This document shows positions 1-43,934 of a stretch of 43,934 nucleotides of DNA, one piece after another. A model generated the notes under the pieces. The model was not told where the DNA came from. It did not search any database and saw nothing but the letters and a program-made list of their open reading frames with translations. The stretch comes from a virus (taxonomy: Duplodnaviria; Heunggongvirae; Uroviricota; Caudoviricetes). The number at the start of each line of letters is the position of its first letter. Position 1 is the first letter of the stretch. The DNA is taken from IMG/VR virus record IMGVR_UViG_2541047848_000002. One strand, given 5' to 3'. The position numbers were made by a program, and so were the translations under genes.

Positions 1-1164
1 TTACGCCTTCTTTATATCCTCCATAATTCCAGAGTGGGACATATTTGGGACATTATCACCAAAAATGTCGTCTATTTTCCTCGCATGCTCTGTCAAATGA
101 TTAGGCGCAAGGTGAGCATACCTACGAACCATTTCTATGGACTCCCATCCGCCCATTTCCTGAAGCACTGATAATGGGACGCCTGACTGAATCAGCCAGC
201 TTGCCCAGGTGTGTCTGAGGTCATGGAAACGGAAATCTTCAATTCCTGCACGACGACAAGCTGATAGCCATGATGTCTTGCTGTCGATGCGCATCTTCCT
301 GACCGCAGGCGTTGATGTTCCATCTGCTCGCTTAGCCGCCTTGGTATGTACAAACACCCATTTGTGATGCTTGCCTATTTGATCACGCAACACTTTACAG
401 GCGGTATCGTTCAGCGCCACACCAATGGCGCGGTTTGATTTGCTCTCTTCTGGATTCACCCAGGCAACTCGTCGCTGCATGTCGATTTGTTGCCATTCCA
501 GATTTATGATGTTCGACTTTCTCAGACCAGTTGCCAGCGCAAACTTGACGACAGATTTCAGTGGTTCGGGGCACTCATCAATAAGGCGTTTTGCTTCCTC
601 CTTTTCCAGCCATCTGACTCGCTTGTTTCTGACCGCTGGTATCTTGATGACAGGCGCTTTTTCCAGCCACTTCCAGTCGCGTTCTGCAGCACGGAGAATG
701 GCCTTTATCATGGCAAGATGCTTTGCCTTTGTCTGAGTTGATACTGGCTTTGGTTCATAAACAGGCGGTTCTTTACCTTTCCTGATGGCGGCCTGAACTT
801 TCTGTTTCCATATTTCTTTCGTCTTTCTGTTATGCATTCTGCTTACAGCAGAGTAAATCTTTGCCTCCGAGATATCTTTAAGCCTTATACCCTCAAAATG
901 TTCAAGCCAGAACTCAATCCGGCTTTTATCTGAATCGAGAGATTTTTTATCAGCTTTTTCCTCAAGCCATCTTAGGCAGGCCTCTTCAAAAGTGACATCA
1001 GGTAAATCCCCTAGCTTTTCTACTCGCCAGAGTTCTGCTTTTCGCTTGTCGTGCAACTCCTGAGCTTGCCGCTTGTCCTTTGTGCCAAGAGATTCCTTAA
1101 TTCGTTTCCCGCCCGGGAGCGAATACGAGGCATACCATATTTCATTTCTGCGGAAGAGTGACAT
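1..1164 (-). CDS. int: Phage integrase, tyrosine recombinase family
   Basis: 387-aa ORF at the prophage edge; C-terminal catalytic motifs [10 protein letters not shown] (His-x-x-Arg) and VRRYAHL (Tyr) typical of tyrosine recombinases; SD-like GAGGAAAG upstream of the ATG at 1164; followed by an excisionase-like gene. Confidence 0.93.
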
Positions 1165-1391
1165 TTTCTTTCCTCTGTTATGCCATCACCCGCGCTCACC
1201 TGGACAGTATGCAGCGGAGACTGAAGCGCCGCAATGCAGGCTTGCCGTGTTGTGAGGTAAGGAGATTTTGGCTTGGTTGGATCTTTACGTGTTGCCTGTA
1301 GGCGGCCTGTTCGTATCCAGTTGGTGGCGGTTGGTCTGGATATCTTAAGAAACTGACAGGCCTCATCGAGTGTGAGGCTGTATGATTCCAT
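1020..1391 (-). CDS. xis: Excisionase (Xis/AlpA-type helix-turn-helix)
   Basis: ORF 1020..1421; likely start at internal Met ([31 protein letters not shown]), an excisionase-type HTH; lies immediately upstream of int and its 3' end overlaps the int 5' end in another frame. Start codon choice uncertain. Confidence 0.65.
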
Positions 1392-1641
1392 GGTTACCTC
1401 TGCTTTTTGAACGCATGTCACGTAACTTCTTAATGTGTTCTGCCGTTTCGATCTCTTCTGCTATCCGATCTGCATCAGCTTTATTCACAGGTTCAAAGTC
1501 ATGATTAAAGCGGAACATGCTGGCGATACATGTTCTGCCTTTTCGGATGTAGTGAACTTTGTTGTGGGTAGAACGCAGGATTTTGCAGGGAGTGCCGTGG
1601 TGGTCGACGTACCAGGTGTTAGGAAAAATGATTCTGAACAT
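1363..1641 (-). CDS. Hypothetical early protein
   Basis: 92-aa ORF between xis and the TraR-like gene, same orientation as the leftward early operon; no domain recognised. Confidence 0.35.
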   Translation of the reverse strand: MFRIIFPNTWYVDHHGTPCKILRSTHNKVHYIRKGRTCIASMFRFNHDFEPVNKADADRIAEEIETAEHIKKLRDMRSKSRGNHGIIQPHTR

Positions 1642-1688
1642 TTTTACACCTCAGTTGGACGATGTTGAAATTTGCTGCTTTGAGGCCA

Positions 1689-1907
1689 TCACAGTCCCCA
1701 TTGTTTGTTCTTAAGTTCGATCTCCTCCTGGCAACTCGCACAAGTTCGACAACCCTGAACAGCCAGGCGTCTTCGCTCATCTATCGGATCGCCACACTCA
1801 CAACAATGAGTTGCGGATACAGTCTGGTAGTTCAGACGACGCATTTTTATTGCTGTATTGCGCTGTAATTCTTCGATTTCTGATGCTGAATCAATGATGT
1901 CTGCCAT
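1689..1907 (-). CDS. TraR/DksA-family C4 zinc-finger protein
   Basis: 72-aa ORF with paired Cys motifs (CCECG ... CRTCASC) in the spacing typical of the TraR/DksA C4 zinc finger; small proteins of this family are common in lambdoid early-left regions. Confidence 0.8.
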   Translation of the reverse strand: MADIIDSASEIEELQRNTAIKMRRLNYQTVSATHCCECGDPIDERRRLAVQGCRTCASCQEEIELKNKQWGL

Positions 1908-2005
1908 CTTTCATTAATCCCTGAATTGTTGGTTAATACGCTTGAGGGTAAATGCGAATAATAAAAAAGGAGCCTGTAGCTCCCTGATGATTTTGCTTTT
2001 CATGT

Positions 2006-2287
2006 TCACCGTTCCTTAAAGACGCCGTTCAACATGCCGATCGCCAGGCTTAAATGAGTCGGTGTGAATCCCATCAGCGTTACCGTTTCGCGGTGCTTCT
2101 TTAGTACGCTACGGCAAATGTCATCGACGTTTTTATCCGGAAAATGCTGTCTGGCTTTTTTGATTTCAGAATTAGCCTGACGGGCAATGCTGCGAAGGGC
2201 GTTTTCTTGCTGAGGTGTCATTGAACAAGCCCCATGTCGGCAAGCATAAGCACACAGAATATGAAGCCCGCTGCCAGAAAAATGCAT
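2006..2287 (-). CDS. Hypothetical early-left protein (lambda b-region ORF-like)
   Basis: 93-aa ORF; alternative start at internal Met (MTPQQENALRS..., ATG at 2219-2221) would give 71 aa. Position between exo and xis matches the lambda orf61/orf63/orf60a cluster (recall). Confidence 0.5.
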   Translation of the reverse strand: MHFSGSGLHILCAYACRHGACSMTPQQENALRSIARQANSEIKKARQHFPDKNVDDICRSVLKKHRETVTLMGFTPTHLSLAIGMLNGVFKER

Positions 2288-2297
2288 TCAGTGGTTG

Positions 2298-2489
2298 TCA
2301 TACCTGGTCTCTCTCATCTGCTTCTGCTTTCGCCACCATCATTTCCAGCTTTTGTGAAAGGGATGTGGCTAACGTATGAAATTCTTCGTCTGTTTCTACT
2401 GGTATTGGCACAAACCTGACTCCAATTTGAGCAAGGCTATGTGCCATCTCAATACTCGTTCTTAACTCAACAGGAGATGCTTTGTGCAT
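2298..2489 (-). CDS. Hypothetical early-left protein (lambda orf63-like)
   Basis: 63-aa ORF ([23 protein letters not shown]...) in the leftward early operon; recalled to resemble lambda orf63. Confidence 0.55.
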   Translation of the reverse strand: MHKASPVELRTSIEMAHSLAQIGVRFVPIPVETDEEFHTLATSLSQKLEMMVAKAEADERDQV

Positions 2490-2650
2490 ACCGCCTCCCG
2501 TTTATTATTTATCTTCTCAGCCAGCCGCTGTGCTTTCAGGGGATTTCTGATAACAGAAAGGCCGGGAAATACCCAGCCTCGCTTTGTAACGGAGTAGACG
2601 AAAGTGATCGCGCCTACCCGGATATTATCGTGAGGATGCGTCATCGCCAT
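2462..2650 (-). CDS. Hypothetical small protein (lambda orf60a-like), overlapping neighbours
   Basis: 62-aa ORF overlapping the 3' end of exo and the 5' end of the preceding ORF in different frames, a packing typical of this lambda region. Low confidence. Confidence 0.35.
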
Positions 2651-3321
2651 TGCTCCCCAAATACAAAACCAATTTCAGCCAGTGCCTCGTCCATTTTTTC
2701 GATGAACTCCGGCACCATCTCGTCAAAACTCGCCATGTACTTTTCATTCCGCTCAATCACGACATAATGCAGGCCTTCACGCTTCATACGCGGGTCATAG
2801 TTGGCAAAGTACCAGGCATCTTTTCGCGTCACCCACATGCTGTACTGCACCTGGGCCATGTAAGCCGATTTTATTGCCTCGAAACCACCGAGCCGGAATT
2901 TCATGAAATCCCGGGAGGTAAACGGGCATTTCAGTTCAAGGCCGTTGCCGTCACTGCATAAACCATCGGGAGAGCAGGCGGTGCGCATACTTTCGTCGCG
3001 ATAGATGATCGGGGATTCAGTAACATTCACGCCGGAAGTAAACTCAAACAGGGCTCTGGCGTCATTCTCGTACTGTTTTCCCCAGGCCAGCGCCTTAGCG
3101 TTAACTTCCGGAGCCACACCGGTGCAAATCTCAGCCAGCAGGGTGTGAAAGTAGGACATTTTCATGTCAGGCCACTTTTTTCCGGAGCGGGGTTTTGCTA
3201 TCACATTGTGAACTTCTGAAGCCGTGATGACGCCGAGTCGTAATTTGTTCCACGCATCATCTCCCTGTTCGACAGCTCTCACGTCGATCCCGGTACGCTG
3301 CAGGATAATGTCCGGTGTCAT
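2641..3321 (-). CDS. exo: Lambda exonuclease (Red alpha)
   Basis: 226-aa ORF; translation ([40 protein letters not shown]...) matches lambda Exo along its length from memory; overlaps the bet stop as in lambda. Confidence 0.95.
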
Positions 3322-4103
3322 GCAGCCACCTTCTGCTCAGAGGCTTTCTGTTTCAGGAATCCAAGAGCTTTCACTGCTTCGGCCTGTGTCAGTTCTGACG
3401 ATGCGCGAATGTCGCGGCGAAATATCTGGGAACAGAGCGGCAATAAGTCGTCATCCCATGTTTTATCCAGGGCAATCAGCAGAGTGTTAATCTCCTGCAT
3501 GGTTTCATCGTTAACCGGAGTGATGTCGCGTTCCGGCTGACGTTCTGCAGTGTATGCAGTATTTTCGACAATGCGCTCGGCTTCATCCTTGTCATAGATA
3601 CCAGCAAATCCGAAGGCCAGACGGGCACACTGAATCATGGCTTTATGCCGTAACATCCGTTTGGGATGCGACTGCCACGGCCCCGTGATTTCTCTGCCTT
3701 CGCGGGTTTTGAATGGTTCGCGGCGGCATTCATCCATCCATTCGGTAACGCAGATCGGATGATTGCGGTCCTTGCGGTAAATCCGGCATGTACAGGATTC
3801 GTTGTCCTGCTCAAAGTCCATGCCATCAAACTGCTGGTTTTCATTGATGATGCGGGACCAGCCATCAACGCCCACCACCGGAACGATGCCATTCTGCTTA
3901 TCAGGAAAGGCGTAAATTTCTTTCGTCCATGGATTAAGGCCGTACTGGTTGGCAACGATCAGTAATGCGATGAACTGCGCATCGCTGGCATCACCTTTAA
4001 ATGCCGTCTGGCGAAGAGTGGTGATCAGTTCCTGTGGGTCGACAGAATCCATGCCGACACGTTCAGCCAGCTTCCCTGCCAGCGTTGCGAGTGCTGTACT
4101 CAT
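3318..4103 (-). CDS. bet: Recombinase Bet (Red beta, single-strand annealing protein)
   Basis: 261-aa ORF ([37 protein letters not shown]...) matching lambda Bet by recall; sits in the gam-bet-exo order. Confidence 0.95.
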
Positions 4104-4108
4104 CCGTT

Positions 4109-4405
4109 TTATACCTCTGAATCAATATCAACCTGGTGGTGAGCAATGGTTTCAACCATGTACTGGATGTGTTCTGCCATGCGCTCCTGAAACTCAACAT
4201 CGTCATCAAACGCACGGGTAATGGCTTTTTTGCTGGCCCCGTGGCGTTGCAAATGATCGATGCATAGCGATTCAAACAGGTGCTGGGGCAGGCCTTTTTC
4301 CATGTCGTCTGCCAGTTCTGCCTCTTTCTCTTCACGGGCGATCTGCTGGTAGTAACGCGCCCAGCTCTGAGCCTCAAGACGATCCTGAATGTAATAAGCG
4401 TTCAT
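4109..4405 (-). CDS. gam: Gam, RecBCD inhibitor
   Basis: 98-aa ORF ([39 protein letters not shown]...) matching the short form of lambda Gam by recall. Confidence 0.9.
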
Positions 4406-4480
4406 GGCTGAACTCCTGAAAATGGCTGTGAAAATATCGCCCGCGAAATGCCAGGCTGATTAGGAAAACAGGAAAGGGGA

Positions 4481-4771
4481 TTAGCGATTCAGGCCGTTAC
4501 CGCGTCCGTCGAGAAAAACTTCCACGAGCAAATCACGGGTATAAGTGCGCTCGATGCCGCGATGCAGATAAAGCCGTCCGCGTAAATTAGCTGATGCAGT
4601 CCAGGTACCATCTTTGTGTTTGACCAGCATTCCTGGCATGACCGCGCCGCGATTAACGGTCTGCGTTCTGTAATGTTGATGAACCATAAAAACTCCTGCC
4701 CGTAAGCTGGGCTGCTGAACATATAGAGACTTCTGCGCGTATTCAGGCGGTGGATGGCCGCCGGTTGTCAT
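4481..4771 (-). CDS. Hypothetical early-left protein (kil/cIII position)
   Basis: 96-aa ORF, first ORF downstream of the putative PL promoter and upstream of gam; basic, His/Arg-rich, no arginine-rich N-terminal motif; an overlapping 77-aa ORF in another frame is a competing call. Confidence 0.35.
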
Positions 4772-4964
4772 AACTAAGCCGCCTCGTTGAAGCGACTAAG
4801 GTATGAAATGTTGAGTTGATTTCAGCTGGTCACACCGACGTTCACGCGTCCGTTTCACCCCTCGCACTCCCCGAAGCCTGCTGAAATTCAAACTGCGGAT
4901 CTAAGCGGTCATCGCAACGGTGAATCAGGTGGTTGCCGTATCGTTGTGTTGTTGCGATGAACTT

Positions 4965-4993
4965 ATTTAAAACTATAGTTGTTTTACCGTCAA
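4965..4993 (-). promoter_or_regulatory. Candidate PL promoter (minus strand: TTGACG-N17-TTAAAT) with overlapping operator-like inverted repeats
   Basis: Read on the minus strand: -35 TTGACG (plus 4988-4993), 17-nt spacer, -10 TTAAAT (plus 4965-4970); adjacent palindrome AACAAC-aaaa-GTTGTT (about 4992-5007) and further GGTTGT half-sites up to about 5040, resembling the OR half-sites. Confidence 0.35.
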
Positions 4994-5133
4994 CAACAAA
5001 AGTTGTTTTATTGGTTGTTTTAGATATAACTGGTTGTATTTAGGATGGATTTATTTTGTGACTTGAATCGCATAGCGATAACTGAAGCGAGGTTATGGTG
5101 GTTTTTTTAACGGTGTGTGTGATGAGGGGAGGG

Positions 5134-5163
5134 GACAAAAGAAAACCCGGCACGGTGGCCGGG
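5134..5163 (-). terminator. Rho-independent terminator downstream of the cI-partner-kinase operon
   Basis: On the minus strand: GC stem CCCGGC/GCCGGG (plus 5146-5151 / 5158-5163) followed by a U-run (plus 5134-5145, reading TTTTCTTTTGTC on the minus strand). Confidence 0.5.
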
Positions 5164-5330
5164 CTAGATCTTAAAGTATTTATCTTTTAGAGATGTAGAT
5201 GCAAAATTTTTTGCCTTTGAAAATTTTTTGTCATCAGAAGAGCTTATGAACTCATCTTTTTTGTAGGGAACCGCTAATGCTGCATCACGTCTGCGAGGCA
5301 GCTTACTTACTTCCTCGCACTTTTTCATGA

Positions 5331-6377
5331 TCAGTTATCCTTTAATAACCTATACAGTTTTGTAGGGGTACATCCTGAGGATATTGTTAAGTTCGTAGCA
5401 CGCCTTTTCCGCCCACCATCGTATAAACGAAAACCAGTAGTAGACGAATTTTCTGCGTCAAAAACTATAGACAGTATAACGTCCTCAGACTTTTTTTGCC
5501 ATTCATATGTGCCGTTAGTTGGTTTTGTCATCTGTAGACGCCAGTCAAGAACGCCATCACTTATAGCTGAGAGATCGTTTAGTACGTCTAGTACGGATTG
5601 ATATCTTTCATTTGGATCTACATGAATGCATTTGTTTACTATTGTTATCAATTTTTTATGTATGTGGGAAGGATACTCTTTTAATGGATAGGAGCCATTA
5701 ATTATCGACTCTCTGAGTTGTTCAATCGTTCTAAATGCAGATCTTTCTCTTTCAAAATTATCATATCCAACACACATTCTATATATGGTTAATCCTGCCT
5801 GATATATGTCATATGTGAAATTATAATCATTTGTTGATAAAGAAAAATATTCCGGTGGCACATGAAAATGATATCCAAACTCAGGCGCAGCTCTCGATTC
5901 CTCATTGACTAACTGAGACAATCCAAAGTCAGATAGCATGGCCTCATTTCTGTTTGATATCATGATGTTATTAGGTTTTATATCAAAATGCATAAGACCT
6001 TTTGAGTGTATATGATAAAGCCCACTTAAAAATTGAATAGAATACCGTATTATCTCCCTGCTCGTAAGATTAATCTTTTTTATTAATTGGTTTAGCGAAC
6101 CATTATGATAAAATGGCATGGCTATATAGATATTGCTCTCACATTGAGCAGCATACTGAACTTGCACAATATTTGGATGTGCATGTTTATAGAGAAGCCT
6201 TGCTTCATTAAAGTAGTCGTCGTGGTTAGTGTTTTCTTTTTTTTCTATTTCTTTAATCACCAAGTCATGAGCTAGGTGTCTGTCATGAGCCAGATATACT
6301 TTTGAAAAACAACCCTGTTCTTCTAGATCACGAATCCATTCGAATGCTACATCAGCTCTTTTGTATGGAGTCAGCAT
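5331..6377 (-). CDS. Hanks-type (eukaryotic-like) Ser/Thr protein kinase, lysogen-expressed
   Basis: 348-aa ORF with kinase subdomain motifs: VIKEI (VAIK-like Lys), HFDIKPNN (catalytic loop, HRD variant), SDFGLS (DFG), PPEY (APE-like); about 90 extra C-terminal residues; about 33% GC; strong SD GGAGGT 8 nt upstream; start overlaps the stop of the upstream gene (ATGCTGA). Confidence 0.85.
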   Translation of the reverse strand: MLTPYKRADVAFEWIRDLEEQGCFSKVYLAHDRHLAHDLVIKEIEKKENTNHDDYFNEARLLYKHAHPNIVQVQYAAQCESNIYIAMPFYHNGSLNQLIKKINLTSREIIRYSIQFLSGLYHIHSKGLMHFDIKPNNIMISNRNEAMLSDFGLSQLVNEESRAAPEFGYHFHVPPEYFSLSTNDYNFTYDIYQAGLTIYRMCVGYDNFERERSAFRTIEQLRESIINGSYPLKEYPSHIHKKLITIVNKCIHVDPNERYQSVLDVLNDLSAISDGVLDWRLQMTKPTNGTYEWQKKSEDVILSIVFDAENSSTTGFRLYDGGRKRRATNLTISSGCTPTKLYRLLKDN

Positions 6378-6832
6378 CCCCTTACCTCCGCAGATAGTGC
6401 AGCCAAAACAGCTTCATTTGTTTCAGTTGTAAAACCAGAATTATCGATTCCATTTATATTACGGTGTGACTTCAATATTTCTTTATACTCGATCTCTGTT
6501 AGGTTCAATGATGACTTCATACCAGATTTTCTAATGGTGTAATATCTTCTTACATCACTGCTTGAAAATGCTTCTTGAATAACAGCTTCTATATAAAGGC
6601 GGTCAATGCTAAGATTATCAGAGTTTGATTCAGTAACGCGTATAGCAGCTAATTCAACATTATATAAATTAAGAATGTCGAGGATGTTATTTCGCACATA
6701 CTTTAATTTTTCTGGTGTGTCTAAGGTCGAAGGTATTTTAATAACATCAACACATTTGAGTGCAGACTCATCAGTGCAATATACAACAAAAGATGTAACT
6801 TTGGGCGCCGCCCTAACACCTAGTATTCTCAT
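6371..6832 (-). CDS. Hypothetical protein, translationally coupled partner of the kinase
   Basis: 153-aa ORF immediately downstream of cI in the same orientation (rexA-equivalent position); low GC; stop overlaps kinase start; no domain recognised. Confidence 0.7.
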   Translation of the reverse strand: MRILGVRAAPKVTSFVVYCTDESALKCVDVIKIPSTLDTPEKLKYVRNNILDILNLYNVELAAIRVTESNSDNLSIDRLYIEAVIQEAFSSSDVRRYYTIRKSGMKSSLNLTEIEYKEILKSHRNINGIDNSGFTTETNEAVLAALSAEVRGC

Positions 6833-6912
6833 TTTTTATATCCCATTTTAGAATCAGGCTGCGTTTCTGCAGCCTCTCTCATCACCCAAATGTCTAATCA
6901 GGCTATTATTGA

Positions 6913-7602
6913 TTATCCATGTTTCCTGTATGTTTGCGGCATGCTCCCAATAACTTTCCCGAAGATAAACACCCGGTTCATCTCGTCTTTCTCGATTGGG
7001 TCCCACGGTGAGTAGCTCTTGTTATCAGAGATAACCAGCAGTTTATCCTTCATCATTTGCAGGCGCTTAACATGGGCTGTGTCGTCGTACAGAAACGCAT
7101 AGATACCATCACCGTCGAAAGATTTAACTGTGATATCAACGAACAGCAGATCACCTGGTTCGATCGTTCCTGACATGCTGTCACCACGCACGTTAATGAT
7201 GCGGATATTTTCCGCCTTCCTACCATCGAACATATGACGAGCATCGTCAAACGAGTACTCAACCGAGCGTAGAACTTCTACAAACTCACGGTTGATGACT
7301 CCCGGCCCAGCACTGACTTCTATATCAAGAACGTCAATCTTGAAGTATTTGGAATGGCTGACAGTTGATTGTATTGGTTGCACTGTACTGTCTGACATAT
7401 TTCCAACGCCAGAAGATAACCATTCTGCGCGCACACCCAAAGCGTTCGCGATCTCCACGATTTTAGTTGTTTGATTAGCTTTCCCTGTTTCGATTTTCTG
7501 AATAGCAGCTTGGCTAACCCCGACCAAATCCCCAAGCGCCTTTTGTGTAAGGCCTCGCGCTAATCTGGCTTCTTTAAGTCTTTCTGAGAGTGTTGTTTTC
7601 AT
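6913..7602 (-). CDS. cI: CI-type prophage repressor (HTH plus S24 LexA-like peptidase domain)
   Basis: ORF 6913..7668; probable start MKTTLSERLKEARLARGLTQKALGDLVGVSQAAIQKIE (HTH_XRE); C-terminal domain has Ala-Gly cleavage site (SAGPG), GDSM catalytic Ser and KRL Lys, typical of RecA-stimulated autocleaving repressors; divergent from cro. Confidence 0.9.
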   Translation of the reverse strand: MKTTLSERLKEARLARGLTQKALGDLVGVSQAAIQKIETGKANQTTKIVEIANALGVRAEWLSSGVGNMSDSTVQPIQSTVSHSKYFKIDVLDIEVSAGPGVINREFVEVLRSVEYSFDDARHMFDGRKAENIRIINVRGDSMSGTIEPGDLLFVDITVKSFDGDGIYAFLYDDTAHVKRLQMMKDKLLVISDNKSYSPWDPIEKDEMNRVFIFGKVIGSMPQTYRKHG

Positions 7603-7706
7603 AGTCCAAATGTACAACCAAGGTTTTATTTCATCAAACGAAAATGGTTGTTGACTAAAAACAACCATAGTTTTAATCTTGATTCAAATTAACCACGGAG
7701 GTTGTT
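7603..7706. promoter_or_regulatory. OR operator / PR-PRM region between cI and cro
   Basis: 104-bp divergent intergenic region; candidate PR: -35 TTGACT (7651-7656), 17-nt spacer, -10 TAATCT (7674-7679); inverted repeats ATGGTTGTT-N7-AACAACCAT and AACCAAGGTT as operator candidates; SD GGAGG before the cro ATG. Confidence 0.5.
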
Positions 7707-7937
7707 ATGAACCCAGCTATCAAAACAGCGATCAATATCGTTGGTTCACAAAAGAAACTGGGCGCTGCTTGCGAAGTTTCACAGCAGGCCGTCTATAAGT
7801 GGCTTCACAACAAAGCAAAGGTATCCCCTGAACATGTCGGCAGCATTGTTACGGCTACTGGTGGAGTAGTGAAGGCATACCAGATTCGCCCGGATCTTCC
7901 GAAGTTGTTTCCACACACCGAAAAGAACGCAGCTTAA
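7707..7937 (+). CDS. cro: Cro-like transcriptional regulator
   Basis: 76-aa ORF divergent from cI with an HTH (KKLGAACEVSQQAVYKWL); first gene of the rightward early operon. Confidence 0.8.
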   Translation: MNPAIKTAINIVGSQKKLGAACEVSQQAVYKWLHNKAKVSPEHVGSIVTATGGVVKAYQIRPDLPKLFPHTEKNAA

Positions 7938-7949
7938 ATTTCCATTTCA

Positions 7950-7962
7950 CGCTCTTTAACAA
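7950..7962 (+). promoter_or_regulatory. boxA-like element (CGCTCTTTAACAA), nutR-like position
   Basis: 12 of 13 match to the recalled rrn/lambdoid boxA consensus TGCTCTTTAACAA, 13 nt downstream of the cro stop; no convincing boxB hairpin follows. Confidence 0.4.
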
Positions 7963-8006
7963 TAAGCAATCAACTTAACAGTCAATTCAAACTAAAGGAG
8001 TCAATT

Positions 8007-8546
8007 ATGCAACCACTTACATACCAACAGACTAGCGGATTTAGCCCGACTGCGGTGATAAATCGTTCTCAAACAAAACAGGTGCCAGGCCACGAAAAAA
8101 TCCGTGATGCCGTCCGCGCCTGGTCGGCTGAAGATAATCAGGATGTCGTTGCCGCACTCATTGTGAATGAGTATCGAGCACAGGGCGGCGGCACTATCGA
8201 TTTTTCTGATGATGTCAGTCGTGCACGCCAGAAGCTGTTCCGCTTTCTCGATAACAAATTCGATTCTGAAAAATACCGAAATAACGTGCGTGAACTGACT
8301 CCAGCAATTCTGGCAGTACTACCGCTGAAATATCGCGGCCACCTGGTTGAGCAGGATAGCTTCATGGCTCGGCTGGCTGAAATGGAAAAGGAACTCAGTG
8401 AGGCAAAACAGGCTGTCATTCTCAACGCACCACGCCACCAGAAACTGAAGGAAATTAGTGAAGGTATTGTGTCGATGTTTCGTGTGGACCCAGATCTGGC
8501 TGGTCCATTGATGGCGATGGTTACTACCATGCTGGGGGCGATATGA
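8007..8546 (+). CDS. Hypothetical early regulatory protein (cII position)
   Basis: 179-aa ORF between cro and O with SD AAGGAG; occupies the cII slot but is much longer than lambda CII; function unassigned. Confidence 0.55.
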   Translation: MQPLTYQQTSGFSPTAVINRSQTKQVPGHEKIRDAVRAWSAEDNQDVVAALIVNEYRAQGGGTIDFSDDVSRARQKLFRFLDNKFDSEKYRNNVRELTPAILAVLPLKYRGHLVEQDSFMARLAEMEKELSEAKQAVILNAPRHQKLKEISEGIVSMFRVDPDLAGPLMAMVTTMLGAI

Positions 8547-8632
8547 CAGGTTCAGAAATGGCGAAAGCCGGTCTGCTGGAACAGAACCGACTTTCAGGTG
8601 CAAATCGTAACACACTCATTGCGGGAGGAATT

Positions 8633-9562
8633 ATGGCAAACACTGCTGAGATATTCAATTTTCCAGTGCCGGATGCGGCACAAAAGGAGCTGCGCGTGGC
8701 AGATCTCGATGATGGTTATACGCGCATTGCAAATGAGTTGCTGGAAGCTGTGATGCTGGCCGGATTAACACAGCACCAGCTTCTGGTCTTCCTAGCTGTC
8801 ATGCGCAAAACATATGGCTTTAATAAAAAACTGGATTGGGTGAGCAACGAGCAACTGTCCGAATTGACCGGGATATTGCCGCACAAGTGTTCTGCTGCAA
8901 AAAGTGTTCTGGTAAAGCGTGGGATTTTGATTCAGAGCGGGCGGAATATCGGTATTAATAATGTGGTCAGTGAATGGTCAACATTACCCGAATCAGGTAA
9001 GAAAAATAAAGTTTACCTGAAAGAGGTAAATTTACCTGAATCAGGTAAGAAAAGTTTACCCAAATCAGGTAAAGGCGTTTACCCGAATCAGGTAAACACA
9101 AAAGACAAACTAACAAAAGACAATATAAAACCTTTTTCGTCCGAGAATTCTGGCGAATCCTCTGACCAACCAGAAAACGATCTTCCTGTGGTGAAACCAG
9201 ATGCTGCAATTCAGAGCGGCAGCAAGTGGGGGACAGCAGAAGACCTGACCGCCGCAGAGTGGATGTTTGACATGGTGAAGACCATCGCGCCATCAGCCAG
9301 AAAACCGAATTTTGCAGGGTGGGCTAACGATATCCGCCTGATGCGTGAACGTGACGGACGTAACCACCGCGACATGTGTGTGCTGTTCCGCTGGGCATGC
9401 CAGGACAACTTCTGGTCCGGTAACGTGCTAAGTCCGGCCAAACTCCGCGACAAGTGGACCCAACTCGAAATCAACCGTAACAAGCAACAGGCAGGCGTGA
9501 CAGCTAGCAAACCAAAACTCGACCTGACAAACACAGACTGGATTTACGGGGTGGATCTATGA
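8633..9562 (+). CDS. O: Replication initiator O (origin-binding)
   Basis: ORF 8543..9562; probable start at ATG 8633 (MANTAEIFNF...; SD GGGAGG upstream); N-terminal domain resembles lambda O (VADLDDGY..., LAVMRKTYG...) by recall; contains the iteron array internally as in lambda. Confidence 0.9.
   Translation: MANTAEIFNFPVPDAAQKELRVADLDDGYTRIANELLEAVMLAGLTQHQLLVFLAVMRKTYGFNKKLDWVSNEQLSELTGILPHKCSAAKSVLVKRGILIQSGRNIGINNVVSEWSTLPESGKKNKVYLKEVNLPESGKKSLPKSGKGVYPNQVNTKDKLTKDNIKPFSSENSGESSDQPENDLPVVKPDAAIQSGSKWGTAEDLTAAEWMFDMVKTIAPSARKPNFAGWANDIRLMRERDGRNHRDMCVLFRWACQDNFWSGNVLSPAKLRDKWTQLEINRNKQQAGVTASKPKLDLTNTDWIYGVDL
8984..9097. repeat. Origin of replication iterons inside O
   Basis: Five direct copies of about 18 bp (TTTACCyGAAwCAGGTAA) spaced about 22-23 bp, followed by an AT-rich stretch (9098-9135); the classic ori-lambda architecture. 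Confidence 0.7.
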
Positions 9563-10281
9563 AAAACATCGCCGCACAGATGATTAACTTTGACCGTGAG
9601 CAGATGCGTCGGATCGCCAACAACATGCCGGAACAGTACGACGAAAAGCCTCAGGTACAGCAGGTAGCGCAGATCATCAATGGTGTGTTCAGCCAGTTAC
9701 TGGCAACTTTCCCGGCGAGCCTGGCTAACCGTGACCAGAATGAACTGAACGAAATCCGCCGCCAGTGGGTTCTGGCTTTCCGGGAAAACGGGATCACCAC
9801 AATGGAACAGGTTAACGCTGGAATGCGCGTAGCCCGTCGGCAGAATCGACCATTTCTGCCATCACCCGGGCAGTTTGTTGCATGGTGCCGGGAAGAAGCA
9901 TCCGTTATCGCCGGACTGCCAAACGTCAGCGAGCTGGTTGATATGGTTTACGAGTATTGCCGGAAGCGAGGCCTGTATCCGGATGCGGAGTCTTATCCGT
10001 GGAAATCAAACGCGCACTACTGGCTGGTTACCAACCTGTATCAGAACATGCGGGCCAATGCGCTTACTGATGCGGAATTACGCCGTAAGGCCGCAGATGA
10101 GCTTGTCCATATGACTGCGAGAATTAACCGTGGTGAGGCGATCCCTGAACCAGTAAAACAACTTCCTGTTATGGGCGGTAGACCTCTAAATCGTGCACAG
10201 GCTCTGGCGAAGATCGCAGAAATCAAAGCTAAGTTTGGGCTGAAAGGGGGAAAAGCATTATATAAAAAGATTTCGAAATAA
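9559..10281 (+). CDS. P: Replication protein P (DnaB helicase loader)
   Basis: 240-aa ORF (MKNIAAQMINFDREQMRRIANNMPEQYDEKPQVQQVAQIING...) matching lambda P by recall; 4-nt overlap with the O stop. Confidence 0.95.
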   Translation: MKNIAAQMINFDREQMRRIANNMPEQYDEKPQVQQVAQIINGVFSQLLATFPASLANRDQNELNEIRRQWVLAFRENGITTMEQVNAGMRVARRQNRPFLPSPGQFVAWCREEASVIAGLPNVSELVDMVYEYCRKRGLYPDAESYPWKSNAHYWLVTNLYQNMRANALTDAELRRKAADELVHMTARINRGEAIPEPVKQLPVMGGRPLNRAQALAKIAEIKAKFGLKGGKALYKKISK

Positions 10282-10433
10282 TGCATTGATTTTTATGTTT
10301 TTTTCTGTTCAGGTTCTATTGGTTGAAATTAATGCCACTGGGAATAAAAGTTTTAGCAAAGCCCTTCAAAAATGTTGCTGTTGTAAGCTAGAATAATGCG
10401 CCAAATTTACATTGCTGAAACCTGGAATATAGG

Positions 10434-11099
10434 ATGAAAATCATACAGTTACAAATGGTATTTTTTTACGATTCATCAACGACTGTCGATTTCGATGGAA
10501 TGTCGTATTTTATTAGGCAAACTTTTAAAAAGAAGGCAGGTATTGAATTAACAAACAATATGATGTTGGGCGTTTTACCTATGGATACCCCACCAGAGAT
10601 TCCTCGTCTCCAATTGTTTTCTATAGATAATAAATTTAGAGTTCAATGCTCACTGCAGAGATGTGATTTGTTTTTTGAACGTATGGATTCTGAGCAAGAG
10701 GTAGACTTACATTTGTTTCAAGAAGTTTTCGATAGTGTGGTTGATATCCATAAAGAACTCAATAAGGATATTATCAGAATAGGCTTGGTGGCCGTTAAGG
10801 CGGAATTAAACAACAACCCAAACAAAGAGATTGTTAAAAACTATCTTAGTAACAACATGCAGAATGATAGCGAAATAATTGAAGATATTAATTTAATGTA
10901 TAATAAAAAATTCGAGTTTGAGCAGTCCATATTTAATTGTCATTTGTCGATTATGTCAGGATATGATCTTGTCAGAGAACAACCAATGCTAGTGAAACAG
11001 ATCGATGTGAATACAATCGAGAGTTTTATATTTAAAGATAAATATACCGCAGAAAAAACAAAAAAAGCCTTTTTAAGTAAAGTGAATGAAATTCAGTAA
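10434..11099 (+). CDS. Hypothetical protein, first gene of an AT-rich accessory cassette
   Basis: 221-aa ORF in an about 30% GC island directly after P (lambda ren position); no recognisable domain; weak SD. Confidence 0.7.
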   Translation: MKIIQLQMVFFYDSSTTVDFDGMSYFIRQTFKKKAGIELTNNMMLGVLPMDTPPEIPRLQLFSIDNKFRVQCSLQRCDLFFERMDSEQEVDLHLFQEVFDSVVDIHKELNKDIIRIGLVAVKAELNNNPNKEIVKNYLSNNMQNDSEIIEDINLMYNKKFEFEQSIFNCHLSIMSGYDLVREQPMLVKQIDVNTIESFIFKDKYTAEKTKKAFLSKVNEIQ

Positions 11100-11113
11100 T
11101 GTGAGGTGGCTGA

Positions 11114-12073
11114 ATGAATAAGGATGATAATAAAAAGGATATAAAAAGAATTGCAAATAATAATGCTATAGTCAACGATGACATGGCAAAAAGAACTGCG
11201 CATCATTCACTTTATTCTAATTCACAAGTATCGAATAGTACATCTACGTATACAGGAGGGGTACAAAAAATTAGTAATTTGCAGATAGATAATAAAACTG
11301 CAACAGCTTCAAATAAAGAGCGGGAAAGTATATCTATCAAAGACGCGGCACCACAAAACTTAATAAAAACCTCTCTTTTTGTTAATGAAAAAGAAATGTT
11401 GCATGAAGCTATAAAATACAGTTCAAAAGCAACTGTGCCGGTGATGGATAATACTGTCTCTAATGCCATTTTATCTAATTACTTTGTTAATAATAATTCT
11501 GAATCTACAATTTCTTTTAATAAAGAGAATGTAAAAAAATATACAAAAAGTGATATTGATAACATCCTCTGGAAAAATATCAATGATCAACTAACCAATT
11601 TTTCGCAAGAGTTGAATAAGAGCAAAAAGAATATTAATGATACTAAAAGAAAAATAGGTAAGGTAATGTCTTCATTATCTCAGCAAACTGCAAAGATTGA
11701 GCAATTTGATGCAACATTATCAGATGCTGAAAAAGATATACATGAGAAAGTTAAAAGCTTTGAATCGGAAGTAATTACAGCAAGGAACTCAATGCTGGGT
11801 GTCATTGCTTTATTTGCTTCTTTCTTTACTTTCATTTCTATTTCAGTAAACGTATTTTCTCGCGATATGTCTTTAAGCATGTCAATCTCAGTTTTGTTAG
11901 TGATATGGTCGTGCTTAATTAGCTTTATCTTTGTTTTTATGGCAGGGATTAGCAAGGGAGGAGCTTTTTTTACAAGCTCATCATTTATTAAGCATGCCAT
12001 TTTTATGGTTGTGCTTTTTATTTCATCTTTCGCACTCCCTAAAGTTATTTTTAATATCTTTGCAATTAGCTGA
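11114..12073 (+). CDS. Hypothetical membrane protein with N-terminal Asn/Ser-rich coiled-coil region and C-terminal multi-helix hydrophobic domain
   Basis: 319-aa ORF 14 nt after the previous gene with strong SD GAGGTGG; the C-terminal about 100 aa contain three hydrophobic helix-like segments (LGVIALFASFFTFISISVNVF; ISVLLVIWSCLISFIFVFMAGI; AIFMVVLFISSFALPKVIF); about 30% GC. Confidence 0.75.
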   Translation: MNKDDNKKDIKRIANNNAIVNDDMAKRTAHHSLYSNSQVSNSTSTYTGGVQKISNLQIDNKTATASNKERESISIKDAAPQNLIKTSLFVNEKEMLHEAIKYSSKATVPVMDNTVSNAILSNYFVNNNSESTISFNKENVKKYTKSDIDNILWKNINDQLTNFSQELNKSKKNINDTKRKIGKVMSSLSQQTAKIEQFDATLSDAEKDIHEKVKSFESEVITARNSMLGVIALFASFFTFISISVNVFSRDMSLSMSISVLLVIWSCLISFIFVFMAGISKGGAFFTSSSFIKHAIFMVVLFISSFALPKVIFNIFAIS

Positions 12074-12157
12074 CTATCAGATGTTATCTTCAGTTGTTTA
12101 GGGTTGATTTAAAAGCGAATCTTAATATTTTCAAATTTTGAATTTAGAAATAAAAAA

Positions 12158-12300
12158 GCCATAATATTGTCATCGGAGCCTAAAAAACTCCGGTGACTTC
12201 TGCGCTAAACGGGGACGTTTATGCGCACACACAATCCAAACTCTCATCTCCATTCACAGATGCAGAAATGCACCTACGATTTTTTACATTCGGTGTTTTA
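12158..12300. repeat. Direct repeat copy 1 (about 140 bp; second copy at 14090-14235)
   Basis: Copies align by eye at roughly 88% identity with one indel (core AACTCCGGTGACTTCTGCGCTAAACGGGGACGTTTATGCGCAC...CCATTCACAGATGCAGAAATGCACCT). Confidence 0.7.
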
Positions 12301-12704
12301 CTTCGACAGCCAGAATTGGGAGTCTCTATTCGTCTGGCGGCTAAAGGTGATATGGAAATCGTTATGTTTTGGCCTGAGGTAGTTGTAACTGTTGTAGCAA
12401 CTATGGCTGTGATCATCATGGTGTCCATTTACTGGGGTTGACGACATGATTTATCCGGCGCTATATTCTGTGCGTTGCCGCAAAATCGGCACACGGGATT
12501 GGCGTCCCGGGATACTACTCAACGCATACCGCGTTAAGCGGTTTTTTTGTGCGCTAAGCACGGCTATGCCCAAATTATGGTGGGCTGTGTGAGGGCTTCT
12601 TCGGAAGCGCCGGGTTTGAGTAGCCGGTTACGCCAACCTTACACAGTTCACCACCAGTCGATTGGCGTCGTTGGTGGTGATGGTTAACCTGATGAGGTGA
12701 TACT

Positions 12705-13313
12705 ATGACTACTCAATTAGCATTCCACAAAACGACGTTTACCCCGATTTGCCACAATAACAGAATTTGGCTTACTGCCACTGAAGTTGGTTTAGCACTG
12801 GAATATGCGGACGATAAAGCAGTTCAGCGCATTTACTCTCGGCACTCAGATGAATTCACAGATATGATGACAAGGGTGGTCAAAGTGACCACCCCTCGTG
12901 GAATGCAGGAGTCTCGAGTATTTAGCCTTCGCGGAGCCCATTTGATCGCCATGTTTGCTCGTACTCCTGTGGCCAAAGAATTCCGCCGCTGGGTTCTGGA
13001 TATTCTCGATCGAGAAGTTCAACAATCCCCAATCACAAAACAATTCACTGATAACGAACTTTGCACACTCGCCTGGTTATGGCGAGCAAGTGATACGATG
13101 TTAACCGCCTGCCAGAACGTTACGCCCCTTCTTCAGGTCGCAGAGCATCGCGAAGCAGGTAGATTCACTTCAATCGAACAAGAATATCCTCGGATACTCA
13201 ACAGGGCGCGAGAAATCCTTGCCAGAGAAACGGCGCATGTAAAATTCCAACCGTGGCAGGATGATAAGTGGAGTCGTGTGTTACCATATTTCCGTCAGAA
13301 TCTGTTGCAATAA
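12705..13313 (+). CDS. Bro-N domain protein (putative antirepressor-like regulator)
   Basis: 202-aa ORF with SD GAGGTGA; N-terminal region (FTPICHNNRIWLTATEVGLALEYADDKAVQRIY) resembles the Bro-N/antirepressor N-terminal domain. Confidence 0.7.
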   Translation: MTTQLAFHKTTFTPICHNNRIWLTATEVGLALEYADDKAVQRIYSRHSDEFTDMMTRVVKVTTPRGMQESRVFSLRGAHLIAMFARTPVAKEFRRWVLDILDREVQQSPITKQFTDNELCTLAWLWRASDTMLTACQNVTPLLQVAEHREAGRFTSIEQEYPRILNRAREILARETAHVKFQPWQDDKWSRVLPYFRQNLLQ

Positions 13314-13331
13314 AGTCACTAGTTAGAAATA

Positions 13332-13371
13332 CTGCCAGCATTCTGCGATGACGGAAGTGCTGGCATTTTTT
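13332..13371 (+). terminator. Rho-independent terminator after the Bro-N gene
   Basis: Stem TGCCAGCA / TGCTGGCA (13332-13339 / 13357-13364) followed by TTTTTTT (13365-13371). Confidence 0.6.
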
Positions 13372-13547
13372 TGGTAATGTGCGAGTCCATTTCATAAAAT
13401 ACGGGTACTGGAACTGGACGATATAATCTAAAAGATACCATTATCAGTAGCATTAAAATCGCTATGTGCCGATACGGATATAAGTTATATTGATTGTTCA
13501 CATACCTTATTGGATATTACTGAGGGGTGTTTATATAAGGTGTAACG

Positions 13548-14057
13548 ATGATGTGGAACTTTGACAGTGCCGACTTAAGTGCAATAGCAGCAGGCATTTC
13601 TGCGTTTGGCACATTAGCCGCAGCGGGGTCGGCGCTTGCAAGTTGGTACACGTCAAAAAAAGCGCTGCAGCTACAAAATAGAGTTTACCTTTATGAGTCT
13701 TTAAAGGCTTGCGCTGAGAGAGCCAATTCATCAGCTAAAGATAAGCGCGGATCTGAATGGAGCGTTAATGATGCAGCGGATATCATCAGGTGCCTAGTAC
13801 GGGCGATGGAGATCATCAAGCAGGATAGCCAGCAGAAAGAAGGTAATCAGGCATTAATGTTGAAACAGTACTTTGTTAATCTGCTAATAATGGAACTGTA
13901 CGAGGAAGTTCATAACGGTGATGCGGCTGATTCTGTTTTTAAAAGGACGGAACCTACACAAGTACTTGATAACTTATGGGGCAAATGGCAGGAGGCTATA
14001 GCTTTTTTTGATATTTGGAATTACCCAGTTGCGACTGAGGAAGACTTGGCAGACTAA
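13548..14057 (+). CDS. Hypothetical protein with N-terminal hydrophobic (Ala/Gly-rich) segment
   Basis: 169-aa ORF (MMWNFDSADLSAIAAGISAFGTLAAAGSALASWY...) preceded by an AT-rich region; no domain recognised. Confidence 0.6.
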   Translation: MMWNFDSADLSAIAAGISAFGTLAAAGSALASWYTSKKALQLQNRVYLYESLKACAERANSSAKDKRGSEWSVNDAADIIRCLVRAMEIIKQDSQQKEGNQALMLKQYFVNLLIMELYEEVHNGDAADSVFKRTEPTQVLDNLWGKWQEAIAFFDIWNYPVATEEDLAD

Positions 14058-14089
14058 TTTTCAGCACATTTGATTTCCAATAATCAACC

Positions 14090-14235
14090 AGCCATAATCA
14101 TGCCATTGGAGCCTGAACAACTCCGGTGACTTCTGCGCTAAACGGGGACGTTTATGCGCACATACAATCCAACCTATCTTCTCCATTCACAGATGCAGAA
14201 ATGCACCTGCGATTTTTTGCATCCAGCGTTTGGCC
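14090..14235. repeat. Direct repeat copy 2 (partner of 12158-12300), immediately upstream of the NinB/YbcN-like gene
   Basis: See copy 1; this copy runs into the SD (GGAGG) and GTG start of the ORF at 14252. Confidence 0.7.
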
Positions 14236-14251
14236 TCTGCGGAGGTGAAGC

Positions 14252-14707
14252 GTGAACCTCCCACAAGATGGCATCAAATTACATCGCGGTAACTTCACCG
14301 CTATCGGTCGGCAGATCCAGCCTTATCTGGAGGAGGGCAAATGCTTTCGCATGGTGCTTAAACCGTGGCGTGAGAAACGCAGTCTTTCCCAGAATGCACT
14401 CAGCCACATGTGGTACAGCGAAATCAGTGAATACCTCATCAACAGGGGTAAAACGTTCGCCACTCCAGCTTGGGTAAAAGATGCTCTCAAACACACATAT
14501 CTCGGTTATGAAACCAAAGACCTGGTTGATGTCGTAACCGGTGATATCACCACTATCCAGTCGTTACGCCATACCTCCGATCTTGATACCGGAGAGATGT
14601 ATGTCTTCCTGTGTAAGGTTGAAGCCTGGGCGGTGAATATTGGCTGCCACCTGACTATTCCGCAGAGCTGCGAGTTCCAGCTGCTCCGTGACAAGCAGGA
14701 GGCGTAA
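14252..14707 (+). CDS. NinB/Orf-family recombination protein (YbcN-like)
   Basis: 151-aa ORF with GTG start and SD GGAGG; motif [13 protein letters not shown] resembles the NinB RSLDQN...W motif; first gene of a DLP12-like nin block. Confidence 0.7.
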
Positions 14708-14877
14708 TGGCTACACCGCTTATTCGTGTCATGAACGGACACATCTACAGAGTATCAAATCGTCGTAAGCGTAAGCCTGAGCCGAAGCCATCCGAAATAC
14801 CAACACTGCTCGGATATACCGCTAGCCTGGTTGATAAAAAATGGTTGCGACTGGCAGCAAGGAGGAATCATGGCTGA
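14707..14877 (+). CDS. ninE: NinE-like small protein
   Basis: 56-codon ORF ([56 protein letters not shown]) not on the supplied ORF track (<60 aa); start overlaps the previous stop (TAATG); C-terminal W-x-x-W-L-R resembles lambda NinE. Confidence 0.55.
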   Translation: MATPLIRVMNGHIYRVSNRRKRKPEPKPSEIPTLLGYTASLVDKKWLRLAARRNHG

Positions 14878-15160
14878 TTTGAGAAAAGCAGCGCGTGGTC
14901 GGGAATGCCAGGTAAGAATCCCTGGCGTATGTAATGGCAATTCTGAAACGTCTGTACTGGCACATATCCGGCTGGCTGGATTGTGCGGTACCGGTATCAA
15001 ACCGCCAGACCTGATTGCCACCATTGCATGTTCTGCCTGCCACGACGAAATCGACCGCCGCACACATTTTGTCGATGCTGCATATGCAAAAGAATGCGCG
15101 CTGGAAGGTATGGCGAGAACACAGGTTATCTGGCTGAAAGAGGGGGTTATTAAGGCGTGA
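14870..15160 (+). CDS. YbcO-like nin-region protein (DUF1364-type, Cys-rich)
   Basis: ORF 14831..15160; probable start [14 protein letters not shown]... at 14870 (96 aa); conserved Cys pattern (CQVRIPGVC...CSACHDEID); precedes rusA as in DLP12. Confidence 0.7.
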
Positions 15161-15519
15161 ATACCTACAGCATCACATTACCCTGGCCTCCGAGCAATAA
15201 TCGCTATTACCGCCATAATCGCGGGCGCACGCACATCAGCGCAGAAGGGCTGGCATACCGCGATAACGTCACCCGAATCATTAAAAACGCAATGCTGGAT
15301 ATCGGCCTGGCTATGCCAGTGAAAATCCGTATTGAGTGCCACATGCCGGATCGCCGTCGCCGTGACCTGGATAATCTGCAAAAAGCCGCTTTTGACGCAC
15401 TCACCAAAGCAGGTTTCTGGCTGGATGATGCTCAGGTCGTTGATTACCGCGTTGTGAAGATGCCTGTTACCAAAGGTGGGAGGCTGGAACTGACCATCAC
15501 CGAAATGGGGAATGAATGA
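15157..15519 (+). CDS. rusA: Holliday junction resolvase RusA
   Basis: 120-aa ORF ([26 protein letters not shown]...[34 protein letters not shown]...) matching E. coli RusA by recall. Confidence 0.95.
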
Positions 15520-15656
15520 TGTTTGAGTTTAATATGGCAGAACTTCTTCGCCACCGCTGGGGGCGTCTGCGCTTATATCGTTTCCCCGGTTCTGTTTTGA
15601 CCGATTACCGAATACTGAAGAATTACGCCAAAACACTGACAGGAGCAGGAGTATGA
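15516..15656 (+). CDS. Small nin-region ORF (YlcG-like)
   Basis: 46-codon ORF ([46 protein letters not shown]) overlapping the rusA stop, between rusA and Q as in DLP12; not on ORF track (<60 aa). Confidence 0.4.
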
Positions 15657-15741
15657 AGTCAGAGATAACAATCAACTAATACTGTTTTGTTGATTTTTGC
15701 TTGTAATTGGCGTTCTGGTCTGATTTTTGTGGAGTAAGTTG

Positions 15742-16125
15742 ATGCGTGATATTCAGATGGTTCTTGAGCGTTGGGGAGCGTGGGCGGCTAATAATCATGA
15801 AGATGTGACCTGGTCGTCCATTGCCGCCGGTTTTAAGGGATTAATTACTTCAAAAGTAAAATCTCGCCCGCAATGTTGTGACGATGACGCGATGATTATT
15901 TGCGGGTGCATGGCCCGTCTGAAAAAGAACAACAGCGATTTGCACGATTTATTAGTAGATTATTATGTAGTCGGTATGACATTCATGTCACTGGCAGGTA
16001 AGCATTGCTGCTCTGATGGTTATATCGGGAAAAGGTTACAGAAGGCTGAGGGCATAATTGAAGGGATGTTAATGGCATTAGATATCCGGTTAGAGATGGA
16101 TATCGTTGTTAATAACTCTAATTAA
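15742..16125 (+). CDS. Q: Late-gene antiterminator Q (phage 82/DLP12 QuuD type)
   Basis: ORF 15727..16125 (TTG start on track); probable ATG at 15742 ([22 protein letters not shown]...); Cys-rich zinc-binding region; directly upstream of the late/lysis region. Confidence 0.85.
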
Positions 16126-16140
16126 TATGCCAATTGTTTA

Positions 16141-16176
16141 CTAAAAATTATTAAAAATGGGGCGTTGAGACGCCCC
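16141..16176 (-). terminator. Rho-independent terminator (minus strand) between convergent Q and porin genes
   Basis: Stem GGGGCGT/ACGCCCC (16159-16176) followed on the minus strand by a U-rich run (plus 16141-16158); one of four hairpins in 16150-16300. Confidence 0.45.
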
Positions 16177-16314
16177 CAAAAATAAAGGGTAATATATAAC
16201 AGAAGGTTTATATAGTTAGAAGCAAGGTTGTGCTTCTAAAGGAAGTGGCTTGAGGGAGCCACTTATATGTTGGGGAGGCAACGCCTCCCGCAACATATCT
16301 TTTTCGTAATCAGA

Positions 16315-17397
16315 TTAGAACTGGTAAACCAGACCTACAGCAACGATGTCATCAGTATCAATACCAGCTGTTTTGGTAAACTTACTATCGTCAATTAAGT
16401 TGATTTTGTAATCAACAAAAGTGGACATGTTTTTATTAAAGTAGTAAGTAGCACCGACATCGACATACTTGACTAAGTCTCGGTCACCATGAACACCAAG
16501 GTCTTTACCTTTTGACTGAAGGTAAGCAACAGATGGGCGCAGACCGAAGTCAAACTGATATTGTGCTACTGCTTCAAAGTTTTGTGCTTTGTTTGCAATA
16601 TGGTTATTACCAAAAACGGTCATATTCTGAGTTTCAGAATATGTGGTAGCCAGATAGATATTGTTCGCATCATATTTCAGGCCTGCAGCCCATACTTCCG
16701 CATTTTTGCCGGAGGCATTGAATTTGCTCTTACCATAGGCGACCTGACCGTCAGTGCGATCTGATTTAGCATAGGTTGCACCCACGCCGAATCCTTCATA
16801 CTCATAAGTAGTGGAGAAACCGAAACCATCACCATTGGCTTCAGTTACGTCAGTGCGGTCATTTTTACCCTGATACTGAGCAGCAAAGTTCAGGCCATCG
16901 ACCAGACCAAAGAAGTCGTTGTTACGATAAGTTGCAACACCAGTAGTGCGACCAGTCATGAACACATCTGTTTGGGTCCAGGTATCACCACCGAATTCTG
17001 GCAGGACGTCAGTCCACGCACCGATGTCGTATGCTACACCGTAGTTACGGCCGTAATCGATTGAGCCGTAATCACCAAATTTCAGGCCTGCAAATGCAAG
17101 ACGGGTTTTGTCTTTGGAAGAACCTTGAGATTCAGCGCGGTTGCCTTTGAATTCATATTCCCACTGACCGAAACCAGTCAGTTGATCGTTGATTTGGGTT
17201 TCACCTTTGAAGCCAAGACGGGCATAAGTAGTATCACCATCATCTGCATCATTAGAGGAGAAGTAGTGCTTAGCATTAACTTTCCCGTACAGATCCAGCT
17301 TGTTACTGTCTTTATTATAAATTTCAGCTGCCTGAGCAGACATCGCCATCAGTACTGATGCAGCTACAGCAGAAATTGCCACTGTTAATTTTTTCAT
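16315..17397 (-). CDS. nmpC: Outer-membrane general porin (NmpC/OmpD/Lc family)
   Basis: 360-aa ORF with signal peptide ([29 protein letters not shown]), typical porin beta-strand pattern and C-terminal ...GLVYQF; sits between Q and the holin on the opposite strand, as nmpC does in DLP12. Confidence 0.93.
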
Positions 17398-17825
17398 CGT
17401 GAGCCCTTTTTTTTGAACTATTATTAAAAAATGATGTCACTGCGTGATAAATATTCATCTAATCAATGTGATTATTTCAAGATGTAAGTTTTGGTTTCTC
17501 GTTTAATTTGTGAAGTAGATCTCTATTTTTATCTGAACTTTTTTCTATCGAATCCTATTCATGGCTCTTGGCTGAATAAAAATAAATCTATTAGCCAATT
17601 TATATTAATGGCTGTTATTTATAAGTGCTCTATAATTTGAAGGTTCAATTTAAATTGGCTAAAAATAACGCTGGAAATTATTTGTTGGTTATTTGTTGAG
17701 ATTTGCTTATGTATTTGTAGTGGTGTTTTCAATACTCGGTAGCATTCTCGCAAATATCATTTAGTGGTTTACGTACGTAAAAAATTGGTTATGCTGTTAA
17801 GAGTGGTTACTTCGTCACACAGCTT

Positions 17826-17856
17826 AAACCCGCCGTCGAGCGGGTTTTTCCATTTT
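17826..17856 (+). terminator. Rho-independent terminator about 115 bp upstream of the holin gene
   Basis: Stem AAACCCGC / GCGGGTTT (17826-17833 / 17840-17847) followed by TTTCCATTTTTT. Confidence 0.5.
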
Positions 17857-17970
17857 TTGAGTCTCGATATTAGCTGATAACCCAATACCTGAGTTATTCA
17901 CTGACTCCGAGTCTGTTACGTTTCGTAGTATTCCCTCAATTTACACCCGCTTTGTCTGCGAGGTGGGGTT

Positions 17971-18186
17971 ATGAAATCCATGGATAAGTTAACAACGGGT
18001 GTCGCCTATGGCACCTCAGCAGGTAGTGCCGGGTACTGGTTTTTACAGCTGCTCGATAAAGTCACGCCCTCACAGTGGGCAGCAATAGGTGTGCTGGGTA
18101 GCCTGGTATTTGGCCTGCTGACGTACCTGACAAACCTTTATTTCAAGATTAAAGAAGATAAGCGCAAGGCTGCGAGAGGTGAATAA
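17971..18186 (+). CDS. S: Class II holin (pinholin, S21/EssD type)
   Basis: 71-aa ORF with two hydrophobic helix-like segments and dual-start motif MKSM (Met1/Met4); SD GAGGTGGGG; followed by a SAR endolysin. Confidence 0.85.
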
Positions 18187-18683
18187 TGCCTCCATCATTA
18201 CGAAAAGCTGTTGCTGCTGCTATTGGTGGCGGGGCTATTGCTATAGCATCTGTGTTAATCACTGGCCCAAGTGGTAACGATGGTCTGGAAGGTGTGAGAC
18301 ATAATCCTTACAAAGACATAGTTGGTGTATGGACTGTATGTTACGGGCATACAGGAAAAGACATCATTCCCGGTAAAACGTATACCGAAGCAGAGTGCAA
18401 AGCCCTCCTGAATAAAGACCTTGCCACTGTCGCCAGACAAATTAACCGGTACATCAAAGTCGATATACCGGAAACAACGCGCGGCGCTCTTTACTCGTTC
18501 GTCTACAACGTGGGTGCTGGCAATTTCAGAACATCGACGCTTCTTCGCAAAATAAACCAGGGTGATATTAAAGGCGCATGTGTTCAGCTACGGCGCTGGA
18601 CATACGCTGGCGGTAATCAATGGAAAGGACTGATGACTCGCCGTGAGATTGAGCGTGAAGTCTGTTTGTGGGGGAAACAATGA
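18186..18683 (+). CDS. R: SAR endolysin (lysozyme, R21/RrrD type)
   Basis: 165-aa ORF with N-terminal signal-anchor-release segment ([20 protein letters not shown]) followed by a lysozyme domain ([23 protein letters not shown]); start overlaps holin stop. Confidence 0.9.
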
Positions 18684-19147
18684 GCAGAGTAACCGCGATT
18701 ATCTCCGCTCTGGTTATCTGCATCATCGTCTGCCTGTCATGGGCTGTTAATCATTACCGTGATAATGCAATCGCCTACAAAGAACAGCGCGATAACAAGG
18801 CCAGTGAACTGGAGAAGGCGAACGCCACCATTACTGACATGCAGCAGCGCCAGCGTGATGCTGATGCACTCGATGATAAATACACGAAGGAGTTAGCTGA
18901 TGCGAAAGCTGAAAATGATGCTCTTCGGCGCAAGCTTGATAATGGTGGTCGGGTGCTCGTCAAAGGAAAATGCCCTGTGCCATCCTCAGCCGAAACCTCC
19001 AGCGCCTCCGGCATGGGCAATGATGCCACCGTCGAACTCTCTCCAGTTGCTGGACGAAACGTTCTCGGTATCCGGGACGGAATTATCCGCGACCAAACAG
19101 CATTGAGAACGCTTCAGGAATACATCAGGACGCAATGCCTTCGATGA
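18680..19147 (+). CDS. Rz: Rz i-spanin
   Basis: ORF 18668..19147; probable ATG at 18680 overlapping R stop (ATGA); N-terminal TM segment then coiled-coil-rich periplasmic domain; contains the nested Rz1 ORF. Confidence 0.8.
18900..19106 (+). CDS. Rz1: Rz1 o-spanin lipoprotein (embedded in +1 frame of Rz)
   Basis: 68-aa ORF wholly inside Rz in another frame; signal peptide with lipobox VVGC; Pro-rich mature region ([11 protein letters not shown]). Confidence 0.7.
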
Positions 19148-19321
19148 TAGCGATAATTTTACTCATCATCCTTCACATCTGGCTCTGTAGACAGGGTGGT
19201 GCTCACTTCTGGAGTGAATCCAGATTAAACATCTCATTGCTGATGCTTGATATTGAGCATTTTGCGCGCGGTAAGGGGCTGCGTTGAGATAAGAGCCAGT
19301 CATTACAAATACCAGGATTTA

Positions 19322-19347
19322 GCCTCGCATTCGCGGGGCTTTTTATT
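19322..19347 (+). terminator. Rho-independent terminator after the lysis cassette
   Basis: Stem GCCTCGC/GCGGGGC (one G-U pair) with loop ATTC, followed by TTTTTATT. Confidence 0.5.
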
Positions 19348-19638
19348 GCCATTACAAAAGCCACTTCCTACAGAGTGGCTTTGATAATGGCTTATACCCT
19401 ACACGGGATAACTTAACTGATATCCCTTTTAAAGGATAAAGGTATTCAAGCCTGACACATCATGCGCTGTATCGTCGCCGTATTCCCGTATTAACAGAGA
19501 CCGTAGCCCGACGGGGAACTCCTTCTGCGCGAGTGTGCGGGAATAATCAAAAACGATGCACACCGGGGTTACCGGGTACACATATTTCATCATGCCAGCG
19601 AGTCCGGTTCTGGCACGGAAGAAACCGGACGTTATGAT

Positions 19639-20064
19639 TTAGTGCGGAAATATTTGTGTGGTGTTCTGAATGTTCTCAGTAAAGAGTAATGAATTATCAA
19701 AGGTATAGTAATACCTTTTGTTTTCGTGGATATTTGTAATCCATCTGAAAACCCCTGCTGTAGCAAGATTTTTCCTGTATTCGTAAAATGATAACTCTCC
19801 TGATTTGAATCCTTTTAAGGTGGCTTCTATAAGGCATTTATTTTTTGAAAATCTTACATTTACAACCTTACTCTGTCCTTTTATTAAAACCGTATTATCG
19901 TTTTCAAGAACAAGATGAATATTCTCTGTGGCTAAATAGTAAATGTAATGTGAGACATTGTGACGTTTTAGTTCAGAATAAAACCAGTGATAGTTTAAAT
20001 TATTTCGCACTTTATCGAATATTTGTTTAAAAATGGCAACCTGAGCCATTGTAGTACCTTCCAT
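19639..20064 (-). CDS. Hypothetical protein (lambda right-arm ORF-like), AT-rich
   Basis: 141-aa ORF, about 30% GC, between lysis genes and cos on the opposite strand; I recall equivalent ORFs near the right end of lambda, not verified. Confidence 0.65.
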
Positions 20065-20106
20065 GTGATATGAAGGTACCTAGTCTGCACGATTATCTAA
20101 ATTGCT

Positions 20107-20340
20107 TCAATCTGGTCTGACCTGCTTTCTGAGCAATTCAGTAATGTCACTCTTTTCTTTGTTTGCTTCAGGCGAAACTCTTTTTTCTGAGCACAGTCTT
20201 CGGCGGCAGGCTTCAATGACCCAGGCTGAGAAATTCCCGGACCCTTTTTGATCAAGAGCGATGTTAATTTGTTCAATCATTTGGTTAGGAAAGCGGATGT
20301 TGCGGGTTGTTGTTCTGCGGGTTCTGTTCTTCGTTGACAT
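20107..20340 (-). CDS. Small basic protein with possible ribbon-helix-helix-like region
   Basis: 77-aa ORF (MSTKNRTRRTTTRNIRFPNQMIEQINIALDQKGSGNFSAWVIEACRRRL...) 43 bp upstream of the 141-aa gene on the same strand. Confidence 0.6.
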   Translation of the reverse strand: MSTKNRTRRTTTRNIRFPNQMIEQINIALDQKGSGNFSAWVIEACRRRLCSEKRVSPEANKEKSDITELLRKQVRPD

Positions 20341-20539
20341 GAGGTTGCCCTGTATTCAGTGTCACTGATTTGTATTGTCTGAAGTTGTTTTTACGTTAAG
20401 TTGATGCAGATCAATTAATACGATACCTGCGTCATAATTGATTATTTGACGTGGTTTGATGGCGTAGATGCACGTTGTGACATGTAGATGATAATCATTA
20501 TCATTTTGCGGGTCCTTTCCGGCGATCCGACAGGTTACG

Positions 20540-20551
20540 GGGCGGCGACCT
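20540..20551 (+). other. cos: cosN cohesive-end site (GGGCGGCGACCT) with flanking cosQ/cosB
   Basis: Exact 12-nt lambda cohesive-end sequence preceded by ...GACAGGTTACG and followed by CGCGGGTTTTCGCTATTTATGAAAATTTTCCGG..., matching the lambda left end by recall; Nu1 starts about 190 bp downstream. Confidence 0.8.
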
Positions 20552-20728
20552 CGCGGGTTTTCGCTATTTATGAAAATTTTCCGGTTTAAGGCGTTTCCGT
20601 TCTTCTTCGTCGTAACTTAATGTTTTTATTTAAAATACCCCCTGAAAAGAAAGGAAACGACAGGTGCTGAAAACGAACTTTTGGGCCTCTGTCGTTTCCT
20701 TTCTCTGTTTTTGGCCGTGGAATGAACA

Positions 20729-21248
20729 ATGGAAGTCAACAAAAAGCAGCTGGCTGACATTTTCGGTGCGAGTATCCGTACCATTCAGAACTGGCAGGAA
20801 CAGGGAATGCCCGTTCTGCGAGGCGGTGGCAAGGGTAATGAGGTGCTTTATGACTCTGCCGCCGTTATAAAATGGTATGCCGAAAGGGATGCTGAAATTG
20901 AGAACGAAAAGCTGCGCCGGGAAGTTGAAGAACTGCGGCAGGCCAGCGAGACAGATCTCCAGCCAGGGACTATTGAGTACGAACGCCACCGACTTACGCG
21001 TGCACAGGCCGACGCACAGGAGCTGAAAAATGCCAGAGACTCCGCTGAAGTGGTGGAAACCGCATTCTGTACTTTCGTGCTGTCGCGGATCGCAGGTGAA
21101 ATTGCCAGTATTCTCGACGGGATCCCCCTGTCGGTGCAGCGGCGTTTTCCGGAACTGGAAAACCGACATGTTGATTTCCTGAAACGGGATATCATCAAAG
21201 CCATGAACAAAGCAGCCGCGCTGGATGAACTGATACCGGGGTTGCTGA

Positions 21249-21274
<26 letters not shown>
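20729..21274 (+). CDS. nu1: Terminase small subunit Nu1
   Basis: 181-aa ORF (MEVNKKQLADIFGASIRTIQNWQEQGMPVLRGGGKGNEVLYD...) matching lambda Nu1 by recall. Confidence 0.95.
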
Positions 21275-24955
<3,681 letters not shown>

Positions 24956-24975
<20 letters not shown>

Positions 24976-26287
24976 TCTCCCGCATATTGCCAGCATGGCC
25001 TTTAATGAGCCGCTGATGCTTGAACCCGCCTATGCGCGGGTTTTCTTTTGTGCGCTTGCAGGCCAGCTTGGGATCAGCCGCCTGACGGATGCGGTGTCCG
25101 GCGACAGCCTGACTGCCCAGGAGGCACTCGCGACGCTGGCATTATCCGGTGATGATGACGGACCACGACAGGCCCGCAGTTATCAGGTCATGAACGGCAT
25201 CGCCGTGCTGCCGGTGTCCGGCACGCTGGTCAGCCGGACGCGGGCGCTGCAGCCGTACTCGGGGATGACCGGTTACAACGGCATTATCGCCCGTCTGCAA
25301 CAGGCTGCCAGCGACCCGATGGTGGACGGCATTCTGCTCGATATGGACACGCCAGGCGGAATGGTGGCGGGGGCATTTGACTGCGCTGACATCATCGCCC
25401 GTGTGCGTGACATAAAACCGGTATGGGCGCTGGCCAACGACATGAACTGCAGTGCAGGTCAGCTGCTTGCCAGTGCCGCCTCCCGGCGTCTGGTCACGCA
25501 GACCGCCCGGACAGGCTCCATCGGCGTCATGATGGCTCACAGTAATTACGGTGCTGCCCTGGAGAAACAGGGTGTGGAAATCACGCTGATTTACAGCGGC
25601 AGCCATAAGGTGGATGGCAATCCCTACAGCCATCTTCCGGATGACGTCCGGGAGACACTGCAGTCCCGGATGGACGCAACCCGCCAGATGTTTGCGCAGA
25701 AGGTGTCGGCATATACCGGCCTGTCTGTGCAGGCTGTGCTGGATACCGAGGCTGCAGTGTACAGCGGTCAGGAGGCCATTGATGCCGGACTGGCTGATGA
25801 ACTTGTTAACAGCACCGATGCGATCACCGTCATGCGTGATGCACTGGATGCGCGTAAATCCCGTCTCTCAGGAGGGCGAATGACCAAAGAGACTCAATCA
25901 ACAACTGTTTCAGCCACTGCTTCGCAGGCTGACGTTACTGACGTGGTGCCAGCGACGGAGGGCGAAAACGCCAGCGCGGCGCAGCCGGACGTGAACGCGC
26001 AGATCACCGCAGCGGTTGCGGCAGAAAACAGCCGCATTATGGGGATCCTCAACTGTGAGGAGGCTCACGGACGCGAAGAACAGGCGCGCGTTCTGGCCGA
26101 AACCCCCGGAATGACCGTGGAAACGGCCCGCCGCATTCTGGCTGCAGCACCACAGAGTGCACAGGCGCGCAGTGACACTGCGCTGGATCGTCTGATGCAG
26201 GGTGCACCGGCACCGCTGGCTGCAGGTAACCTGGCATCTGATACCAATAAAGAATTACTTAATACACCTGAAGCTTTACCGGTATAA
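24956..26287 (+). CDS. C: Head maturation protease C
   Basis: ORF 24842..26287; probable GTG start at 24956 (TAELRNLPHIASMAFNEPLMLEPAYARVFF...), overlapping the B stop by 20 nt as in lambda. Confidence 0.9.
25670..26287 (+). CDS. nu3: Scaffolding protein Nu3 (in-frame internal start within C); start approximate
   Basis: In lambda, Nu3 is translated in the C frame from an internal start; in-frame ATG at 25670 (MDATRQMFAQ...) is a plausible start. Placement by analogy only. Confidence 0.35.
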   Translation: MDATRQMFAQKVSAYTGLSVQAVLDTEAAVYSGQEAIDAGLADELVNSTDAITVMRDALDARKSRLSGGRMTKETQSTTVSATASQADVTDVVPATEGENASAAQPDVNAQITAAVAAENSRIMGILNCEEAHGREEQARVLAETPGMTVETARRILAAAPQSAQARSDTALDRLMQGAPAPLAAGNLASDTNKELLNTPEALPV

Positions 26288-26296
26288 GAGGCAGTT

Positions 26297-26629
26297 ATGG
26301 CGACAAAAGAAGAGTTTAACCATTACCAGCCGCTGGGTAACAGTGATCCGGCTCATACAGCAATTGCGCCTGGCGGATTGAGTGCGAAAACGCCTGCAAT
26401 GACCCCGCTGATGCTGGATGGCACTACCCGTAAGCTGGTTGTGTGGGATGGCACCACCGACGGTGCAGCCGTTGGCATTCTGGCGGTTGCTGCTGACCAG
26501 ACCAGCACCACACTGACGTTCTACAAGTCCGGCTCGTTCCGTTATGAGGATGTGCTCTGGCCGGAGGCTGCCAGCGACGAGACTAAAAAACGGACCGCGT
26601 TTGCCGGAACGGCAATCAGCATCGTTTAA
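26297..26629 (+). CDS. D: Head decoration protein D
   Basis: 110-aa ORF (...[27 protein letters not shown]...[39 protein letters not shown]) matching lambda gpD by recall. Confidence 0.95.
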
Positions 26630-26646
26630 TCTTCCCCTTCATCAAC

Positions 26647-26671
26647 AAAGGCCGCCTGTGCGGCTTTTTTT
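26647..26671 (+). terminator. Terminator-like GC hairpin with T7 run between D and E
   Basis: Stem GCCGC/GCGGC (26651-26655 / 26660-26664), loop CTGT, preceded by AAAG and followed by TTTTTTT. Confidence 0.45.
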
Positions 26672-26684
26672 ATGGAAATAATTT

Positions 26685-27710
26685 ATGTCTGTATATACAA
26701 CTGCAGAATTACTGGCATCGACCCAGCATCACTTTAAGTTCGATCCGCTGTTTCTGCGCCTGTTTTTCCGTGAAACCTATCCTTTCACCACGGAAAAAGT
26801 CTATCTCTCACAAATTCCGGGACTGGTAAACATGGCGCTGTACGTTTCGCCGATTGTTTCCGGTGAGGTTATCCGATCCCGTGGCGGCTCCACCTCTGAA
26901 TTTACGCCGGGTTATGTCAAACCCAAGCATGAGGTGAATCCGCAGATGACCCTGCGTCGCCTGCCGGATGAAGATCCGCAGAACCTGGCTGACCCGGCTT
27001 ACCGTCGTCGCCGTATTATTCGGCAGAATATGCTGGATGAAAATCTGGCGATTGCCCAGGTCGAAGAGATGCAGGCAGTTTCTGCCGTGCTTAAGGGCAA
27101 ATACACCATGACCGGTGAAGCCTTCGATCCGGTTGAGGTGGATATGGGCCGCAGTGCGGCGAATAACATCACGCAGTCCGGCGGCACGGAGTGGAGCAAG
27201 CGTGACAAGTCCACGTATGACCCGACCGACGATATCGAAGCCTACGCGCTGAACGCCAGCGGTGTGGTGAATATCATCGTGTTTGATCCGAAAGGCTGGG
27301 CGCTGTTCCGTTCCTTCAAGGCCGTCAGGGAGAAGCTGGATACCCGTCGCGGCTCTCATTCCGAGCTGGAGACAGCGGTAAAAGACCTGGGCAAAGCGGT
27401 GTCTTATAAGGGAATGTATGGCGATGTGGCCATCGTCGTGTATTCCGGACAGTACGTGGAAAACGGCGTCAAAAAGAACTTCCTGCCGGACAACACGATG
27501 GTGCTGGGGAACACTCAGGCACGCGGTCTGCGCACCTATGGTTGCATTCAGGATGCGGACGCACAGCGCGAAGGCATTAACGCCTCTGCCCGTTACCCGA
27601 AAAACTGGGTGACCACCGGCGACCCGGCGCGTGAGTTCACCATGATTCAGTCAGCACCGCTGATGCTGCTGGCTGACCCTGATGAGTTCGTGTCTGTACA
27701 ACTGGCGTAA
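26685..27710 (+). CDS. E: Major capsid protein E
   Basis: 341-aa ORF matching lambda gpE by recall (…FDPLFLRLFFRETYPFTTEKVYLSQIPGLVNMALYVSPIVSGEV...). Confidence 0.97.
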   Translation: MSVYTTAELLASTQHHFKFDPLFLRLFFRETYPFTTEKVYLSQIPGLVNMALYVSPIVSGEVIRSRGGSTSEFTPGYVKPKHEVNPQMTLRRLPDEDPQNLADPAYRRRRIIRQNMLDENLAIAQVEEMQAVSAVLKGKYTMTGEAFDPVEVDMGRSAANNITQSGGTEWSKRDKSTYDPTDDIEAYALNASGVVNIIVFDPKGWALFRSFKAVREKLDTRRGSHSELETAVKDLGKAVSYKGMYGDVAIVVYSGQYVENGVKKNFLPDNTMVLGNTQARGLRTYGCIQDADAQREGINASARYPKNWVTTGDPAREFTMIQSAPLMLLADPDEFVSVQLA

Positions 27711-27751
27711 TCATGGCCCTTCGGGGCCATTGTTTCTCTGTGGAGGAGTCC

Positions 27752-28147
27752 ATGACGAAAGATGAACTGATTGCCCGTCTCCGCTCGCTGGGTGAACAAC
27801 TGAACCGTGATATCAGCCTGACGGGGACGAAAGAAGAACTGGCGCTCCGTGTGGCAGAGCTGGAAGAAGAGCTTGATGACACGGGCGACACTGCCGGTCA
27901 GGAGACCCCTCTCAGCCCGGAAAATGTGCTGACCGGACATGAAAATGAGGTTGTATCAGCGCAGCCGGATACCGTGACTGATACGGCTGATCTGGTCACG
28001 GTTGTGGCACTGGTGACGCTGCATACTGATGCACTTCACGCCACGCGGGATGAGGCTGTGGCATTTGTGCTGCCGGGAACGGCGTTCCGTGTCTCTGCCG
28101 GTGTGGCAGCTGAAATGACAGAGCGCGGCCTGGCCAGAATGCAATAA
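27752..28147 (+). CDS. FI: DNA-packaging/head completion protein FI
   Basis: ORF 27713..28147; probable ATG at 27752 with SD GGAGG (MTKDELIARLRSLGEQLNRD...), matching lambda gpFI. Confidence 0.85.
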   Translation: MTKDELIARLRSLGEQLNRDISLTGTKEELALRVAELEEELDDTGDTAGQETPLSPENVLTGHENEVVSAQPDTVTDTADLVTVVALVTLHTDALHATRDEAVAFVLPGTAFRVSAGVAAEMTERGLARMQ

Positions 28148-28158
28148 CGGGAGGCGCT

Positions 28159-28512
28159 GTGGCTGATTTCGATAACCTGTTCGATGCTGCCATTGCCTGC
28201 GCCGATGAAACGATACGCGGGTACATGGGAACGTCAGCCACCATGACATCCGGTGAGCAGTCCGGTGCTGTGATACGTGGTGTTTTTGATGACCCTGAAA
28301 ATATCAGCTATGCCGGACAGGGCGTGCGCGTTGAAGGCTCCAGCCCGTCCCTGTTTGTCCGGACTGATGAGGTGCGGCAGCTGCGGCGCGGCGACACGCT
28401 GACCATCGGTGAGGAAAACTTCTGGATAGACCGGATTTCGCCGGATGATGGCGGAAGCTGTCATCTCTGGCTTGGGCGGGGCGTACCGCCTGCCGTTAAC
28501 CGTCGCCGCTGA
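28159..28512 (+). CDS. FII: Head-tail connector protein FII
   Basis: 117-aa ORF (MADFDNLFDAAIA...) matching lambda gpFII by recall. Confidence 0.9.
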   Translation: MADFDNLFDAAIACADETIRGYMGTSATMTSGEQSGAVIRGVFDDPENISYAGQGVRVEGSSPSLFVRTDEVRQLRRGDTLTIGEENFWIDRISPDDGGSCHLWLGRGVPPAVNRRR

Positions 28513-28523
28513 AAGGGGGATGT

Positions 28524-29102
28524 ATGGCCATAAAAGGTCTTGAGCAGGCCGTTGAAAACCTAAGCCGTATCAGCAGAACGGCGGTGCCCGGTGCCGCCGC
28601 AATGGCCATTAACCGCGTTGCTTCATCCGCGATATCGCAGTCGGTGGCACAGGTTGCCCGTGAGACAAAGGTACGCCGGAAACTGGTAAAGGAAAGGGCC
28701 AGGCTGAAAAGGGCCACGGTCAAAAATCCGCAGGCCAGAATCAGGGTTAACCGGGGGGATTTGCCCGTAATCAAGCTGGGTAACGCGCGGGTTGTCCTTT
28801 CCCGCCGCAGACGTCGTAAAAAGGGGCAGCGTTCATCCCTGAAAGGTGGCGGCAGCGTGCTTGTGGTGGGAAACCGTCGTATTCCCGGCGCGTTTATTCA
28901 GCAACTGAAAAATGGCCGGTGGCATGTCATGCAGCGTGTGGCCGGGAAAAACCGTTACCCCATTGATGTGGTGAAAATCCCGATGGCGGTGCCGCTGACC
29001 ACGGCGTTTAAACAGAATATTGAACGGATACGGCGTGAACGTCTTCCGAAAGAGCTGGGCTATGCGCTGCAGCATCAACTGAGAATGGTAATAAAGCGAT
29101 GA
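28524..29102 (+). CDS. Z: Tail completion protein Z
   Basis: 192-aa ORF (MAIKGLEQAVENLSRIS...) matching lambda gpZ by recall. Confidence 0.9.
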   Translation: MAIKGLEQAVENLSRISRTAVPGAAAMAINRVASSAISQSVAQVARETKVRRKLVKERARLKRATVKNPQARIRVNRGDLPVIKLGNARVVLSRRRRRKKGQRSSLKGGGSVLVVGNRRIPGAFIQQLKNGRWHVMQRVAGKNRYPIDVVKIPMAVPLTTAFKQNIERIRRERLPKELGYALQHQLRMVIKR

Positions 29103-29494
29103 AACATACTGAACTCCGTGCAGCCGTACTGGATGCACTGGAGAAGCATGACACCGGGGCGACGCTTTTTGATGGTCGCCCCGCTGTTTTTGATGAGGAA
29201 GATTTTCCGGCAATTGCCGTTTATCTCACCGGCGCTGAATACACGGGCGAAGAGCTGGACAGCGATACCTGGCAGGCGGAGCTGCATATTGAAGTTTTCC
29301 TGCCTGCTCAGGTGCCGGATTCAGAGCTGGATGCGTGGATGGAGTCCCGGATTTATCCGGTGATGAGCGATATCCCGGCACTGTCAGATTTGATCACCAG
29401 TATGGTGGCCAGTGGCTATGACTACCGGCGCGACGATGATGCGGGCCTGTGGAGTTCAGCCGATCTGACTTATGTCATTACCTATGAAATGTGA
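29099..29494 (+). CDS. U: Tail terminator protein U
   Basis: 131-aa ORF overlapping Z stop; lambda gpU by recall and position. Confidence 0.9.
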
Positions 29495-29501
29495 GGACGA
29501 T

Positions 29502-30242
29502 ATGCCAACACCAAATCCTCTGGCACCGGTGAAAGGGGCCGGGACCACACTGTGGGTTTATAACGGGAGCGGTGACCCTTATGCGAACCCGCTTTCAGAC
29601 GTTGACTGGTCGCGTCTGGCAAAAGTTAAAGACCTGACGCCCGGCGAACTGACCGCTGAGTCCTATGACGACAGCTATCTCGATGATAAAGATGCAGACT
29701 GGACTGCGACCGGGCAGGGGCAGAAATCTGCCGGAGATACCAGCTTCACGCTGGCGTGGATGCCCGGAGAGCAGGGGCAGCAGGCGCTGCTGGCGTGGTT
29801 TAATGAAGGTGATACCCGTGCCTATAAAATCCGCTTCCCGAACGGCACGGTCGATGTGTTCCGTGGCTGGGTCAGCAGTATCGGTAAGGCGGTGACGGCG
29901 AAGGAAGTGATTACCCGCACGGTGAAGGTCACCAATGTGGGACGTCCGTCGATGGCAGAAGATCGCAGCACGGTAACAGCGGCAACCGGCATGACCGTGA
30001 CGCCTGCCAGCACTTCGGTGGTGAAAGGGCAGAGCACCACGCTGACCGTGGCATTCCAGCCGGAAGGCGCAACCGACAAGAGCTTCCGTGCGGTGTCTGC
30101 GGATAAAACAAAAGCCACCGTGTCGGTCAGTGGTATGACCATCACCGTGAAAGGTGTTGCTGCAGGCAAGGTCAACATTCCGGTTGTATCCGGTAATGGT
30201 GAACTTGCTGTGGTTGCAGAAATCACCGTCACCGACAGTTAA
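29502..30242 (+). CDS. V: Major tail tube protein V
   Basis: ORF 29472..30242; probable ATG at 29502 ([20 protein letters not shown]...), 246 aa; C-terminal Ig-like domain; lambda gpV by recall. Confidence 0.9.
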
Positions 30243-30257
30243 TCCGGAGAGTCAGCG

Positions 30258-30680
30258 ATGTTCCTGAAAACCGAATCATTTGAATATAACGGTGTGAGCG
30301 TCACGCTTTCTGAACTGTCAGCCCTGCAGCGAATTGAGCATCTCGCCCTGCTGAAACGACAGGCAGAACAGGCGGGATCCAGTCTCAATCGACAGGTGAG
30401 CGTGGAAGATCTCGTCAGAACCGGTGCTTTTCTGGTGGCGATGTCCCTGTGGCATAGCCATCCGCAGAAGACAAAGATGCCGTCCATGAATGAAGCCGTT
30501 AAACAAATTGAGCAGGAAGTGCTTACCACCTGGCCCACAGAGGCAATTGCTCAGGCTGAAAATGTGGTAATGCGTCTGTCCGGTATGTCTGAGTTTGTTG
30601 TGAATGATGCACCTGAACAGGCAGATGACGCCGGGCCAGCAGAGCCTGTTTCTGCGGGAAAGTGTTCGACGGTGAGCTGA
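30258..30680 (+). CDS. G: Tail assembly chaperone G
   Basis: 140-aa ORF matching lambda gpG by recall; contains the slippery heptamer G GGA AAG (30656-30662) near its 3' end. Confidence 0.9.
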   Translation: MFLKTESFEYNGVSVTLSELSALQRIEHLALLKRQAEQAGSSLNRQVSVEDLVRTGAFLVAMSLWHSHPQKTKMPSMNEAVKQIEQEVLTTWPTEAIAQAENVVMRLSGMSEFVVNDAPEQADDAGPAEPVSAGKCSTVS

Positions 30681-31096
30681 GTTTTGCCCTGAAACTGGCG
30701 CGTGAGATGGGGCGACCCGACTGGCGCGCCATGCTTGCCGGGATGTCATCCACGGAGTATGCCGACTGGCACCGCTTTTACAGTACCCATTATTTTCATG
30801 ATGTTCTGCTGGATATGCACTTTTCCGGGCTGACGTACACCGTACTCAGCCTGTTTTTCAGCGATCCGGATATGCATCCGCTGGATTTCAGTCTGCTGAA
30901 CCGGCGCGAGGCTGACGAAGAGCCTGAAGATGATGTGCTGATGCAGAAAGCGGCAGGGCTTGCCGGAGGCGTCCGCTTTGGCCCGGACGGGAATGAAGTT
31001 ATCCCCGCTTCCCCGGATGTGGCGGACATGACGGAGGATGACGTAATGCTGATGACAGTATCAGAAGGGATCGCAGGAGGAGTCCGGTATGGCTGA
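30258..31096 (+). CDS. GT: Tail assembly chaperone G-T fusion via programmed -1 ribosomal frameshift at 30656-30662
   Basis: Slippery sequence GGGAAAG at the end of G; the -1 frame is open from 30662 to 31096 (T region) and ends just after the H start; same architecture as lambda gpGT. Confidence 0.7.
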
Positions 31097-33668
31097 ACCG
31101 GTAGGCGATCTGGTCGTTGATTTGAGTCTGGATGCGGCCAGATTTGACGAGCAGATGGCCAGAGTCAGGCGTCATTTTTCCGGTACGGAAAGTGATGCGA
31201 AAAAAACAGCGGCAGTCGTTGAACAGTCAATGAACCGGCAGGCGCTGGCTGCACAGAAAGCGGGGATTTCCGTCGGACAGTATAAAGCCGCCATGCGTAT
31301 GCTGCCTGCACAGTTCACCGACGTGGCCACGCAGCTTGCAGGCGGGCAAAGCCCGTGGCTGATCCTGCTGCAACAGGGGGGTCAGGTTAAGGACTCCTTC
31401 GGCGGGATGATCCCCATGTTCAGGGGGCTTGCCGGTGCGATCACCCTGCCGATGGTGGGGGCCACCTCGCTGGCGGTGGCGACCGGTGCGCTGGCGTATG
31501 CCTGGTATCAGGGCAACTCAACCCTGTCCGATTTCAACAAAACGCTGGTCCTTTCCGGCAATCAGGCGGGACTGACGGCAGATCGTATGCTGGTCCTGTC
31601 CAGAGCCGGGCAGGCGGCAGGGCTGACGTTTAACCAGACCAGCGAGTCACTGACGGCGCTGGTGAATGCCGGTGTGCGTGGTGGTGAGCAGTTTGAGGCG
31701 ATCAGCCAGAGTGTGGCGCGTTTCTCCTCTGCATCCGGCGTGGAGGTGGACAAGGTCGCTGAAGCCTTCGGGAAGCTGACCACAGACCCGACGTCGGGAC
31801 TGACAGCGATGGCACGTCAGTTCCATAACGTGACGGCGGAGCAGATTGCGTATGTTGCTCAGTTGCAGCGTTCCGGAGATGAAGCCGGGGCATTGCAGGC
31901 GGCGAACGAGGCCGCAACGAAAGGGTTTGATGACCAGACCCGCCGCCTGAAAGAGAACATGGGCACGCTGGAGACCTGGGCAGACAGGACAGCACGGGCA
32001 TTCAAATCCATGTGGGATTCGGTGCTGGATATTGGTCGCCCGGACACTGCCCAGGGAATGCTGGAGAAAGCAGAAAAGGCTTTTGATGAGGCGGACAAAA
32101 AATGGCAGTGGTATCAGAGCCGGAGCCACCGGCGCGGTAAAACCTCAGCATTTCTTGCCAATCTCCGGGGAGCATGGGAGGACAGAGCGAATGCGCAACT
32201 TGGACTTTCAGCCGCCACGTTGCAGGCCGATCTTGAAAAGGCCAGAGAGATGGCAGCAAAGGACTGGGCCGAGTCTGAGGCATCACGGCTGAAATATACC
32301 GAAGAGGCGCAGAAGGCTTACGAACGGCTGCAGACACCGCTGGAGAAATATACCGCCCGCCAGGAGGAACTGAATAAGGCACTGAAAGACGGGAAAATCC
32401 TGCAGGCAGATTACAACACGCTGATGGCGGCAGCGAAAAAGGGCTATGAAGCGACGCTGAAAAAGCCGAAACAGTCCGGCGTGAAGGTGTCTGCGGGCGA
32501 TCGTCAGGAAGACAGTGCTCATGCTGCCCTGCTGACGCTTCAGGCAGAACTCCGGACGCTGGAGAAGCATGCCGGAGCGAATGAGAAAATCAGCCAGCAG
32601 CGCCGGGATTTGTGGAAGGCGGAGAGTCAGTTCGCGGTACTGGAGGAGGCGGCGCAACGTCGCCAGCTGTCTGCACAGGAGAAATCCCTGCTGGCGCATA
32701 AAGATGAGACGCTGGAGTACAAACGCCAGCTGGCTGCACTTGGCGACAAGGTTACGTATCAGGAGCGCCTGAACGCGCTGGCGCAGCAGGCGGATAAATT
32801 CGCACAGCAGCAACGGGCAAAACGGGCCGCTATTGATGCGAAAAGCCGGGGGCTGACTGACCGGCAGGCAGAACGGGAAGCCACGGAACAGCGCCTGAAG
32901 GAACAGTATGGCGATAATCCTCTGGCGCTGAATAACGTCATGTCAGAGCAGAAAAAGACCTGGGCGGCTGAAGACCTGCTTCGCGGGAACTGGATGGCAG
33001 GCCTCAGGTCCGGCTGGAGCGAGTGGAAAGAGAGTGCCACGGACAGTATGTCGCAGGTTAAAAGTGCTGCCACGCAGACCTTTGATGGTATTGCGCAGAA
33101 TATGGCGGCGATGCTGACCGGCAGTGAACAGAACTGGCGCAGCTTCACCCGTTCCGTGCTGTCCATGATGACAGAAATTCTGCTTAAGCAGGCAATGGTG
33201 GGGATTGTCGGGAGTATCGGCAGCGCCATTGGCGGGGCTGTTGGTGGCGGCGCATCCGCGTCAGGCGGTACAGCCATTCAGGCCGCTGCGGCGAAATTCC
33301 ATTTTGCAACCGGAGGATTTACGGGAACCGGCGGCAAATATGAGCCAGCGGGGATTGTTCACCGTGGTGAGTTTGTCTTCACGAAGGAGGCAACCAGCCG
33401 GATTGGCGTGGGAAATCTCTACCGGCTGATGCGCGGCTATGCCACCGGCGGTTATGTCGGTGGCACCGGAAGTCCGGCGCAAATGCGGCGTTCAGAGGGT
33501 ATCAGGTTTGAGCAGAACAACAACGTGGTGATTCAGAACGACGGTACGAATGGTCTGCCAGGTCCACAGATGATGAAGGCGGTGTATGACATGGCCCGCA
33601 AGGGTGCCCGTGATGAAATCCAGGCACAGATGCGCGATGGTGGCCTGTTCTCCGGAGGTGGACGATGA
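31089..33668 (+). CDS. H: Tail tape measure protein H
   Basis: 859-aa ORF, Ala/Gln-rich coiled-coil, Gly-rich C-terminal segment; lambda gpH-like sequence and position. Confidence 0.95.
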   Translation: MAEPVGDLVVDLSLDAARFDEQMARVRRHFSGTESDAKKTAAVVEQSMNRQALAAQKAGISVGQYKAAMRMLPAQFTDVATQLAGGQSPWLILLQQGGQVKDSFGGMIPMFRGLAGAITLPMVGATSLAVATGALAYAWYQGNSTLSDFNKTLVLSGNQAGLTADRMLVLSRAGQAAGLTFNQTSESLTALVNAGVRGGEQFEAISQSVARFSSASGVEVDKVAEAFGKLTTDPTSGLTAMARQFHNVTAEQIAYVAQLQRSGDEAGALQAANEAATKGFDDQTRRLKENMGTLETWADRTARAFKSMWDSVLDIGRPDTAQGMLEKAEKAFDEADKKWQWYQSRSHRRGKTSAFLANLRGAWEDRANAQLGLSAATLQADLEKAREMAAKDWAESEASRLKYTEEAQKAYERLQTPLEKYTARQEELNKALKDGKILQADYNTLMAAAKKGYEATLKKPKQSGVKVSAGDRQEDSAHAALLTLQAELRTLEKHAGANEKISQQRRDLWKAESQFAVLEEAAQRRQLSAQEKSLLAHKDETLEYKRQLAALGDKVTYQERLNALAQQADKFAQQQRAKRAAIDAKSRGLTDRQAEREATEQRLKEQYGDNPLALNNVMSEQKKTWAAEDLLRGNWMAGLRSGWSEWKESATDSMSQVKSAATQTFDGIAQNMAAMLTGSEQNWRSFTRSVLSMMTEILLKQAMVGIVGSIGSAIGGAVGGGASASGGTAIQAAAAKFHFATGGFTGTGGKYEPAGIVHRGEFVFTKEATSRIGVGNLYRLMRGYATGGYVGGTGSPAQMRRSEGIRFEQNNNVVIQNDGTNGLPGPQMMKAVYDMARKGARDEIQAQMRDGGLFSGGGR

Positions 33669-33994
33669 AAACCTTCCGCTGGAAAGTGAAACCCGGTATG
33701 GATGTGGCTTCGGCCCCTTCTGTAAGAAAGGTGCGCTTTGGTGATGGCTATTCCCAGCGAGCGCCTGCCGGGCTGAATGCCAACCTGAAAACGTACAGCG
33801 TGACGCTTTCTGTCCCCCGTTGGGAGGCCACGGCGCTGGAGTCGTTTCTGGAAGAGCACGGGGGCTGGAAAGCCTTTCTGTGGACGCCGCCTTATGAGTG
33901 GCGGCAGATAAAGGTGACCTGCGCAAAATGGTCGTCGCGGGTCAGTATGCTGCGTGTTGAGTTCAGCGCAGAGTTTGAACAGGTGGTGAACTGA
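33665..33994 (+). CDS. M: Tail tip protein M
   Basis: 109-aa ORF overlapping H stop; lambda gpM by recall. Confidence 0.9.
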   Translation: MKTFRWKVKPGMDVASAPSVRKVRFGDGYSQRAPAGLNANLKTYSVTLSVPRWEATALESFLEEHGGWKAFLWTPPYEWRQIKVTCAKWSSRVSMLRVEFSAEFEQVVN

Positions 33995-34692
33995 TGCAGG
34001 ATATCCGGCAGGAAACACTGAATGAATGCACCCGTGCGGAGCAGTCGGCCAGCGTGGTGCTCTGGGAAATCGACCTGACAGAGGTCGGTGGAGAACGTTA
34101 TTTTTTCTGTAATGAGCAGAACGAAAAAGGTGAGCCGGTCACCTGGCAGGTGCGACAGTATCAGCCGTATCCCATTCAGGGGAGCGGTTTTGAACTGAAT
34201 GGCAAAGGCACCAGTACGCGCCCCACGCTGACGGTTTCTAACCTGTACGGTATGGTCACCGGGATGGCGGAAGATCTGCAGAGTCTGGTCGGCGGAACGG
34301 TGGTCCGGCGTAAGGTTTACGCCCGTTTTCTGGATGCGGTGAACTTCGTCAACGGAAACAGTGACGCCGATCCGGAGCAGGAGGTGATCAGCCGCTGGCG
34401 CATCGAGCAGTGCAGCGAACTGAGCGCGGTGAGTGCCTCCTTTGTACTGTCCACGCCGACGGAAACGGATGGCGCTGTTTTTCCGGGACGTATCATGCTG
34501 GCCAACACCTGCACCTGGACCTATCGCGGTGATGAGTGCGGTTATCACGGTCCGGCAGTCGCGGATGAATATGACCAGCCGACGTCCGATATCACGAAGG
34601 ATAAATGCAGCAAATGCCTGAGCGGCTGTAAGTTTCGCAATAACGTCGGCAACTTTGGCGGCTTCCTTTCCATTAACAAACTTTCGCAGTAA
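33994..34692 (+). CDS. L: Tail tip protein L
   Basis: 232-aa ORF; lambda gpL by recall; start overlaps M stop (TGATG). Confidence 0.9.
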   Translation: MQDIRQETLNECTRAEQSASVVLWEIDLTEVGGERYFFCNEQNEKGEPVTWQVRQYQPYPIQGSGFELNGKGTSTRPTLTVSNLYGMVTGMAEDLQSLVGGTVVRRKVYARFLDAVNFVNGNSDADPEQEVISRWRIEQCSELSAVSASFVLSTPTETDGAVFPGRIMLANTCTWTYRGDECGYHGPAVADEYDQPTSDITKDKCSKCLSGCKFRNNVGNFGGFLSINKLSQ

Positions 34693-34696
34693 TCCC

Positions 34697-35440
34697 ATGA
34701 CAGAGACAGAATCAGCGATTCTGGCGCACGCCCGGCGATGTGCGCCAGCGGAGTCGTGCGGCTTCGTGGTGAGAGCGCCGGAGGGGGAAAGATATTTTCC
34801 CTGCGTGAATATTTCCGGTGAGCCGGAGGATTATTTCCGGATGGCTCCGGAGGACTGGCTGCAGGCAGAGATGCAGGGTGAGATTGTGGCACTGGTCCAC
34901 AGCCATCCCGGTGGTCTGCCCTGGCTGAGTGAGGCTGACCGGCGGCTGCAGGTGCAGAGTGATTTGCCGTGGTGGCTGGTCTGCCGGGGGGCGATTCACA
35001 AGTTCCGCTGTGTGCCGCATCTCACCGGGCGGCGCTTTGAGCACGGGGTGACGGACTGTTACACGCTGTTCCGGGATGCTTATCATCTGGCGGGGATTGA
35101 GATGCCGAATTTTCATCGCGGGGATGACTGGTGGCGTCACGGTCAGAATCTCTATCTGGATAATCTGGAGGCCACAGGGCTGTATCAGGTGCCGTTGTCA
35201 TCAGCACAACCGGGCGATGTGCTGCTGTGCTGTTTTGGTTCATCGGTGCCGAATCATGCCGCCATTTACTGTGGTGACGGCGAGCTGCTGCACCATATTC
35301 CTGAACAACTGAGCAAACGAGAGAGGTATACCGACAAATGGCAGCGACGCACACACTCCCTCTGGCGTCACCGGGCATGGCGCGCATCTGCCTTTACGGG
35401 GATTTACAACGATTTGGCCGCCGCATCGACCTTCGTGTGA
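34697..35440 (+). CDS. K: Tail tip assembly protein K (NlpC/P60 / JAB-like peptidase fold)
   Basis: ORF 34655..35440; probable ATG at 34697 (MTETESAILAHARRCAPAESCGFVV...); HSHP motif; 3' end overlaps I. Confidence 0.85.
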   Translation: MTETESAILAHARRCAPAESCGFVVRAPEGERYFPCVNISGEPEDYFRMAPEDWLQAEMQGEIVALVHSHPGGLPWLSEADRRLQVQSDLPWWLVCRGAIHKFRCVPHLTGRRFEHGVTDCYTLFRDAYHLAGIEMPNFHRGDDWWRHGQNLYLDNLEATGLYQVPLSSAQPGDVLLCCFGSSVPNHAAIYCGDGELLHHIPEQLSKRERYTDKWQRRTHSLWRHRAWRASAFTGIYNDLAAASTFV

Positions 35441-35979
35441 AAACGGGGGCTGAAGCTATCCGGGCGCTGGCCACACAGCTCCCGGCGTTTCGTCAGAAAC
35501 TGAGCGACGGCTGGTATCAGGTACGGATTGCCGGGCGTGATACAGGTGAAACGGAATTATCAGCCCGTCTTAATGAACCGCTGGCAAATGGTGCTGTGAT
35601 CCATATCGTGCCGCGTCTGGCAGGAGCCAAAAGTGGCGGTGTGTTTCAGGCTGTGCTGGGGGCGGCTGTTATGGCGGTTGCTATATGGATGCCGGGGGTA
35701 GGAATTATGGCGAGTAATCTGCTGTTTTCTCTCGGTGCCAGTATGACGCTTGGCGGTGTTGCACAGATGCTGGCCCCTAAACCCAAAACCCCCCGCACAC
35801 AGACAACGGATAACGGCAAACAGAACACCTATTTTTCTTCACTGGATAATATGGTTGCCCAGGGCAATGTTCTGCCCGTTCTGTACGGTGAAATGCGCGT
35901 GGGATCACGTGTGGTATCTCAGGAGATCAGCACAGCAGATGAAGGTGATGGTGGTCAGGTTGTGGTGATTGGTCGCTGA
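35338..35979 (+). CDS. I: Tail tip assembly protein I
   Basis: 213-aa ORF (MAATHTLPLASPGMARICLYGDLQRFGRRIDL...) matching lambda gpI by recall; internal segment shorter than recalled for lambda. Confidence 0.9.
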   Translation: MAATHTLPLASPGMARICLYGDLQRFGRRIDLRVKTGAEAIRALATQLPAFRQKLSDGWYQVRIAGRDTGETELSARLNEPLANGAVIHIVPRLAGAKSGGVFQAVLGAAVMAVAIWMPGVGIMASNLLFSLGASMTLGGVAQMLAPKPKTPRTQTTDNGKQNTYFSSLDNMVAQGNVLPVLYGEMRVGSRVVSQEISTADEGDGGQVVVIGR

Positions 35980-36039
35980 TGAAAAACGTTTTATGTGAAA
36001 CCGCCTCCGGGCGGTTTTATCGTTTATGGAGCATGACGA

Positions 36040-39000
36040 ATGGGTAAAGGCAGCAGTAAGGGGCATACCCCGCGCGAAGCGAAGGACAACCTGAAATCCA
36101 CGCAGCTGTTGAGTGCGATTGATGCCATCAGCGAAGGGCCGATTGAAGGTCCGGTGGATGGATTAAAAAGCGTGCTGCTGAACAGTACGCCGGTGCTGGA
36201 CAGTGAGGGGAATACCAATATCTCCGGCGTCACGGTGGTGTTCCGGGCAGGTGAGCAGGAGCAGTCACCGCCGGAGGGATTTGAATCCTCCGGTTCCGAG
36301 ACGGTGCTGGGTACGGAAGTGAAATATGAAACGCCGATCACCCGGACCATCACGTCGGCAAACATCGACCGTCTGCGCTTTACCTTCGGTGTACAGGCAC
36401 TGGTGGAAACCACCTCAAAGGGAGACAGGAATCCGTCGGAAGTCCGCCTGCTGGTTCAGATACAGCGTAACGGTGGCTGGGTGACGGAAAAAGACATCAC
36501 CATTAAGGGCAAAACCACCTCGCAGTATCTGGCCTCGGTGGTGGTGGATAACCTGCCGCCGCGCCCGTTCAATATCCGGATGCGCAGGATGACGCCGGAC
36601 AGCACCACAGACCAGCTGCAGAACAAAACGCTCTGGTCGTCATACACCGAAATCATCGATGTGAAACAGTGCTACCCGAACACGGCACTGGTCGGCGTAC
36701 AGGTGGACTCGGAGCAGTTCGGCAGCCAGCAGGTGAGCCGTAATTATCATCTTCGCGGGCGCATTCTGCAGGTGCCGTCGAACTATAACCCGCAGACGCG
36801 ACAATACAGCGGTATCTGGGACGGAACGTTAAAACCAGCATACAGCAACAACATGGCCTGGTGTCTGTGGGATATGCTGACCCACCCGCGCTACGGCATG
36901 GGGAAACGTCTTGGTGCGGCGGATGTGGACAAATGGGCGCTGTATGTCATCGGCCAGTACTGCGACCAGTCAGTGCCGGACGGCTTTGGCGGCACGGAGC
37001 CGCGCATCACCTGTAATGCGTACCTGACCACACAGCGCAAGGCGTGGGATGTGCTCAGTGATTTCTGCTCGGCGATGCGCTGTATGCCGGTATGGAACGG
37101 GCAGACGCTGACGTTCGTGCAGGACCGACAGTCGGATAAGGTGTGGACCTATAACCGCAGTAATGTGGTGATGCCGGATGATGGCGCGCCGTTCCGCTAC
37201 AGCTTCAGCGCCCTGAAGGACCGCCATAATGCCGTTGAGGTGAACTGGATTGACCCGAACAACGGCTGGGAGACGGCGACAGAGCTTGTTGAAGATACGC
37301 AGGCCATTGCCCGTTACGGTCGTAATGTCACGAAGATGGATGCCTTTGGTTGTACCAGCCGGGGGCAGGCACACCGCGCCGGGCTGTGGCTGATTAAAAC
37401 GGAACTGCTGGAAACGCAGACCGTGGATTTCAGCGTGGGCGCAGAAGGGCTTCGCCATGTGCCGGGCGATGTTATTGAAATCTGCGATGATGACTATGCC
37501 GGTATCAGCACCGGTGGTCGCGTGCTGGCGGTGAACAGCCAGACCCGGACGCTGACGCTCGACCGTGAAATCACGCTGCCATCCTCCGGTACCACGCTGA
37601 TAAGCCTGGTTGACGGAAGTGGCAATCCGGTCAGCGTGGAGGTTCAGTCCGTCACCGACGGCGTGAAGGTAAAAGTGAGCCGTGTTCCTGACGGTGTTGC
37701 TGAATACAGCGTATGGGGGCTGAAGCTGCCGACGCTGCGCCAGCGACTGTTCCGCTGCGTGAGTATCCGTGAGAACGACGACGGCACGTATGCCATCACC
37801 GCCGTGCAGCATGTGCCGGAAAAAGAGGCCATCGTGGATAACGGGGCGCACTTTGACGGCGAACAGAGTGGCACGGTGAATGGTGTCACGCCGCCAGCGG
37901 TGCAGCACCTGACCGCAGAAGTCACTGCAGACAGCGGGGAATATCAGGTGCTGGCGCGATGGGACACACCGAAGGTGGTGAAGGGCGTGAGCTTCCTGCT
38001 TCGCCTGACCGTGGCAGCGGATGACGGCAGTGAGCGGCTGGTCAGCACGGCCCGGACGACGGAAACCACATACCGCTTCACGCAACTGGCGCCAGGGAAC
38101 TACAGGCTGACAGTCCGGGCGGCAAATGCCTGGGGGCAGCAGGGCGATCCGGCATCGGTATCGTTCCGTATTGCCGCACCGGCAGCGCCGTCGCGGATTG
38201 AGCTGACGCCGGGCTATTTTCAGATAACCGCCACGCCCCATCTTGCCGTTTATGATCCGACGGTACAGTTTGAGTTCTGGTTCTCGGAAAAGCGGATTGC
38301 GGATATCAGGCAGGTTGAAACCACAGCCCGCTATCTTGGCACGGCGCTGTACTGGATAGCTGCCAGTATCAATATCAAACCGGGCCATGATTATTATTTT
38401 TACATCCGCAGTGTGAACACCGTTGGCAAATCGGCATTTGTGGAGGCTGTTGGCCAGCCGAGTGATGATGCATCCGGCTATCTGGATTTTTTCAAAGGCG
38501 AGATAGGGAAAAGCCATCTGGCTCAGGAGCTGTGGACGCAGATTGATAACGGTCAGCTTGCGCCTGACCTGGCTGAAATCAGGACGTCCATTACGGATGT
38601 CAGCAATGAAATCACGCAGACCGTCAATAAGAAACTGGAAGACCAGAGTGCGGCAATTCAGCAGATACAGAAGGTTCAGGTTGATACAAATAATAACCTG
38701 AACAGCATGTGGGCTGTGAAGCTGCAGCAGATGCAGGACGGACGCCTTTATATCGCGGGTATTGGTGCCGGTATTGAGAACACCCCTGACGGCATGCAGA
38801 GTCAGGTGCTGCTGGCGGCGGACAGGATTGCGATGGTTAATCCTGCGAATGGCAACACAAAGCCGATGTTTGTTGGTCAGGGCGATCAGATATTCATGAA
38901 CGAAGTGTTCCTGAAATATCTGACGGCTCCCACCATTACCAGCGGCGGTAATCCTCCGGCATTTTCCCTGACACCGGACGGGCGGCTGACGGCGAAAAAT

Positions 39001-39519
39001 GCCGATATCAGCGGTAGCGTGAATGCGAACTCCGGGACGCTCAACAACGTCACGATTAACGAGAACTGTCGGGTTCTGGGAAAACTGTCCGCGAACCAGA
39101 TTGAAGGCGATCTCGTTAAAACAGTGGGCAAAGCTTTCCCCCGGGACTCCCGTGCACCGGAGCGGTGGCCATCAGGGACCATTACCGTCAGGGTTTATGA
39201 CGATCAGCCGTTTGACCGGCAAATTGTTATTCCAGCGGTGGCTTTCAGCGGTGCCAGACATGAACGGGAGAATAGCGATACTTATTCGTCATGCCGCCTG
39301 ATAGTGAAGAAAAACGGGGCTGAAATTTATAACCGAACGGCTCTGGATAATACTCTGATTTACACGGGTGTTATTGATATGCCTGCAGGCAGTGGCGTAA
39401 TGACACTGGAGTTTTCTGTATCAGCATGGTGGGTAAATGGCTGGTATCCCACAGCAAGTATCAGCGATTTGCTGGTTGTTGTGATGAAGAAAGCCACTGC
39501 AGGCATCACGATTAGCTGA
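36040..39519 (+). CDS. J: Central tail fibre / host-specificity protein J
   Basis: 1159-aa ORF; N-terminal roughly 800 aa match lambda gpJ by recall; C-terminal receptor-binding region diverges from lambda. Confidence 0.95.
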
Positions 39520-39538
39520 ATTTTATAACCCAGATACG

Positions 39539-39563
39539 GGCGCCAGAAATGGCGCCTTTTTTA
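39539..39563 (+). terminator. Rho-independent terminator after J
   Basis: Stem GGCGCC/GGCGCC (39539-39544 / 39551-39556), loop AGAAAT, followed by TTTTTTA. Confidence 0.6.
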
Positions 39564-39586
39564 TTGCAGAAAAGCGAGAGGTAATT

Positions 39587-40186
39587 ATGCGTAAATTATG
39601 TGCTGTTATTCTGTCCACAGTAGTCTGGCTGGTCGCCGCTGGTACGCCAGCGAGCGCAGCAGAGCATCAGTCCACACTAAGCGCCGGGTATCTTCAGACC
39701 CATACTGATATGCCCGGCAACGATGACCTGAAGGGCATTAACGTGAAATACCGTTATGAATTTACGGACACGCTGGGGCTGGTGACGTCATTCAGTTATG
39801 CCAATGCCAAAGATGAGCAAAAAACGCATTACAGCGATACCCGCTGGCATGAAGATTCAGTGCGTAACCGCTGGTTCAGCATGATGGCGGGGCCGTCTGT
39901 ACGCGTGAATGAATGGTTCAGTGCTTATGCGATGGCAGGTGTGGCTTACAGCCGTGTTTCGACTTTTTCCGGGGATTATCTCCGCGTAACTGACAGCAAG
40001 GGGAAAACGCACGATGTGCTGACCGGAAGTGATGACGGTCGCCACAGCAACACGTCTCTGGCGTGGGGGGCTGGCGTGCAGTTTAACCCGACCGAATCCG
40101 TGGCCATTGATATTGCTTATGAAGGCTCCGGCAGTGGTGACTGGCGCACTGACGGTTTCATCGTGGGTGTCGGTTATAAATTCTGA
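39587..40186 (+). CDS. lom: Outer-membrane protein Lom (Ail/Lom family)
   Basis: 199-aa ORF with signal peptide (MRKLCAVILSTVVWLVAAGTPASA) and beta-barrel-type C-terminus (...GVGYKF); lambda lom position. Confidence 0.9.
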   Translation: MRKLCAVILSTVVWLVAAGTPASAAEHQSTLSAGYLQTHTDMPGNDDLKGINVKYRYEFTDTLGLVTSFSYANAKDEQKTHYSDTRWHEDSVRNRWFSMMAGPSVRVNEWFSAYAMAGVAYSRVSTFSGDYLRVTDSKGKTHDVLTGSDDGRHSNTSLAWGAGVQFNPTESVAIDIAYEGSGSGDWRTDGFIVGVGYKF

Positions 40187-40212
40187 TTAGCCAGGTAACA
40201 CAGTGTTATGAC

Positions 40213-40239
40213 AGCCCGCCGGTTCAGGCGGGCTTTTTT
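40213..40239 (+). terminator. Rho-independent terminator after lom
   Basis: Stem AGCCCGCC/GGCGGGCT (40213-40220 / 40227-40234), loop GGTTCA, then TTTTTT. Confidence 0.6.
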
Positions 40240-40250
40240 GTGGAGTGGAT

Positions 40251-42635
40251 ATGGCAGCAGTAAAAATCTCAGGTGTGCTGAAAGATGGTGCGGGAAAACC
40301 AATACAGAACTGCACTATTCAACTGAAGGCAAAGCGTAACAGCACCACGGTACTGGTGAACACGGTGGCCTCTGAAAATCCTGATGAAGCCGGGCGTTAC
40401 AGCATGGATGTTGAGTATGGCCAGTACAGCGTCACCCTGCTGGTTGAAGGTTTTCCGCCTTCACATGCCGGGACCATTACCGTCTATGAAGGCTCCAGAC
40501 CAGGTACGCTGAATGATTTTCTCGGTGCCATGACGGAAGATGATGTCATGCCGGAGGCATTGCGTCGTTTTGAACTGATGGTGGAAGAAGTGGCACGCAA
40601 CGCCGAAGCCGCCTCTCAGAGCGCAGCGGCGGCAAAGAAATCCGAAACTGCAGCGGCATCATCAAAGAACGCGGCGAAAACCTCAGAAACGAATGCAGCT
40701 AATAGTGCACAGGCGGCAGCGACCTCAAAGACTGCATCGGCAAACTCCGCGACAGCAGCCAAAAAATCAGAAACCAACGCGAAAAATAGCGAGACAGCCG
40801 CAAAGACGAGCGAAACCAACGCAAAGTCCAGCCAGACGGCAGCGAAAACCAGCGAAACGAATGCCAAAGCCAGTGAAACTGCGGCAAAAAACAGCCAGGT
40901 TGCAGCAGCCCAAAGCGAGAGCGCGGCAGCCGGTTCTGCGACTTCAGCAGCTGGATCAGCAACTGCTGCGGCTAACAGCCAGAAAGCTGCGAAGACGAGT
41001 GAAACTAACGCAAAGTCCAGCCAGACGGCAGCGAAGACCAGCGAAACGAATGCCAAAACCAGCGAAACTGCGGCGAAAAACAGTCAGGATGCAGCAGCCC
41101 AAAGCGAGAGTGCTGCAGCTGGTTCTGCAAGCGCGGCGGCTGCTTCTGCCATTGCATCAGCCAACAGTCAAAAAGCTGCAAAAACCAGTGAAACCAACGC
41201 AAAGGCGAGCGAGACTGCGGCTGCTAACTCGGCGAAAGCATCAGCTGCAAGCCAGACGGCTGCAAAAGCAAGTGAAGACGCAGCCAGGGAGTACGCAAGC
41301 CAGGCAGCAGAGCCGTATAAATATGTCTTACAGCCGCTTCCTGATGTGTGGATACCGTTTAACGATTCACTGGATATGATTACGGGCTTTTCGCCATCAT
41401 ATAAAAAGATTGTTATTGGTGATGATGAAATAACAATGCCTGGCGACAAGATTGTAAAGTTTAAACGCGCATCAAAAGCAACTTACATTAATAAATCTGG
41501 TGTGCTGACAGAGGCTGCAATCGATGAACCTCGCTTTGAAAAGTATGGATTGCTGATTGAAGGGCAGCGTACAAACCTGTTAATAAACAGCACAAATCCA
41601 TCAAAGTGGAACAAGTCATCAAATATGATTTTAAATACATCAGGTGTAGATGATTTTGGTTTCCAGTACGCAAAATTCACATTAAAACCAGAAATGGTGG
41701 GGCAAACCTCAGCCATTTCTATTGTCACAGTATCTGGAAGCAAAGGATATGATGTTACCGGCGATGAAAAGTATGTAACTATCTCATGCAGGGTACAAAG
41801 TGGGACTCCAAATTTAAGATGTCGATTACGATTTGAAGAATATGATGGATCTACCTACAAATTCCTGGGTGATGCTTACTTAAATATGACAGATTTATCG
41901 ATTGATAAAACTGGCGGCGCTGCAAGTCGTATTACTGCAAGGGCTGTTAAAAATGAAGCAAGCAAATGGATTTTCTTTGAGGCAACAATTAAGGCACTTG
42001 ATACAGAAAATATGATCGGTGCGATGGTGCAATATGCACCACCAAAAGGGGGAAGCACTGGTGCAGATGATTATATTTATGTTGCAACTCCTCAGGTCGA
42101 AGGCGGTTCGTGCGCTTCTTCGTTTATTATTACTGAGGCAACGCCAGTCACAAGAGCCAGTGATATGGTGAATATACCAACAAATAACAATATCGGTACA
42201 CCACCTTTAACATTTCTAGCTGAAGTTCATACAAACTGGAACGAAACGCCAAATGCAGCACCACGAATTTTTGATACCAGTGGTGGGAGCACAACTCCGG
42301 GTCAATATATAAGTGTTGCTATTAGTTCAACATTATTTCCTGGTGTTACGATGCACAATAAAAACGGTAGTACAGTAGCCGCCGTATCGCCAGTATTATT
42401 TGAACAAAAATCTGTTCTTGGATTTGTTTTAAATGAATCTGGTAATGTGCATTTCGTTAGCAATGCCCAGCATGGGACTCCTAAAACCACGGATCATGTC
42501 GGTGTTAAATCTGGTTATTTCTTCAGGATTGGGGGACAGACTAATAGCGGTCTACGTCATCTTTTCGGTCACATTCGTAATTTTCGTATATGGCATAAAG
42601 AATTAACCGATGCACAAATGGGAGAGGTAATATAA
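40251..42635 (+). CDS. stf: Side tail fibre protein (lambda Stf-like N-terminus, divergent low-GC C-terminal domain)
   Basis: ORF 40245..42635 (GTG on track); ATG at 40251 (MAAVKISGVLKDGAGKPIQNCTIQLKAKRNSTT...) matches lambda Stf N-terminus by recall; Ala/Ser/Thr-rich repeat shaft; C-terminal roughly 430 aa lower GC and unlike lambda. Confidence 0.9.
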   Translation: MAAVKISGVLKDGAGKPIQNCTIQLKAKRNSTTVLVNTVASENPDEAGRYSMDVEYGQYSVTLLVEGFPPSHAGTITVYEGSRPGTLNDFLGAMTEDDVMPEALRRFELMVEEVARNAEAASQSAAAAKKSETAAASSKNAAKTSETNAANSAQAAATSKTASANSATAAKKSETNAKNSETAAKTSETNAKSSQTAAKTSETNAKASETAAKNSQVAAAQSESAAAGSATSAAGSATAAANSQKAAKTSETNAKSSQTAAKTSETNAKTSETAAKNSQDAAAQSESAAAGSASAAAASAIASANSQKAAKTSETNAKASETAAANSAKASAASQTAAKASEDAAREYASQAAEPYKYVLQPLPDVWIPFNDSLDMITGFSPSYKKIVIGDDEITMPGDKIVKFKRASKATYINKSGVLTEAAIDEPRFEKYGLLIEGQRTNLLINSTNPSKWNKSSNMILNTSGVDDFGFQYAKFTLKPEMVGQTSAISIVTVSGSKGYDVTGDEKYVTISCRVQSGTPNLRCRLRFEEYDGSTYKFLGDAYLNMTDLSIDKTGGAASRITARAVKNEASKWIFFEATIKALDTENMIGAMVQYAPPKGGSTGADDYIYVATPQVEGGSCASSFIITEATPVTRASDMVNIPTNNNIGTPPLTFLAEVHTNWNETPNAAPRIFDTSGGSTTPGQYISVAISSTLFPGVTMHNKNGSTVAAVSPVLFEQKSVLGFVLNESGNVHFVSNAQHGTPKTTDHVGVKSGYFFRIGGQTNSGLRHLFGHIRNFRIWHKELTDAQMGEVI
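40802..41128 (+). repeat. In-frame 189-bp tandem duplication inside stf (two about 138-bp units at roughly 90% identity)
   Basis: Units at 40802-40939 and 40991-41128 align by eye (…AGACGAGCGAAACCAACGCAAAGTCCAGCCAGACGGCAGCGAAAACCAGCGAAACGAATGCCAAA…GCAGCAGCCCAAAGCGAGAG…GGTTCTGC); period 189 bp = 63 codons. Confidence 0.7.
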
Positions 42636-42916
42636 TGCGAGACTTAATTATCAAATTCACAGACAAGGCCGACTTTTCGGCCTTTATGGATAGCATTGGT
42701 TATGACGATGACGAGGTGATGCAGAACAATGTTCTCATTGATGTGATAGGTAACGTGTACAAAGAAACCGGGGAAATTACTGAAGATGGCGAGCCGGTAT
42801 GTGTTAAGGAAGACGGATATTTTGTAAACGTGCGCATCATTAATGATGTGAAAACACCGTCAATATTCGATGAATACGCGGTTGTTGTTGAGCATCAACT
42901 TCGTGGCTGGATGTGA
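42635..42916 (+). CDS. Hypothetical acidic protein after stf
   Basis: 93-aa ORF whose ATG overlaps the stf stop (TAATAATG); no domain recognised. Confidence 0.5.
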   Translation: MRDLIIKFTDKADFSAFMDSIGYDDDEVMQNNVLIDVIGNVYKETGEITEDGEPVCVKEDGYFVNVRIINDVKTPSIFDEYAVVVEHQLRGWM

Positions 42917-42925
42917 GGGAGACAA

Positions 42926-43630
42926 ATGGCTACATCGACAGTAATTCCTGGAGATATCACCACGCTAAAGGGAGATGTCAGTAAAACTAAGGAAGATATT
43001 TCCTCAATTAACGGAAAAGTATCAACGCTTCAGATTGATATGACCAGTGCAAAGCAGGATATCAGCACCAGATACACAAAAACTGAAGTTGATAATAAGC
43101 TGAAAAACAAAGTGGAAGCGAACGATCTGGAAAGCGGTCGTTATGGCGGTGATTTTTACCCGCTGACTGGCCGCGAAGCGTTTTATTTATGGGGGTTGGG
43201 CACGACTACTGCGGCGGCAAACCTTTATCTTAATCCTGACCCTGCAATTTCGTCTGTACTGCGGTCCACATCGTCTATCCGCTATAAACATTCAGTAGAG
43301 ACGATAGATTCAGAGCACGCCGATGTCATTTTCAGGATGCGCCCTGTGTGGTACAGGTCGCAATGCGAAAATGACAGGCGTGACTGGGGGTTCTACGGAT
43401 TGATTGCCGAGGAAGTAGGAGAAATTGCCCCTCAGTTTGTACACTGGCGACCAGCTAACGAAGATGATGCTCCTGAAGCTATTTCCAGCAATGGCCTTGT
43501 TGCCGAAGGTGTAATGTACGAACGTCTGGTTGTTCCACTGATTCACCATATCCAGAAGCTGACTGAAAGAGTTGATGAACTTGAGTCAGAATTAAAGTTG
43601 TTATTAACTTCCCGAAGCGATATCGGATAA
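42926..43630 (+). CDS. Tail-fibre-associated protein with C-terminal intramolecular-chaperone-like (peptidase S74-like) domain
   Basis: 234-aa ORF; C-terminal roughly 110 aa (SSIRYKHSVETIDSEHADVIFRMRPVWYRS...WGFYGLIAEEVGEIAPQFV...LVVPLIHHIQKLTERVDELESEL) fit my recollection of the self-cleaving chaperone domain of phage fibres/endosialidases. Confidence 0.6.
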   Translation: MATSTVIPGDITTLKGDVSKTKEDISSINGKVSTLQIDMTSAKQDISTRYTKTEVDNKLKNKVEANDLESGRYGGDFYPLTGREAFYLWGLGTTTAAANLYLNPDPAISSVLRSTSSIRYKHSVETIDSEHADVIFRMRPVWYRSQCENDRRDWGFYGLIAEEVGEIAPQFVHWRPANEDDAPEAISSNGLVAEGVMYERLVVPLIHHIQKLTERVDELESELKLLLTSRSDIG

Positions 43631-43640
43631 AGGAGGAATA

Positions 43641-43934
43641 ATGGATATAACACCTTTCCTTCATGCACTTTGTGCTGTGGCTGCGCAGGTACTGGTTGGT
43701 CTTTTTACCGGAAACTGGGCTTACGGGGCGATAGCCGGTTGTACGTTCTTCATTGCGCGTGAACACACCCAGGCAGAATATCGCTGGATCGAAATGTTCG
43801 GGCATGGCAAGCGAATGAATATGCCGTGGTGGGGCGGTTTTGATACACGTGCATGGGATGTGGCAAGCCTGATGGATTTTGCTGTGCCGGTGGTGGCGTG
43901 TCTGCTGGTCTGGCTGTTGGTTAATCGTGGGTGA
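43641..43934 (+). CDS. Hypothetical small membrane protein
   Basis: 97-aa ORF with hydrophobic segments at both ends; last ORF in window, stop at the final base. Confidence 0.5.
   Translation: MDITPFLHALCAVAAQVLVGLFTGNWAYGAIAGCTFFIAREHTQAEYRWIEMFGHGKRMNMPWWGGFDTRAWDVASLMDFAVPVVACLLVWLLVNRG

Follow-up and report, generated by a model that had tools for sequence, protein, structure and literature searches.

A conserved leader upstream of kil in the early-left region of a DLP12-type lambdoid prophage without detectable N, Nun or put

Organization of the prophage and its early-left region

The window, a 43,934-nt stretch of viral DNA (IMG/VR record IMGVR_UViG_2541047848_000002), is a lambdoid prophage of the DLP12 type. 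Phage 4A7 (Bievrevirus), which carries the DLP12 hallmark genes, has an identical layout. Details of the genes and of the elements discussed below are presented in Table 1. Read in the direction of leftward transcription, the region between the immunity genes and gam is ordered as the terminator of the immunity operon, OL/PL, a leader of ~270 nt and then kil, gam, bet and exo. The terminator at 5165-5144 is kept in 4A7 and NCTC8623, whose upstream genes differ. Unlike the block 5060-5140 that follows this terminator, the operators beside it diverge between immunity types.

Table 1. Genes and sequence elements of the prophage referred to in the text
Feature	Coordinates	Strand	Remarks
int	1-1164	-	early-left arm
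xis and small ORFs		-	early-left arm, between int and exo
Intrinsic terminator	1967-1985	-	first clear one in the PL operon; stem + TTTTTTATTATT; kept in 4A7
exo	2641-3321	-	
bet	3318-4103	-	
gam	4109-4405	-	phrog_259
kil	4481-4687	-	68 aa; FtsZ-inhibitor family; phrog_294 profile match; neighbour gam
Junction element	4727-4771	-	ATGACAACCGGCGGCCATCCACCGCC...GCGCAGAAGTCT; start of the 96-aa ORF
Hairpin	4774-4800	-	CUUAGUCGCUUC-AAC-GAGGCGGCUUAG; just upstream of ATG 4771; z -3.6
Short upstream ORF	4796-4891	-	...GVKRTRERRCDQLKSTQHFIP; TTG 4891 or GTG 4858 to amber TAG 4798-4796
Leader core (69 nt)	4819-4887	-	predicted closing helix and two hairpins; MFE -24.4 kcal/mol; z -2.35
boxC-like GU-rich segment	4862-4883	-	CAGCAGGCTTCGGGGAGTGCGA; shared with the lambda N leader
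5'-terminal stem of PL transcript	4912-4957	-	arms 4951-4957 and 4912-4918; 7-10 bp
OL operators and PL promoter	4965-5011	-	repeats mirroring OR/PR
Conserved block	5060-5140	.	between terminator and OL; nearly identical across immunity types
Intrinsic terminator	5144-5165	-	closes the cI-stk immunity operon; 8-bp stem (6 GC) and T run
54-aa ORF	5164-5328	-	
Ser/Thr kinase (stk)	5331-6377	-	cI-stk immunity operon
RuvC-like ORF		-	between Ser/Thr kinase and cI
cI	6913-7668	-	
cro	7707-7937	+	
boxA	7950-7962	+	rrn-type consensus CGCTCTTTAACAA; nutR position, 13 nt after cro stop; no boxB
cII/YdaT-like gene	8007-8546	+	
O, P, AT-rich morons, isrK/C4/ant module, ninB, rusA		+	in this order, downstream of the cII/YdaT-like gene
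Q-like gene	15727-16125	+	
nmpC-like porin		+	after the Q-like gene

The PL promoter and the start of its transcript

A putative PL at about 4957 had been proposed in the first-pass annotation, and this position is well supported by promoter elements, by operator repeats mirroring those of PR and by a homology boundary at the start site. The -35 element TTGACG (4993-4988) and the -10 element TTAAAT (4970-4965) are spaced by 17 nt, which gives a predicted +1 at ~4957. The operator repeats (4967-5011) are spaced 24 nt and have counterparts at OR/PR; segment 4967-4985 is 95% complementary to the PR operator repeats at 7658-7676. In an alignment with two relatives of another immunity type only the operators (~4960-5050) have diverged, and homology returns exactly at the predicted +1 (~4955-4958) and continues through to kil. 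A third variant, found at 12 of 80 related loci, has a different sequence in the initial 36 nt of the transcript and with it a different 5' arm of the 5'-terminal stem. The leader begins exactly at the PL +1 in three immunity types, a mosaic structure.

The 96-aa ORF upstream of gam is Kil

The ORF of 96 codons at 4481-4771 on the minus strand indeed lacks an Arg-rich motif, as had been noted at first. Its proposed alternative identity as a highly divergent N analogue did not find support; the ORF encodes Kil with an in-frame upstream extension. A homology search with the protein, which had been suggested as a check, returned Kil and not N: residues 20-95 match PHROG 294 ('Kil protein for bacterial septation inhibition') with an E-value of 2.4e-37. 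The gam gene lies immediately downstream, and in 4A7 and HK639 a kil of 207 nt is annotated at the equivalent place, also beside gam. The profile match and the position beside gam in the PL operon place the protein in one family with the Kil/KilR FtsZ inhibitors of lambdoid and Rac-type prophages.

Kil homologues from Enterobacter, Klebsiella and Salmonella all begin with MVHQHY, which corresponds to ATG 4687 here, and the sequence preceding this motif is unrelated between genera. Within the 68-aa core, sequences from other Enterobacteriaceae show 71-87% identity. From these comparisons the 96-aa ORF is assigned as the cell-division inhibitor Kil with its predicted start at ATG 4687. An open in-frame extension precedes kil in this E. 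coli lineage, whereas it is absent in other genera. Because the conserved Kil start is ATG 4687, the leader extends from 4957 to 4688 and measures ~270 nt, and not ~185 nt as estimated before. The earlier statement that no other minus-strand ORF of N-like size occurs in 4772-5330 is correct in so far as the only other ORF of at least 40 aa is the 54-aa ORF, which sits upstream of the terminator of the cI/stk operon (5165-5144). It had missed a short Arg-rich ORF lying in frame with kil, which is described below.

Searches for N, Nun and put

To our knowledge, two solutions to early antitermination are known in lambdoid phages, namely N acting with nut sites, or put RNA. A PHROG profile search of 20 early ORFs gave no match to an N family. 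The 76-aa ORF of a Citrobacter relative (L107), which sits behind a boxA and boxB pair, served as positive control; it matched the N-like PHROG 271, and the same search is therefore able to see N proteins. tblastn with the N-like protein of L107 and with HK022 Nun as queries was also negative here. Where a lambda-type phage would have an N with an N-terminal Arg-rich motif just after PL, only a short, unanchored Arg-rich ORF is present. The deposited phage isolates with this leader have no annotated N.

The put RNA of HK022 is a cis-acting antiterminator RNA that binds the zinc-binding domain of the RNAP beta' subunit, and its action is blocked by rpoC-Y75N. A put covariance model was built from eight RNAs (HK022 putL and putR, HK639, phiEt88, UPF_BP1, CobraSix, S9-5 and PdC23). 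The model recovers putR copies outside the training set at 59-62 bits, and known and untrained put RNAs score between 59 and 101 bits. With filters off and E up to 10, no put RNA was found in the early region; the best matches anywhere in the window reached at most 11.8 bits, and none of them was on the transcribed strand in 4400-8600. Like HK022 and HK639, the prophage is an N-less lambdoid with a conserved, structured, non-coding-looking element just after PL, and both the initial ~20-30 nt of its PL transcript and a homologue of kil recur in HK639 and S9-5, two put-type relatives. However, the two-stem RNA of ~70 nt with the put sequence and structure of the HK022 type was not found, and the conserved put core GGCGGGTTCAGGATGAACGGCAAT is missing. 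A likeness of the leader to the third stem region or 3' part of the putL-like feature of HK639 was discarded, 200 of 1000 shuffles scoring equally high. Rfam gave no match to the leader at the gathering score, only hits of at most 17 bits and E of at least 1 in 4300-5400 when E-values were set permissively, and nothing in the leaders of three relatives (L005, L107 and L108).

No N-family gene thus emerged from homology searches that detected the positive control. The earlier proposal that antitermination is N-independent here stands in that N, Nun and put are all absent, and the lineage would be N-independent in just this sense of an absence. Antitermination by the leader itself did not find support. 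The structure of the leader is weakly supported, as described below.

A consensus boxA downstream of cro

The near-consensus boxA (7950-7962) that had been pointed out downstream of cro was recovered as a 12/13 match to TGCTCTTTAACAA, and it is the sole match in the window at one mismatch or fewer. The accompanying remark that no boxB-like hairpin follows cro also holds, as the cro-cII spacer folds with -4.1 kcal/mol (z -0.1) and contains no GC-rich 5-bp hairpin. Within the PL leader (4688-4960) no boxA match was obtained at up to three mismatches. A lambda-type arrangement has boxA in both the PL and PR transcripts, with boxB a few nucleotides 3' of it; here boxA occurs in the PR transcript only and is not followed by boxB. 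The consensus boxA (UGCUCUUUA), absent from the PL transcript, is also absent in sister phages. It accompanies this cro in 1513 genomes, where it is 100% conserved. Neither the 4A7-type phages, whose leader is the same, nor L005, whose operators are the same, have it after cro. With sister phages that possess the leader but not boxA, the two cannot be partners.

With its consensus-type boxA and the lack of a boxB requirement, the right arm would be a candidate for boxA/Nus antitermination of the kind known from rrn operons. It differs from them in that boxA is confined to a single arm and to a single immunity module. A 13-nt match (AATCAACTYAACA) between the PL leader (4809-4821) and the segment just after boxA (7968-7980) was rejected, its E-value being 35 and no hairpin being common to the two.

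Distribution and constraint of the leader

Of 5426 complete E. coli genomes, 2211 (~40%) have a match to the PL-leader stretch 4772-5163, and no annotated feature lies under it among the matches listed. Deposited phage isolates carry the leader as well (4A7, 4C10, Perceval, Turner and the PhiR series), with PhiR5_1 being 100% identical over 4772-4960, and it occurs with at least three types of immunity. Nucleotide diversity across 66 members of the family amounts to 0.022 for the 69-nt core, as compared to 0.04-0.064 for third codon positions in kil, gam, bet and exo. Within the leader, constraint is strongest in the 84 nt before kil (4771-4688), where diversity is 0.004 and 4 of 84 sites vary, and leader positions 111-142 are almost invariant across 30 variants. 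The leader is less diverse than third codon positions and is therefore under purifying selection, which is strongest just upstream of kil.

Structure of the leader

Of the two long-range complementary segments described in the first-pass annotation, ATCGCAAC was correctly placed at 4911-4918, whereas its partner GTTGCGAT lies at 4951-4958 and not at 4949-4956. The 5'-terminal stem which they form is thermodynamically not unusual (z -0.8 for the fold against shuffles); it is paired in 38-39 of 42 unique relatives, without covariation. Folding and comparison with related prophages, as had been suggested, singled out the 69-nt core and the hairpin 4774-4800, both more stable than shuffles. The whole leader, folded as 189 nt, is no more stable than its shuffles (z -0.43), and no covariation was seen.

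Within the core a standard pair is retained in all five variable paired columns, none of them compensatory; the pairing is kept through one-sided wobble changes only, and one helix was picked after the variation had been seen. Pairing in the hairpin 4774-4800 survives four of five substitutions in relatives, likewise via wobble, and the same hairpin occurs in L108 directly 3' of an intrinsic terminator. The core is single copy, a second copy that could be a 'putR' analogue being absent from the window, from 4A7 and from 26 other loci. In 19 kil loci of other genera the core was not found, only junction pieces. A BLAST search against phages for distant homologues gave only copies of at least 95% identity. 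The leader core has no homologue outside the close E. coli family, and the modelled leader structure is weakly supported. Two further candidates were dropped, namely a hairpin UGAAAU/AUUUCA (4804-4824), which has an A-C mismatch in 34 of 42 relatives, and U4874C with A4853G as a covarying pair, for which all four combinations occur.

A short upstream ORF with an Arg-rich motif

The short ORF in the leader lies in frame with the 96-aa ORF and contains the Arg-rich motif KRTRERR; only the amber codon at 4798-4796 separates the two. It is because of this TAG that the 96-aa ORF had been described without an Arg-rich motif. CAG stands in place of TAG in 51 of 66 relatives (77%), where the frame is open from 4900 into kil and encodes ...SRLRGVRGVKRTRERRCDQLKSTQHFIPQSLQRGG..., then MTTGGHPPP... 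and Kil. PhiR5_1 carries the same amber codon as the window, and in 13 of the 66 relatives the frame is broken by a stop or by a 5-nt insertion. Diversity of the upstream ORF by codon position is 0.018/0.015/0.060, and its three common polymorphisms are all at synonymous third positions. Changes of this synonymous-looking kind would fit wobble pairing within a folded RNA just as well.

The possible start codons are not ATG (GTG or TTG), the Shine-Dalgarno sequence is weak, and a 31-aa product is on record once. No PHROGs or Pfam match was found for the Arg-rich extension, and protein searches return the same E. coli family only. Translation of the upstream ORF is plausible; that it represents an N relic or a minimal N is unlikely. 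An alignment of the extension to lambda N was set aside as not significant (171 of 2000 shuffles).

Origin of the leader

The first ~30 nt of the leader are common to PL leaders of the N/nut type (L107) and of the put type (HK639, phiEt88 and S9-5). The GU-rich segment 4883-4862 is identical to the lambda N leader at 18 of 22 positions, and its distance from the start site is nearly the same (+75 to +96 here, +76 to +97 in lambda). The lambda counterpart is located just 3' of the nutL boxB, in the GU-rich boxC region, and a similar CTTCGGGGTGTGG occurs right after boxB in L107. Shuffling gave p ~0.03-0.04 for this likeness, with local and semi-global alignment alike. At the other end of the leader, the segment 4800-4727, comprising the hairpin and the junction element, is found again in HK639, L005 and L108, immediately behind intrinsic terminators and in front of unrelated genes.

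When compared to the lambda N/nutL cassette (PL-boxA-boxB-boxC-N), the leader occupies the equal position directly after OL/PL, has a comparable length before the first gene (N starts at ~+224 in lambda), carries a boxC-like segment equally far from +1 and belongs to a prophage with boxA at the nutR position. It differs in that there is no N, no boxB on either arm and no boxA in the PL leader, kil being the first recognisable gene. These comparisons make decay of a lambda-type N leader, with loss of boxA, boxB, N and tL1, the most likely origin of the leader. The lambda likeness is short and its significance marginal, which counts against this reading. Tentatively, we regard the region as the control region of the early-left arm in a lambdoid prophage of the DLP12 type from which the N/nutL module has been lost.

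Terminators and the possible mode of early transcription

No strong intrinsic terminator was found between PL and 2580. The first clear one in the PL operon (1985-1967) is located upstream of a TraR/DksA-like gene, xis and int, and no promoter-like site follows it. Several terminators lie between PR and Q both here, with one at 12528-12542, and in 4A7, with one at 12964-12985. With terminators before xis/int and between PR and Q, transcription must still pass them in some way. For kil, gam, bet and exo, PL would need no dedicated antiterminator, as no strong intrinsic terminator precedes 1985-1967.

Our tentative reading, to which we give somewhat less than an even chance, is an N-independent lineage in which a partly translated regulatory leader, derived from a decayed N leader, serves kil. 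The leader would be translated from ~4858 by the upstream ORF in the kil frame, which is continuous in most relatives; in the window the amber codon would cut it, and translation could restart at ATG 4771. A long leader that would otherwise be untranslated would in this way be less exposed to Rho-dependent termination. The hairpins 4774-4800 and 4746-4762, together with the constrained 84 nt before kil, may set the translation of Kil and the stability of its mRNA. In this immunity type the consensus boxA of the right arm may, by analogy to rrn operons, attract Nus factors of the host and act alone with them, without N.

A rather unlikely alternative assigns everything to the host: boxA would assemble NusB/NusE/NusA/NusG/SuhB on PR transcripts against Rho, and the PL leader would be irrelevant. 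The rrn-type complex is known to act on Rho-dependent terminators and not on strong intrinsic ones, of which 12528-12542 is an example, and this speaks against a host-only explanation, as does the lack of boxA in the PL leader. The 4A7-type phages, which have the same leader and no boxA after cro, are deposited as isolates. The position at the nutR site and the complete conservation with this cro agree well with such a role, and the 12/13 match to rrn boxA includes CUUUA, which lambda lacks, with boxB and boxC being dispensable in rrn operons (PMC2724277). On the other side, boxA elements can also repress translation, which one report describes for suhB (PMC5725501).

Alternatively, the 69-nt core may be a new cis-acting antiterminator RNA that does the job of put, binding the emerging RNAP, with an unrelated sequence. 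The core sits at the place of putL/nutL, a mosaic slot which is filled by a put or an N/nut cassette in relatives, and both N and put are absent here although terminators are present downstream. HK639 and CobraSix likewise get by with one put, on the left arm; the right operon holds no second copy of the core. Its fold beats shuffles and all variable paired columns stay paired; this pairing is without compensatory covariation, includes the helix chosen after the variation was seen and belongs to a leader that as a whole is not unusually stable. The near invariance of leader positions 111-142 and a diversity below the third-codon level would fit a functional RNA, but the overlapping ORF accounts equally well for the conserved stretch, and the core has no homologue outside the close E. 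coli family. We consider this explanation unlikely.

It is still less probable, and in our view very unlikely, that the upstream ORF with its Arg-rich motif encodes a minimal N or the vestige of one, binding an RNA element together with boxA and Nus factors, either as a peptide of 20-31 aa as in the window or, as it could be in most relatives, as an ARM-Kil fusion of 125-136 aa. The motif KRTRERRCDQ resembles the lambda N motif TRRRERRAEKQ, but beyond this short low-complexity motif the product has no likeness to any N family, and nothing in it resembles the NusA- or RNAP-binding parts of N. The ORF lies immediately after PL, where N genes are found, its polymorphism is coding-like, and its fusion to kil reaches the size of an N in 51 of 66 relatives; against this, no more than 13 residues are shared by all relatives owing to the 5-nt insertion, PhiR5_1 has the same amber, and Kil of other genera is without such an extension. 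A gene caller predicts MKRTRERR... and the 31-aa product, but the start codons GTG and TTG have poor spacing, and upstream single-base indels leave GTG 4858 as the only consistent start. The consensus boxA at the nutR position would suit an N; it is absent in the sister phages with the same leader, and a boxB-like hairpin is lacking on both arms.

Beside our preferred reading of a regulatory leader for kil, there is an outside chance that the invariant leader centre (~4819-4887), which overlaps the KRTRERR mini-ORF, represents a third type of device for early antitermination in lambdoid phages. This would be either an RNA that works in cis and is not related to put, or an ARM micropeptide that acts on the mRNA encoding it. 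If true, such a device would account for the passage of early terminators without N in DLP12-type phages, which occur in ~40% of E. coli genomes. A prophage type with neither N nor put is very common and exists as deposited phage isolates. What is at stake is whether lambdoids without N just have few terminators or possess a mechanism that has escaped recognition; candidates for how they cope are leader translation, host Nus factors at a consensus boxA, plain read-through and a new RNA or peptide device. At a practical level, the 96-aa 'hypothetical protein' that is routinely annotated at this place is Kil with a doubtful start.

Junction element upstream of kil

The sequence ATGACAACCGGCGGCCATCCACCGCC...GCGCAGAAGTCT, which lies just before kil in the window, is found again 3' of intrinsic terminators in relatives, and the early-left genes downstream of the copies are mutually unrelated (coordinates are listed in the table). 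A short reading frame, 20-21 aa in HK639 and L005 (a relative that shares the window's operators), begins within the element, and a hairpin there has the PPP codons of this frame as its 3' arm. Since this hairpin is annotated as a terminator in HK639, the junction element may be a translation-sensitive attenuator.

Features of the window and of the relatives' loci L003, L005 and L108
Feature	Sequence	Coordinates	Remark
ATGACAACCGGCGGCCATCCACCGCC...GCGCAGAAGTCT copy	window	4727-4771	
ATGACAACCGGCGGCCATCCACCGCC...GCGCAGAAGTCT copy	L003	33085-33140	
ATGACAACCGGCGGCCATCCACCGCC...GCGCAGAAGTCT copy	L005	3967-4025	
ATGACAACCGGCGGCCATCCACCGCC...GCGCAGAAGTCT copy	L108	1799-1860	
PL leader	L005	3100-3390	boxA-like TGCTTTTTAACAA, then ~250-nt GC-rich region
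PL leader	L108	1230-1765	boxA-like TGCTTTTTAACAA, then ~250-nt GC-rich region
isrK	window	12476-12548	inside repeat-flanked module
C4	window	12573-12658	inside repeat-flanked module
Anti-repressor	window	12705-13313	inside repeat-flanked module

The leader and related early-left regions

An amber TAG at 4796-4798 divides an ORF which is otherwise open from about 4900 through into kil. The codon is CAG in 38 of the 42 unique relatives, and the deposited phage PhiR5_1 is identical to the window here. Both the PL leader (4809-4821, minus strand) and the PR transcript (7968-7980, plus strand) carry the 13-nt motif AATCAACTYAACA in the sense direction, in the PR transcript 6 nt downstream of boxA; across the whole window this sharing is not significant (E 35). 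Five relatives carry a 5-nt TCAAC duplication at the motif location.

The PL leaders of L005 and L108, one of which has its operators in common with the window, gave no Rfam match and may represent another uncharacterised early-left cassette. L005 has an additional 70-aa K/R-rich ORF (phrog_5305), and L108 an extra non-coding stretch of ~300 nt beyond the GC-rich region with a terminator at its end.

Between the immunity-operon terminator and OL, ~80 nt (5060-5140) are kept across immunity types and contain the palindrome ATCGCTATGCGAT, which resembles the ATCGC/GCGAT arms near the PL leader's 5' end.

Inserted genes and flanking repeat

The part of the immunity operon downstream of cI (5331-6832) holds stk, which encodes a Ser/Thr kinase of the 933W type, and a 153-aa RuvC-like ORF. 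In relatives of the type of phage 4A7, this slot is occupied by a gene with an ASCH domain together with one other ORF. Two AT-rich ORFs of 221 and 319 aa, inserted 3' of P (10434-12073), match PHROGs without annotated function and look like morons; membrane segments are predicted in the second.

A direct repeat of ~110 nt (12100-12300 and 14040-14260) lies on either side of the isrK/C4/anti-repressor module and may be a recombination joint of this inserted module. The repeat and the PL leader have the 11-mer GCGCAGAAGTC and GGAGTTTTT in common, with four matches at ≤1 mismatch where 0.3 are expected.

Follow-up and report, generated by a model that had tools for sequence, protein, structure and literature searches.

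Organization of the locus

The window (the whole stretch of DNA analyzed, 43,934 nucleotides) carries a kinase cassette directly behind a cI-type repressor gene, on the same (minus) strand. This is the position of rexA/rexB in phage lambda, as the initial annotation had recognized. The repressor (6913–7602, minus strand) combines an HTH_3 domain (Pfam, E = 6.5e-13) with a Peptidase_S24 domain (E = 1.5e-18), and its RefSeq homologue in H31 is annotated at the same length. It is followed by a spacer of 80 nt (6833–6912, minus strand) with a small hairpin (GGCTGC-AGAAAC-GCAGCC, about 6857–6874) and by three genes of the same orientation. Gene A (6371–6832, minus strand), the homologue of L0083 of phage 933W, encodes a RuvC-like partner protein of 153 aa. 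Gene B (5331–6377, minus strand) encodes a Hanks-type kinase of 348 aa, Stk. Gene C (5164–5328, minus strand; homologue of 933W L0081, PHROG 4063) encodes a basic protein of 54 aa.

Genes A and B overlap by 7 nt (ATGCTGA), the kinase ATG lying within the last codons of gene A and 9 nt downstream of a GGAGG sequence. These two co-oriented, coupled frames are as originally read. Gene C starts 2 nt past the kinase stop and so forms a third coupled ORF; the earlier description of the cassette as a pair was right as to the coupling of its first two genes and incomplete, since this 54-aa frame is also present. The operon ends at an intrinsic terminator (5165–5134, minus strand; 8-bp stem with 6 GC pairs, T-run), which is equivalent to tM of 933W and confirms the terminator expected after the cassette. 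The GC content of the cassette is 0.36, against 0.51 in the left flank and 0.47 in the right one; it is low in comparison with the flanks, as noticed at the outset, and not as low as the 33% first given.

A scan of the minus strand from 6832 to 6913 revealed no sigma-70-like site. Taken with the analogy to 933W, this points to PRM of the cI-type repressor as the promoter that drives the cassette. A putative PL downstream of the cassette is plausible in view of operator-like repeats near 4985–5010.

Relationship to the Stk cassette of phage 933W

The Stk protein of Shiga-toxin phage 933W was reportedly described by Tyler and Friedman in 2004 (J Bacteriol 186:3472) and by Friedman et al. in 2011. 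Positions 5138–6895 of the window align with 933W positions 9911–11666 (L0083-stk-L0081-tM) at 96.9% nucleotide identity over 1758 bp (megablast). This block is common to 933W-type Stx phages, the same search giving 96.9% identity for 933W and 38 other phage records at a coverage of at least 80%, and of the 5426 complete E. coli genomes, 225 carry the cassette. At the protein level, 336 of 348 residues of Stk (96.6%), 151 of 153 of L0083 and 50 of 54 of L0081 are identical to their 933W counterparts. None of the 12 amino acid changes in Stk affects a catalytic residue. Gene order, flanking small genes, the position behind cI and the tM terminator are also the same in both phages.

The surroundings of the two cassettes differ. 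In 933W, a DUF3024 gene is located between cI and L0083, whereas the window cassette is devoid of it. The homology with 933W ends at 6895, short of cI, and the immunity type of the 933W repressor differs from that of the window repressor. The nearest E. coli relative is no Stx phage; it is a prophage that occupies the argU/DLP12 site. The block 5138–6895 represents the mobile module. The region is likely to be the 933W Stk abortive-infection cassette, recombined as a conserved three-gene module behind a different cI in a lambdoid prophage.

PMC3681748, PMC3564112 and PMC8008677, with reference to Friedman et al. 2011 (Mol Microbiol 82:567), describe Stk as a tyrosine kinase, the gene of which is co-transcribed with cI; infection by HK97 activates it and leads to abortive infection. 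Control of stk by pRM is stated in PMC3430580, and the literature gives such control for both 933W and Phi24B. In the Phi24B transcriptome, ST933Wp22–25 change together. According to work that cites the primary study, Stk shows little if any activity in uninfected lysogens. Published work, as cited there, handles Stk as a single-gene system, and no explanation of its silence or of the sensing of HK97 was found.

Because the kinase of the window is nearly identical to the published 933W Stk, it is, as far as its sequence tells, an already characterized enzyme and not a new one. The initial annotation had itself named near-identity to a characterized system as an argument against novelty, and the novelty of the kinase has to be given up; the likeness to 933W Stk that it pointed out is correct, the two being essentially the same cassette. 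HK97-triggered tyrosine kinase activity and abortive infection are known for 933W Stk and are predicted by analogy for the window allele. The locus itself is an ordinary, known exclusion cassette, the value of which lies in its unstudied accessory parts.

Conservation of the three-gene module

Genomic loci (n = 57) were collected with a profile of the partner protein. An Stk-like kinase gene starts a few nucleotides after the partner gene in 56 of them, and the remaining locus stops at a contig end. Loci reached in the opposite way, via the kinase, have the partner upstream in six cases out of six. The same coupled order (partner, kinase with C-terminal domain, small ORF) is kept in every complete locus examined. 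The trio is distributed over Alpha-, Beta- and Gammaproteobacteria, Cyanobacteria and Bacteroidota, and is retained at 26–45% identity and at a GC content from 22% to 59%.

Neighboring genes were called by phmmer with cI and integrase queries and from precomputed contexts. The trio lies behind cI-like repressors in prophages of Proteus, Lampropedia, Acinetobacter, Pseudomonas and Klebsiella. Elsewhere it is found beside Abi_2 and an integrase, beside a type I RM system and an integrase, or inside a tail-gene cluster. Gene A also occurs in non-phage islands.

It could be supposed that Stk alone constitutes the whole defense and that genes A and C are dispensable linked passengers, for example remnants of phage recombination genes. 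The papers citing the 933W work do credit exclusion to Stk only, in the statements they make about it; single-gene kinase defenses (Stk2, PD-T4-6) are known, and the PADLOC PD-T4-6 models match the kinase domain. Passenger status is nevertheless rather unlikely, because the order, orientation and coupling of all three genes survive such divergence, across at least four phyla, in every complete locus, and because all inspected members of the partner family adjoin a kinase. Judged by gene order and coupling, the unit of function comprises all three translationally coupled genes as a conserved module and is not the kinase by itself. Neither a paper nor a PADLOC model was found for gene A or gene C, and literature searches returned nothing relevant for L0083, L0081 or a defense system that unites a kinase with a RuvC-like protein. 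What is new is the undescribed three-part architecture of the known Stk system. The strict linkage to the kinase across several phyla makes genes A and C concrete candidates for a sensor and a brake.

The RuvC-like partner

The product of gene A had been assigned to no recognizable family. This proved too cautious: PHROG 3875 and RefSeq label it RuvC-like, and the predicted structure agrees, showing a RuvC/RNase H-like fold, with the fold search as the sole decisive link to RuvC. The Pfam RuvC model gave 13.6 bits (E = 0.062) where its cut-off requires 22.2, and the NCBIfam RuvC model gave 12.2 bits where 163 are required. No match to PDB sequences was obtained by phmmer or profile search, and hhalign with an approximate sequence of E. 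coli RuvC gave a probability below 1%. The family comprises 448 clusters at 50% identity and consists of stand-alone proteins of about 150–165 aa; wherever the neighborhood could be inspected, they adjoin a kinase.

Bacterial RuvC and RuvC of lactococcal phage 67 share 12–17% identity with gene A. In RuvC, Asp7 and Glu66 are metal-binding carboxylates, whereas gene A has Arg and Arg/Lys there. The Pfam and hhalign registers agree in placing residues R7 and R65 on the Asp and Glu of RuvC, a correspondence that is drawn from weak alignments (Pfam E = 0.062; hhalign below 1%) and from the position in the secondary structure. Among gene A members down to 26% identity, R7 never varies and position 65 is held by R or K without exception. 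Of the RuvC tetrad (Asp7, Glu66, Asp/His138, Asp141), an acid is kept only at position 141 (E140), the 138 position being variable. Conserved residues E68, E82, E87 and E140 could in principle build another active site.

Gene A could alternatively encode an active RuvC-type Holliday-junction resolvase, acting either as a killing effector that phosphorylation by the kinase switches on or as a phage recombination enzyme of the usual kind. This is very improbable in view of the invariant Arg at the Asp7 position, the Arg/Lys at the Glu66 position, the variable Asp138 position and the RuvC model scores below their cut-offs. The gene also belongs to the presumed lysogenic transcript and does not accompany exo, bet and gam; it is always coupled to a kinase, not to recombination genes, and is found in non-phage islands as well. 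Gene A is predicted, on modelled structure, to have a RuvC fold without the RuvC catalytic residues and to serve as a non-catalytic sensor or regulator. The RefSeq name "crossover junction endodeoxyribonuclease RuvC" is likely a mis-annotation, and one that is spreading.

The kinase and its C-terminal domain

The N-terminal part of the kinase (residues 1 to about 261; 5595–6377, minus strand) is a Pkinase domain (Pfam, E = 1.1e-46, residues 21–260). All four motifs listed in the initial annotation (VIKEI, HFDIKPNN, SDFGLS, PPEY) were found. The Hanks set is represented by K42 (the VAIK Lys), E58 (the alpha-C Glu), H130-F-D132-x-K134-x-x-N137, D150-F-G and the APE-like P175-E176, together with R258, and its catalytic residues are all invariant in 45 homologues. 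Y169 lies in the activation loop. With this complete motif set, the kinase is predicted to be catalytically competent.

An extra C-terminal domain of about 90 aa had been claimed, and some 85 residues do extend past the kinase domain. This part (residues 262–348; 5334–5594, minus strand) is predicted to fold into a small beta-meander with a helix at its C-terminal end; N267, W279 and W293 are invariant. No convincing known fold was detected for it, and nothing on it was found in the literature. The earlier remark that the partner and this domain were unexplained holds insofar as no literature was found on either, and it fails for the partner, the RuvC fold of which is recognizable.

The small basic protein

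The product of gene C is a basic protein of 54 aa and is probably disordered. Its N-terminal part carries a conserved Arg motif, and its C-terminal part an aromatic one (KYFKI in the window). The latter, generalized as [D/N]-x-x-[G/F]-Y-hydrophobic, resembles the tyrosine segment in the activation loop of Stk itself; its Tyr is replaced by Phe or His in some lineages. In each of the 62 testable loci, an equivalent of gene C adjoins the kinase stop or overlaps it. The gene C HMM recognizes it in 52 of the 62 at E < 1e-3, against none of the 62 on the reverse-strand control. In the Pseudomonas clade, the small ORF begins 26 nt inside the kinase gene. Gene C is often left unannotated.

Proposed mechanism

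The cassette would be transcribed as an extension of the PRM transcript, in the order cI, gene A, stk, gene C, and then tM. Transcription from PRM only would mean that it is made only in lysogens. Stk would act as the effector: a superinfecting phage (HK97) would switch on the near-silent kinase, and widespread tyrosine phosphorylation would abort the infection. An early gene of HK97 (orf41) is said to be the trigger, and plasmid-borne stk is reportedly sufficient.

Gene A would have lost DNA cutting, because Arg7 and Arg/Lys65 replace the metal-binding Asp and Glu of RuvC, and could operate instead as a sensing or regulatory subunit. Its ligand could be a phage protein or something rich in phosphate, for instance phage DNA that is branched or replicating. 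The C-terminal domain of the kinase may provide a docking site. Gene C could be a bound pseudosubstrate or inhibitor, or the first substrate, which would hold Stk off until the trigger appears. It is the anatomy of the proteins that suggests these roles of sensor, docking site and pseudosubstrate.

That the module mainly governs the lysogeny or induction of its own prophage, or maintains the prophage in a toxin–antitoxin-like manner with phage exclusion as a side effect, is very improbable: several unrelated prophages do carry the cassette directly after the repressor, a precedent exists in the kinase-kinase-phosphatase (KKP) module of Pf phages (PMC11341870), which works in this way, and a small coupled gene beside a potentially toxic kinase recalls a toxin–antitoxin layout, but the trio also occurs away from repressors (Abi_2, type I RM, integrases, a tail-gene cluster), and Stk activity in uninfected lysogens is little or none in the account given by citing work.

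With phage exclusion by Stk as the preferred function, a broader view could be taken tentatively, as a reading somewhat short of probable: the 933W Stk cassette would be the founder of a widespread three-component kinase immunity system. This system would comprise a RuvC-derived pseudonuclease as sensor, a Hanks kinase with a hitherto undescribed C-terminal docking domain as effector and a disordered basic protein of about 55 aa as pseudosubstrate or brake, and all three would be required for silencing and triggering. If so, the three-component system would explain how Stk recognizes HK97, and it would provide a first example of a kinase whose immune sensor has been recruited from a resolvase fold.

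Comparison with known systems

Staphylococcal Stk2, PD-T4-6 of E. coli and MAD6 likewise employ a Hanks-type kinase as the anti-phage effector. The PADLOC models mad6 (E = 5.7e-49) and PD-T4-6 (E = 1.5e-36) match the kinase in its kinase domain only, to about residue 275–297. The C-terminal domain of Stk2, PD-T4-6 and MAD6 differs, and they do not have the two partner genes that are obligatorily linked to the window kinase. PD-T4-6 and Stk2 stand alone; the window kinase matches PD-T4-6 in its kinase domain, but its gene is always part of a three-gene operon.

Assignment to MADS (methylation-associated defense system) as its kinase MAD6 was considered and rejected, since the NCBIfam MAD6 model, with a cut-off of 460, gives 114 bits and covers the kinase domain only. 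No other MADS genes were present among the ORFs flanking the cassette, which are cI and the PL-side genes. Membership in MADS, BREX, PknB or HipA was likewise discarded, since the matches are confined to the kinase domain and remain far below the curated cut-offs.

The closest parallel in position is lambda RexA/RexB. The Pfam (E ≤ 0.1), PHROG and PADLOC matches of the three cassette proteins include no Rex family; the two systems are unrelated in sequence and domains and have just their genomic position in common. The lambda genes occupy the same slot between cI and OL/PL, are co-oriented with cI, belong to the lysogenic transcript and end at a terminator. The logic would also be the same, namely abortive exclusion of heterologous phages by a system expressed in the lysogen. 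RexA/RexB realizes it with two genes and a membrane ion channel as the effector, whereas the window cassette has three genes and a protein kinase.

Organization of the Locus

In the window ORF list, one co-oriented minus-strand run comprises the cI-like gene (ORF 6913–7668; Pfam HTH_3 and Peptidase_S24), gene A (153-aa partner ORF, 6371–6832), gene B (348-aa kinase ORF, 5331–6377; Pfam Pkinase, E = 1.1e-46, residues 21–260) and gene C (54-aa ORF, 5164–5328). A sequence scan places a terminator-like hairpin (six G-C pairs, then a T-run) at 5165–5134 on the same strand. Genes A and B overlap by 7 nt (ATGCTGA), GGAGG lies 9 nt 5' of the kinase ATG, and gene C starts 2 nt past the kinase stop. The initial annotation had placed a kinase and a 153-aa ORF co-oriented downstream of cI, which the ORF list and the Pfam domains bear out. 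The coupling of the two genes also stands, while their description as a pair does not, since the third ORF (5164–5328) was overlooked. The GC content of the cassette is 0.36 versus 0.51 in the left flank and 0.47 in the right flank; the contrast claimed earlier is real, and the accompanying value of 33% was slightly too low.

GTTGTT-N7/8-AACAAC operator-like inverted repeats at 7644–7668 and about 4985–5010 flank the immunity region and fit OR and OL of the window repressor. The OR copy extends over the opening codons of the long cI ORF, which makes ATG 7602 the probable cI start. The spacer between cI and the cassette (6833–6912) contains a small hairpin at about 6857–6874.

The early-right region is Rac/YdaS-YdaT-style rather than lambda-style cII: a 76-aa Cro-like ORF (7707–7937) precedes a plus-strand gene at the cII position (8007–8546) with a YdaT_toxin domain (E = 1.4e-28). 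Another two-gene block of low GC (0.31) occupies 10434–12073 on the plus strand, immediately downstream of the replication P homologue, where lambda has ren. Its products are a 221-aa protein and a 319-aa protein whose C-terminal stretch is hydrophobic; neither matched a Pfam or PADLOC family. This block may be another lysogenic-conversion or defence insert.

Conservation of the Three-Gene Linkage

The linkage of the three genes was shown to be strict across phyla. A partner-profile scan of a single genome from each species yielded 57 loci, distributed over Gamma-, Beta- and Alphaproteobacteria and two cyanobacteria. An Stk-like kinase (34–56% identity, aligned through residue about 280–348) starts a few nt after the partner in 56 of them; the 57th ends at a contig edge. 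Approached from the kinase side, the partner is immediately upstream in six of six loci (Pseudomonas, Acinetobacter, Vibrio, a Crocinitomicaceae MAG (Bacteroidota), Klebsiella and Plesiomonas), with stops and starts overlapping or abutting. An ORF of 50–72 aa is found 3' of the kinase in almost every locus, starting from 4 nt before to 5 nt after the kinase stop, and the apparent exceptions also carry a small ORF. In the Pseudomonas clade (L002, L017, L018, L023, L024, L028, L030, L032) the ATG of this gene falls ~26 nt within the kinase 3' end, in another frame. Standard gene callers leave it unreported there, and the 54-aa gene of the E. coli genome match H31 is likewise without RefSeq annotation.

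With Lys plus Arg at 23%, the small proteins are basic, and they contain few hydrophobic residues. Their N-terminal motif is approximately h-K-N-D-x-x-x-Y-x-x-R-[ST]-x-L, with the Arg invariant, and the C-terminal one approximately [D/N]-x-x-[G/F/W]-Y-[V/I/F]-x-[F/W]; gene C of the window ends in ...LKDKYFKI. A profile built from 41 sequences matches the downstream frame at E < 1e-3 in 52 of 62 loci and the opposite strand in none of the 62; among loci outside the profile build, 11 of 21 fall below 1e-3. Scores in the Pseudomonas clade are weak, yet the match is always in the same frame. Conservation of the trio at 26–45% identity makes it less likely that the kinase acts alone with genes A and C as passengers.

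Genomic Context

The trio is located directly behind a co-oriented cI-like repressor in prophages of Proteus penneri, Lampropedia, Acinetobacter and Pseudomonas entomophila, and in a Rac-like prophage of Klebsiella. It adjoins Abi_2 and an integrase in Pseudomonas, and a type I RM system and an integrase in Vibrio. In an Acinetobacter baumannii prophage (L004/L005, 3540–5240) the cassette lies between the tail-tube/tail-completion genes and the tape-measure region, with no repressor ahead; its own hairpin terminator follows. Such a distribution is expected for a mobile defence module and argues against a role confined to Stx-phage biology or eukaryotic-host manipulation. Lysogeny control or prophage maintenance as the main role, as for the Pf KKP module (PMC11341870), is weakened by the non-prophage contexts of the trio.

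The Partner Protein

As modelled, gene A was shown to have a RuvC fold with basic residues at the catalytic positions. The Pfam RuvC match is under the cut-off (E = 0.062), and sequence and profile searches of gene A against PDB sequences gave no match. The weak Pfam alignment sets residues 3–65 on RuvC model positions 1–64; it agrees with the equally weak hhalign register in placing Arg7 on RuvC Asp7 and Arg65 on RuvC Glu66, where strands 1 and 4 end, as the fold predicts. Arg7 is invariant in every partner alignment, including members at 26–41% identity, and position 65 is occupied by Arg or Lys throughout. The position of RuvC Asp138 varies in the family, and Glu140 alone sits at that of Asp141. 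The family hallmark is G5, R7, P40, R47, R/K65, E68, R78, E82, E87 and E140. A library-wide search with the partner profile retrieved 448 clusters at E <= 1e-3, those listed being stand-alone proteins of about 150–165 aa.

RNase H-like nucleases cannot bind metal without their first Asp. Because Arg occupies this position, we infer that gene A would not be a resolvase, in a register taken from weak alignments; an active resolvase or effector is made less likely by the absence of the catalytic residues and by scores short of the family thresholds. RefSeq names for the partner vary between "crossover junction endodeoxyribonuclease RuvC", "RuvC family protein" and "hypothetical protein" (NZ_CP063476.1, locus L064; H31–H42), and the first is probably wrong for gene A.

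The Kinase and Its C-Terminal Domain

All Hanks catalytic residues (K42, E58, H130-x-D132-x-K134-x-x-N137, D150-F-G, P175-E176, D190, R258) are kept in an alignment of 45 homologues (39–87% identity), in which the activation-segment tyrosine Y169 is also invariant. The catalytic loop HFDIKPNN looks to be of the Ser/Thr type by sequence; the tyrosine activity of Stk is known from experiment and is not readable from motifs. The search against defence-system models proposed initially was run on the kinase, and PADLOC models matched the kinase domain only (mad6, E = 5.7e-49; PD-T4-6, E = 1.5e-36). Since, in addition, all NCBIfam equivalog scores are far under their cut-offs, membership in MADS, BREX, PknB or related families was rejected.

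The C-terminal domain (residues 262–348) is conserved in length, with N267, W279 and W293 invariant in the same alignment. Modelled alone with 34 aligned homologues, it gave a confident fold (pLDDT 84.3), predicted as a beta-meander of four to five strands followed by a C-terminal helix.

Published Function and Proposed Mechanism

According to papers citing the primary work (PMC3681748, PMC3564112, PMC8008677, PMC6356687), 933W stk is co-transcribed with cI, Stk has little or no activity in uninfected cells, and HK97 infection activates it, whereupon the infection is aborted. Stk is described as acting by tyrosine phosphorylation and abortive infection. Expression is reported to be controlled by pRM and restricted to stable lysogeny (PMC3430580), and in the Phi24B transcriptome ST933Wp22 (stk), p23 (RuvC-like), p24 and p25 (cI) reportedly change together.

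Gene A could serve as a sensor or regulatory subunit. Arg at the former metal site would suggest phosphate binding, of a nucleic acid or a phospho-ligand; a phage protein is an equally possible ligand. The C-terminal domain of Stk could provide a docking surface, and gene C could be a bound brake or the first substrate of Stk. The C-terminal aromatic motif of gene C is similar to the stretch surrounding Y169 in the Stk activation loop (...P-E-F-G-Y-H-F-H-V...). A pseudosubstrate fits better than an obligatory phospho-acceptor, because the motif Tyr is Phe or His in some lineages. That all three genes are functionally required, roughly as sensor, kinase and brake, is given a little less than an even chance. 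Literature and PADLOC searches found no paper or model for gene A, gene C or the three-gene architecture. A classic Abi kinase now gains two concrete conserved candidate partners.

Comparison with the 933W Stk System

The locus is an already known system. By megablast against phage records, window 5138–6895 is 96.9% identical to 933W 9911–11666, and dozens of other Stx phages carry the block as well. The 933W annotation of this block lists L0081 (hypothetical protein), stk, L0083 ("RuvC-like Holliday junction resolvase") and the tM terminator. Protein identities to 933W are 336/348 for the kinase, 151/153 for the partner and 50/54 for the small protein. The initial annotation had cited 933W Stk as lysogen-expressed and phage-excluding, correctly according to the nucleotide identity and the citing papers. 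It had also named near-identity to a characterised system as evidence against its reading, and for the kinase such near-identity was found. That the cassette shares its identity and published function with the 933W Stk system is almost certain. A 2024 kinase-defence paper passes over 933W Stk entirely.

The cassette is carried by 225 of 5426 complete E. coli genomes (30 at at least 99% identity, 196 at 95–99%). Across the whole region the best match comes from a chicken-meat isolate, in which a lambdoid prophage occupies the argU/intD (DLP12) site. Within window 4800–7364, ~28 E. coli genomes (H33–H42 among the matches) agree with the window at ~97.4% identity from the PL side through the cassette into the C-terminal half of cI, which carries S24, and diverge from it in the DNA-binding N-terminal half. 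These alignments suggest that recombination inside cI may swap immunity specificity, the cassette being kept.

Homology to 933W ends at 6895, just short of cI, which places the left end of the module in the hairpin-bearing spacer. The window differs from 933W in the immunity type of its repressor and in lacking, within 6833–6912, the DUF3024 gene (L001, the 933W locus, 5763–6104) that separates cI from L0083 there. From this end of homology and the differing repressor, the cassette is therefore a mobile module recombined behind another repressor.

Follow-up and report, generated by a model that had tools for sequence, protein, structure and literature searches.

A two-gene island in place of ren in a lambda-like Escherichia coli prophage as a candidate phage-exclusion module

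What is the function of the AT-rich cargo that a lambda-like E. coli prophage carries 3′ of replication gene P, at the place occupied by ren in lambda? The window analyzed here is the whole stretch of DNA presented, with 43,934 nucleotides, and the features that define the cargo within it are the following:

10248 to 12200, no strand assigned: cargo island, defined by GC content and homology breaks, with its left junction in the last P codons and its right junction in a nin-region repeat
9559 to 10281, plus strand: replication gene P, taken from the ORF list and named 'replication protein P' in RefSeq, containing the left junction position
10434 to 11099, plus strand: gene A, encoding a soluble protein of 221 aa
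11114 to 12073, plus strand: gene B, encoding a protein of 319 aa and placed 14 nt 3′ of A
12149 to 12298, plus strand: 150-nt boundary element, a direct repeat containing the recombination junction on the right side of the island

An AT-rich island after P, with two tightly spaced genes on the same strand, had been described in a first-pass annotation made from the sequence alone, and the GC profile, the homology breaks and the 14-nt spacing of the ORFs all confirmed that description. The GC content was 0.26–0.35 from about 10300 to 12250, against 0.45–0.57 in P and the downstream genes. Matches to phages ended at 10247 and restarted at 12135–12158, homology to one sister prophage stopped at 10247 and came back at 12201, and in other lambdoid prophages homology was lost at the same position, among the final 12 codons of P, and regained at 12149–12201. 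The island therefore replaces ren and also rewrites the C-terminus of P, whose last ~12 codons (10248 onwards) are island-derived and end the protein in GGKALYKKISK. On the right side, the 150-nt element has a second copy at 14082–14231 (88% identity), recurs in lambdoid nin regions, and matches phage 82 and many other lambdoid phages at two places per record. No RNA element was found by Rfam within the island, and the Rfam matches to isrK/C4 belong to a module next to it. The HipA-kinase/DUF3037 pair of record NZ_OZ547226 is not shared with the window.

The cargo of this slot proved to be variable. In sister prophages whose flanks are 97–99% identical on both sides, the same junctions enclose ren and a gene for a 499-aa protein that matches PD-Lambda-1 at E 6e-198. 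PD-lambda-1 is SNIPE, an anti-lambda defence validated by experiment (PMC13190303; PMC9519451), which acts at the injection site (PMC13190303). The exchange of A and B for a defence gene between identical junctions lends real support to the view that the slot after P may serve as a defence hotspot with swappable cargo in lambdoid prophages. SNIPE and the A–B pair thus have in common an identical junction-to-junction slot and a membrane-anchored product with its bulk in the cytoplasm. They differ in that SNIPE (Vassallo 2022; Saxton 2026) is encoded by one gene alone, for 499 aa and on the opposite strand, and is composed of a TM segment, DUF4041 and a GIY-YIG nuclease, whereas A and B match none of its PADLOC or Pfam models and are devoid of a nuclease domain.

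Gene A was expected to encode a soluble protein, in agreement with the absence of any hydrophobic segment (maximum 19-residue Kyte-Doolittle value of 0.53). Its fold consists of a tandem beta-alpha-beta-beta-beta-alpha repeat forming a single antiparallel sheet, with a loop motif LPxDxPPEIPRL at residues 48–59. The conserved polar residues R76/D78, R115, N168 and D191/N193 show an i/i+2 spacing on strands of the sheet, an arrangement suggestive of a face that binds a ligand or a nucleotide, and docking is a possible role of the DAPxEIPR loop. Gene B is divided into three parts:

11114 to 11533, plus strand: B residues 1–140, Asn/Ser/Lys-rich and predicted to be disordered (pLDDT <50)
11546 to 11785, plus strand: B residues 145–224, the coiled-coil-like cytoplasmic part of a long helix that runs into TM1
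11786 to 12073, plus strand: B residues 225–319 and the stop codon, three Ser/Phe-rich TM helices by hydropathy and AlphaFold

The three-helix hydrophobic C-terminal domain anticipated for B was recovered by both methods, and the topology check likewise found the TM helices in place: hydropathy gave hydrophobic stretches at 225–249 and 251–319, and AlphaFold modelled a single helix at 145–251 (pLDDT 71–93), of which TM1 is the end, followed by TM2 at 254–280 and TM3 at 289–315; B is tail-anchored by way of the long helix. Of the Asn/Ser-rich coiled coil proposed for the N-terminal part, only the composition stood; residues 1–140 are predicted to be disordered, and the coiled-coil-like helix is a separate segment at residues 145–225. 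These parts have evolved in very different ways. Residues 1–140 are hypervariable, ranging from 96 to 198 aa among homologues with a mean pairwise identity of 0.18 and dN/dS of 0.19–0.49, the helix at 145–224 shows an identity of 0.41 and dN/dS of 0.067, and the TM domain is nearly invariant between genera, with an identity of 0.77, dN/dS of 0.012 and nearly all of the 48 invariant columns of the B alignment. Judged from the alignment, a TM domain at 0.77 identity behind an N-terminus at 0.18 appears to be conserved far beyond the needs of a mere anchor, which counts in favour of a defence role.

Neither protein had been recognized at first, and the searches performed upheld this. No significant match to A or B was found in Pfam, NCBIfam (June 2026) or PADLOC 2.0, with no match in any of the three at E≤1; component profiles of Kiwa, Zorya, the TM effectors of CBASS, Pycsar and retrons, and the other PADLOC 2.0 systems gave none either, and defence systems published after 2023 were covered indirectly through NCBIfam of June 2026 and RefSeq naming. 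RefSeq names both products 'hypothetical protein', and in PHROGs they occur only in the unknown-function families phrog_24110 and phrog_25335. A profile sequence search of the PDB returned nothing for A and generic coiled coils alone for B, and a BFVD structure search returned one unnamed viral protein (TM 0.56–0.61). The remote-homology searches also revealed no relation to structural or replication proteins, and a literature search by accession, TIGR04255, slot description and PDC-M32 yielded nothing on A or B.

Wherever DNA upstream of B was present, A lies directly 5′ of it, 9–19 nt away, so that the pair is strictly maintained between genera, as had been put forward for checking; these loci come from about six enterobacterial genera (Escherichia, Klebsiella-like, Leclercia, Citrobacter, Kosakonia, Erwinia and Scandinavium). 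Two metagenomic lineages also keep the adjacency, and metagenomic A-like proteins of ~21% identity have a B homologue as the next gene (hhalign probability 98.6%, E 5e-16). Whole-gene dN/dS values of 0.127 (A) and 0.115 (B) show both to be real genes under purifying selection. The pair is located after P in lambdoid prophages whose P proteins are just 55–75% identical, and other copies adjoin integrases or lie in the remnant of a prophage at icd; this mobility as a unit also counts for a defence role. Pairing, slot and the neighbours of relatives together describe genes that are conserved as a set, transferred together and located in a defence hotspot.

Gene A belongs to a far larger group of proteins. 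At E≤1e-3 and clustering at 50% identity, its superfamily comprises at least 855 clusters, uncurated and carrying the DAPxEIPR motif, with proteins of ~220–260 aa whose genes lead operons of two to three genes with interchangeable partner sets. Among the partners are PIN nucleases, membrane proteins resembling B, and a family with matches to PDC-M32A, a candidate in PADLOC. The partners group into at least seven operon types, one of them composed of a 'middle' protein and a PIN protein. This middle protein, of 151–176 aa, was considered as a relative of the cytoplasmic part of B and rejected at an hhalign probability of 0.1%. A-like operons adjoin integrases, type I R-M, HepT/MNT and Fic genes, and some relatives reside in non-phage islands together with PIN genes. 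In a scan of IMG/VR with a narrow profile, only one locus was retrieved. It is conceivable, though on balance doubtful, that A founds a large uncurated superfamily heading a widespread immune system of modular design in Proteobacteria, Firmicutes, Desulfobacterota and Patescibacteria, with interchangeable effector sets: a three-TM pore-former here, and elsewhere PIN nucleases or unknown protein pairs, one of which is PDC-M32. If so, A would be either an infection sensor or an enzyme handling small molecules, of a type not described before.

The reading that we favour, with a probability of roughly 45%, is that A and B constitute a Rex-like abortive-infection or exclusion module, in which A would be the sensor or regulator and B the membrane effector. 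A defence or exclusion module was also the first-pass proposal; the part concerning a defence slot stands, since SNIPE occupies the same junctions, and the functional part is one that we infer from architecture, location and partner swapping. According to the proposed mechanism, the island would be a self-contained two-gene exclusion module that operates in the manner of RexAB without being related to it. A would act as the constant sensor or regulator, and the resting state of B would be maintained either by A or by parts of B itself, namely its cytoplasmic helix and disordered region. Once infection is sensed, B would oligomerise through its long helix, and its Ser-rich, near-invariant TM bundle would then permeabilise or depolarise the inner membrane, and the infection would be aborted. 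Elsewhere in the superfamily, PIN nucleases would fill the role of B.

The likeness to RexA/RexB is one of architecture only: a two-gene module of lambdoid prophages composed of a soluble cytoplasmic protein and a small polytopic inner-membrane protein, with a proposed logic of a soluble sensor that triggers a membrane effector to collapse the membrane potential. Moreover, the island displaces ren, the lambda gene linked to Rex escape. The differences are also clear, as there is no sequence or profile similarity to A or B in Pfam, PADLOC, NCBIfam or PHROGs, and RexB has four TM helices without a cytoplasmic domain, whereas B has three behind a disordered-plus-helical cytoplasmic part of 225 residues. 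In addition, rexAB is a neighbour of cI and shares its transcript; A and B are instead found 3′ of P on the pR strand, with ~2.8 kb between them and the repressor gene (6913–7668, minus strand).

The membrane location of B could also serve superinfection exclusion, in which B would either block incoming DNA at the inner membrane, as SieA, Imm and HK97 gp15 do, or occupy host entry factors as SNIPE does, with A assisting or regulating it and the cell surviving. The slot shared with a defence that acts at the injection site (PMC13190303), the prophage-borne nature of the module, and a near-invariant TM domain that could mean binding to a conserved host membrane protein are all in line with this explanation. 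It nevertheless appears improbable: B is predicted to have its N-terminus inside and its C-terminus outside, nearly everything outside the membrane is cytoplasmic and the periplasmic loops have only ~3 residues by hydropathy and AlphaFold, known Sie proteins are single small genes, and the cytoplasmic PIN nucleases that replace B elsewhere are a better fit for a killing or RNase effector.

The PIN partners bear on another explanation as well, since this is a classic toxin fold. In a selfish toxin-antitoxin or addiction pair, B would be a membrane toxin and A its antidote, stabilizing the prophage or island with no anti-phage role, and the tight two-gene operon with the putative antidote gene first, together with the persistence of the pair in prophage remnants beside icd and chromosomal genes, would be consistent with it. 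However, the small labile antitoxins are unlike A, which has 221 aa, one conserved face of its sheet and a motif common to the whole superfamily, and the neighbour in the hotspot is a direct-defence gene and not a TA module; we give this explanation a small chance. As many TA-like modules prove to be defence systems, it partly overlaps with the Rex-like reading.

The expression of the pair concerns its relation to the prophage's own cycle, and two further features are relevant here:

10365 to 10394, plus strand: sigma-70-like match TTCAAA-18-TAGAAT, with a 9/12 consensus match, 39 nt 5′ of gene A, a candidate promoter
11103 to 11108, plus strand: ribosome-binding site of gene B, GAGGTG, 5 nt 5′ of the B ATG and 3 nt 3′ of the A stop codon

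The island had been credited with its own promoter around 10390–10420, and this claim did not survive: the actual match lies at 10365–10394 and shows a weak consensus. Moreover, 9/12 promoter-like matches are found at chance-level frequency in the AT-rich stretch (17 observed versus 10.2 ± 3.2 in shuffles), so that TTCAAA-N18-TAGAAT provides no evidence of a promoter. A and B lie on the strand of the pR early operon, 5′ of the first terminator-like site (12528), and they would therefore be expected to be produced during the prophage's own lytic growth; for the same reason, their expression in the lysogen is putative. Expression with the pR operon fits both a lytic-cycle role and a moron.

An accessory of the lytic cycle would be expressed from pR with O and P and would tether replication to the membrane, take part in host takeover, or act as a holin-like lysis-timing or lysis-inhibition device. 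It would explain why the pair directly follows O–P on the same strand with no terminator-like site separating it from P, and why the position after P is maintained in divergent lambdoid prophages, and the three-TM layout of B resembles that of class I holins. These are small N-out/C-in proteins encoded in the lysis cassette 5′ of the endolysin, whereas B has a 225-residue cytoplasmic N-terminal part, matches no holin family in Pfam or PHROGs, and lies 6 kb 5′ of the holin, lysozyme and spanin genes that this prophage already possesses. Sister prophages do without the pair and have ren and SNIPE instead, the pair is also found outside replication modules, and A-like relatives occur in the non-phage islands with PIN genes; furthermore, 50,697 sequenced phage genomes searched by tblastn contained no match to either protein. 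A lytic accessory is thus decidedly unlikely. A role unrelated to phages, in lysogenic conversion or host fitness (envelope stress, colonisation, toxin export), is very improbable, for although the cargo is AT-rich and moron-like, its carriers include clinical and animal isolates, and both proteins lack a recognisable domain, hydropathy and AlphaFold revealed no signal peptide or surface-exposed domain in either, nearly all of the protein faces the cytoplasm, the superfamily's neighbours are integrase, R-M, HepT/MNT, Fic and PIN genes, and only 21 of 5,426 complete E. coli genomes (0.4%) have the pair.

That low carriage also counts against the Rex-like exclusion reading, as does the lack of any match among the phage genomes. 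To the same side belong one allele destroyed by IS1, the lack of a match to any PADLOC 2.0 model, the chance level of the promoter match, the position on the strand of pR, the absence of the pair from the DefensePredictor supplements, and the fact that most partner families of the superfamily are without a recognisable toxic domain. In E. coli, DNA of 30% GC is typically silenced by H-NS, which likewise weighs against a defence role. No match to B was obtained by tblastn against 72,556 plasmid records.

If A and B do exclude phages, they would represent a defence system made of two protein families absent from curated libraries, within a precisely defined swappable slot, from the end of P to the 150-nt nin repeat, in which other cargo could be mined. 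With its near-invariant TM domain and hypervariable disordered N-terminus, B would offer a model for the silencing and triggering of a small membrane effector. The role of A, worked out in the tractable E. coli/lambda system, would give a handle on the at least seven operon types, PDC-M32 included.

Comparisons at the level of the superfamily were made with systems that share its organization. As in CBASS, Pycsar and retrons, where TM and nuclease effectors alternate, the A superfamily presents a constant first gene with multi-TM or PIN partners. TIGR04255, an uncharacterised family of similar size and sporadic distribution, was weakly matched by 2 of 62 superfamily members (E 1.7e-3), far under the curated cut-off, and the A protein of the window gave no match; the literature searched did not mention the family. 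The PDC-M32 profiles of PADLOC, a predicted system, matched neither A nor B of the window at E≤1 and none of the 62 A-like proteins. Among 47 partners from distant A-like operons, however, five matched PDC-M32A (best E 2.2e-9) and one matched PDC-M32B (E 8e-4), and the A superfamily thus overlaps, in one branch or more, a system flagged by its association with defence islands.

Near-identical copies of the window were located in genome records at the lambda attachment site beside ybhC, and the window is a lambdoid E. coli prophage. Its genes around the interval between P and the nin region were:

9559-10281, replication gene P (ORF list)
10434-11099 (+), gene A, 221 aa
11114-12073 (+), gene B, 319 aa

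The first-pass annotation had described a sharply AT-rich island standing in place of ren and holding two tightly spaced same-strand genes with unrecognized products, and this proved essentially correct: the finding is real. The GC content was 0.26-0.35 over ~10300-12250, against 0.45-0.57 on both sides, and similarity to lambdoid phages and prophages stopped at 10247, within the last dozen codons of P, and restarted at 12135-12201; therefore, the island (10248-12200) replaces ren and gives P a new C-terminus. The genes were separated by 14 nt, with a GAGGTG ribosome-binding site 5 nt upstream of the B ATG. The promoter-like TTCAAA-N18-TAGAAT sequence proposed around 10390-10420 exists, but lies at 10365-10394, and its role as a promoter is putative: it is a 9/12 match, and such matches are common in this DNA (17 versus 10.2 ± 3.2 expected).

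Sequence comparison placed neither A nor B in any named family. No significant match was found in Pfam, NCBIfam release 20 (June 2026) or PADLOC-DB 2.0; the PHROGs families holding the pair (phrog_24110 and phrog_25335) are both of unknown function, and RefSeq and every other source label both proteins as hypothetical. Their accessions had no mention in the searchable literature, and neither was among the DefensePredictor supplement entries. Word-indexed searches retrieved 26 clusters of B and, with an added profile, 13 close and 3 distant clusters of A. The two genes did co-occur as a unit in other genomes: wherever upstream DNA was available, B was preceded by A at a distance of 9-19 nt (E. 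coli, a Klebsiella-like lineage, Leclercia, Citrobacter, Kosakonia, Erwinia and Scandinavium). A also preceded B in 12 of 14 IMG/VR contigs, B being at the contig end in the remaining two. Two metagenomic lineages showed the same order, although their A protein was only ~21% identical to that of the window: the next gene encoded a B homologue (41% identity over the transmembrane helices TM1-TM2; hhalign probability 98.6%, E 5e-16). The dN/dS values of one moderately diverged pair of loci were 0.127 for A and 0.115 for B. These comparisons indicate that A and B are real genes under selection and that their pairing is old.

Of 5,426 complete E. coli genomes, 21 carried the pair, in each case in this prophage slot. 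In lambdoid prophages of other genera, whose P was only 55-75% identical, it likewise followed P; in Erwinia it adjoined an integrase with Dam and cytosine methylases, and further sites were remnants beside icd and chromosomal genes. Neither protein was encoded in any of 50,697 sequenced phage genome records, nor B in any of 72,556 plasmid records. A large share of the members of the A and B database clusters were partial, cut at contig ends, which suggests that short-read assemblies often break inside the AT-rich island and, thus, that the true frequency of the pair in draft genomes is probably underestimated. In one further E. coli genome (comparison locus L011, NZ_OZ546938, 4235-5191), IS1 cut A after ~83 codons, with loss of the remainder of A and the whole of B, a natural cassette knockout in an otherwise similar, defective prophage.

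In sister prophages with both flanks 97-99% identical to those of the window, the same junctions (window 10247 and 12201) enclosed different cargo, namely ren and a 499-aa minus-strand protein matching PADLOC PD-Lambda-1 (E 6e-198). PD-lambda-1 was discovered by functional selection (PMC9519451) and, according to section 5 of PMC13190303, has since been characterized as SNIPE, a membrane-bound nuclease cutting phage DNA during injection. Consequently, this slot serves for cargo exchange, and anti-phage defence is demonstrably among its cargo. The right junction of the island falls inside a 150-nt element (12149-12298), directly repeated at 14082-14231 with 88% identity and recurrent in lambdoid nin regions, which is a plausible substrate for cargo exchange. 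This element was present, often twice, in many lambdoid phages. The phage 82 record names it orf33 and marks a possible promoter and regulator-binding site there; it resembles a linker at which modules are exchanged by recombination.

Hydropathy analysis revealed no hydrophobic segment in A, in agreement with the soluble protein originally proposed. Profile searches against 1.84 billion representative proteins assigned A to a large, unrecognized superfamily, with 855 clusters at E≤1e-3 and 253 at E≤1e-10, whose members were nearly all single-domain proteins of 220-260 aa. The loop motif LP(I/L)PxDAPxEIPR(I/L) was present in 79 of 148 retrieved A-like proteins; P57, D191 and N193 were invariant, and F11, P49, P53, R76, D78, R115 and N168 nearly so. 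Since R76/D78 and D191/N193 show i/i+2 spacing on strands, these residues would be expected to lie on the same face of the sheet. Among 62 superfamily members, there were no Pfam or PADLOC matches, and TIGR04255 was matched below threshold by two. Gene contexts came from look-ups of exact proteins, from GTDB and from a DNA-pattern scan of metagenomes in which 40 of 120 stretches were confirmed as A-like. They revealed 2-3-gene operons led by A-like genes, and clustering of the partner proteins distinguished at least seven types. Gene A may open a widespread uncharacterized operon family.

Operon types led by A-like genes
A + 167-252 aa + 142-218 aa: 10-11 loci
A + ~260 aa + ~120 aa: 7-11 loci
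A + ~115 aa + ~192 aa: 8-9 loci, gut Lachnospiraceae
A + 139-176 aa + PIN nuclease: 5 loci
A + B-like: 3 lineages
Two rarer types: 2-3 loci each, one with a sub-threshold HEPN match

The PIN-type operons directly followed integrases and had type I R-M, HepT/MNT and Fic genes nearby. The PADLOC candidate PDC-M32A was matched by 5 of 47 partner proteins (best E 2.2e-9) and PDC-M32B by one of those 47 (E 8e-4); most partners carried no Pfam or NCBIfam domain. In the comparison loci L009/L010 (6001-7729), L015 (4404-6145) and L017 (4753-6643), genes for an A-like protein, a 151-176-aa protein without a known family and a PIN-domain protein formed a conserved three-gene operon. It always adjoined a serine recombinase or an integrase, a small HTH gene sometimes preceded it, and it appears to be a separate mobile module that has no name.

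For B, the three-helix hydrophobic C-terminus of the first-pass annotation was recovered, but the Asn/Ser-rich part (residues 1-140) was disordered in the predicted model (pLDDT below 50) rather than coiled coil. Hydrophobic stretches covered 225-249 and 251-319; in the model, one helix (145-251) begins on the cytoplasmic side and enters the membrane, where it ends as TM1, followed by TM2 (254-280) and TM3 (289-315). The N-terminal 225 residues lack a signal peptide, and the TM2-TM3 loop contains K281, K293 and H294, which argues for an N-in, C-out topology.

Conservation of B by region (mean pairwise identity, 23 homologues)
N-terminal region: identity 0.18; length 96-198 aa; dN/dS 0.19-0.49
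Helix: identity 0.41; dN/dS 0.067
TM domain: identity 0.77; dN/dS 0.012

This conservation exceeds what a membrane anchor needs, so the function of B probably resides in the TM bundle itself.

The first gene stays constant while its partner sets are exchanged en bloc, one branch having a membrane protein and another an RNase-type domain; the genes are carried by prophages and integrative islands, and the slot is one that also takes a validated defence gene. This pattern is typical of abortive-infection systems, and from it we infer that A would sense or regulate and that B would be the effector. B would be kept inactive before infection; upon infection, A would release or activate it, the long helix would mediate oligomerization of B, and the Ser/Phe-rich TM bundle of B would then compromise the inner membrane. 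This tentative model was given a probability of about 0.45. Against it, the cassette lies on the pR strand without a terminator-like site between P and A, so that lytic growth of the prophage itself would also produce both proteins; moreover, the promoter is only putative, AT-rich DNA of this kind is a target of H-NS silencing, and the pair is rare. It is unlikely that A and B instead block DNA entry at the membrane. Equally improbable is a plain addiction module. A lytic-cycle accessory or holin-like function is slightly more doubtful, weakened by sister prophages without the pair, by its occurrence outside replication modules and by its absence from all sequenced phages. A conversion factor unrelated to phages is the least credible reading.

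The sensor-effector model most resembles lambda RexAB in its proposed working, both combining a soluble and a membrane partner in a lambdoid prophage, although A and B differ from it in sequence, topology and location. With PD-lambda-1/SNIPE, they have the slot in common but not the proteins. CBASS, Pycsar and retron families resemble the A superfamily in effector swapping, whereas A and B have no known signalling enzyme. PDC-M32, an unvalidated candidate, is touched by one distant superfamily branch and is not matched by A or B of the window. A and B would thus constitute a candidate sensor and membrane-effector exclusion module from unrelated, unnamed protein families, and the defence reading, still a candidate, is strengthened by context and superfamily modularity.

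Other cargo was observed in this prophage. Downstream of the repressor, in the rexAB position (window 5171-6898), lie two minus-strand ORFs:

5331-6377 (-), 348 aa, with Ser/Thr-kinase motifs recognized by eye (VIKEIEKK, HFDIKPNN, SDFGLS)
6371-6832 (-), 153 aa

Near-identical prophages carried there a HipA-family kinase with DUF3037, or DUF6932 with a hypothetical protein, and gene content marks this slot as a second hotspot for cargo, with defence-like candidates of the kinase type. Directly to the right of the island, the following were detected:

12461-12513, c4 a1/b1 target (Rfam 39.6 bits, just under the gathering score of 46.7)
12476-12548, isrK (Rfam 58.7 bits)
12573-12658, C4 antisense RNA (Rfam 74.8 bits)
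12705-13313, P22AR C-terminal-domain (antirepressor-like) gene
13548-14057, 169-aa hypothetical protein

The RNAs (12461-12658) directly precede the antirepressor-like gene, an arrangement that identifies a predicted RNA-controlled antirepressor module resembling P1/P7 immI or Salmonella IsrK-AnrP, and the 150-nt repeat copies bracket this module together with the 169-aa gene. The position after the antirepressor gene was variable, being occupied in E. coli strain 9000 (comparison locus L033, NZ_CP018252, 3122-3918) by a HEPN-domain protein and a hypothetical protein. Finally, a 360-aa OmpC-type porin gene (16315-17397, -), named 'porin OmpC' in matching records, separates the Q antiterminator from the lysis genes; this lysogenic-conversion gene could alter receptor availability.

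Follow-up and report, generated by a model that had tools for sequence, protein, structure and literature searches.

Two direct repeats of about 140 bp and about 88% identity, bracketing a Bro-N gene in front of a NinB/YbcN-like gene, raise the question of whether such repeats only mark the junctions at which a cassette was spliced into a phage genome, or whether they have a role of their own. The former was favoured in a sequence-only reading of this DNA, where the first copy was taken for a duplicated gene-front or recombination linker. Repeat search of the whole 43,934-nucleotide stretch analysed here (the window) returned a direct repeat at 12149-12298 (copy A) and 14082-14231 (copy B), that is, 150 nt with 88% identity, ungapped, at a constant offset of 1933 and with 18 mismatches across this core, the two copies matching each other with E = 4e-51 in local blastn. 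The repeat pair is therefore as first described, with coordinates that were correct within a few bases. The supposed indel has to be moved: the core needs none, and the sole indel sits in a weaker part, reached by gapped alignment, which carries the likeness leftward to approximately 12132/14066 and takes in a promoter-like motif. Towards the right, similarity peters out at about 12300-12306 and 14233-14239. Thus copy B does not give the NinB/YbcN-like gene its SD and start, as had been thought, since those of ybcN (14241-14246 and 14252) fall just beyond the repeated part.

Between the copies, the Bro-N gene, a strong terminator and an ORF of 169 aa, hydrophobic at its N-terminus, are all present (Table 1). 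The small membrane protein ORF, the promoter-like site at 12438-12467, isrK and the C4 antisense RNA had not been recorded earlier. No tRNA genes were found in the window.

Table 1. Features of the repeat pair, the module and the downstream operon; coordinates are those of the window.
Feature	Coordinates	Strand	Basis
Copy A promoter-like motif, TTGAAT, 16 nt, CATAAT	12138..12165	+	Promoter scan 9/12; at position of conserved motif
Copy A HP1, 10-bp stem, loop CCUAAAAAA deviating from the conserved nYUGARCAm loop	12169..12197	+	MFE fold
Copy A HP2, 11 bp with one bulge, GGGA loop; uORF AUG 12221 in 3' arm	12201..12227	+	MFE fold, pair counts
Copy A uORF, ylcH frame, 53 codons, running into unrelated sequence; overlaps AUG 12353	12221..12382	+	ORF comparison
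Copy A HP3, GAAA loop; one C-A mismatch, from G to A at 12276	12254..12279	+	RNAalifold, pair counts, A/B differences
Small membrane protein ORF, 57 aa (AUG 12268) or 29 aa (AUG 12353, SD AAGGUGAU)	12268..12441	+	phrog_4612, E = 4e-42
PisrK promoter-like site, TTGACG, 18 nt, TATATT	12438..12467	+	Promoter scan 10/12
isrK sRNA with intrinsic terminator (12528-12548); a1 12499-12505, b1 12515-12522	12476..12548	+	Rfam RF01394, 58.7 bits vs GA 50
C4-type antisense RNA, loops UUGAGUAG (12616-12623) and ACGCCAA (12630-12636)	12573..12658	+	Rfam RF01695, 74.8 bits vs GA 45
Small uORF overlapping C4, 36 aa from AUG 12577; stop 17 nt ahead of antirepressor start	12577..12687	+	Counterpart of Gifsy-1 orf45 (PMC4825925)
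Downstream C4 targets a2 and b2; b2 = antirepressor codons 2-4	12662..12716	+	Reverse complementarity to C4 loops
Antirepressor-like gene, 202 aa, Bro-N and P22AR C-terminal domains	12705..13313	+	Pfam PF02498 and PF10548; PHROG anti-repressor Ant families
Intrinsic terminator closing the conserved module	13333..13372	+	-22.3 kcal/mol fold, then U7
Variable-slot gene, 169-aa all-helical protein, hydrophobic N-terminus	13548..14057	+	phrog_1779, unknown function
Copy B promoter-like motif, TTGATT, 17 nt, CATAAT	14070..14098	+	Promoter scan; phage 82 annotates the same -35/-10 boxes
Copy B HP1 (14102-14130), HP2 (14134-14160) and HP3 (14187-14212)	14102..14212	+	Covariance model R1 159 bits, pair counts, MFE fold
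uORF ylcH/orf33, 33 aa; stop overlaps ybcN GTG (GTGA)	14154..14255	+	Annotated in phage 82, K-12, RefSeq
HP4, outside the repeat; predicted to sequester ybcN SD (14241-14246) and start codon	14226..14253	+	MFE folds of 46 non-redundant leaders
ybcN (NinB/Orf family), first in the ybcN-ninE-ybcO-rusA-ylcG-Q operon	14252..14707	+	ORF, domain, annotation

A leader shared by ninB-family genes

Each repeat is a copy of a leader that combines a promoter with structured RNA. This leader, which is widespread and had not been described before, normally stands at the head of the ninB-to-Q operon in lambdoid prophages, and we refer to it as the nin leader. The unit consists of a sigma-70 promoter motif, three covarying hairpins (HP1 to HP3) and the initial two thirds of a uORF of 31-33 codons, ylcH/orf33. 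It was found in phages 82, phi80, HK639 and HK225, in Enterobacter and Klebsiella phages, and in 24 species-representative genomes of nine genera, as well as in Klebsiella, Enterobacter and Citrobacter; in E. coli K-12, it heads ybcN of DLP12. When the region was used as query, matches were obtained in 3017 of 5426 complete E. coli genomes, K-12 included, most of those sampled being the leader and the start of ybcN only. As to whether the repeat is a conserved leader of ninB-family genes, the element heads three different NinB-family alleles and is better conserved than these alleles themselves.

The promoter motif, TTGATW-N17-CATAAT, keeps a fixed position, where 53 of the 54 distinct copies reach a score of 9 or more, as opposed to 13% of shuffles, and in some copies an extended -10 (TGTTATAAT) takes its place. 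In copy B the -35 box sits within a palindrome, TTGATT-N6-AATCAA, for which an FNR-like reading was discarded because the half-sites are 8 nt apart instead of 4; the palindrome also bears a loose Fur-like resemblance. The equivalent in Gifsy-1 is TTGACT-N18-CATAAT, followed by an HP1 with identical loop, which places a leader-like start approximately 1,607 nt upstream of antQ. The TSS of the antQ operon has been mapped '1,600 bases upstream' (PMC4825925), coinciding with the equivalent of the copy B site. These sequence features suggest that the nin leader promoter is active in E. coli. Its strength may be low, it may be under repression, or the operon may be attenuated: according to a report on DLP12, rusA is not adequately expressed unless insertions create a promoter for it (PMC4118853), implying that the leader promoter yields little downstream expression in a K-12 lysogen.

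With regard to structure, compensatory variation was found in nine of the ten pairs of HP1 and in ten of the eleven pairs of HP2, whose GGGA loop is invariant. Overall, 22 of 30 pairs show both-sided changes, and pairing is kept in 97.2% of cells (slid partners, 25-39%), in an alignment that was fitted to a covariance model and is hence biased toward structure; none of 500 shuffles reached any of these measures. RNAalifold on a plain MAFFT alignment detected HP3 alone, the variable stems being misaligned, and for this reason both the covariance model and counts anchored on the loops were used. The latter, which are independent, gave more than 20 stem versions for HP1 and nine for HP2, with loops fixed. 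G-U pairs occur on the + strand only. Most of the HP3 covariation comes from a single Klebsiella sequence, and the search pattern used accounts in part for the invariance of the HP3 segment. In this Klebsiella variant, the changes that compensate each other in the stem turn the encoded QMQKCTC into PMAKATG, which argues that structure, not peptide sequence, is selected there. Rfam gave no match on 12132-12300 or 14066-14255, either with gathering thresholds or with E allowed up to 5, nor was a description of the leader found in the searchable literature on ylcH and ybcN. The published sRNAs svsR and PasA-D map to other prophage locations.

In copy B a fourth hairpin, HP4, follows. It is part of the MFE fold in nearly all of the 46 leaders, in three compensated stem types, each of which is predicted to sequester the SD. 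A CUCC/CACC spacer motif, considered as an anti-SD to the SD of ninB, was dropped when folding gave this local hairpin instead. The uORF is open in every distinct copy preceding a NinB-family gene, with 31-50 codons and an ATGA or GTGA overlap. These elements can be put together as follows. The loop of HP2 would display an SD-like sequence, GGGGA, with the AUG of the uORF held in the 3' arm of the same hairpin and HP3 lying within the uORF, while HP4, in the native position represented by copy B, would hide the SD and start of the NinB-family gene, a start that the uORF stop overlaps. Ribosomes on the uORF would then melt HP4 and pass on to ybcN by translational coupling, and the first gene of the nin-Q operon would remain closed when the uORF is not translated. 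We infer such coupling from predicted folds together with the position of the uORF.

It is tempting to speculate that the nin leader is a trans-regulated RNA switch instead of a simple coupling device. A phage or host factor that gates nin-Q in lysogens would then recognize the CUGARCA loop of HP1, which is invariant and stands at the extreme 5' end of the RNA, the equally invariant GGGA loop in HP2, and the palindrome over the -35 box, a possibility that we find unlikely. Were it true, copy A would bring both prophage induction, through the antirepressor, and late-gene licensing, through Q, under a shared signal, and about half of E. coli genomes, K-12 among them, would contain a new class of phage regulatory RNA.

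The antirepressor module behind the extra copy

Copy A always heads a single module, namely, the small membrane ORF, isrK, the C4 antisense RNA and the Bro-N/P22AR_C antirepressor. Its uORF diverges from ylcH beyond the repeat, and the resulting 53-aa product has an exact match on record solely as 'hypothetical protein'. The small membrane ORF has a hydrophobic C-terminus and a stop that overlaps the -35 box of PisrK, and it remains open in IdasGreatGrand and L148 with in-frame indels of 3 and 6 nt. Its 57-aa version is supported by PHROGs, in upstream copies only, and lies in the frame of GTG 12193. Between copies A and B, this frame (GTG 12193 / 14126) has a synonymous-biased look, over too few sites and with no usable SD. 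Copy A may have a function for the small membrane ORF. The upstream copies may nonetheless be decaying rather than functional, as suggested by a mutated HP1 loop and an HP3 mismatch in copy A, and by the loss of the uORF AUG (ATA) in the upstream copy of IdasGreatGrand.

Downstream of PisrK, both C4 loops find exact complements twice. The upstream targets, UUGGCGU and CUACUCAA, lie within isrK at 12499-12505 and 12515-12522 and complement C4 positions 12630-12636 and 12616-12623, respectively; the downstream ones, again UUGGCGU (a2, 12662-12668) and CUACUCAA (b2, 12709-12716), precede and enter the antirepressor-like gene. The c4-a1b1 model, RF03163, scores 39.6 bits over isrK, which is under its GA of 46.7. 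With a C4 model match, a1/b1 and a2/b2 targets and an antirepressor-like gene all in place, the locus is best assigned, from its sequence, to the C4 antisense RNA systems of P1/P7 immI type. The regulated gene, which RefSeq names 'P22AR C-terminal domain-containing protein', would be an antirepressor by homology. It does not appear to be an AnrP orthologue: BLASTP aligns residues 1-59 alone, at 37% identity and E = 0.003, and the proteins belong to different families. A search for the isrJ sRNA gave no match in the window at E up to 5 (Gifsy-1 itself, 100 bits).

These data replace the one inserted cassette proposed earlier by two parts, a conserved module from about 12132 to 13372, that is, from leader copy to terminator, and a variable slot. 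Homology between two-copy loci ends at approximately 13345-13351, and the slot between the module terminator and copy B holds different genes in other loci. The 169-aa protein encoded in it here had no match in Pfam, PADLOC or a PDB sequence search, and its AF2 model (pLDDT 69) had no significant fold match when compared by Foldseek with PDB and BFVD. The slot is a place where accessory genes, possibly for defence, recur. The carriage of both copies in one genome was held to be uncommon, which is not the case, because at least 80% of 12100-14300 is matched in 112 of the 5426 complete E. coli genomes, and the arrangement is also found in phages PhiR26_1 and IdasGreatGrand and in about 15 viral contigs.

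Parts of the cassette are also found where the upstream copy is missing. L039 has isrK, C4 and Bro-N gene without an upstream copy, sharing sequence with the window only from about PisrK onward, and in PhiR5_1, L052, L073, L085, L018 and L037 the 169-aa gene is accompanied by the downstream copy alone; the circumstance named beforehand as speaking against the first reading, namely, related phages that have the cassette but not the repeat, thus applies in part. Comparison with relatives returned no isogenic empty site: the left flank was found in 21 genomes, and the three that were inspected all carry the module. Two other apparent arrangements were discarded. Phages of 4A7 type, which seemed to have two copies around an esterase gene, have one copy and a P22AR_C gene remnant by local BLAST; and upstream copies that looked 5'-truncated in BLAST are, once aligned, complete copies with a different promoter/HP1 allele.

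The upstream copies share their right end, and towards the left they switch to ninB-proximal-type alleles at differing points. Their right junction is therefore fixed, their left part is a mosaic of alleles, and crossovers fall inside the element, in line with the idea that the repeat is a substrate for exchange. From the shared right junction, we infer a single origin of the copy A fusion. The leader would have been joined once, at about 12300, where HP4 would start, to an accessory module comprising the small membrane ORF with PisrK, isrK (a1b1), C4, the small uORF, a2b2 over the start, the antirepressor and the terminator; this module would then have spread among DLP12/82-like prophages via homologous recombination, with crossovers at varied points of the leader. 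The account as a whole, namely, a functional leader, coupling, single fusion to the module and spread by recombination, we consider probable.

Weighing other explanations for the repeats

That the repeats are a passive recombination linker, some 150 bp of lambdoid homology without function of its own and used for splicing at a module boundary, agrees with the crossovers inside the element, with its boundary position and highly variable upstream content, and with the fact that direct repeats of this sort are the expected remnant of unequal homologous exchange. A neutral linker is unlikely, though, and already largely refuted by covariation in HP1, HP2 and HP4, given that compensatory changes preserve the hairpins across nine genera, that the promoter motif keeps its position, including where the alternative extended -10 is used, and that the uORF stays open and overlaps the next start. 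What stands of the first reading, besides the role in exchange, is the duplicated gene-front: copy A comprises promoter motif and 5' leader together with about 27 initial codons of the uORF that is normally found ahead of the NinB-family gene. Less credible still is that segments of this region move as a unit of 1.8 kb by means of site-specific ends (att-like, attC-like or transposon ends). Accessory genes bracketed by direct repeats, and a recombinase gene, ybcK, nearby in DLP12-type relatives, are what such a cassette would call for; here, however, no recombinase or transposase gene lies inside or adjoining the interval, one copy is always the native leader of ybcN, the contents are not a fixed unit, and the crossover points are scattered along the element with no single core site, so that we give this explanation next to no weight.

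Alternatively, the conserved unit could be the coding gene ylcH/orf33, with copy A as a truncated paralogue and the peptide, not the RNA, under conservation. The frame is open in all copies before a NinB-family gene, a 12-residue segment is highly conserved, and the CDS is annotated in phage 82, K-12 and RefSeq. Yet HP1 and the 5' arm of HP2 covary upstream of the ORF; differences in the N-terminal half, both between A and B and between phages, are mostly non-synonymous; the Klebsiella variant alters four of the seven residues mentioned above and keeps the HP3 pairing; Gifsy-1 retains the promoter, HP1 and an HP2-like hairpin without the uORF; and an upstream copy can lack the AUG, as in IdasGreatGrand. 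We deem this quite improbable. Even less can be said for a duplicated tR2-like terminator that insulates accessory genes from the nin-Q operon, which we regard as very improbable. In copy B, the scan does flag a hairpin of terminator-like appearance with T6 behind it (14194-14211), and tR2 of lambda has the same map position, between ren and ninB; but the stem of this hairpin is just 5 bp, copy A is not flagged, the T-run reads UUUUCUGC in most homologues, where it takes part in a longer, alternative HP3, the region has 4 terminator-like sites against 3.9 in shuffles, and the element is absent from lambda. The two-copy arrangement is ordinary phage mosaicism, whereas the unit that is repeated is a genuine regulatory element.

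The leader and its module among known systems

The main weight of these results lies with a four-hairpin covarying leader, with coupled uORF, in front of an operon that ends in the late antiterminator Q. If this leader limits ninB-Q in lysogens, it would help to explain the silence of Q in cryptic and active prophages despite transcribed accessory neighbours, and it could also explain the need of DLP12 rusA for promoter-creating insertions.

What follows the extra copy is an antirepressor module under RNA control and of familiar type, built on the P1 immI / Gifsy-1 isrK design. As in P1/P7 immI (c4, icd, ant), a C4-family RNA has two loops complementary to a1/b1 and a2/b2, the latter at the start of the antirepressor operon. 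Unlike immI, the module is located in a lambdoid prophage, between replication genes and ninB, its upstream targets reside in a terminated sRNA, isrK, its coupled ORF is a 36-aa uORF instead of icd, and its antirepressor is of Bro-N/P22AR_C type. The resemblance to isrK-orf45-anrP-isrJ of Gifsy-1, a locus whose mechanism, including orf45-anrP coupling, has been described (Hershko-Shalev et al., 2016; PMC4825925), extends to the order of isrK overlapping c4-a1b1, then C4 (STnc1160/orf45), then the antirepressor, to an isrK with a promoter-like site and a terminator of its own, and to the N-terminus of the antirepressor, MTTQ, for which the b2 target codes. Apart from this, the antirepressor proteins cannot be aligned, isrJ is missing here, and the Gifsy-1 locus is downstream of Q, whereas the module analysed here is upstream of ninB, after a leader copy and the small membrane ORF. 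The P1-type C4 cassette is thus a portable regulatory unit, joined to unrelated antirepressor genes exactly after the codon 2-4 target.

The leader itself is the same element as the orf33 (ylcH)-orf151 (ybcN) region of phage 82/DLP12 (GenBank X92588), which scores 165 bits to our model. That record annotates a putative -35/-10, a 'possible regulator-binding site' that corresponds to HP1, an RBS that corresponds to the HP2 loop, and orf33; it differs in having one copy, annotated from a single sequence, and it proposes no RNA structure, covariation or coupling. With lambdoid mosaic linkers the element has in common a short conserved junction sequence with internal crossovers, and with morons the accessory genes that have their own promoter and terminator between early genes, the difference being that the linker is here itself selected, as a promoter and structured leader. 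Finally, the predicted arrangement would place the nin leader with coupled uORFs that have SD-sequestering hairpins, such as orf45-anrP (PMC4825925), where the uORF stop overlaps the next start and the SD is buried within a uORF hairpin, and to this known design the nin leader adds the conserved HP1 and HP2 with their invariant loops.

A duplicated leader element

The window is an E. coli lambdoid prophage resembling DLP12 and phage 82, in which the replication gene P is followed by two AT-rich ORFs, the repeat region, ybcN-ninE-ybcO-rusA-ylcG-Q and a porin gene. It holds one long direct repeat (copies A and B in the table), 150 nt at a constant offset of 1933, with 88% ungapped identity and 18 differences (local blastn, E = 4e-51). 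The coordinates given by the sequence-only reading were essentially correct; the indel it described is not needed in the core. In a gapped alignment, weaker similarity reaches left to ~12132/14066, and on the right it fades at ~12300-12306. The AT-rich ORFs (GC 28-35%, versus ~50% around them) occupy the position of ren in relatives and match phrog_24110 and phrog_25335, both families of unknown function; the second has hydrophobic segments at its C-terminal side, and part of it (11300-12130) is restricted to 21 of 5426 complete E. coli genomes.

In phage 82 the repeat unit lies directly upstream of orf151 (ybcN), annotated with putative -35 and -10 boxes, a 'possible regulator-binding site', an RBS and orf33, and K-12 DLP12 carries it as ylcH-ybcN. 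Core copies in the collected loci number 218, with 192 before ybcN, 4 before other NinB-family alleles and 20 before a module of a small ORF and isrK; since the element precedes differing NinB-family alleles, the leader is more conserved than the gene downstream. Its anatomy, drawn from phi80, HK639, HK225, Enterobacter and Klebsiella phages and 24 species-representative genomes, comprises a promoter motif (TTGATW-N17-CATAAT, or in some copies an extended -10, TGTTATAAT, instead) and three hairpins. In HP1 the stem varies greatly whereas the loop, nYUGARCAm, is conserved; the stem of HP2 occurs in at least nine versions, always with GGGA as its loop; and HP3, which a variable spacer separates from HP2, has the loop GAAA.

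Compensated stems were listed by a loop-anchored count, and a covariance model built on a gap-free seed scored every leader copy at 55-167 bits and found nothing in lambda. In the alignment fitted to this model, 97.2% of cells pair, versus 25-39% with partners slid, both sides have changed in 22 of 30 base pairs, and none of 500 shuffles attains any structure measure. G-U pairs assign the structure to the + strand, the transcribed one. Because compensatory HP3 changes in a Klebsiella phage rewrite the encoded peptide from QMQKCTC to PMAKATG, structure has, at least there, been selected over peptide sequence.

The uORF (orf33/ylcH) begins with an AUG in the 3' arm of HP2, and the RBS annotated in phage 82 coincides with the GGGGA loop. 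All distinct copies preceding a NinB-family gene keep this frame open, in most cases over 31-33 codons, and its terminal ATGA or GTGA invariably overlaps the next start. When 46 non-redundant leaders were folded up to and including the ninB start, a fourth hairpin, HP4, emerged in three compensated types; it lies within the 3' end of the uORF and is predicted to bury the SD and start codon. The simplest mechanism we infer is translational coupling, in which translation of the uORF would open HP4 and thereby permit initiation at ybcN. Structured leaders with a coupled uORF are known, but this leader RNA is itself new: Rfam gave zero matches, and no description of it turned up in the searchable literature. 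It merits its own family description.

The HP3 segment is identical to a CRISPR spacer, TTGTCACAGATGCAGAAATGCACCTGCGATTT, in a type I-E array of Enterobacter sp. BIGb0383 (NZ_RJKQ01000002.1; 5503-5534 of locus L226), which makes this conserved phage element a target of a host CRISPR system. A typical enterobacterial leader with a ninB start also occurs on a 1115-bp scaffold of an actinobacterial assembly labelled Kocuria sabuli (NZ_JAVHZE010000050.1, L219), probably as contamination.

Putative promoter of the leader

Of 54 distinct copies, 53 have a promoter motif with a score of 9 or more at the fixed position, versus 13% of shuffles. The Gifsy-1 version (L242 36614-36668, - strand) keeps promoter and HP1 (TTGACT-N18-CATAAT at 36668-36639, then ACTGG-CCUGAACAA-CCAGU, with an identical HP1 loop) and has no uORF; a further, HP2-like hairpin directly takes in the translation start of the first operon gene, STM2620, with the SD placed in the loop and the AUG in the 3' arm. 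A start placed ~7 nt past this -10 box lies ~1,607 nt from the antQ AUG, which agrees with the start mapped 1,600 bases upstream of antQ (PMC4825925), so that by homology the leader promoter has experimental support. The report that DLP12 rusA requires promoter-creating insertions (PMC4118853) speaks against strong activity of this promoter in E. coli. As a lead only, it may be under oxygen-dependent control: K-12 DLP12 ylcH RNA (L241 3588-3689) was 2.03-fold up in microaerobic versus aerobic growth in one transcriptome table (PMC8910356), and STMMW_26411, a Gifsy-1 locus of uncertain identity, was reported as anaerobically induced (PMC7067206).

Conserved in several genera, a palindrome, TTGATW-N6-WATCAA, covers the -35 box in the window and most homologues. 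A dimeric regulator may use it as operator; its half-site spacing does not fit an FNR site.

Origin of the duplication

Copy A carries the promoter motif, HP1 (with a deviant loop, CCUAAAAAA), HP2, HP3 (with one mismatch) and ~27 uORF codons, ending where HP4 would start; its uORF runs on to 53 codons, overlapping the small-ORF start at 12353. It is thus a duplicated gene-front, as had been supposed. Two-copy loci all have the upstream copy joined at the same right junction, and to the left of this junction diagnostic sites change from copy-A-type to ninB-proximal-type alleles at points differing by locus. This pattern suggests a single ancestral fusion followed by repeated homologous exchange within the leader. 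The earlier view of the repeat as a recombination linker accordingly holds as to substrate, but overlooks that the repeat is a selected regulatory element, as hairpin covariation and the promoter motif indicate.

Two copies in one genome, said to be uncommon, are a fairly common arrangement: 112 of 5426 complete E. coli genomes match at least 80% of 12100-14300, and 3017 match some part, mostly a single leader and ybcN start. Comparison with relatives, proposed as a check on exact presence or absence at the repeat boundaries, gave no isogenic empty site (the left flank occurs in only 21 genomes, and the three inspected all have the module). Parts of the cassette do occur without the upstream copy, as isrK-C4-Bro in locus L039, and as the gene for the 169-aa protein behind a Rha-type antirepressor in PhiR5_1 and five contigs. 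The duplication is ordinary mosaic phage evolution.

In phage 4A7 (L002 2501-2654), D2, 1W, 3W and Perceval, a 77%-identical P22AR_C remnant of the antirepressor gene is flanked by a ybcK-like recombinase gene on one side and an esterase gene on the other; such phages seem to have once carried the antirepressor module, which was later partly replaced.

The antirepressor module and its variable slot

What had been described as an insertion of a Bro-N gene and a membrane-protein gene comprises two parts, an RNA-controlled antirepressor module of a known type and a variable slot.

Features of the window around the duplicated leader
Feature	Coordinates	Strand	Remarks
Gene P	9559-10281		replication
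Two AT-rich ORFs	10434-12073
Copy A	12149-12298		upstream repeat
Small ORF upstream of PisrK	from 12268 (57 aa) or 12353 (29 aa)	+	hydrophobic C-terminus; phrog_4612
Promoter-like site before isrK (PisrK)	12438-12467	+	scan score 10/12
isrK	12476-12548	+	Rfam 58.7 bits (GA 50); ends in terminator
C4 antisense RNA	12573-12658	+	Rfam 74.8 bits (GA 45); directly upstream of Bro-N gene
uORF overlapping C4	12577-12687	+	36 aa; stop 17 nt ahead of antirepressor ORF
Bro-N + P22AR_C ORF	starts 12705	+	matches anti-repressor PHROGs
Strong terminator	13333-13372	+	after antirepressor gene
Palindrome	14070-14087		covers -35 box
Copy B	14082-14231		native leader of ybcN

The small ORF stays open in divergent loci, with in-frame indels. 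A c4-a1b1 Rfam match overlaps isrK at a sub-threshold score. The C4 loop ACGCCAA (12630-12636) has exact complements, UUGGCGU, at 12499-12505 and 12662-12668, and the loop UUGAGUAG (12616-12623) has exact complements, CUACUCAA, at 12515-12522 and 12709-12716, the latter being codons 2-4 of the antirepressor ORF.

From copy A to the terminator (~12132-13350) all two-copy loci are alike, and they differ over ~13350-14065, the slot. This holds the 169-aa ORF in the window, a 118-aa ORF in IdasGreatGrand and strain L9, another filling in L148 and, in L103 (~3722-4518) and at equivalent positions in L141 and L185, two overlapping ORFs for a 138-aa HEPN-domain protein and a 133-aa partner. The former owes its HEPN name to RefSeq and has a weak hit to PDC-M28A, a candidate defence family in PADLOC (E = 1.8e-7); the two look like a toxin-antitoxin or defence pair. 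A further two-copy locus, L104 (10543-10675 and 12951-13082, - strand), has a spacing of ~2408 nt, which implies another filling. The 169-aa protein belongs to a narrow family (phrog_1779; 15 clusters in a protein search), with no relatives in Pfam, PADLOC or PDB; in its AF2 model (pLDDT 69) it is all-helical, the hydrophobic N-terminus being disordered, and a fold search with this model gave no significant match. Because the slot elsewhere holds the HEPN pair, it is tempting to speculate on an accessory or defence role.

The immI region of P1/P7 follows the logic a1b1-c4-a2b2-ant, which the window module shares, together with the layout of the Gifsy-1 isrK locus. In Gifsy-1 the antirepressor AnrP is coupled to a uORF whose translation short IsrK activates, and AnrP in turn causes prophage induction and an increase in antQ operon transcripts (PMC4825925). 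A scan of Gifsy-1 gave the order isrK/c4-a1b1, C4, isrJ, the first two as in the window. The b2 target of C4 RNA makes up codons 2-4, which is why otherwise unrelated antirepressors (window 12705-12716; Gifsy-1 anrP, L242 34076 downward) have the N-terminus MTTQ in common; the junction between RNA control unit and protein gene falls just past it. Since the RNA order is the same while the window antirepressor aligns with AnrP only at the N-terminus (MTTQ...), the two prophages have the RNA control unit in common, with the protein swapped.

Follow-up and report, generated by a model that had tools for sequence, protein, structure and literature searches.

The closest described counterpart of the locus analysed here is nmpC, a porin gene of the DLP12 prophage of E. 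coli K-12, which is flanked by quuD (Q) and essD (holin) and oriented opposite to them. The lc gene of phage PA-2, reportedly the subject of work in the Schnaitman laboratory between 1975 and 1986, presumably encodes a porin of the same type, in the same position and orientation as the one described below. A porin moron at this place is already known from PA-2 lc and DLP12 nmpC, many lambda-like prophages of E. coli carry such a reversed gene between Q and the lysis genes, and finding another has little discovery value in itself. The K-12 promoter of this gene (PnmpC) is a sigma-70 promoter contained within 199 bp of the start codon, with a transcription start mapped by 5'RACE. It is active in K-12 without prophage induction, and the control of NmpC involves CRP, OmpR, IHF, MprA and RyhB, and not the classical ompC control region (PMC11677980). 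The second relevant system is the pR'-qut-terminator module of 933W and of Sakai Sp5/Sp15, the source of the StxS RNA, which belongs to phages with a Q of the same family. In the Sakai Stx phages the pR' start was mapped by dRNA-seq, 258 nt from tR' (PMC7547250). This distance corresponds to the end of the second terminator annotated in 933W, and the mapped start fits the annotated coordinates.

The window, which is the whole stretch of 43,934 nucleotides that was analysed, contains a complete lambda-like prophage, from integrase through tail fibres, whereas DLP12 is a remnant. Its Q antiterminator gene (15742-16125, plus strand) encodes a 127 aa protein of the QuuD/Q933W type (Phage_antitermQ PF06530, E = 3.5e-53), which shares 77% amino acid identity with the Q of 933W and is a distant sequence relative of the Q21 structures 6P18 and 6JNX. 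The first late gene (17971-18186, plus strand) encodes an S21-type holin/antiholin (P21 holin S, PF04971, E = 2e-35), with the same dual start (M1/M4) that is annotated in phage 434B, and profile searches placed a SAR-type lysozyme (endolysin) at 18186-18683 and Rz at 18668-19147. No convincing ORF for an N-type antiterminator was found to the left of the repressor (4100-5330).

Located between Q and the holin gene, on the minus strand, is an intact porin gene of the NmpC/Lc type (16315-17397). A preliminary description of this DNA had proposed a full-length porin with a signal peptide at this place, and the reading was borne out by the ORF, the profile match and the structural alignment. The ORF encodes 360 aa without internal stops, and residues 29-360 cover the Pfam Porin_1 profile (PF00267) from position 1 to 337 of 337 (E = 1.9e-151). 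Matches to the PDB chains of OmpC, OmpK36, PhoE and OmpF had E values from 1e-137 to 1e-111. The porin from residue 24 onward aligns with residue 1 of the mature OmpC, PhoE and OmpF chains, indicating a signal peptide of 23 residues, encoded by 17329-17397. This leader is hydrophobic and ends in AQA, followed by the mature N-terminus AEIYNK, while the C-terminus (GLVYQF) carries the terminal aromatic Phe typical of porins. The chromosomal OmpC, OmpF and PhoE belong to the same fold family and share this mature N-terminus and the C-terminal Phe, but the porin described here is phage-borne, and it differs from OmpC in loop lengths in the C-terminal half. Its 70.7% identity to the solved OmpC structure 2xe2 implies a 16-stranded trimeric beta-barrel, predicted to act as a diffusion channel. 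Several E. coli chromosomes have an identical protein annotated as WP_000737271.1, and the gene product can be regarded as a full-length and apparently functional porin of the moron type.

The comparison with DLP12 nmpC that had been proposed earlier showed a like position and orientation and 91.9% amino acid identity to NmpC reconstructed without IS5. The K-12 gene is interrupted by IS5 after codon 346, whereas the gene in the window is intact, and the two are different alleles, with 86% nucleotide identity within the gene versus 97.6-100% in the flanks. Over the Q-porin spacer, the pR' module and the holin leader, the window shows 100% identity with the K-12-derived segment carried by phage 434B, and its AT-rich segment (17398-17766) shares 97.6% identity with K-12 DLP12. 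Changes among porin alleles are grouped in a few short patches, with only three variable sites in residues 1-148; together with the maintenance of an intact ORF in many genomes, this restriction suggests that the porin is under selection.

The equivalent of PnmpC would lie in the 199 bp upstream of the porin start codon (17398-17596, minus strand). This region is part of an AT-rich spacer (17398-17766, 27-31% G+C, with 27% in 17400-17700) that extends from the divergent porin promoter to pR' and accompanies the porin in all loci examined. The best promoter candidate on the minus strand has TTGAAA at 17480-17475 and GAATAT at 17456-17451, separated by 18 nt; it is weak by sequence, and would give a G start near 17443. 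By analogy with K-12 and with PA-2, the porin would be expressed in the lysogen. The suggestion of the preliminary description that the porin has its own promoter in the AT-rich 17398-17700 region agrees with the identity of this region to the K-12 sequence with the mapped PnmpC (PMC11677980), and the gene also has its own terminator (H1, see below). The porin could instead be intact but silent cargo without a role in the lysogen, for instance through H-NS silencing of the 27% G+C upstream tract, an idea in keeping with the strong AT bias of the tract and with the tolerance of the K-12 gene to IS5 disruption without a growth phenotype (PMC11677980). Nevertheless, PnmpC transcription is detectable in uninduced K-12 (PMC11677980), and the ORF has stayed intact in many genomes with its first 148 residues almost invariant, which makes silent cargo unlikely.

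The position of the late promoter determines how this gene relates to late transcription. In lambda, 82 and 21 the late promoter adjoins Q, as it also does in the annotation of 933W, and the same placement in the window would send late transcripts antisense through about 1.8 kb of porin sequence, with the hairpins downstream of Q insulating the porin. This arrangement had been assumed in the preliminary description, and the abundance of hairpins in the spacer after Q can be counted in its favour. However, the pR' homologue cognate to this Q family was found past the porin, on the plus strand at 17768-17802, with a -35 element TTTACG (17768-17773) identical to that of 933W, a -10 element TATGCT (17790-17795) and a predicted start at A17802. 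It aligns to the annotated 933W pR' (TTTACG-16-TATCAT), and 17767-17849 matches the stretch of 933W and VT1-Sakai that carries the pR', qut and terminator annotations. The segment homologous to pR', qut and the first hairpin of 933W (17768-17849) is thus located downstream of the porin, 120 bp before the holin gene. No pR'-like sequence was found between Q and the porin (16126-16314), nor any decent promoter match; no site in this spacer passed the promoter scan, and the best loose match has a 19-nt spacer and lies inside H1. The hairpins are also poorly suited to insulation, since H1 is a terminator for transcripts of the other strand and there is no T-run at H2 or H3. A late promoter immediately after Q, with antisense transcription through the porin, is therefore very improbable.

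The surroundings of the module in other genomes are consistent with its displacement from Q. Similarity to other Q genes of the QuuD/Q933W type stops after GAGATGGAT (16093-16101), about 8 codons short of the Q stop, and the inserted cargo begins there on its left side. The 933W module has no insert and overlaps the 3' end of Q, whereas in the window a 1.67-kb porin cassette lies between Q and the module. The pR' block is kept in phages with different upstream cargo, and the module follows the porin in every fetched porin-bearing locus that retains the late region; in one of these, tRNA genes come next, which is also the order in 933W, and the module is absent from a remnant (L009) that has neither Q nor late genes. 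This constant position on the holin side indicates that the porin cassette was inserted between Q and pR', and that late transcription would not cross the porin. As a whole, the best explanation of the locus is a late promoter at 17768-17802 with the porin cassette between Q and pR', to which we assign a probability of about 0.85. A strict promoter scan of both intergenic regions found no site, and with looser scoring neither the porin promoter nor pR' stood out from the AT-rich background; because scoring could not single them out, promoters were placed by homology and from the literature. The -10 element TATGCT is imperfect, and a crude score puts other AT-rich plus-strand sites slightly above pR'.

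Downstream of the predicted start, a conserved initial transcribed region (TAAGAGTGGTTAC..., 17796-17825, plus strand) overlaps the qut annotated in 933W and is nearly invariant in the window, PhiR40_1, SfII and 933W, in the last of which the initial transcribed block TAAGAGTGGTTAC is invariant. This is presumed to be the region of Q engagement and pausing. It is followed by a tR'-like terminator on the plus strand (17826-17858), composed of an 8-bp stem (17826-17847) and the T-tract TTTTTCCATTTTTT, which is homologous to the first 933W hairpin (AACCCGCCG...CGGGTTTTT, 20726-20748). A scan of the interval from pR' to the holin gene gave no other terminator-like site on the plus strand. The plus-strand terminator at 17826-17856 in the preliminary description is thus present, but an interpretation as the target of Q, directly after pR', suits it better than a role as an insulator of the porin. 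The pR' RNA detected in the Sakai Stx phages measures 258 nt (PMC7547250), so that their first hairpin is evidently read through, and by this analogy the hairpin at 17826-17858 may be leaky. The arrangement further downstream also differs, as 933W has a second terminator at +258 followed by tRNA and stx genes, whereas the window has a single hairpin and the holin gene after 113 nt.

The 189-nt spacer between Q and the porin (16126-16314) is highly structured, with folding z-scores of -7.4 (minus strand) and -5.9 (plus strand), and none of 200 shuffled sequences folded as well. It contains four strong hairpins and one weak hairpin. After the 7-bp GC stem of the first, H1 (16159-16176; dG -13.9 kcal/mol), the minus strand alone continues with AUUUUUAAUAAUUUUU, which assigns H1 to the porin. 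Its stem is unchanged in seven variants, with substitutions confined to the loop, and by these features H1 is the predicted intrinsic terminator of the porin transcript. The weak hairpin (16193-16214) is AT-only, without a T-run, and forms part of the minimum-free-energy structure on either strand. H2 (16216-16239; 9-bp stem, 6-nt loop, dG -10.4 kcal/mol, z = -3.7) and H3 (16243-16264; 9-bp stem, 4-nt loop, dG -13.5 kcal/mol, z = -5.3) come without a T-run on either strand. H4 (16265-16297) has 15 pairs with one bulge around an inner GC stem at 16272-16289, with dG values of -21.3 (plus strand) and -23.3 kcal/mol (minus strand) and z about -6.5, and is followed on the plus strand by CTTTTT, ending at 16303. 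Four hairpins had been described in this spacer before: the positions of H1 and of the H4 stem are retained, but those of H2 and H3, given as 16207-16224 and 16229-16250, were 10-14 nt off.

The same features bear on the idea that these hairpins act as barriers to late transcription, which is not supported: H1 would stop transcripts of the porin strand alone, neither H2 nor H3 has a T-run, and the T-run of H4, five long in the window, is only three or four long in other alleles. The poor conservation of this run also makes the terminator role of H4 uncertain, and H4 with CTTTTT is regarded as a candidate weak terminator for plus-strand transcripts leaving Q. Alternatively, H2-H4 may not be terminators at all, but a structured 3'UTR that shields the porin transcript from 3' exonucleases, the source of a stable 3'-derived small RNA, or a sequence that pairs with the complementary 3' end of Q transcripts. 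On the porin strand no U-tail follows H4, H3 or H2, the one canonical terminator being H1 at the end of the series, and H2 is probably part of a structured porin 3'UTR. Among seven E. coli spacer variants, 6 of 94 stem columns were variable, compared with 27 of the 95 columns outside the stems (Fisher p = 8e-5), a pattern of purifying selection on stems with variable loops, and the T-run after H4 is not conserved. On the other hand, no compensatory pair changes were found in the five spacer hairpins among the seven alleles, an Rfam scan of 15500-18300 (E up to 1) gave no match above the gathering score, and H4 with CTTTTT could still stop some plus-strand transcripts. Since the stems hardly vary, covariation shuffles were uninformative, and only the substitution bias between stems and loops was informative. 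We consider that H2-H4 could act as structured RNA, although this is less probable than not; such a role is compatible with the placement of the cassette between Q and pR', which it would refine. In the same Rfam scan, a Trp_leader hit on the pR'-terminator segment (20.8 bits versus a gathering score of 41) was rejected as a chance resemblance to a terminator hairpin.

These observations can be assembled into a scheme in which a reversed porin cassette of ~1.67 kb (roughly 16100-17766) was placed exactly between the Q 3' end and pR'. The cassette would be a self-contained moron, with a sigma-70 promoter in the AT-rich tract, a porin with a signal peptide, and a highly structured 3' region of ~155 nt ending at H1, close to the stop codon of Q. 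The porin would be made in the lysogen regardless of induction, altering the set of outer-membrane porins as a form of lysogenic conversion, and by analogy with phage PA-2 the susceptibility to porin-dependent phages and colicins would plausibly be altered as well. Transcription from pR', starting near 17802, would proceed away from the porin and meet the 17826-17858 hairpin at once. Q, produced from the early rightward transcript, is expected to modify RNA polymerase at pR' and thereby carry transcription into S, R, Rz and the structural genes, and the insert would leave the late operon unaffected. Read-through of the early transcript past Q would be the only plus-strand transcription converging on the porin, and H4, depending on its termination efficiency, may partly stop it. 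With the cargo outside the late operon, there would be no antisense conflict with late transcription to explain.

The site between Q and pR' is also occupied in other phages. The porin is absent from it in 933W, where Q abuts pR', and other phages carry unrelated genes there, all on the minus strand: a 148-aa protein in PhiR40_1, the two-gene candidate defence system PDC-M53A/B in SfII, the lipocalin Blc in Lambda_2E9 and, after a Q fragment, an LpxR-family gene (lipid A deacylase by annotation) in phage 434. No pR' homologue was found within 1.5 kb downstream of Q in Lambda_2E9, which makes this example incomplete. We tentatively propose, at somewhat less than even odds, that the junction between the Q stop and pR' in QuuD/Q933W-type phages is a dedicated slot for reversed cargo expressed in the lysogen. 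Such a slot would be insulated by design, as the terminator of the cargo faces Q and the constitutive pR' fires away from it. The ~140-nt overlap (H1-H4) between the porin 3'UTR and read-through Q transcripts could also allow early lytic transcription to shut the cargo off when the prophage is induced. For annotation, the late promoter of this phage group would have to be placed beyond the inserted cargo instead of beside Q, and the same logic would apply to other cargo at the Q-pR' junction, some of which are candidate anti-phage systems.

The same layout, with the porin on the opposite strand between Q and the S holin, occurs in 36 phage records. Of 5,426 E. coli genomes, 2,396 contain at least 80% of the 2.5-kb block, so that close to half of the complete genomes of this species carry most of it.

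The gene content of the window corresponds to a complete lambda-like prophage, from integrase through tail fibres. The integrase (1-1164) and a CI-like repressor (6913-7668) are encoded on the minus strand, and the early part contains exo/bet-type recombination genes, O, P and nin-region genes. Then come Q, the lysis cassette, the Nu1/A terminase, genes for head and tail, J, lom and tail fibres. Q (15742-16125, plus strand) matched Phage_antitermQ (E = 3.5e-53), and the late lysis genes encode an S21-type holin (17971-18186), an endolysin (18186-18683) and Rz (18668-19147).

Between Q and the holin, an intact general porin of 360 aa is encoded on the minus strand (16315-17397). The ORF covers the entire Porin_1 Pfam profile (E = 1.9e-151) and ends in ...VYQF, as is usual for the family. 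From residue 24 onward it aligns with residue 1 of the mature OmpC, OmpK36, PhoE and OmpF chains (E down to 6e-137), indicating a 23-residue signal peptide. The protein is 70.7% identical to OmpC (2xe2), and comparison with the DLP12 nmpC gene, as proposed in the preliminary description, gave 91.9% identity to K-12 NmpC once the interrupting IS5 was removed in silico. The full-length porin with signal peptide is thus confirmed, and its interpretation as a moron is supported.

A sensitive search with the porin-holin spacer as query found an 83-bp piece (17767-17849) matching hundreds of Stx phages. Its counterparts in 933W and VT1-Sakai lie right where Q ends and are annotated with pR' (the late promoter), qut and a rho-independent terminator. 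The window and 933W share the -35 hexamer TTTACG and a 16-nt spacer, with -10 hexamers of TATGCT and TATCAT, respectively; the initial transcribed region block TAAGAGTGGTTAC is invariant and the first hairpin (AACCCGCCG...CGGGTTTTT) is homologous, an alignment that we consider convincing. The Q proteins are 77% identical, and their homology ends some eight codons short of the stop. The pR' start of Sakai Stx phages, determined by dRNA-seq, lies 258 nt upstream of a Term-seq 3' end (PMC7547250); this length agrees with the promoter annotation and with where the second annotated 933W terminator ends, indicating that the annotated 933W pR' marks a real start site. A17802 would be the counterpart of this start in the window.

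The pR' module (17768-17858; promoter, initial transcribed region and first hairpin) was found beyond the porin and its AT-rich upstream tract in every fetched porin-bearing locus retaining the late region. In one of them (E. coli U1) it is followed by tRNA genes instead of the holin, as in 933W, suggesting that the module travels as a promoter unit, independent of the holin. The DLP12 remnant of E. coli O84:H7 Trh52, which has lost Q and the late genes, lacks the module. Neither a module homologue nor an acceptable promoter match was found between Q and the porin. The earlier proposal that late transcription reads about 1.8 kb antisense through the porin is therefore not upheld, since the pR' homologue sits on the holin side of the gene.

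In the proposed arrangement, the porin cassette (the gene and its flanking spacers, roughly 16100-17766) would be inserted between Q and pR', and late transcription would start ~400 bp beyond the porin start codon, directed away from it. The porin would thus lie outside the late operon, and the antisense read-through would not arise. The late transcript would meet the 17826-17858 hairpin after ~25 nt, with the holin 113 nt further on. The plus-strand terminator described before the holin (17826-17856) is present, but its location just downstream of pR' argues against a role as porin insulator, and it is predicted to be the terminator that Q must overcome. Its Stx-phage homologue (933W 20726-20748) is evidently read through despite a 7-T run, since the 258-nt pR' RNA ends at the second terminator. 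As the window hairpin is the sole terminator between pR' and the holin, it may be leaky, and basal leakage into the lysis genes is possible. The early rightward transcript reading past Q is the sole transcription able to converge on the porin. In K-12, an IS5 transposition assay showed no measurable effect of a strong terminator introduced between quuD and nmpC (PMC11677980), which weakly suggests little convergent transcription past Q in the uninduced state.

The 189-nt Q-porin spacer (16126-16314) folds more stably than its shuffles (porin strand, z = -7.4; Q strand, z = -5.9; no shuffle equalled it). All four GC hairpins of the preliminary description exist: H1 (16159-16176) and the inner stem of H4 (16272-16289, within 16265-16297) had been placed correctly, but H2 (16216-16239) and H3 (16243-16264) had been placed 10-14 nt too low, and a weak AT-only hairpin (16193-16214) had not been listed. 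H1 is followed by a U-run on the minus strand only (GGGGCGUCUCAACGCCCC-AUUUUUAAUAAUUUUU) and was called as a minus-strand terminator in a terminator scan, suggesting that it ends the porin transcript. Neither strand has a U-run after H2 or H3. On the plus strand H4 has a CUUUUU tail, shortened to three or four U in other alleles, so that any termination at H4 of transcripts coming from Q would be weak at best. These properties do not fit the suggested insulation of the porin from late transcription. Across seven E. coli spacer alleles, variable columns were fewer in stems (6/94) than in unpaired positions (27/95; p = 8e-5), and no compensatory changes were found in the stems. The spacer was present in 2,510 of 5,426 complete E. 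coli genomes and adjoined the porin in all six spacer-bearing loci examined.

The porin feature is already known. In the PA-2 work of Schnaitman and colleagues (1975-1986), the Lc porin was reportedly produced in lysogens and linked to reduced OmpC and reduced PA-2 adsorption. The AT-rich tract upstream of the window porin (27% G+C) is 97.6% identical to the K-12 region in which the equivalent promoter, PnmpC, has been characterised, in agreement with the earlier suggestion that the porin has its own promoter there. PnmpC lies within 199 bp of the start codon, with a G as 5'RACE start; CRP acts as activator and OmpR, IHF and MprA as repressors, the nmpC mRNA is a RyhB target, and in uninduced K-12 the promoter is active enough to drive the transposase gene of the IS5 element within nmpC (PMC11677980). 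Our best guess for the window promoter places TTGAAA and GAATAT, 18 nt apart, at 17480-17451 and the start at a G near 17443.

Several E. coli chromosomes have a DLP12 locus that matches the 2.5-kb Q-porin-holin block at 100% identity, and at least 80% of the block is present in 2,396 of 5,426 complete genomes. It was also found in 36 sequenced phages, where the porin is annotated as OmpC, OmpD or NmpC. Phage 434B has captured a DLP12 segment from K-12 that matches the window at 100% identity in the Q-porin spacer, the pR' module and the leader of the holin. Across the compared alleles (L004, L008-L013), divergence is highest in the porin gene, at 86-99% nucleotide identity; Q, pR' and holin have 95-100%. 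In the porin protein, 43 residues vary and form short patches (~149-151, 182-187, 216-231, 263-267, 302-312 and 335-347), mostly in the C-terminal half, residues 1-148 being nearly invariant with three variable sites. Several patches coincide with places of insertion or deletion in OmpC and are likely surface loops. The CFT073 allele encodes an identical porin between flanks that differ by 6-10%, indicative of recombination. The cassette and its hairpin spacer persist in the Trh52 remnant without Q and lysis genes (ybcM-porin-yedK), and in U1 the cassette lies in a Stx-phage-like late region, where pR' precedes tRNA-Ile and two tRNA-Arg genes, suggesting that its movement or survival does not depend on the neighbouring genes.

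At this place, other phages with a Q of the same family have different genes on the minus strand. PhiR40_1 encodes an unknown 148-aa protein between Q and pR', Lambda_2E9 the lipocalin Blc at the same site, and phage 434, following a Q fragment, an LpxR-family protein annotated as a lipid A deacylase. In the Shigella phage SfII, two minus-strand hypothetical genes between Q and pR' (L007 421-1443 and L014 3082-3666, both SfII loci) had matches to PDC-M53, a candidate defence system (A, E = 2e-32; B, E = 3e-54); in SfII the slot equivalent to that of the porin would thus hold a putative anti-phage system. The conserved pR' module follows the cargo again in PhiR40_1 and SfII, and, judging from these few examples, accessory genes in reverse orientation appear to recur at the Q/pR' junction.

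Elsewhere in the window, a eukaryotic-type Ser/Thr protein kinase gene (5331-6377, minus strand; Pkinase, E = 1e-46) matched two PADLOC defence models, PD-T4-6 and mad6. It lies, with a 153-aa ORF (6371-6832), directly downstream of the CI-like repressor gene on the same strand, a placement that suggests a lysogen-expressed defence gene. To the left of this block, no N-type antiterminator ORF was recognisable in 4100-5330, which holds only a Gam-like ORF (4109-4405) and short ORFs. Three plus-strand ORFs of 221, 319 and 169 aa in the replication/nin region (10434-12073 and 13548-14057) matched nothing in Pfam or PADLOC, and their hits were confined to PHROGs without an assigned function (phrog_24110, phrog_25335 and phrog_1779). 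A Lom/Ail-family beta-barrel gene (39587-40186, plus strand; E = 3.5e-126), located between J and the tail-fibre gene as in lambda, is a second outer-membrane moron. Two small reverse genes between Rz and Nu1 (19639-20340, minus strand) encode DUF1398 (141 aa) and DUF3950/YnfO-like (77 aa) proteins; being downstream of pR', this block is crossed by late transcription, unlike the porin.

What the first reader, a model, noticed from the sequence alone, without database searches (positions are those of the whole stretch)
41320..43934. Swapped distal tail-fibre module: low-GC stf C-terminus plus a separate ORF carrying an intramolecular-chaperone-like domain and a small membrane protein
The stf C-terminal roughly 430 aa drop in GC and do not resemble the lambda Stf distal domain as I recall it. 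In place of lambda tfa there are three ORFs: a 93-aa acidic protein, a 234-aa protein whose C-terminal roughly 110 aa carry the hallmark pattern of self-cleaving chaperone domains of phage fibres (…RPVWY…GFYGLIAEEVGEIAPQFV…VVPLIHHIQKL…ELESEL), and a 97-aa membrane protein. A chaperone domain encoded on a short separate protein rather than fused to the fibre it folds is unusual; this may be a second short fibre or an assembly factor acting in trans.
Basis: partly seen in the sequence, partly recalled or inferred. Interest (0 to 1): 0.55.

Follow-up and report, generated by a model that had tools for sequence, protein, structure and literature searches.

The report
Split side tail fibre with self-cleaving stub
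This E. coli lambda-like prophage carries a common, already-annotated alternative tail-fibre cassette in which a lectin-tipped side fibre is followed by a small helper protein and a very short second fibre protein with its own self-cleaving folding domain; it is real but ordinary for coliphages.

Summary
GC falls from about 0.55 to 0.36-0.44 at about 41300. The Stf distal 430 aa are unrelated to lambda's. Three tightly packed ORFs (93, 234 and 97 aa) follow. The 234-aa protein has a genuine Peptidase_S74 intramolecular-chaperone (IMC) domain: it scores above Pfam's threshold, Ser116 and Lys121 are invariant, and the predicted fold matches solved IMC domains.

The arrangement is not rare. The same cassette occurs in about 200 complete E. 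coli genomes at 80% coverage or more, in the plaque-forming phage IdasGreatGrand, and in Drexlerviridae, Seuratvirus and T5-like phages. BASEL records annotate its homologue "putative lateral tail fiber chaperone".

Comparison favours a split (two-part) side fibre:
- Stf is the proximal fibre, with a hypervariable lectin-like domain.
- The 93-aa protein always accompanies that domain.
- The next gene is a slot holding alleles of 234, 346, 384 or 574 aa. All share a conserved 17-residue N-terminus and a C-terminal IMC.

The 234-aa allele is the minimal one: anchor, five-heptad coiled coil, 65-aa tip and IMC. It is under purifying selection and does not co-vary with the Stf receptor-binding domain. 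The same tip+IMC module is fused to Stf in other prophages. A trans-acting chaperone role is not excluded. The 97-aa membrane protein occurs only in temperate phages and is not part of the fibre cassette.

The parts
40251..42635 (+). stf, side tail fibre (proximal subunit). The listed ORF starts at GTG 40245; the likely start is ATG 40251.
   Evidence: PF08400 covers aa 5-134 at 224 bits. phrog_1419 matches full length. Identity to lambda orf-401 is 62% over aa 5-285. The RBS and start were read.
41334..41575 (+). Conserved entry segment of the non-lambda distal module (Stf aa 364 to about 444, PLPDVWIPFNDSLDM...).
   Evidence: Conserved in phage 21 Stf and T5-like IrisVonRoten Gp22. DNA identity to other prophages continues up to 41575-41612.
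41576..42557 (+). Hypervariable receptor-binding region of Stf (aa about 445-771). It includes the GTA-head-spike-fibre-like domain.
   Evidence: NF048003 covers aa 437-638 at 60.9 bits against a cut-off of 36. PDB 6tb9 RcGTA head spike fibre matches at E 2.4e-5. No DNA similarity to otherwise 92-95% identical prophages in this interval. Protein identity ranges from 37 to 100% across 80 loci.
42558..42635 (+). Conserved C-terminal end of Stf (...RHLFGHIRNFRIWHKELTDAQMGEVI).
   Evidence: Nearly invariant in lambdoid, Drexlerviridae, Seuratvirus, T5-like and rV5-like proximal fibres. DNA identity resumes at 42557.
42635..42916 (+). orf93: acidic 93-aa alpha/beta protein, translationally coupled to stf. 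It is an obligate companion of this type of fibre end; its function is unknown.
42926..42976 (+). orf234 N-terminal anchor motif (aa 1-17, MATSTVIPGDITTLKGD).
   Evidence: Identity is 14/17 to the 346-aa allele, 11/17 to IrisVonRoten Gp24, 12/17 to KarlJaspers and 11/17 to VogelGryff, while the rest of the mature parts is unrelated. phrog_4563 and phrog_19752 match aa 1-32 only.
42956..43066 (+). orf234 coiled-coil shaft (aa 11-47).
   Evidence: A 3-4 hydrophobic spacing runs I11 L14 V18 T21 I25 I28 V32 L35 M39 A42 I46 (read from the sequence). AF2 predicts a helix at 11-47. phmmer finds similarity to the trimeric tail-needle coiled coil 4lin.
43073..43270 (+). orf234 fibre-tip segment (aa 50-115), ending at the predicted cleavage site T115|S116.
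   Evidence: Homologous at 59% identity, together with the IMC, to the extreme C-terminus of true lambda-type Stf proteins P0209 and P0210 and of other long fibres. Low pLDDT as a monomer.
43271..43630 (+). orf234 intramolecular chaperone / Peptidase_S74 domain (aa 116-234 plus stop). Ser116 is at 43271-43273 and Lys121 at 43286-43288.
   Evidence: PF13884 scores 27.3 bits against GA 22. S116 and K121 are invariant in 32 homologues. pLDDT is 88-95. Foldseek top hits are 7dc3 MyRF ICA (E 1.7e-5), 3gud and 3gw6. The best PDB sequence hit is the DT57C LtfA IMC, 8hqz. dN/dS 0.12.
43641..43934 (+). orf97: small two-segment membrane protein. It is a temperate-phage accessory gene, not part of the fibre cassette of virulent phages.
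   Evidence: phrog_1443. It is 96% identical in phage 21, where it is annotated with 2 TMDs. It is found only in temperate phages. dN/dS 0.12. No PADLOC, Pfam or NCBIfam hit.

Best explanation
The region encodes a split (two-protein) side tail fibre plus one helper.

Stf is the proximal subunit. Its lambda-type N-terminus fixes it to the tail tip. An Ala-rich shaft follows. A foreign distal module ends in a hypervariable lectin-like domain that resembles the GTA head-spike fibre and probably binds surface glycans.

orf93 is translationally coupled to stf and always accompanies this fibre end. It is probably an assembly factor or adaptor (inferred).

orf234 is the smallest allele of a distal-subunit gene that occupies the next slot. 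Its parts are:
- a conserved 17-residue N-terminal anchor, which would dock it to the constant end of the Stf-orf93 assembly (inferred);
- a five-heptad coiled coil;
- a 65-residue fibre tip;
- a C-terminal S74 intramolecular chaperone.

The chaperone would trimerise the protein in cis and then cut itself off before Ser116 using the Ser116/Lys121 dyad. That would leave a 12.4-kDa (115-aa) trimeric stub on the fibre (inferred from family knowledge).

orf97 is a separate membrane protein of temperate phages.

Shown here: the domain identities, the conserved catalytic residues, the modular allele structure, purifying selection, and the lack of co-variation with the Stf receptor-binding domain. 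Not shown: cleavage, presence in the virion, and the docking partner.
For: S74 identity:
- The Pfam score is above threshold.
- S116 and K121 are invariant.
- The AF2 model has pLDDT 88-95 over the IMC, and Foldseek hits MyRF ICA, GA-1 and endoNF IMCs.
- The best PDB sequence hit is the DT57C LtfA IMC, with Ser and Lys aligned.

Slot and allele structure:
- In 80 IMG/VR loci the gene 10 nt after orf93 is an intact 227-234-aa form in 53, plus 3 more cut short (2 by the contig end, 1 by a premature stop). It is a 346-aa form in 22, of which 5 are truncated and 1 runs off the contig end. In the other 2 loci the contig ends first.
- The 346-aa, 574-aa (IrisVonRoten Gp24) and 384-aa (VogelGryff) alleles all have PF13884 or an S-x4-K motif at the C-terminus.
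- They share 11-14 of the first 17 residues with orf234, but only 24-29% identity in the IMC and nothing in between.
- Allele exchange breakpoints lie at codon about 20 of orf234 and at the orf97 start.

Published models. AlphaFold-Multimer models place IrisVonRoten Gp24 on the proximal fibre Gp22 (10.1101/2024.09.12.612763). Gp22 is 48% identical to this Stf overall and about 60% over the distal module.

Fused counterpart. The tip+IMC module of orf234 (aa 50-223) is 59% identical to the C-terminus of Stf proteins that carry PF08400. It is therefore a genuine fibre end.

Functionality:
- dN/dS is 0.21 (mature part) and 0.12 (IMC) over 27-29 alleles.
- The gene is intact in the plaque-forming phage IdasGreatGrand.
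- It is 55-61% identical along its full length in compact virulent Drexlerviridae.
Against: - No experiment or multimer model here shows attachment or cleavage.
- The mature part is only 115 aa. It stays 90-100% identical while the Stf receptor-binding domain varies from 37 to 100%. That is not how a typical receptor-binding subunit behaves.
- The tip region has pLDDT below 50 in the monomer model.
- BASEL curators chose the label 'putative lateral tail fiber chaperone' for the homologue.
- Whether the anchor binds Stf, orf93 or something else is unknown.
- The DT57C LtfB anchor (phiEco32 gp15-like) is a different sequence family according to the paper (PMC4728585). The analogy is therefore architectural, not homologous.
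Confidence: 0.6

Rival explanations
1. Trans-acting assembly chaperone or cap. orf234 docks through its N-terminus on the conserved C-terminal end of Stf, which has neither an IMC nor a Tfa. IMC-driven trimerisation then nucleates or locks the Stf trimer. After self-cleavage, nothing or only a small cap remains.
For: - This Stf type has no cis IMC, and tfa has been deleted.
- orf234 is conserved while the Stf RBD varies. That fits a partner of the constant Stf end (RHLFGHIRNFRIWHK...).
- The mature part is very small.
- The BASEL GenBank records label the homologues 'putative lateral tail fiber chaperone'.
Against: - Phage 21 and several lambda-like phages have the same Stf type plus orf93 but no S74 gene. 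rV5-like phages likewise lack it. The fibre end can therefore apparently be made without it.
- The slot also holds 346-574-aa alleles with large mature parts, which look like fibres rather than chaperones.
- The orf234 tip+IMC is homologous to cis-acting ends of complete Stf proteins.
- All characterised S74 IMCs act in cis (family knowledge: endoNF, T5 pb1, GA-1 gp12).
- orf93 is the better candidate for a dedicated chaperone because it co-occurs strictly with this fibre end.
Confidence: 0.2
2. Evolutionary leftover. orf234 is the decaying C-terminal remnant of a longer fibre gene, left behind by the module swap. It has no present function.
For: The whole protein aligns to positions 1147-1383 of the 1385-position phrog_3299. 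The same tip+IMC ends long fibres. A few truncated copies exist among prophages, of 157-229 aa.
Against: - It has its own RBS and ATG, and a conserved N-terminal motif shared with independent genes in unrelated phage families.
- dN/dS is 0.12-0.21.
- It is intact in 53 of the 56 loci of this allele class, with only 1 interrupted by a premature stop.
- It is present in virulent Drexlerviridae with compact genomes and in a plaque-forming lambdoid phage.
- The catalytic Ser and Lys are invariant.
Confidence: 0.05
3. Independent short fibre or other virion appendage. It would attach somewhere other than Stf (for example the tail tip), or act in the cell envelope together with orf97.
For: Attachment to Stf is only inferred. 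The gene neighbours orf97 with a 10-nt gap. The N-terminal motif could bind any conserved partner.
Against: - In every phage group examined the anchor-bearing gene occurs only behind the Stf-type fibre end plus orf93. These groups have different tail tips, and most lack orf97.
- The reverse does not hold: the fibre end plus orf93 occurs without the anchor-bearing gene.
- Published multimer models place the long allele on the proximal fibre.
Confidence: 0.1

Closest known systems
IrisVonRoten (T5-like, Bas32) lateral tail fibre locus Gp22-Gp23-Gp24 (BASEL; 10.1101/2024.09.12.612763)
   Same: Same gene order and spacing: a 796-aa proximal fibre, then a 92-aa protein, then 10 nt, then a distal protein with the M-x-T-x-TVIP-x-DIT-x-LK N-terminus and a C-terminal S74 IMC. 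The distal module of Gp22 is about 60% identical to that of this Stf, and Gp23 is 42% identical to orf93.
   Different: Gp24 is 574 aa, with two receptor-binding domains ('T-shaped'). orf234 has only 115 mature residues and no such domains. The host phage is virulent, attaches its fibre through a T5-type N-terminus, and has no orf97.
KarlJaspers bas06_0035 / PeterMerian 'putative lateral tail fiber chaperone' (Drexlerviridae, BASEL) and 'chaperone of endosialidase' ORFs of SECphi27, JK16 and XY3
   Same: These are direct orthologues of orf234: 221-231 aa, 55-61% identity over the full length, with the same anchor, coiled coil, tip and IMC, and the same position after an orf93 homologue.
   Different: They sit in virulent T1-like phages. 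The number of coiled-coil repeats differs. No function has been tested in either case.
DT57C LtfA/LtfB branched lateral tail fibres (PMC4728585; PMC10713586)
   Same: The fibre is built from two separately encoded proteins, and the distal or branch protein carries its own autocleavable PF13884 domain. The LtfA IMC is the best solved-structure sequence match of orf234.
   Different: In DT57C both LtfA and LtfB end in an IMC; here Stf has none. According to the paper, the LtfB anchor is phiEco32 gp15-like, a different motif. No orf93-like gene is described there.
Lambda-type Stf proteins with a fused tip+IMC end (for example P0209, 735 aa, and P0210, 958 aa)
   Same: Same PF08400 N-terminus as this Stf. 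Their C-terminus is 59% identical to orf234 aa 50-223, including the Ser/Lys site.
   Different: There the module is fused in cis to the whole fibre. Here it is a separate gene with an added N-terminal anchor, and Stf ends in a lectin-like domain instead.
Lambda Stf-Tfa
   Same: Same genomic position after J and lom, and the same Stf N-terminal attachment domain and Ala-rich shaft.
   Different: The distal half of Stf is unrelated. The Tfa chaperone is replaced, with only its last about 105 nt surviving just beyond the window.

Membership tests
Peptidase S74 / intramolecular chaperone auto-processing domain (PF13884) | Profile match at or above Pfam's gathering score | tested here: met
   27.3 bits against 22, E 4.5e-6, covering aa 116-172 and model positions 1-57 of 58.
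Peptidase S74 / intramolecular chaperone auto-processing domain (PF13884) | Catalytic Ser at the domain start with Lys five residues downstream (S-x4-K, as in endoNF Ser911/Lys916; own knowledge of the family) | tested here: met
   S116 and K121 are invariant in 27 and 32 aligned homologues. They align to the Ser and Lys of the DT57C LtfA IMC.
Peptidase S74 / intramolecular chaperone auto-processing domain (PF13884) | IMC fold (beta core plus long C-terminal helix) | tested here: met
   The AF2 model has pLDDT 88-95 over aa 125-225. Foldseek hits 7dc3 at E 1.7e-5 (probability 1.0), 3gud at E 0.06 and 3gw6 at E 0.08. The matches to the phage IMCs are weak; the match to MyRF ICA is strong.
Peptidase S74 / intramolecular chaperone auto-processing domain (PF13884) | C-terminal position behind a trimeric fibre segment that it folds | tested here: met
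   The domain occupies the C-terminal 119 aa. It is preceded by a heptad coiled coil and by a tip homologous to the ends of complete fibres. Trimer formation itself was not tested.
Peptidase S74 / intramolecular chaperone auto-processing domain (PF13884) | Autoproteolytic release after folding | not testable with these tools
   Needs SDS-PAGE or MS of the expressed protein and of S116A/K121A mutants.
Distal subunit of a split or branched lateral tail fibre (IrisVonRoten Gp24 type) | Encoded directly downstream of the proximal fibre gene and the ~92-aa gene, in the same operon | tested here: met
   A 10-nt spacing after orf93 is conserved in the 78 of 80 IMG/VR loci that extend past orf93, and in IrisVonRoten.
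Distal subunit of a split or branched lateral tail fibre (IrisVonRoten Gp24 type) | Conserved N-terminal anchor with an exchangeable remainder | tested here: met
   11-14 of the first 17 residues are identical across the 234-, 346-, 384- and 574-aa alleles. The middle parts are unrelated and the IMCs are 24-29% identical. Recombination breakpoints lie at codon about 20 and at orf97.
Distal subunit of a split or branched lateral tail fibre (IrisVonRoten Gp24 type) | Carries a variable receptor-binding domain | tested here: inconclusive
   There is only a 65-aa tip, and it is 90-100% conserved while the Stf RBD varies from 37 to 100%. It is homologous to real fibre ends, but no binding function can be inferred.
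Distal subunit of a split or branched lateral tail fibre (IrisVonRoten Gp24 type) | Physically attached to the proximal fibre in the virion | not testable with these tools
   Only single-chain prediction was available. Published multimer models exist for the long allele only.
Lambda/Mu/P2-type tail fibre assembly protein (Tfa, Caudo_TAP) | Sequence membership of orf93 or orf234 | tested here: not met
   No Pfam, NCBIfam or PHROG Tfa match for either protein. The only tfa trace is a 3' remnant outside the window.
GTA head-spike-fibre-like domain (NF048003), for the Stf distal region | Profile match above NCBI's cut-off | tested here: met
   60.9 bits against 36, covering aa 437-638 and model positions 1-181 of 182. 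PDB 6tb9 matches at E 2.4e-5 over a short stretch.

The most novel reading that the evidence does not exclude
The 234-aa protein is not a receptor binder. It is a self-cleaving, trans-acting trimerisation device. Its conserved N-terminal peptide threads onto the constant C-terminal end of an Stf that lacks both an IMC and a Tfa. The IMC nucleates the hetero-assembly, possibly with orf93, and then removes itself, leaving a 12-kDa cap. That would be the first intramolecular-chaperone domain shown to work intermolecularly on another fibre protein.
Probability: 0.15. Interest if true: 0.6.

Novelty: new member of a known kind. Interest (0 to 1): 0.3.

Why it matters
The finding mainly improves annotation. 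In hundreds of E. coli prophages the genes after stf are labelled 'hypothetical' or 'tail fiber domain-containing'. They can now be read as a constant accessory block (orf93, an anchor-bearing S74 protein, a membrane protein) behind a sharply delimited hypervariable Stf receptor-binding segment (41576-42557).

That boundary map is useful for engineering lambda-type particles with swapped side fibres, because it indicates which accessory genes may have to travel with the fibre end.

One biological question remains open and is cheap to test: what does a 115-residue, invariant fibre stub with its own chaperone add to a fibre that already ends in a lectin-like domain?

Tried and rejected
- **orf97 function.** There are no Pfam, NCBIfam or PADLOC hits. 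The idea that it is a fibre-assembly factor was rejected because it is confined to temperate phages and is 96% identical in phage 21 despite a divergent fibre.
- **Remnant reading.** The phrog_3299 match first suggested a remnant of a 1385-aa fibre. This was rejected on selection, intactness and the shared N-terminal motif.
- **Literature.** Searches for a description of this cassette in lambdoid phages found nothing relevant. A search for virion proteomics of the short S74 protein found only a fused 559-aa case.
- **Modelling limits.** Locus-derived homologues could not be added to the AF2 alignment. Multimer modelling of Stf, orf93 and orf234 was not possible with the single-chain tool.
- **Transcription signals.** No sigma-70-like promoters or terminators above chance lie inside the cassette. 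It reads as part of the late operon.

Full report
**Context and anatomy**

The window is a lambda-like E. coli prophage. Its right end reads J (36040-39519), lom (39587-40186), stf (ORF 40245-42635) and then three small ORFs on the same strand: orf93 (42635-42916), orf234 (42926-43630) and orf97 (43641-43934, ending on the last base of the window). The likely stf start is ATG 40251, behind a GGAG site and just after a terminator-like hairpin.

The genes are packed as one operon:
- The stf stop overlaps the orf93 start (TAATG).
- orf234 starts 10 nt after the orf93 stop, behind GAGGGAG.
- orf97 starts 10 nt after orf234, behind AAGGAGG.
- No promoter-like or terminator-like sites above chance lie inside the cassette.

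**Checking the observation**

GC is 0.53-0.56 up to about 41250, then 0.44, then 0.36-0.44 through 42900, and 0.45-0.50 to the end.

Stf residues 5-134 are PF08400 (224 bits), and residues 5-285 are 62% identical to lambda orf-401. The distal part has no similarity to lambda orf-314. The foreign part begins at residue 364 (nucleotide about 41334), so the finding's start coordinate is right.

orf93 is acidic (pI 4.1). orf97 has two hydrophobic stretches, and its 96%-identical phage 21 homologue is annotated with two transmembrane segments.

In genomes with an identical cassette, the 105 nt after orf97 are the 3' end of lambda tfa at about 88% identity. PGAP annotates them as a truncated tail fibre assembly gene. 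The cassette therefore replaced the distal half of stf and all but the end of tfa.

**The S74 domain is real**

- Pfam PF13884 matches orf234 aa 116-172 at 27.3 bits (gathering score 22, E 4.5e-6).
- Ser116 and Lys121 are invariant in alignments of 27 and 32 homologues. Their S-x4-K spacing is that of the catalytic dyad of this family (own knowledge: endoNF Ser911/Lys916).
- The best solved-structure sequence match is the IMC of DT57C LtfA (8hqz), with the Ser and Lys aligned. MyRF ICA also appears.
- An AlphaFold2 model built on 32 sequences has pLDDT 88-95 over aa 125-225. Foldseek against the PDB returns MyRF ICA 7dc3 (E 1.7e-5, probability 1.0), the GA-1 IMC 3gud and the endoNF IMC 3gw6 as the top hits.

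**How common is the arrangement**

The 2.6-kb region matches 1910 of 5426 complete E. coli genomes in part and 198 over at least 80% of its length. It is 97.8% identical in the isolated phage IdasGreatGrand, which has the same four genes.

Full-length orthologues of orf234 (221-231 aa, 55-61% identity) sit in more than 40 virulent Drexlerviridae. There they are annotated 'putative lateral tail fiber chaperone', 'chaperone of endosialidase' or hypothetical.

orf93 homologues follow the lateral or side fibre gene in 179 phage records. These include lambda-likes (phage 21), Drexlerviridae, Dhillonvirus, Seuratvirus, T5-likes and rV5-likes.

So a short separate S74 protein behind the fibre gene is a recurrent, already-annotated feature of coliphages. 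It is not an oddity of this prophage.

**What the comparisons show**

*1. The Stf distal module is a shared fibre end.*
- It is about 57% identical to phage 21 Stf and about 60% to Gp22 of the T5-like phage IrisVonRoten.
- It contains an NF048003 'GTA head spike fibre' domain (aa 437-638, 60.9 bits against 36). A short stretch matches PDB 6tb9.
- The BASEL authors describe the Gp22 end as a galectin-like domain on a proximal fibre that carries a second, distal fibre, Gp24 (10.1101/2024.09.12.612763).

*2. Within E. coli prophages only part of this module varies.*
- DNA identity to otherwise similar prophages (89-92%) stops at 41575-41612 and resumes (94-95%) at 42557, 26 codons before the stf stop. 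It then continues through orf93, orf234 and orf97.
- Across 80 IMG/VR loci the Stf distal protein is 37-100% identical to the window's. orf93 stays at 81-100%, orf234 at 89-100% and orf97 at 89-100%.
- orf234 therefore does not co-vary with the receptor-binding part of Stf.

*3. The position after orf93 is a slot with alleles.* Of the 80 loci:
- 53 have an intact 227-234-aa form. A further 3 copies of this form are cut short, 2 by the contig end and 1 by a premature stop.
- 22 have a 346-aa form, of which 5 are truncated and 1 runs off the contig end.
- In 2 the contig ends right after orf93.

Phage 21 has nothing in the slot and goes straight to orf97. IrisVonRoten has the 574-aa Gp24 and VogelGryff a 384-aa protein. 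The 346-aa and 574-aa alleles score PF13884 above threshold at their C-terminus (52 and 47 bits), and the VogelGryff protein carries the S-x4-K motif at the matching position.

All alleles begin with the same motif. Of the first 17 residues, 14, 11, 12 and 11 are identical to orf234 in the 346-aa allele, Gp24, KarlJaspers and VogelGryff respectively. The long alleles share only 24-29% identity in the IMC and nothing recognisable in between. The 234/346 allele exchange is bounded by codon about 20 of the gene and by the start of orf97.

A conserved N-terminus with an exchangeable remainder is the standard signature of a receptor-binding or fibre protein that plugs into a constant partner.

*4. 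The mature part of orf234 looks like a miniature fibre.*
- A clean 3-4 hydrophobic repeat runs from I11 to I46. AF2 predicts it as one helix, and it resembles a trimeric tail-needle coiled coil.
- A 65-residue segment follows. Together with the IMC it is 59% identical to the very end of complete lambda-type Stf proteins: P0209 (735 aa) and P0210 (958 aa), both with PF08400 at the N-terminus. It also resembles the ends of other long fibres.
- So other prophages carry this tip+IMC fused to Stf. Here it is a separate gene with an anchor added.

*5. The gene is maintained.* dN/dS is 0.21 for the mature part and 0.12 for the IMC over 27-29 distinct alleles. Only 1 of the 56 copies of this allele is interrupted by a premature stop. 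It also persists in virulent phages with compact genomes.

**Most likely mechanism** (confidence about 0.6; shown and inferred steps are marked)

- Shown: Stf is the proximal subunit. It has a lambda-type attachment domain, an Ala-rich shaft, and a foreign end with a hypervariable lectin-like domain between two constant segments.
- Shown: orf93 is a small acidic alpha/beta protein, translationally coupled to stf and strictly linked to this fibre end, even where no S74 gene is present (phage 21, rV5-likes).
- Inferred: orf93 is the assembly factor or adaptor for that end. Its fold gave no functional lead.
- Shown: orf234 has an anchor motif, a heptad coiled coil, a fibre-end homologue and an intact S74 domain.
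- Inferred from family knowledge: the IMC trimerises orf234 in cis and cleaves before Ser116. This releases the 13.7-kDa chaperone and leaves a 12.4-kDa trimeric stub.
- Inferred: the stub docks by its N-terminal 17 residues on the constant end of the Stf-orf93 assembly, as proposed from multimer models for the long allele Gp24.
- Open: what the stub binds, if anything. Its invariance next to a hypervariable Stf domain suggests a conserved ligand or a purely structural cap.

**Rivals**

- *Trans-acting chaperone for Stf (about 0.2).* It fits the lack of any cis chaperone or Tfa for this Stf, the small mature part and the BASEL label. Against it: phages with the same fibre end and orf93 but no S74 gene; the long fibre-like alleles in the same slot; the cis-fused homologues; and orf93 being the better chaperone candidate.
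- *Non-functional remnant (about 0.05).* Selection, intactness and the shared start motif contradict it.
- *Attachment elsewhere or another role (about 0.1).* It cannot be excluded without structural data. It is unlikely because the anchor-bearing gene occurs only behind this fibre end, in phages with very different tails.

**orf97**

It is 94-98% identical across lambdoid phages whose fibre modules differ. It occurs only in temperate phages and is missing from every virulent phage that carries the cassette. It matches no defence, Pfam or NCBIfam model. It is best treated as a separate accessory membrane protein of unknown role. A lysogenic-conversion or exclusion function is only a guess.

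**Comparison with known systems and novelty**

- Functionally and architecturally this is the two-protein lateral tail fibre described for DT57C (LtfA/LtfB; PMC4728585, PMC10713586).
- By homology it is the Gp22-Gp23-Gp24 locus of IrisVonRoten.
- orf234 itself is an orthologue of the Drexlerviridae proteins annotated as putative lateral tail fibre chaperones.
- It meets the testable criteria for the S74 family. It meets two of the three testable criteria for a distal-subunit gene; the presence of a variable receptor-binding domain is inconclusive.
- It is not a Tfa.
- I found no paper describing this cassette in lambdoid prophages or testing the short allele. The kind is known, so I rate it a new member of a known kind, with interest 0.3.

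The most novel reading still open is an S74 domain acting intermolecularly on Stf. It would be interesting, but I give it about 15%.

Noticed in passing
window 41576-42557: Only this roughly 1-kb piece of stf (aa about 445-771) is hypervariable among otherwise 89-95% identical prophages. Recombination boundaries sit at 41575-41612 and 42557, leaving the last 26 codons of stf constant.
   Followed up: yes
window 43641-43934 (orf97): Small two-segment membrane protein, 94-98% conserved in lambdoid phages with different fibre modules. It is present only in temperate phages, with distant relatives in Aeromonas and Halomonas phages near tail-fibre genes. Function unknown; no defence-system match.
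   Followed up: partly
[not shown]
   Followed up: yes
window 40785-41033 and 40974-41221: Internal direct repeat in the Ala-rich stf shaft, about 82% identical at a 189-nt offset (SETNAK-type units). It probably lets shaft length vary between prophages: Stf is 686-796 aa in relatives.
   Followed up: no
window 42914-42928: orf93 and orf234 are in the same reading frame, separated by TGA plus 9 nt. The 10-nt spacing is identical in the 78 of 80 IMG/VR loci that extend past orf93 and in the T5-like phage IrisVonRoten. Stop-codon read-through was not examined.
   Followed up: no
L023 6292-7332 and 21 other IMG/VR loci: An alternative 346-aa allele occupies the orf234 slot. It has the same first 17-27 residues, an unrelated 200-aa middle and its own strong S74 domain (52 bits). 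Several copies are truncated (90-299 aa).
   Followed up: partly
L005 (phage 21) 5677-9126: In phage 21 the sitABCD iron/manganese transporter genes lie immediately downstream of the orf97 homologue, on the opposite strand. The fibre end of these phages is therefore a cargo insertion site.
   Followed up: no
window 36970-38517, minus strand: A 515-aa antisense ORF lies inside gene J. It is most likely an artefact of the high GC there (0.57-0.65), not a gene.
   Followed up: no
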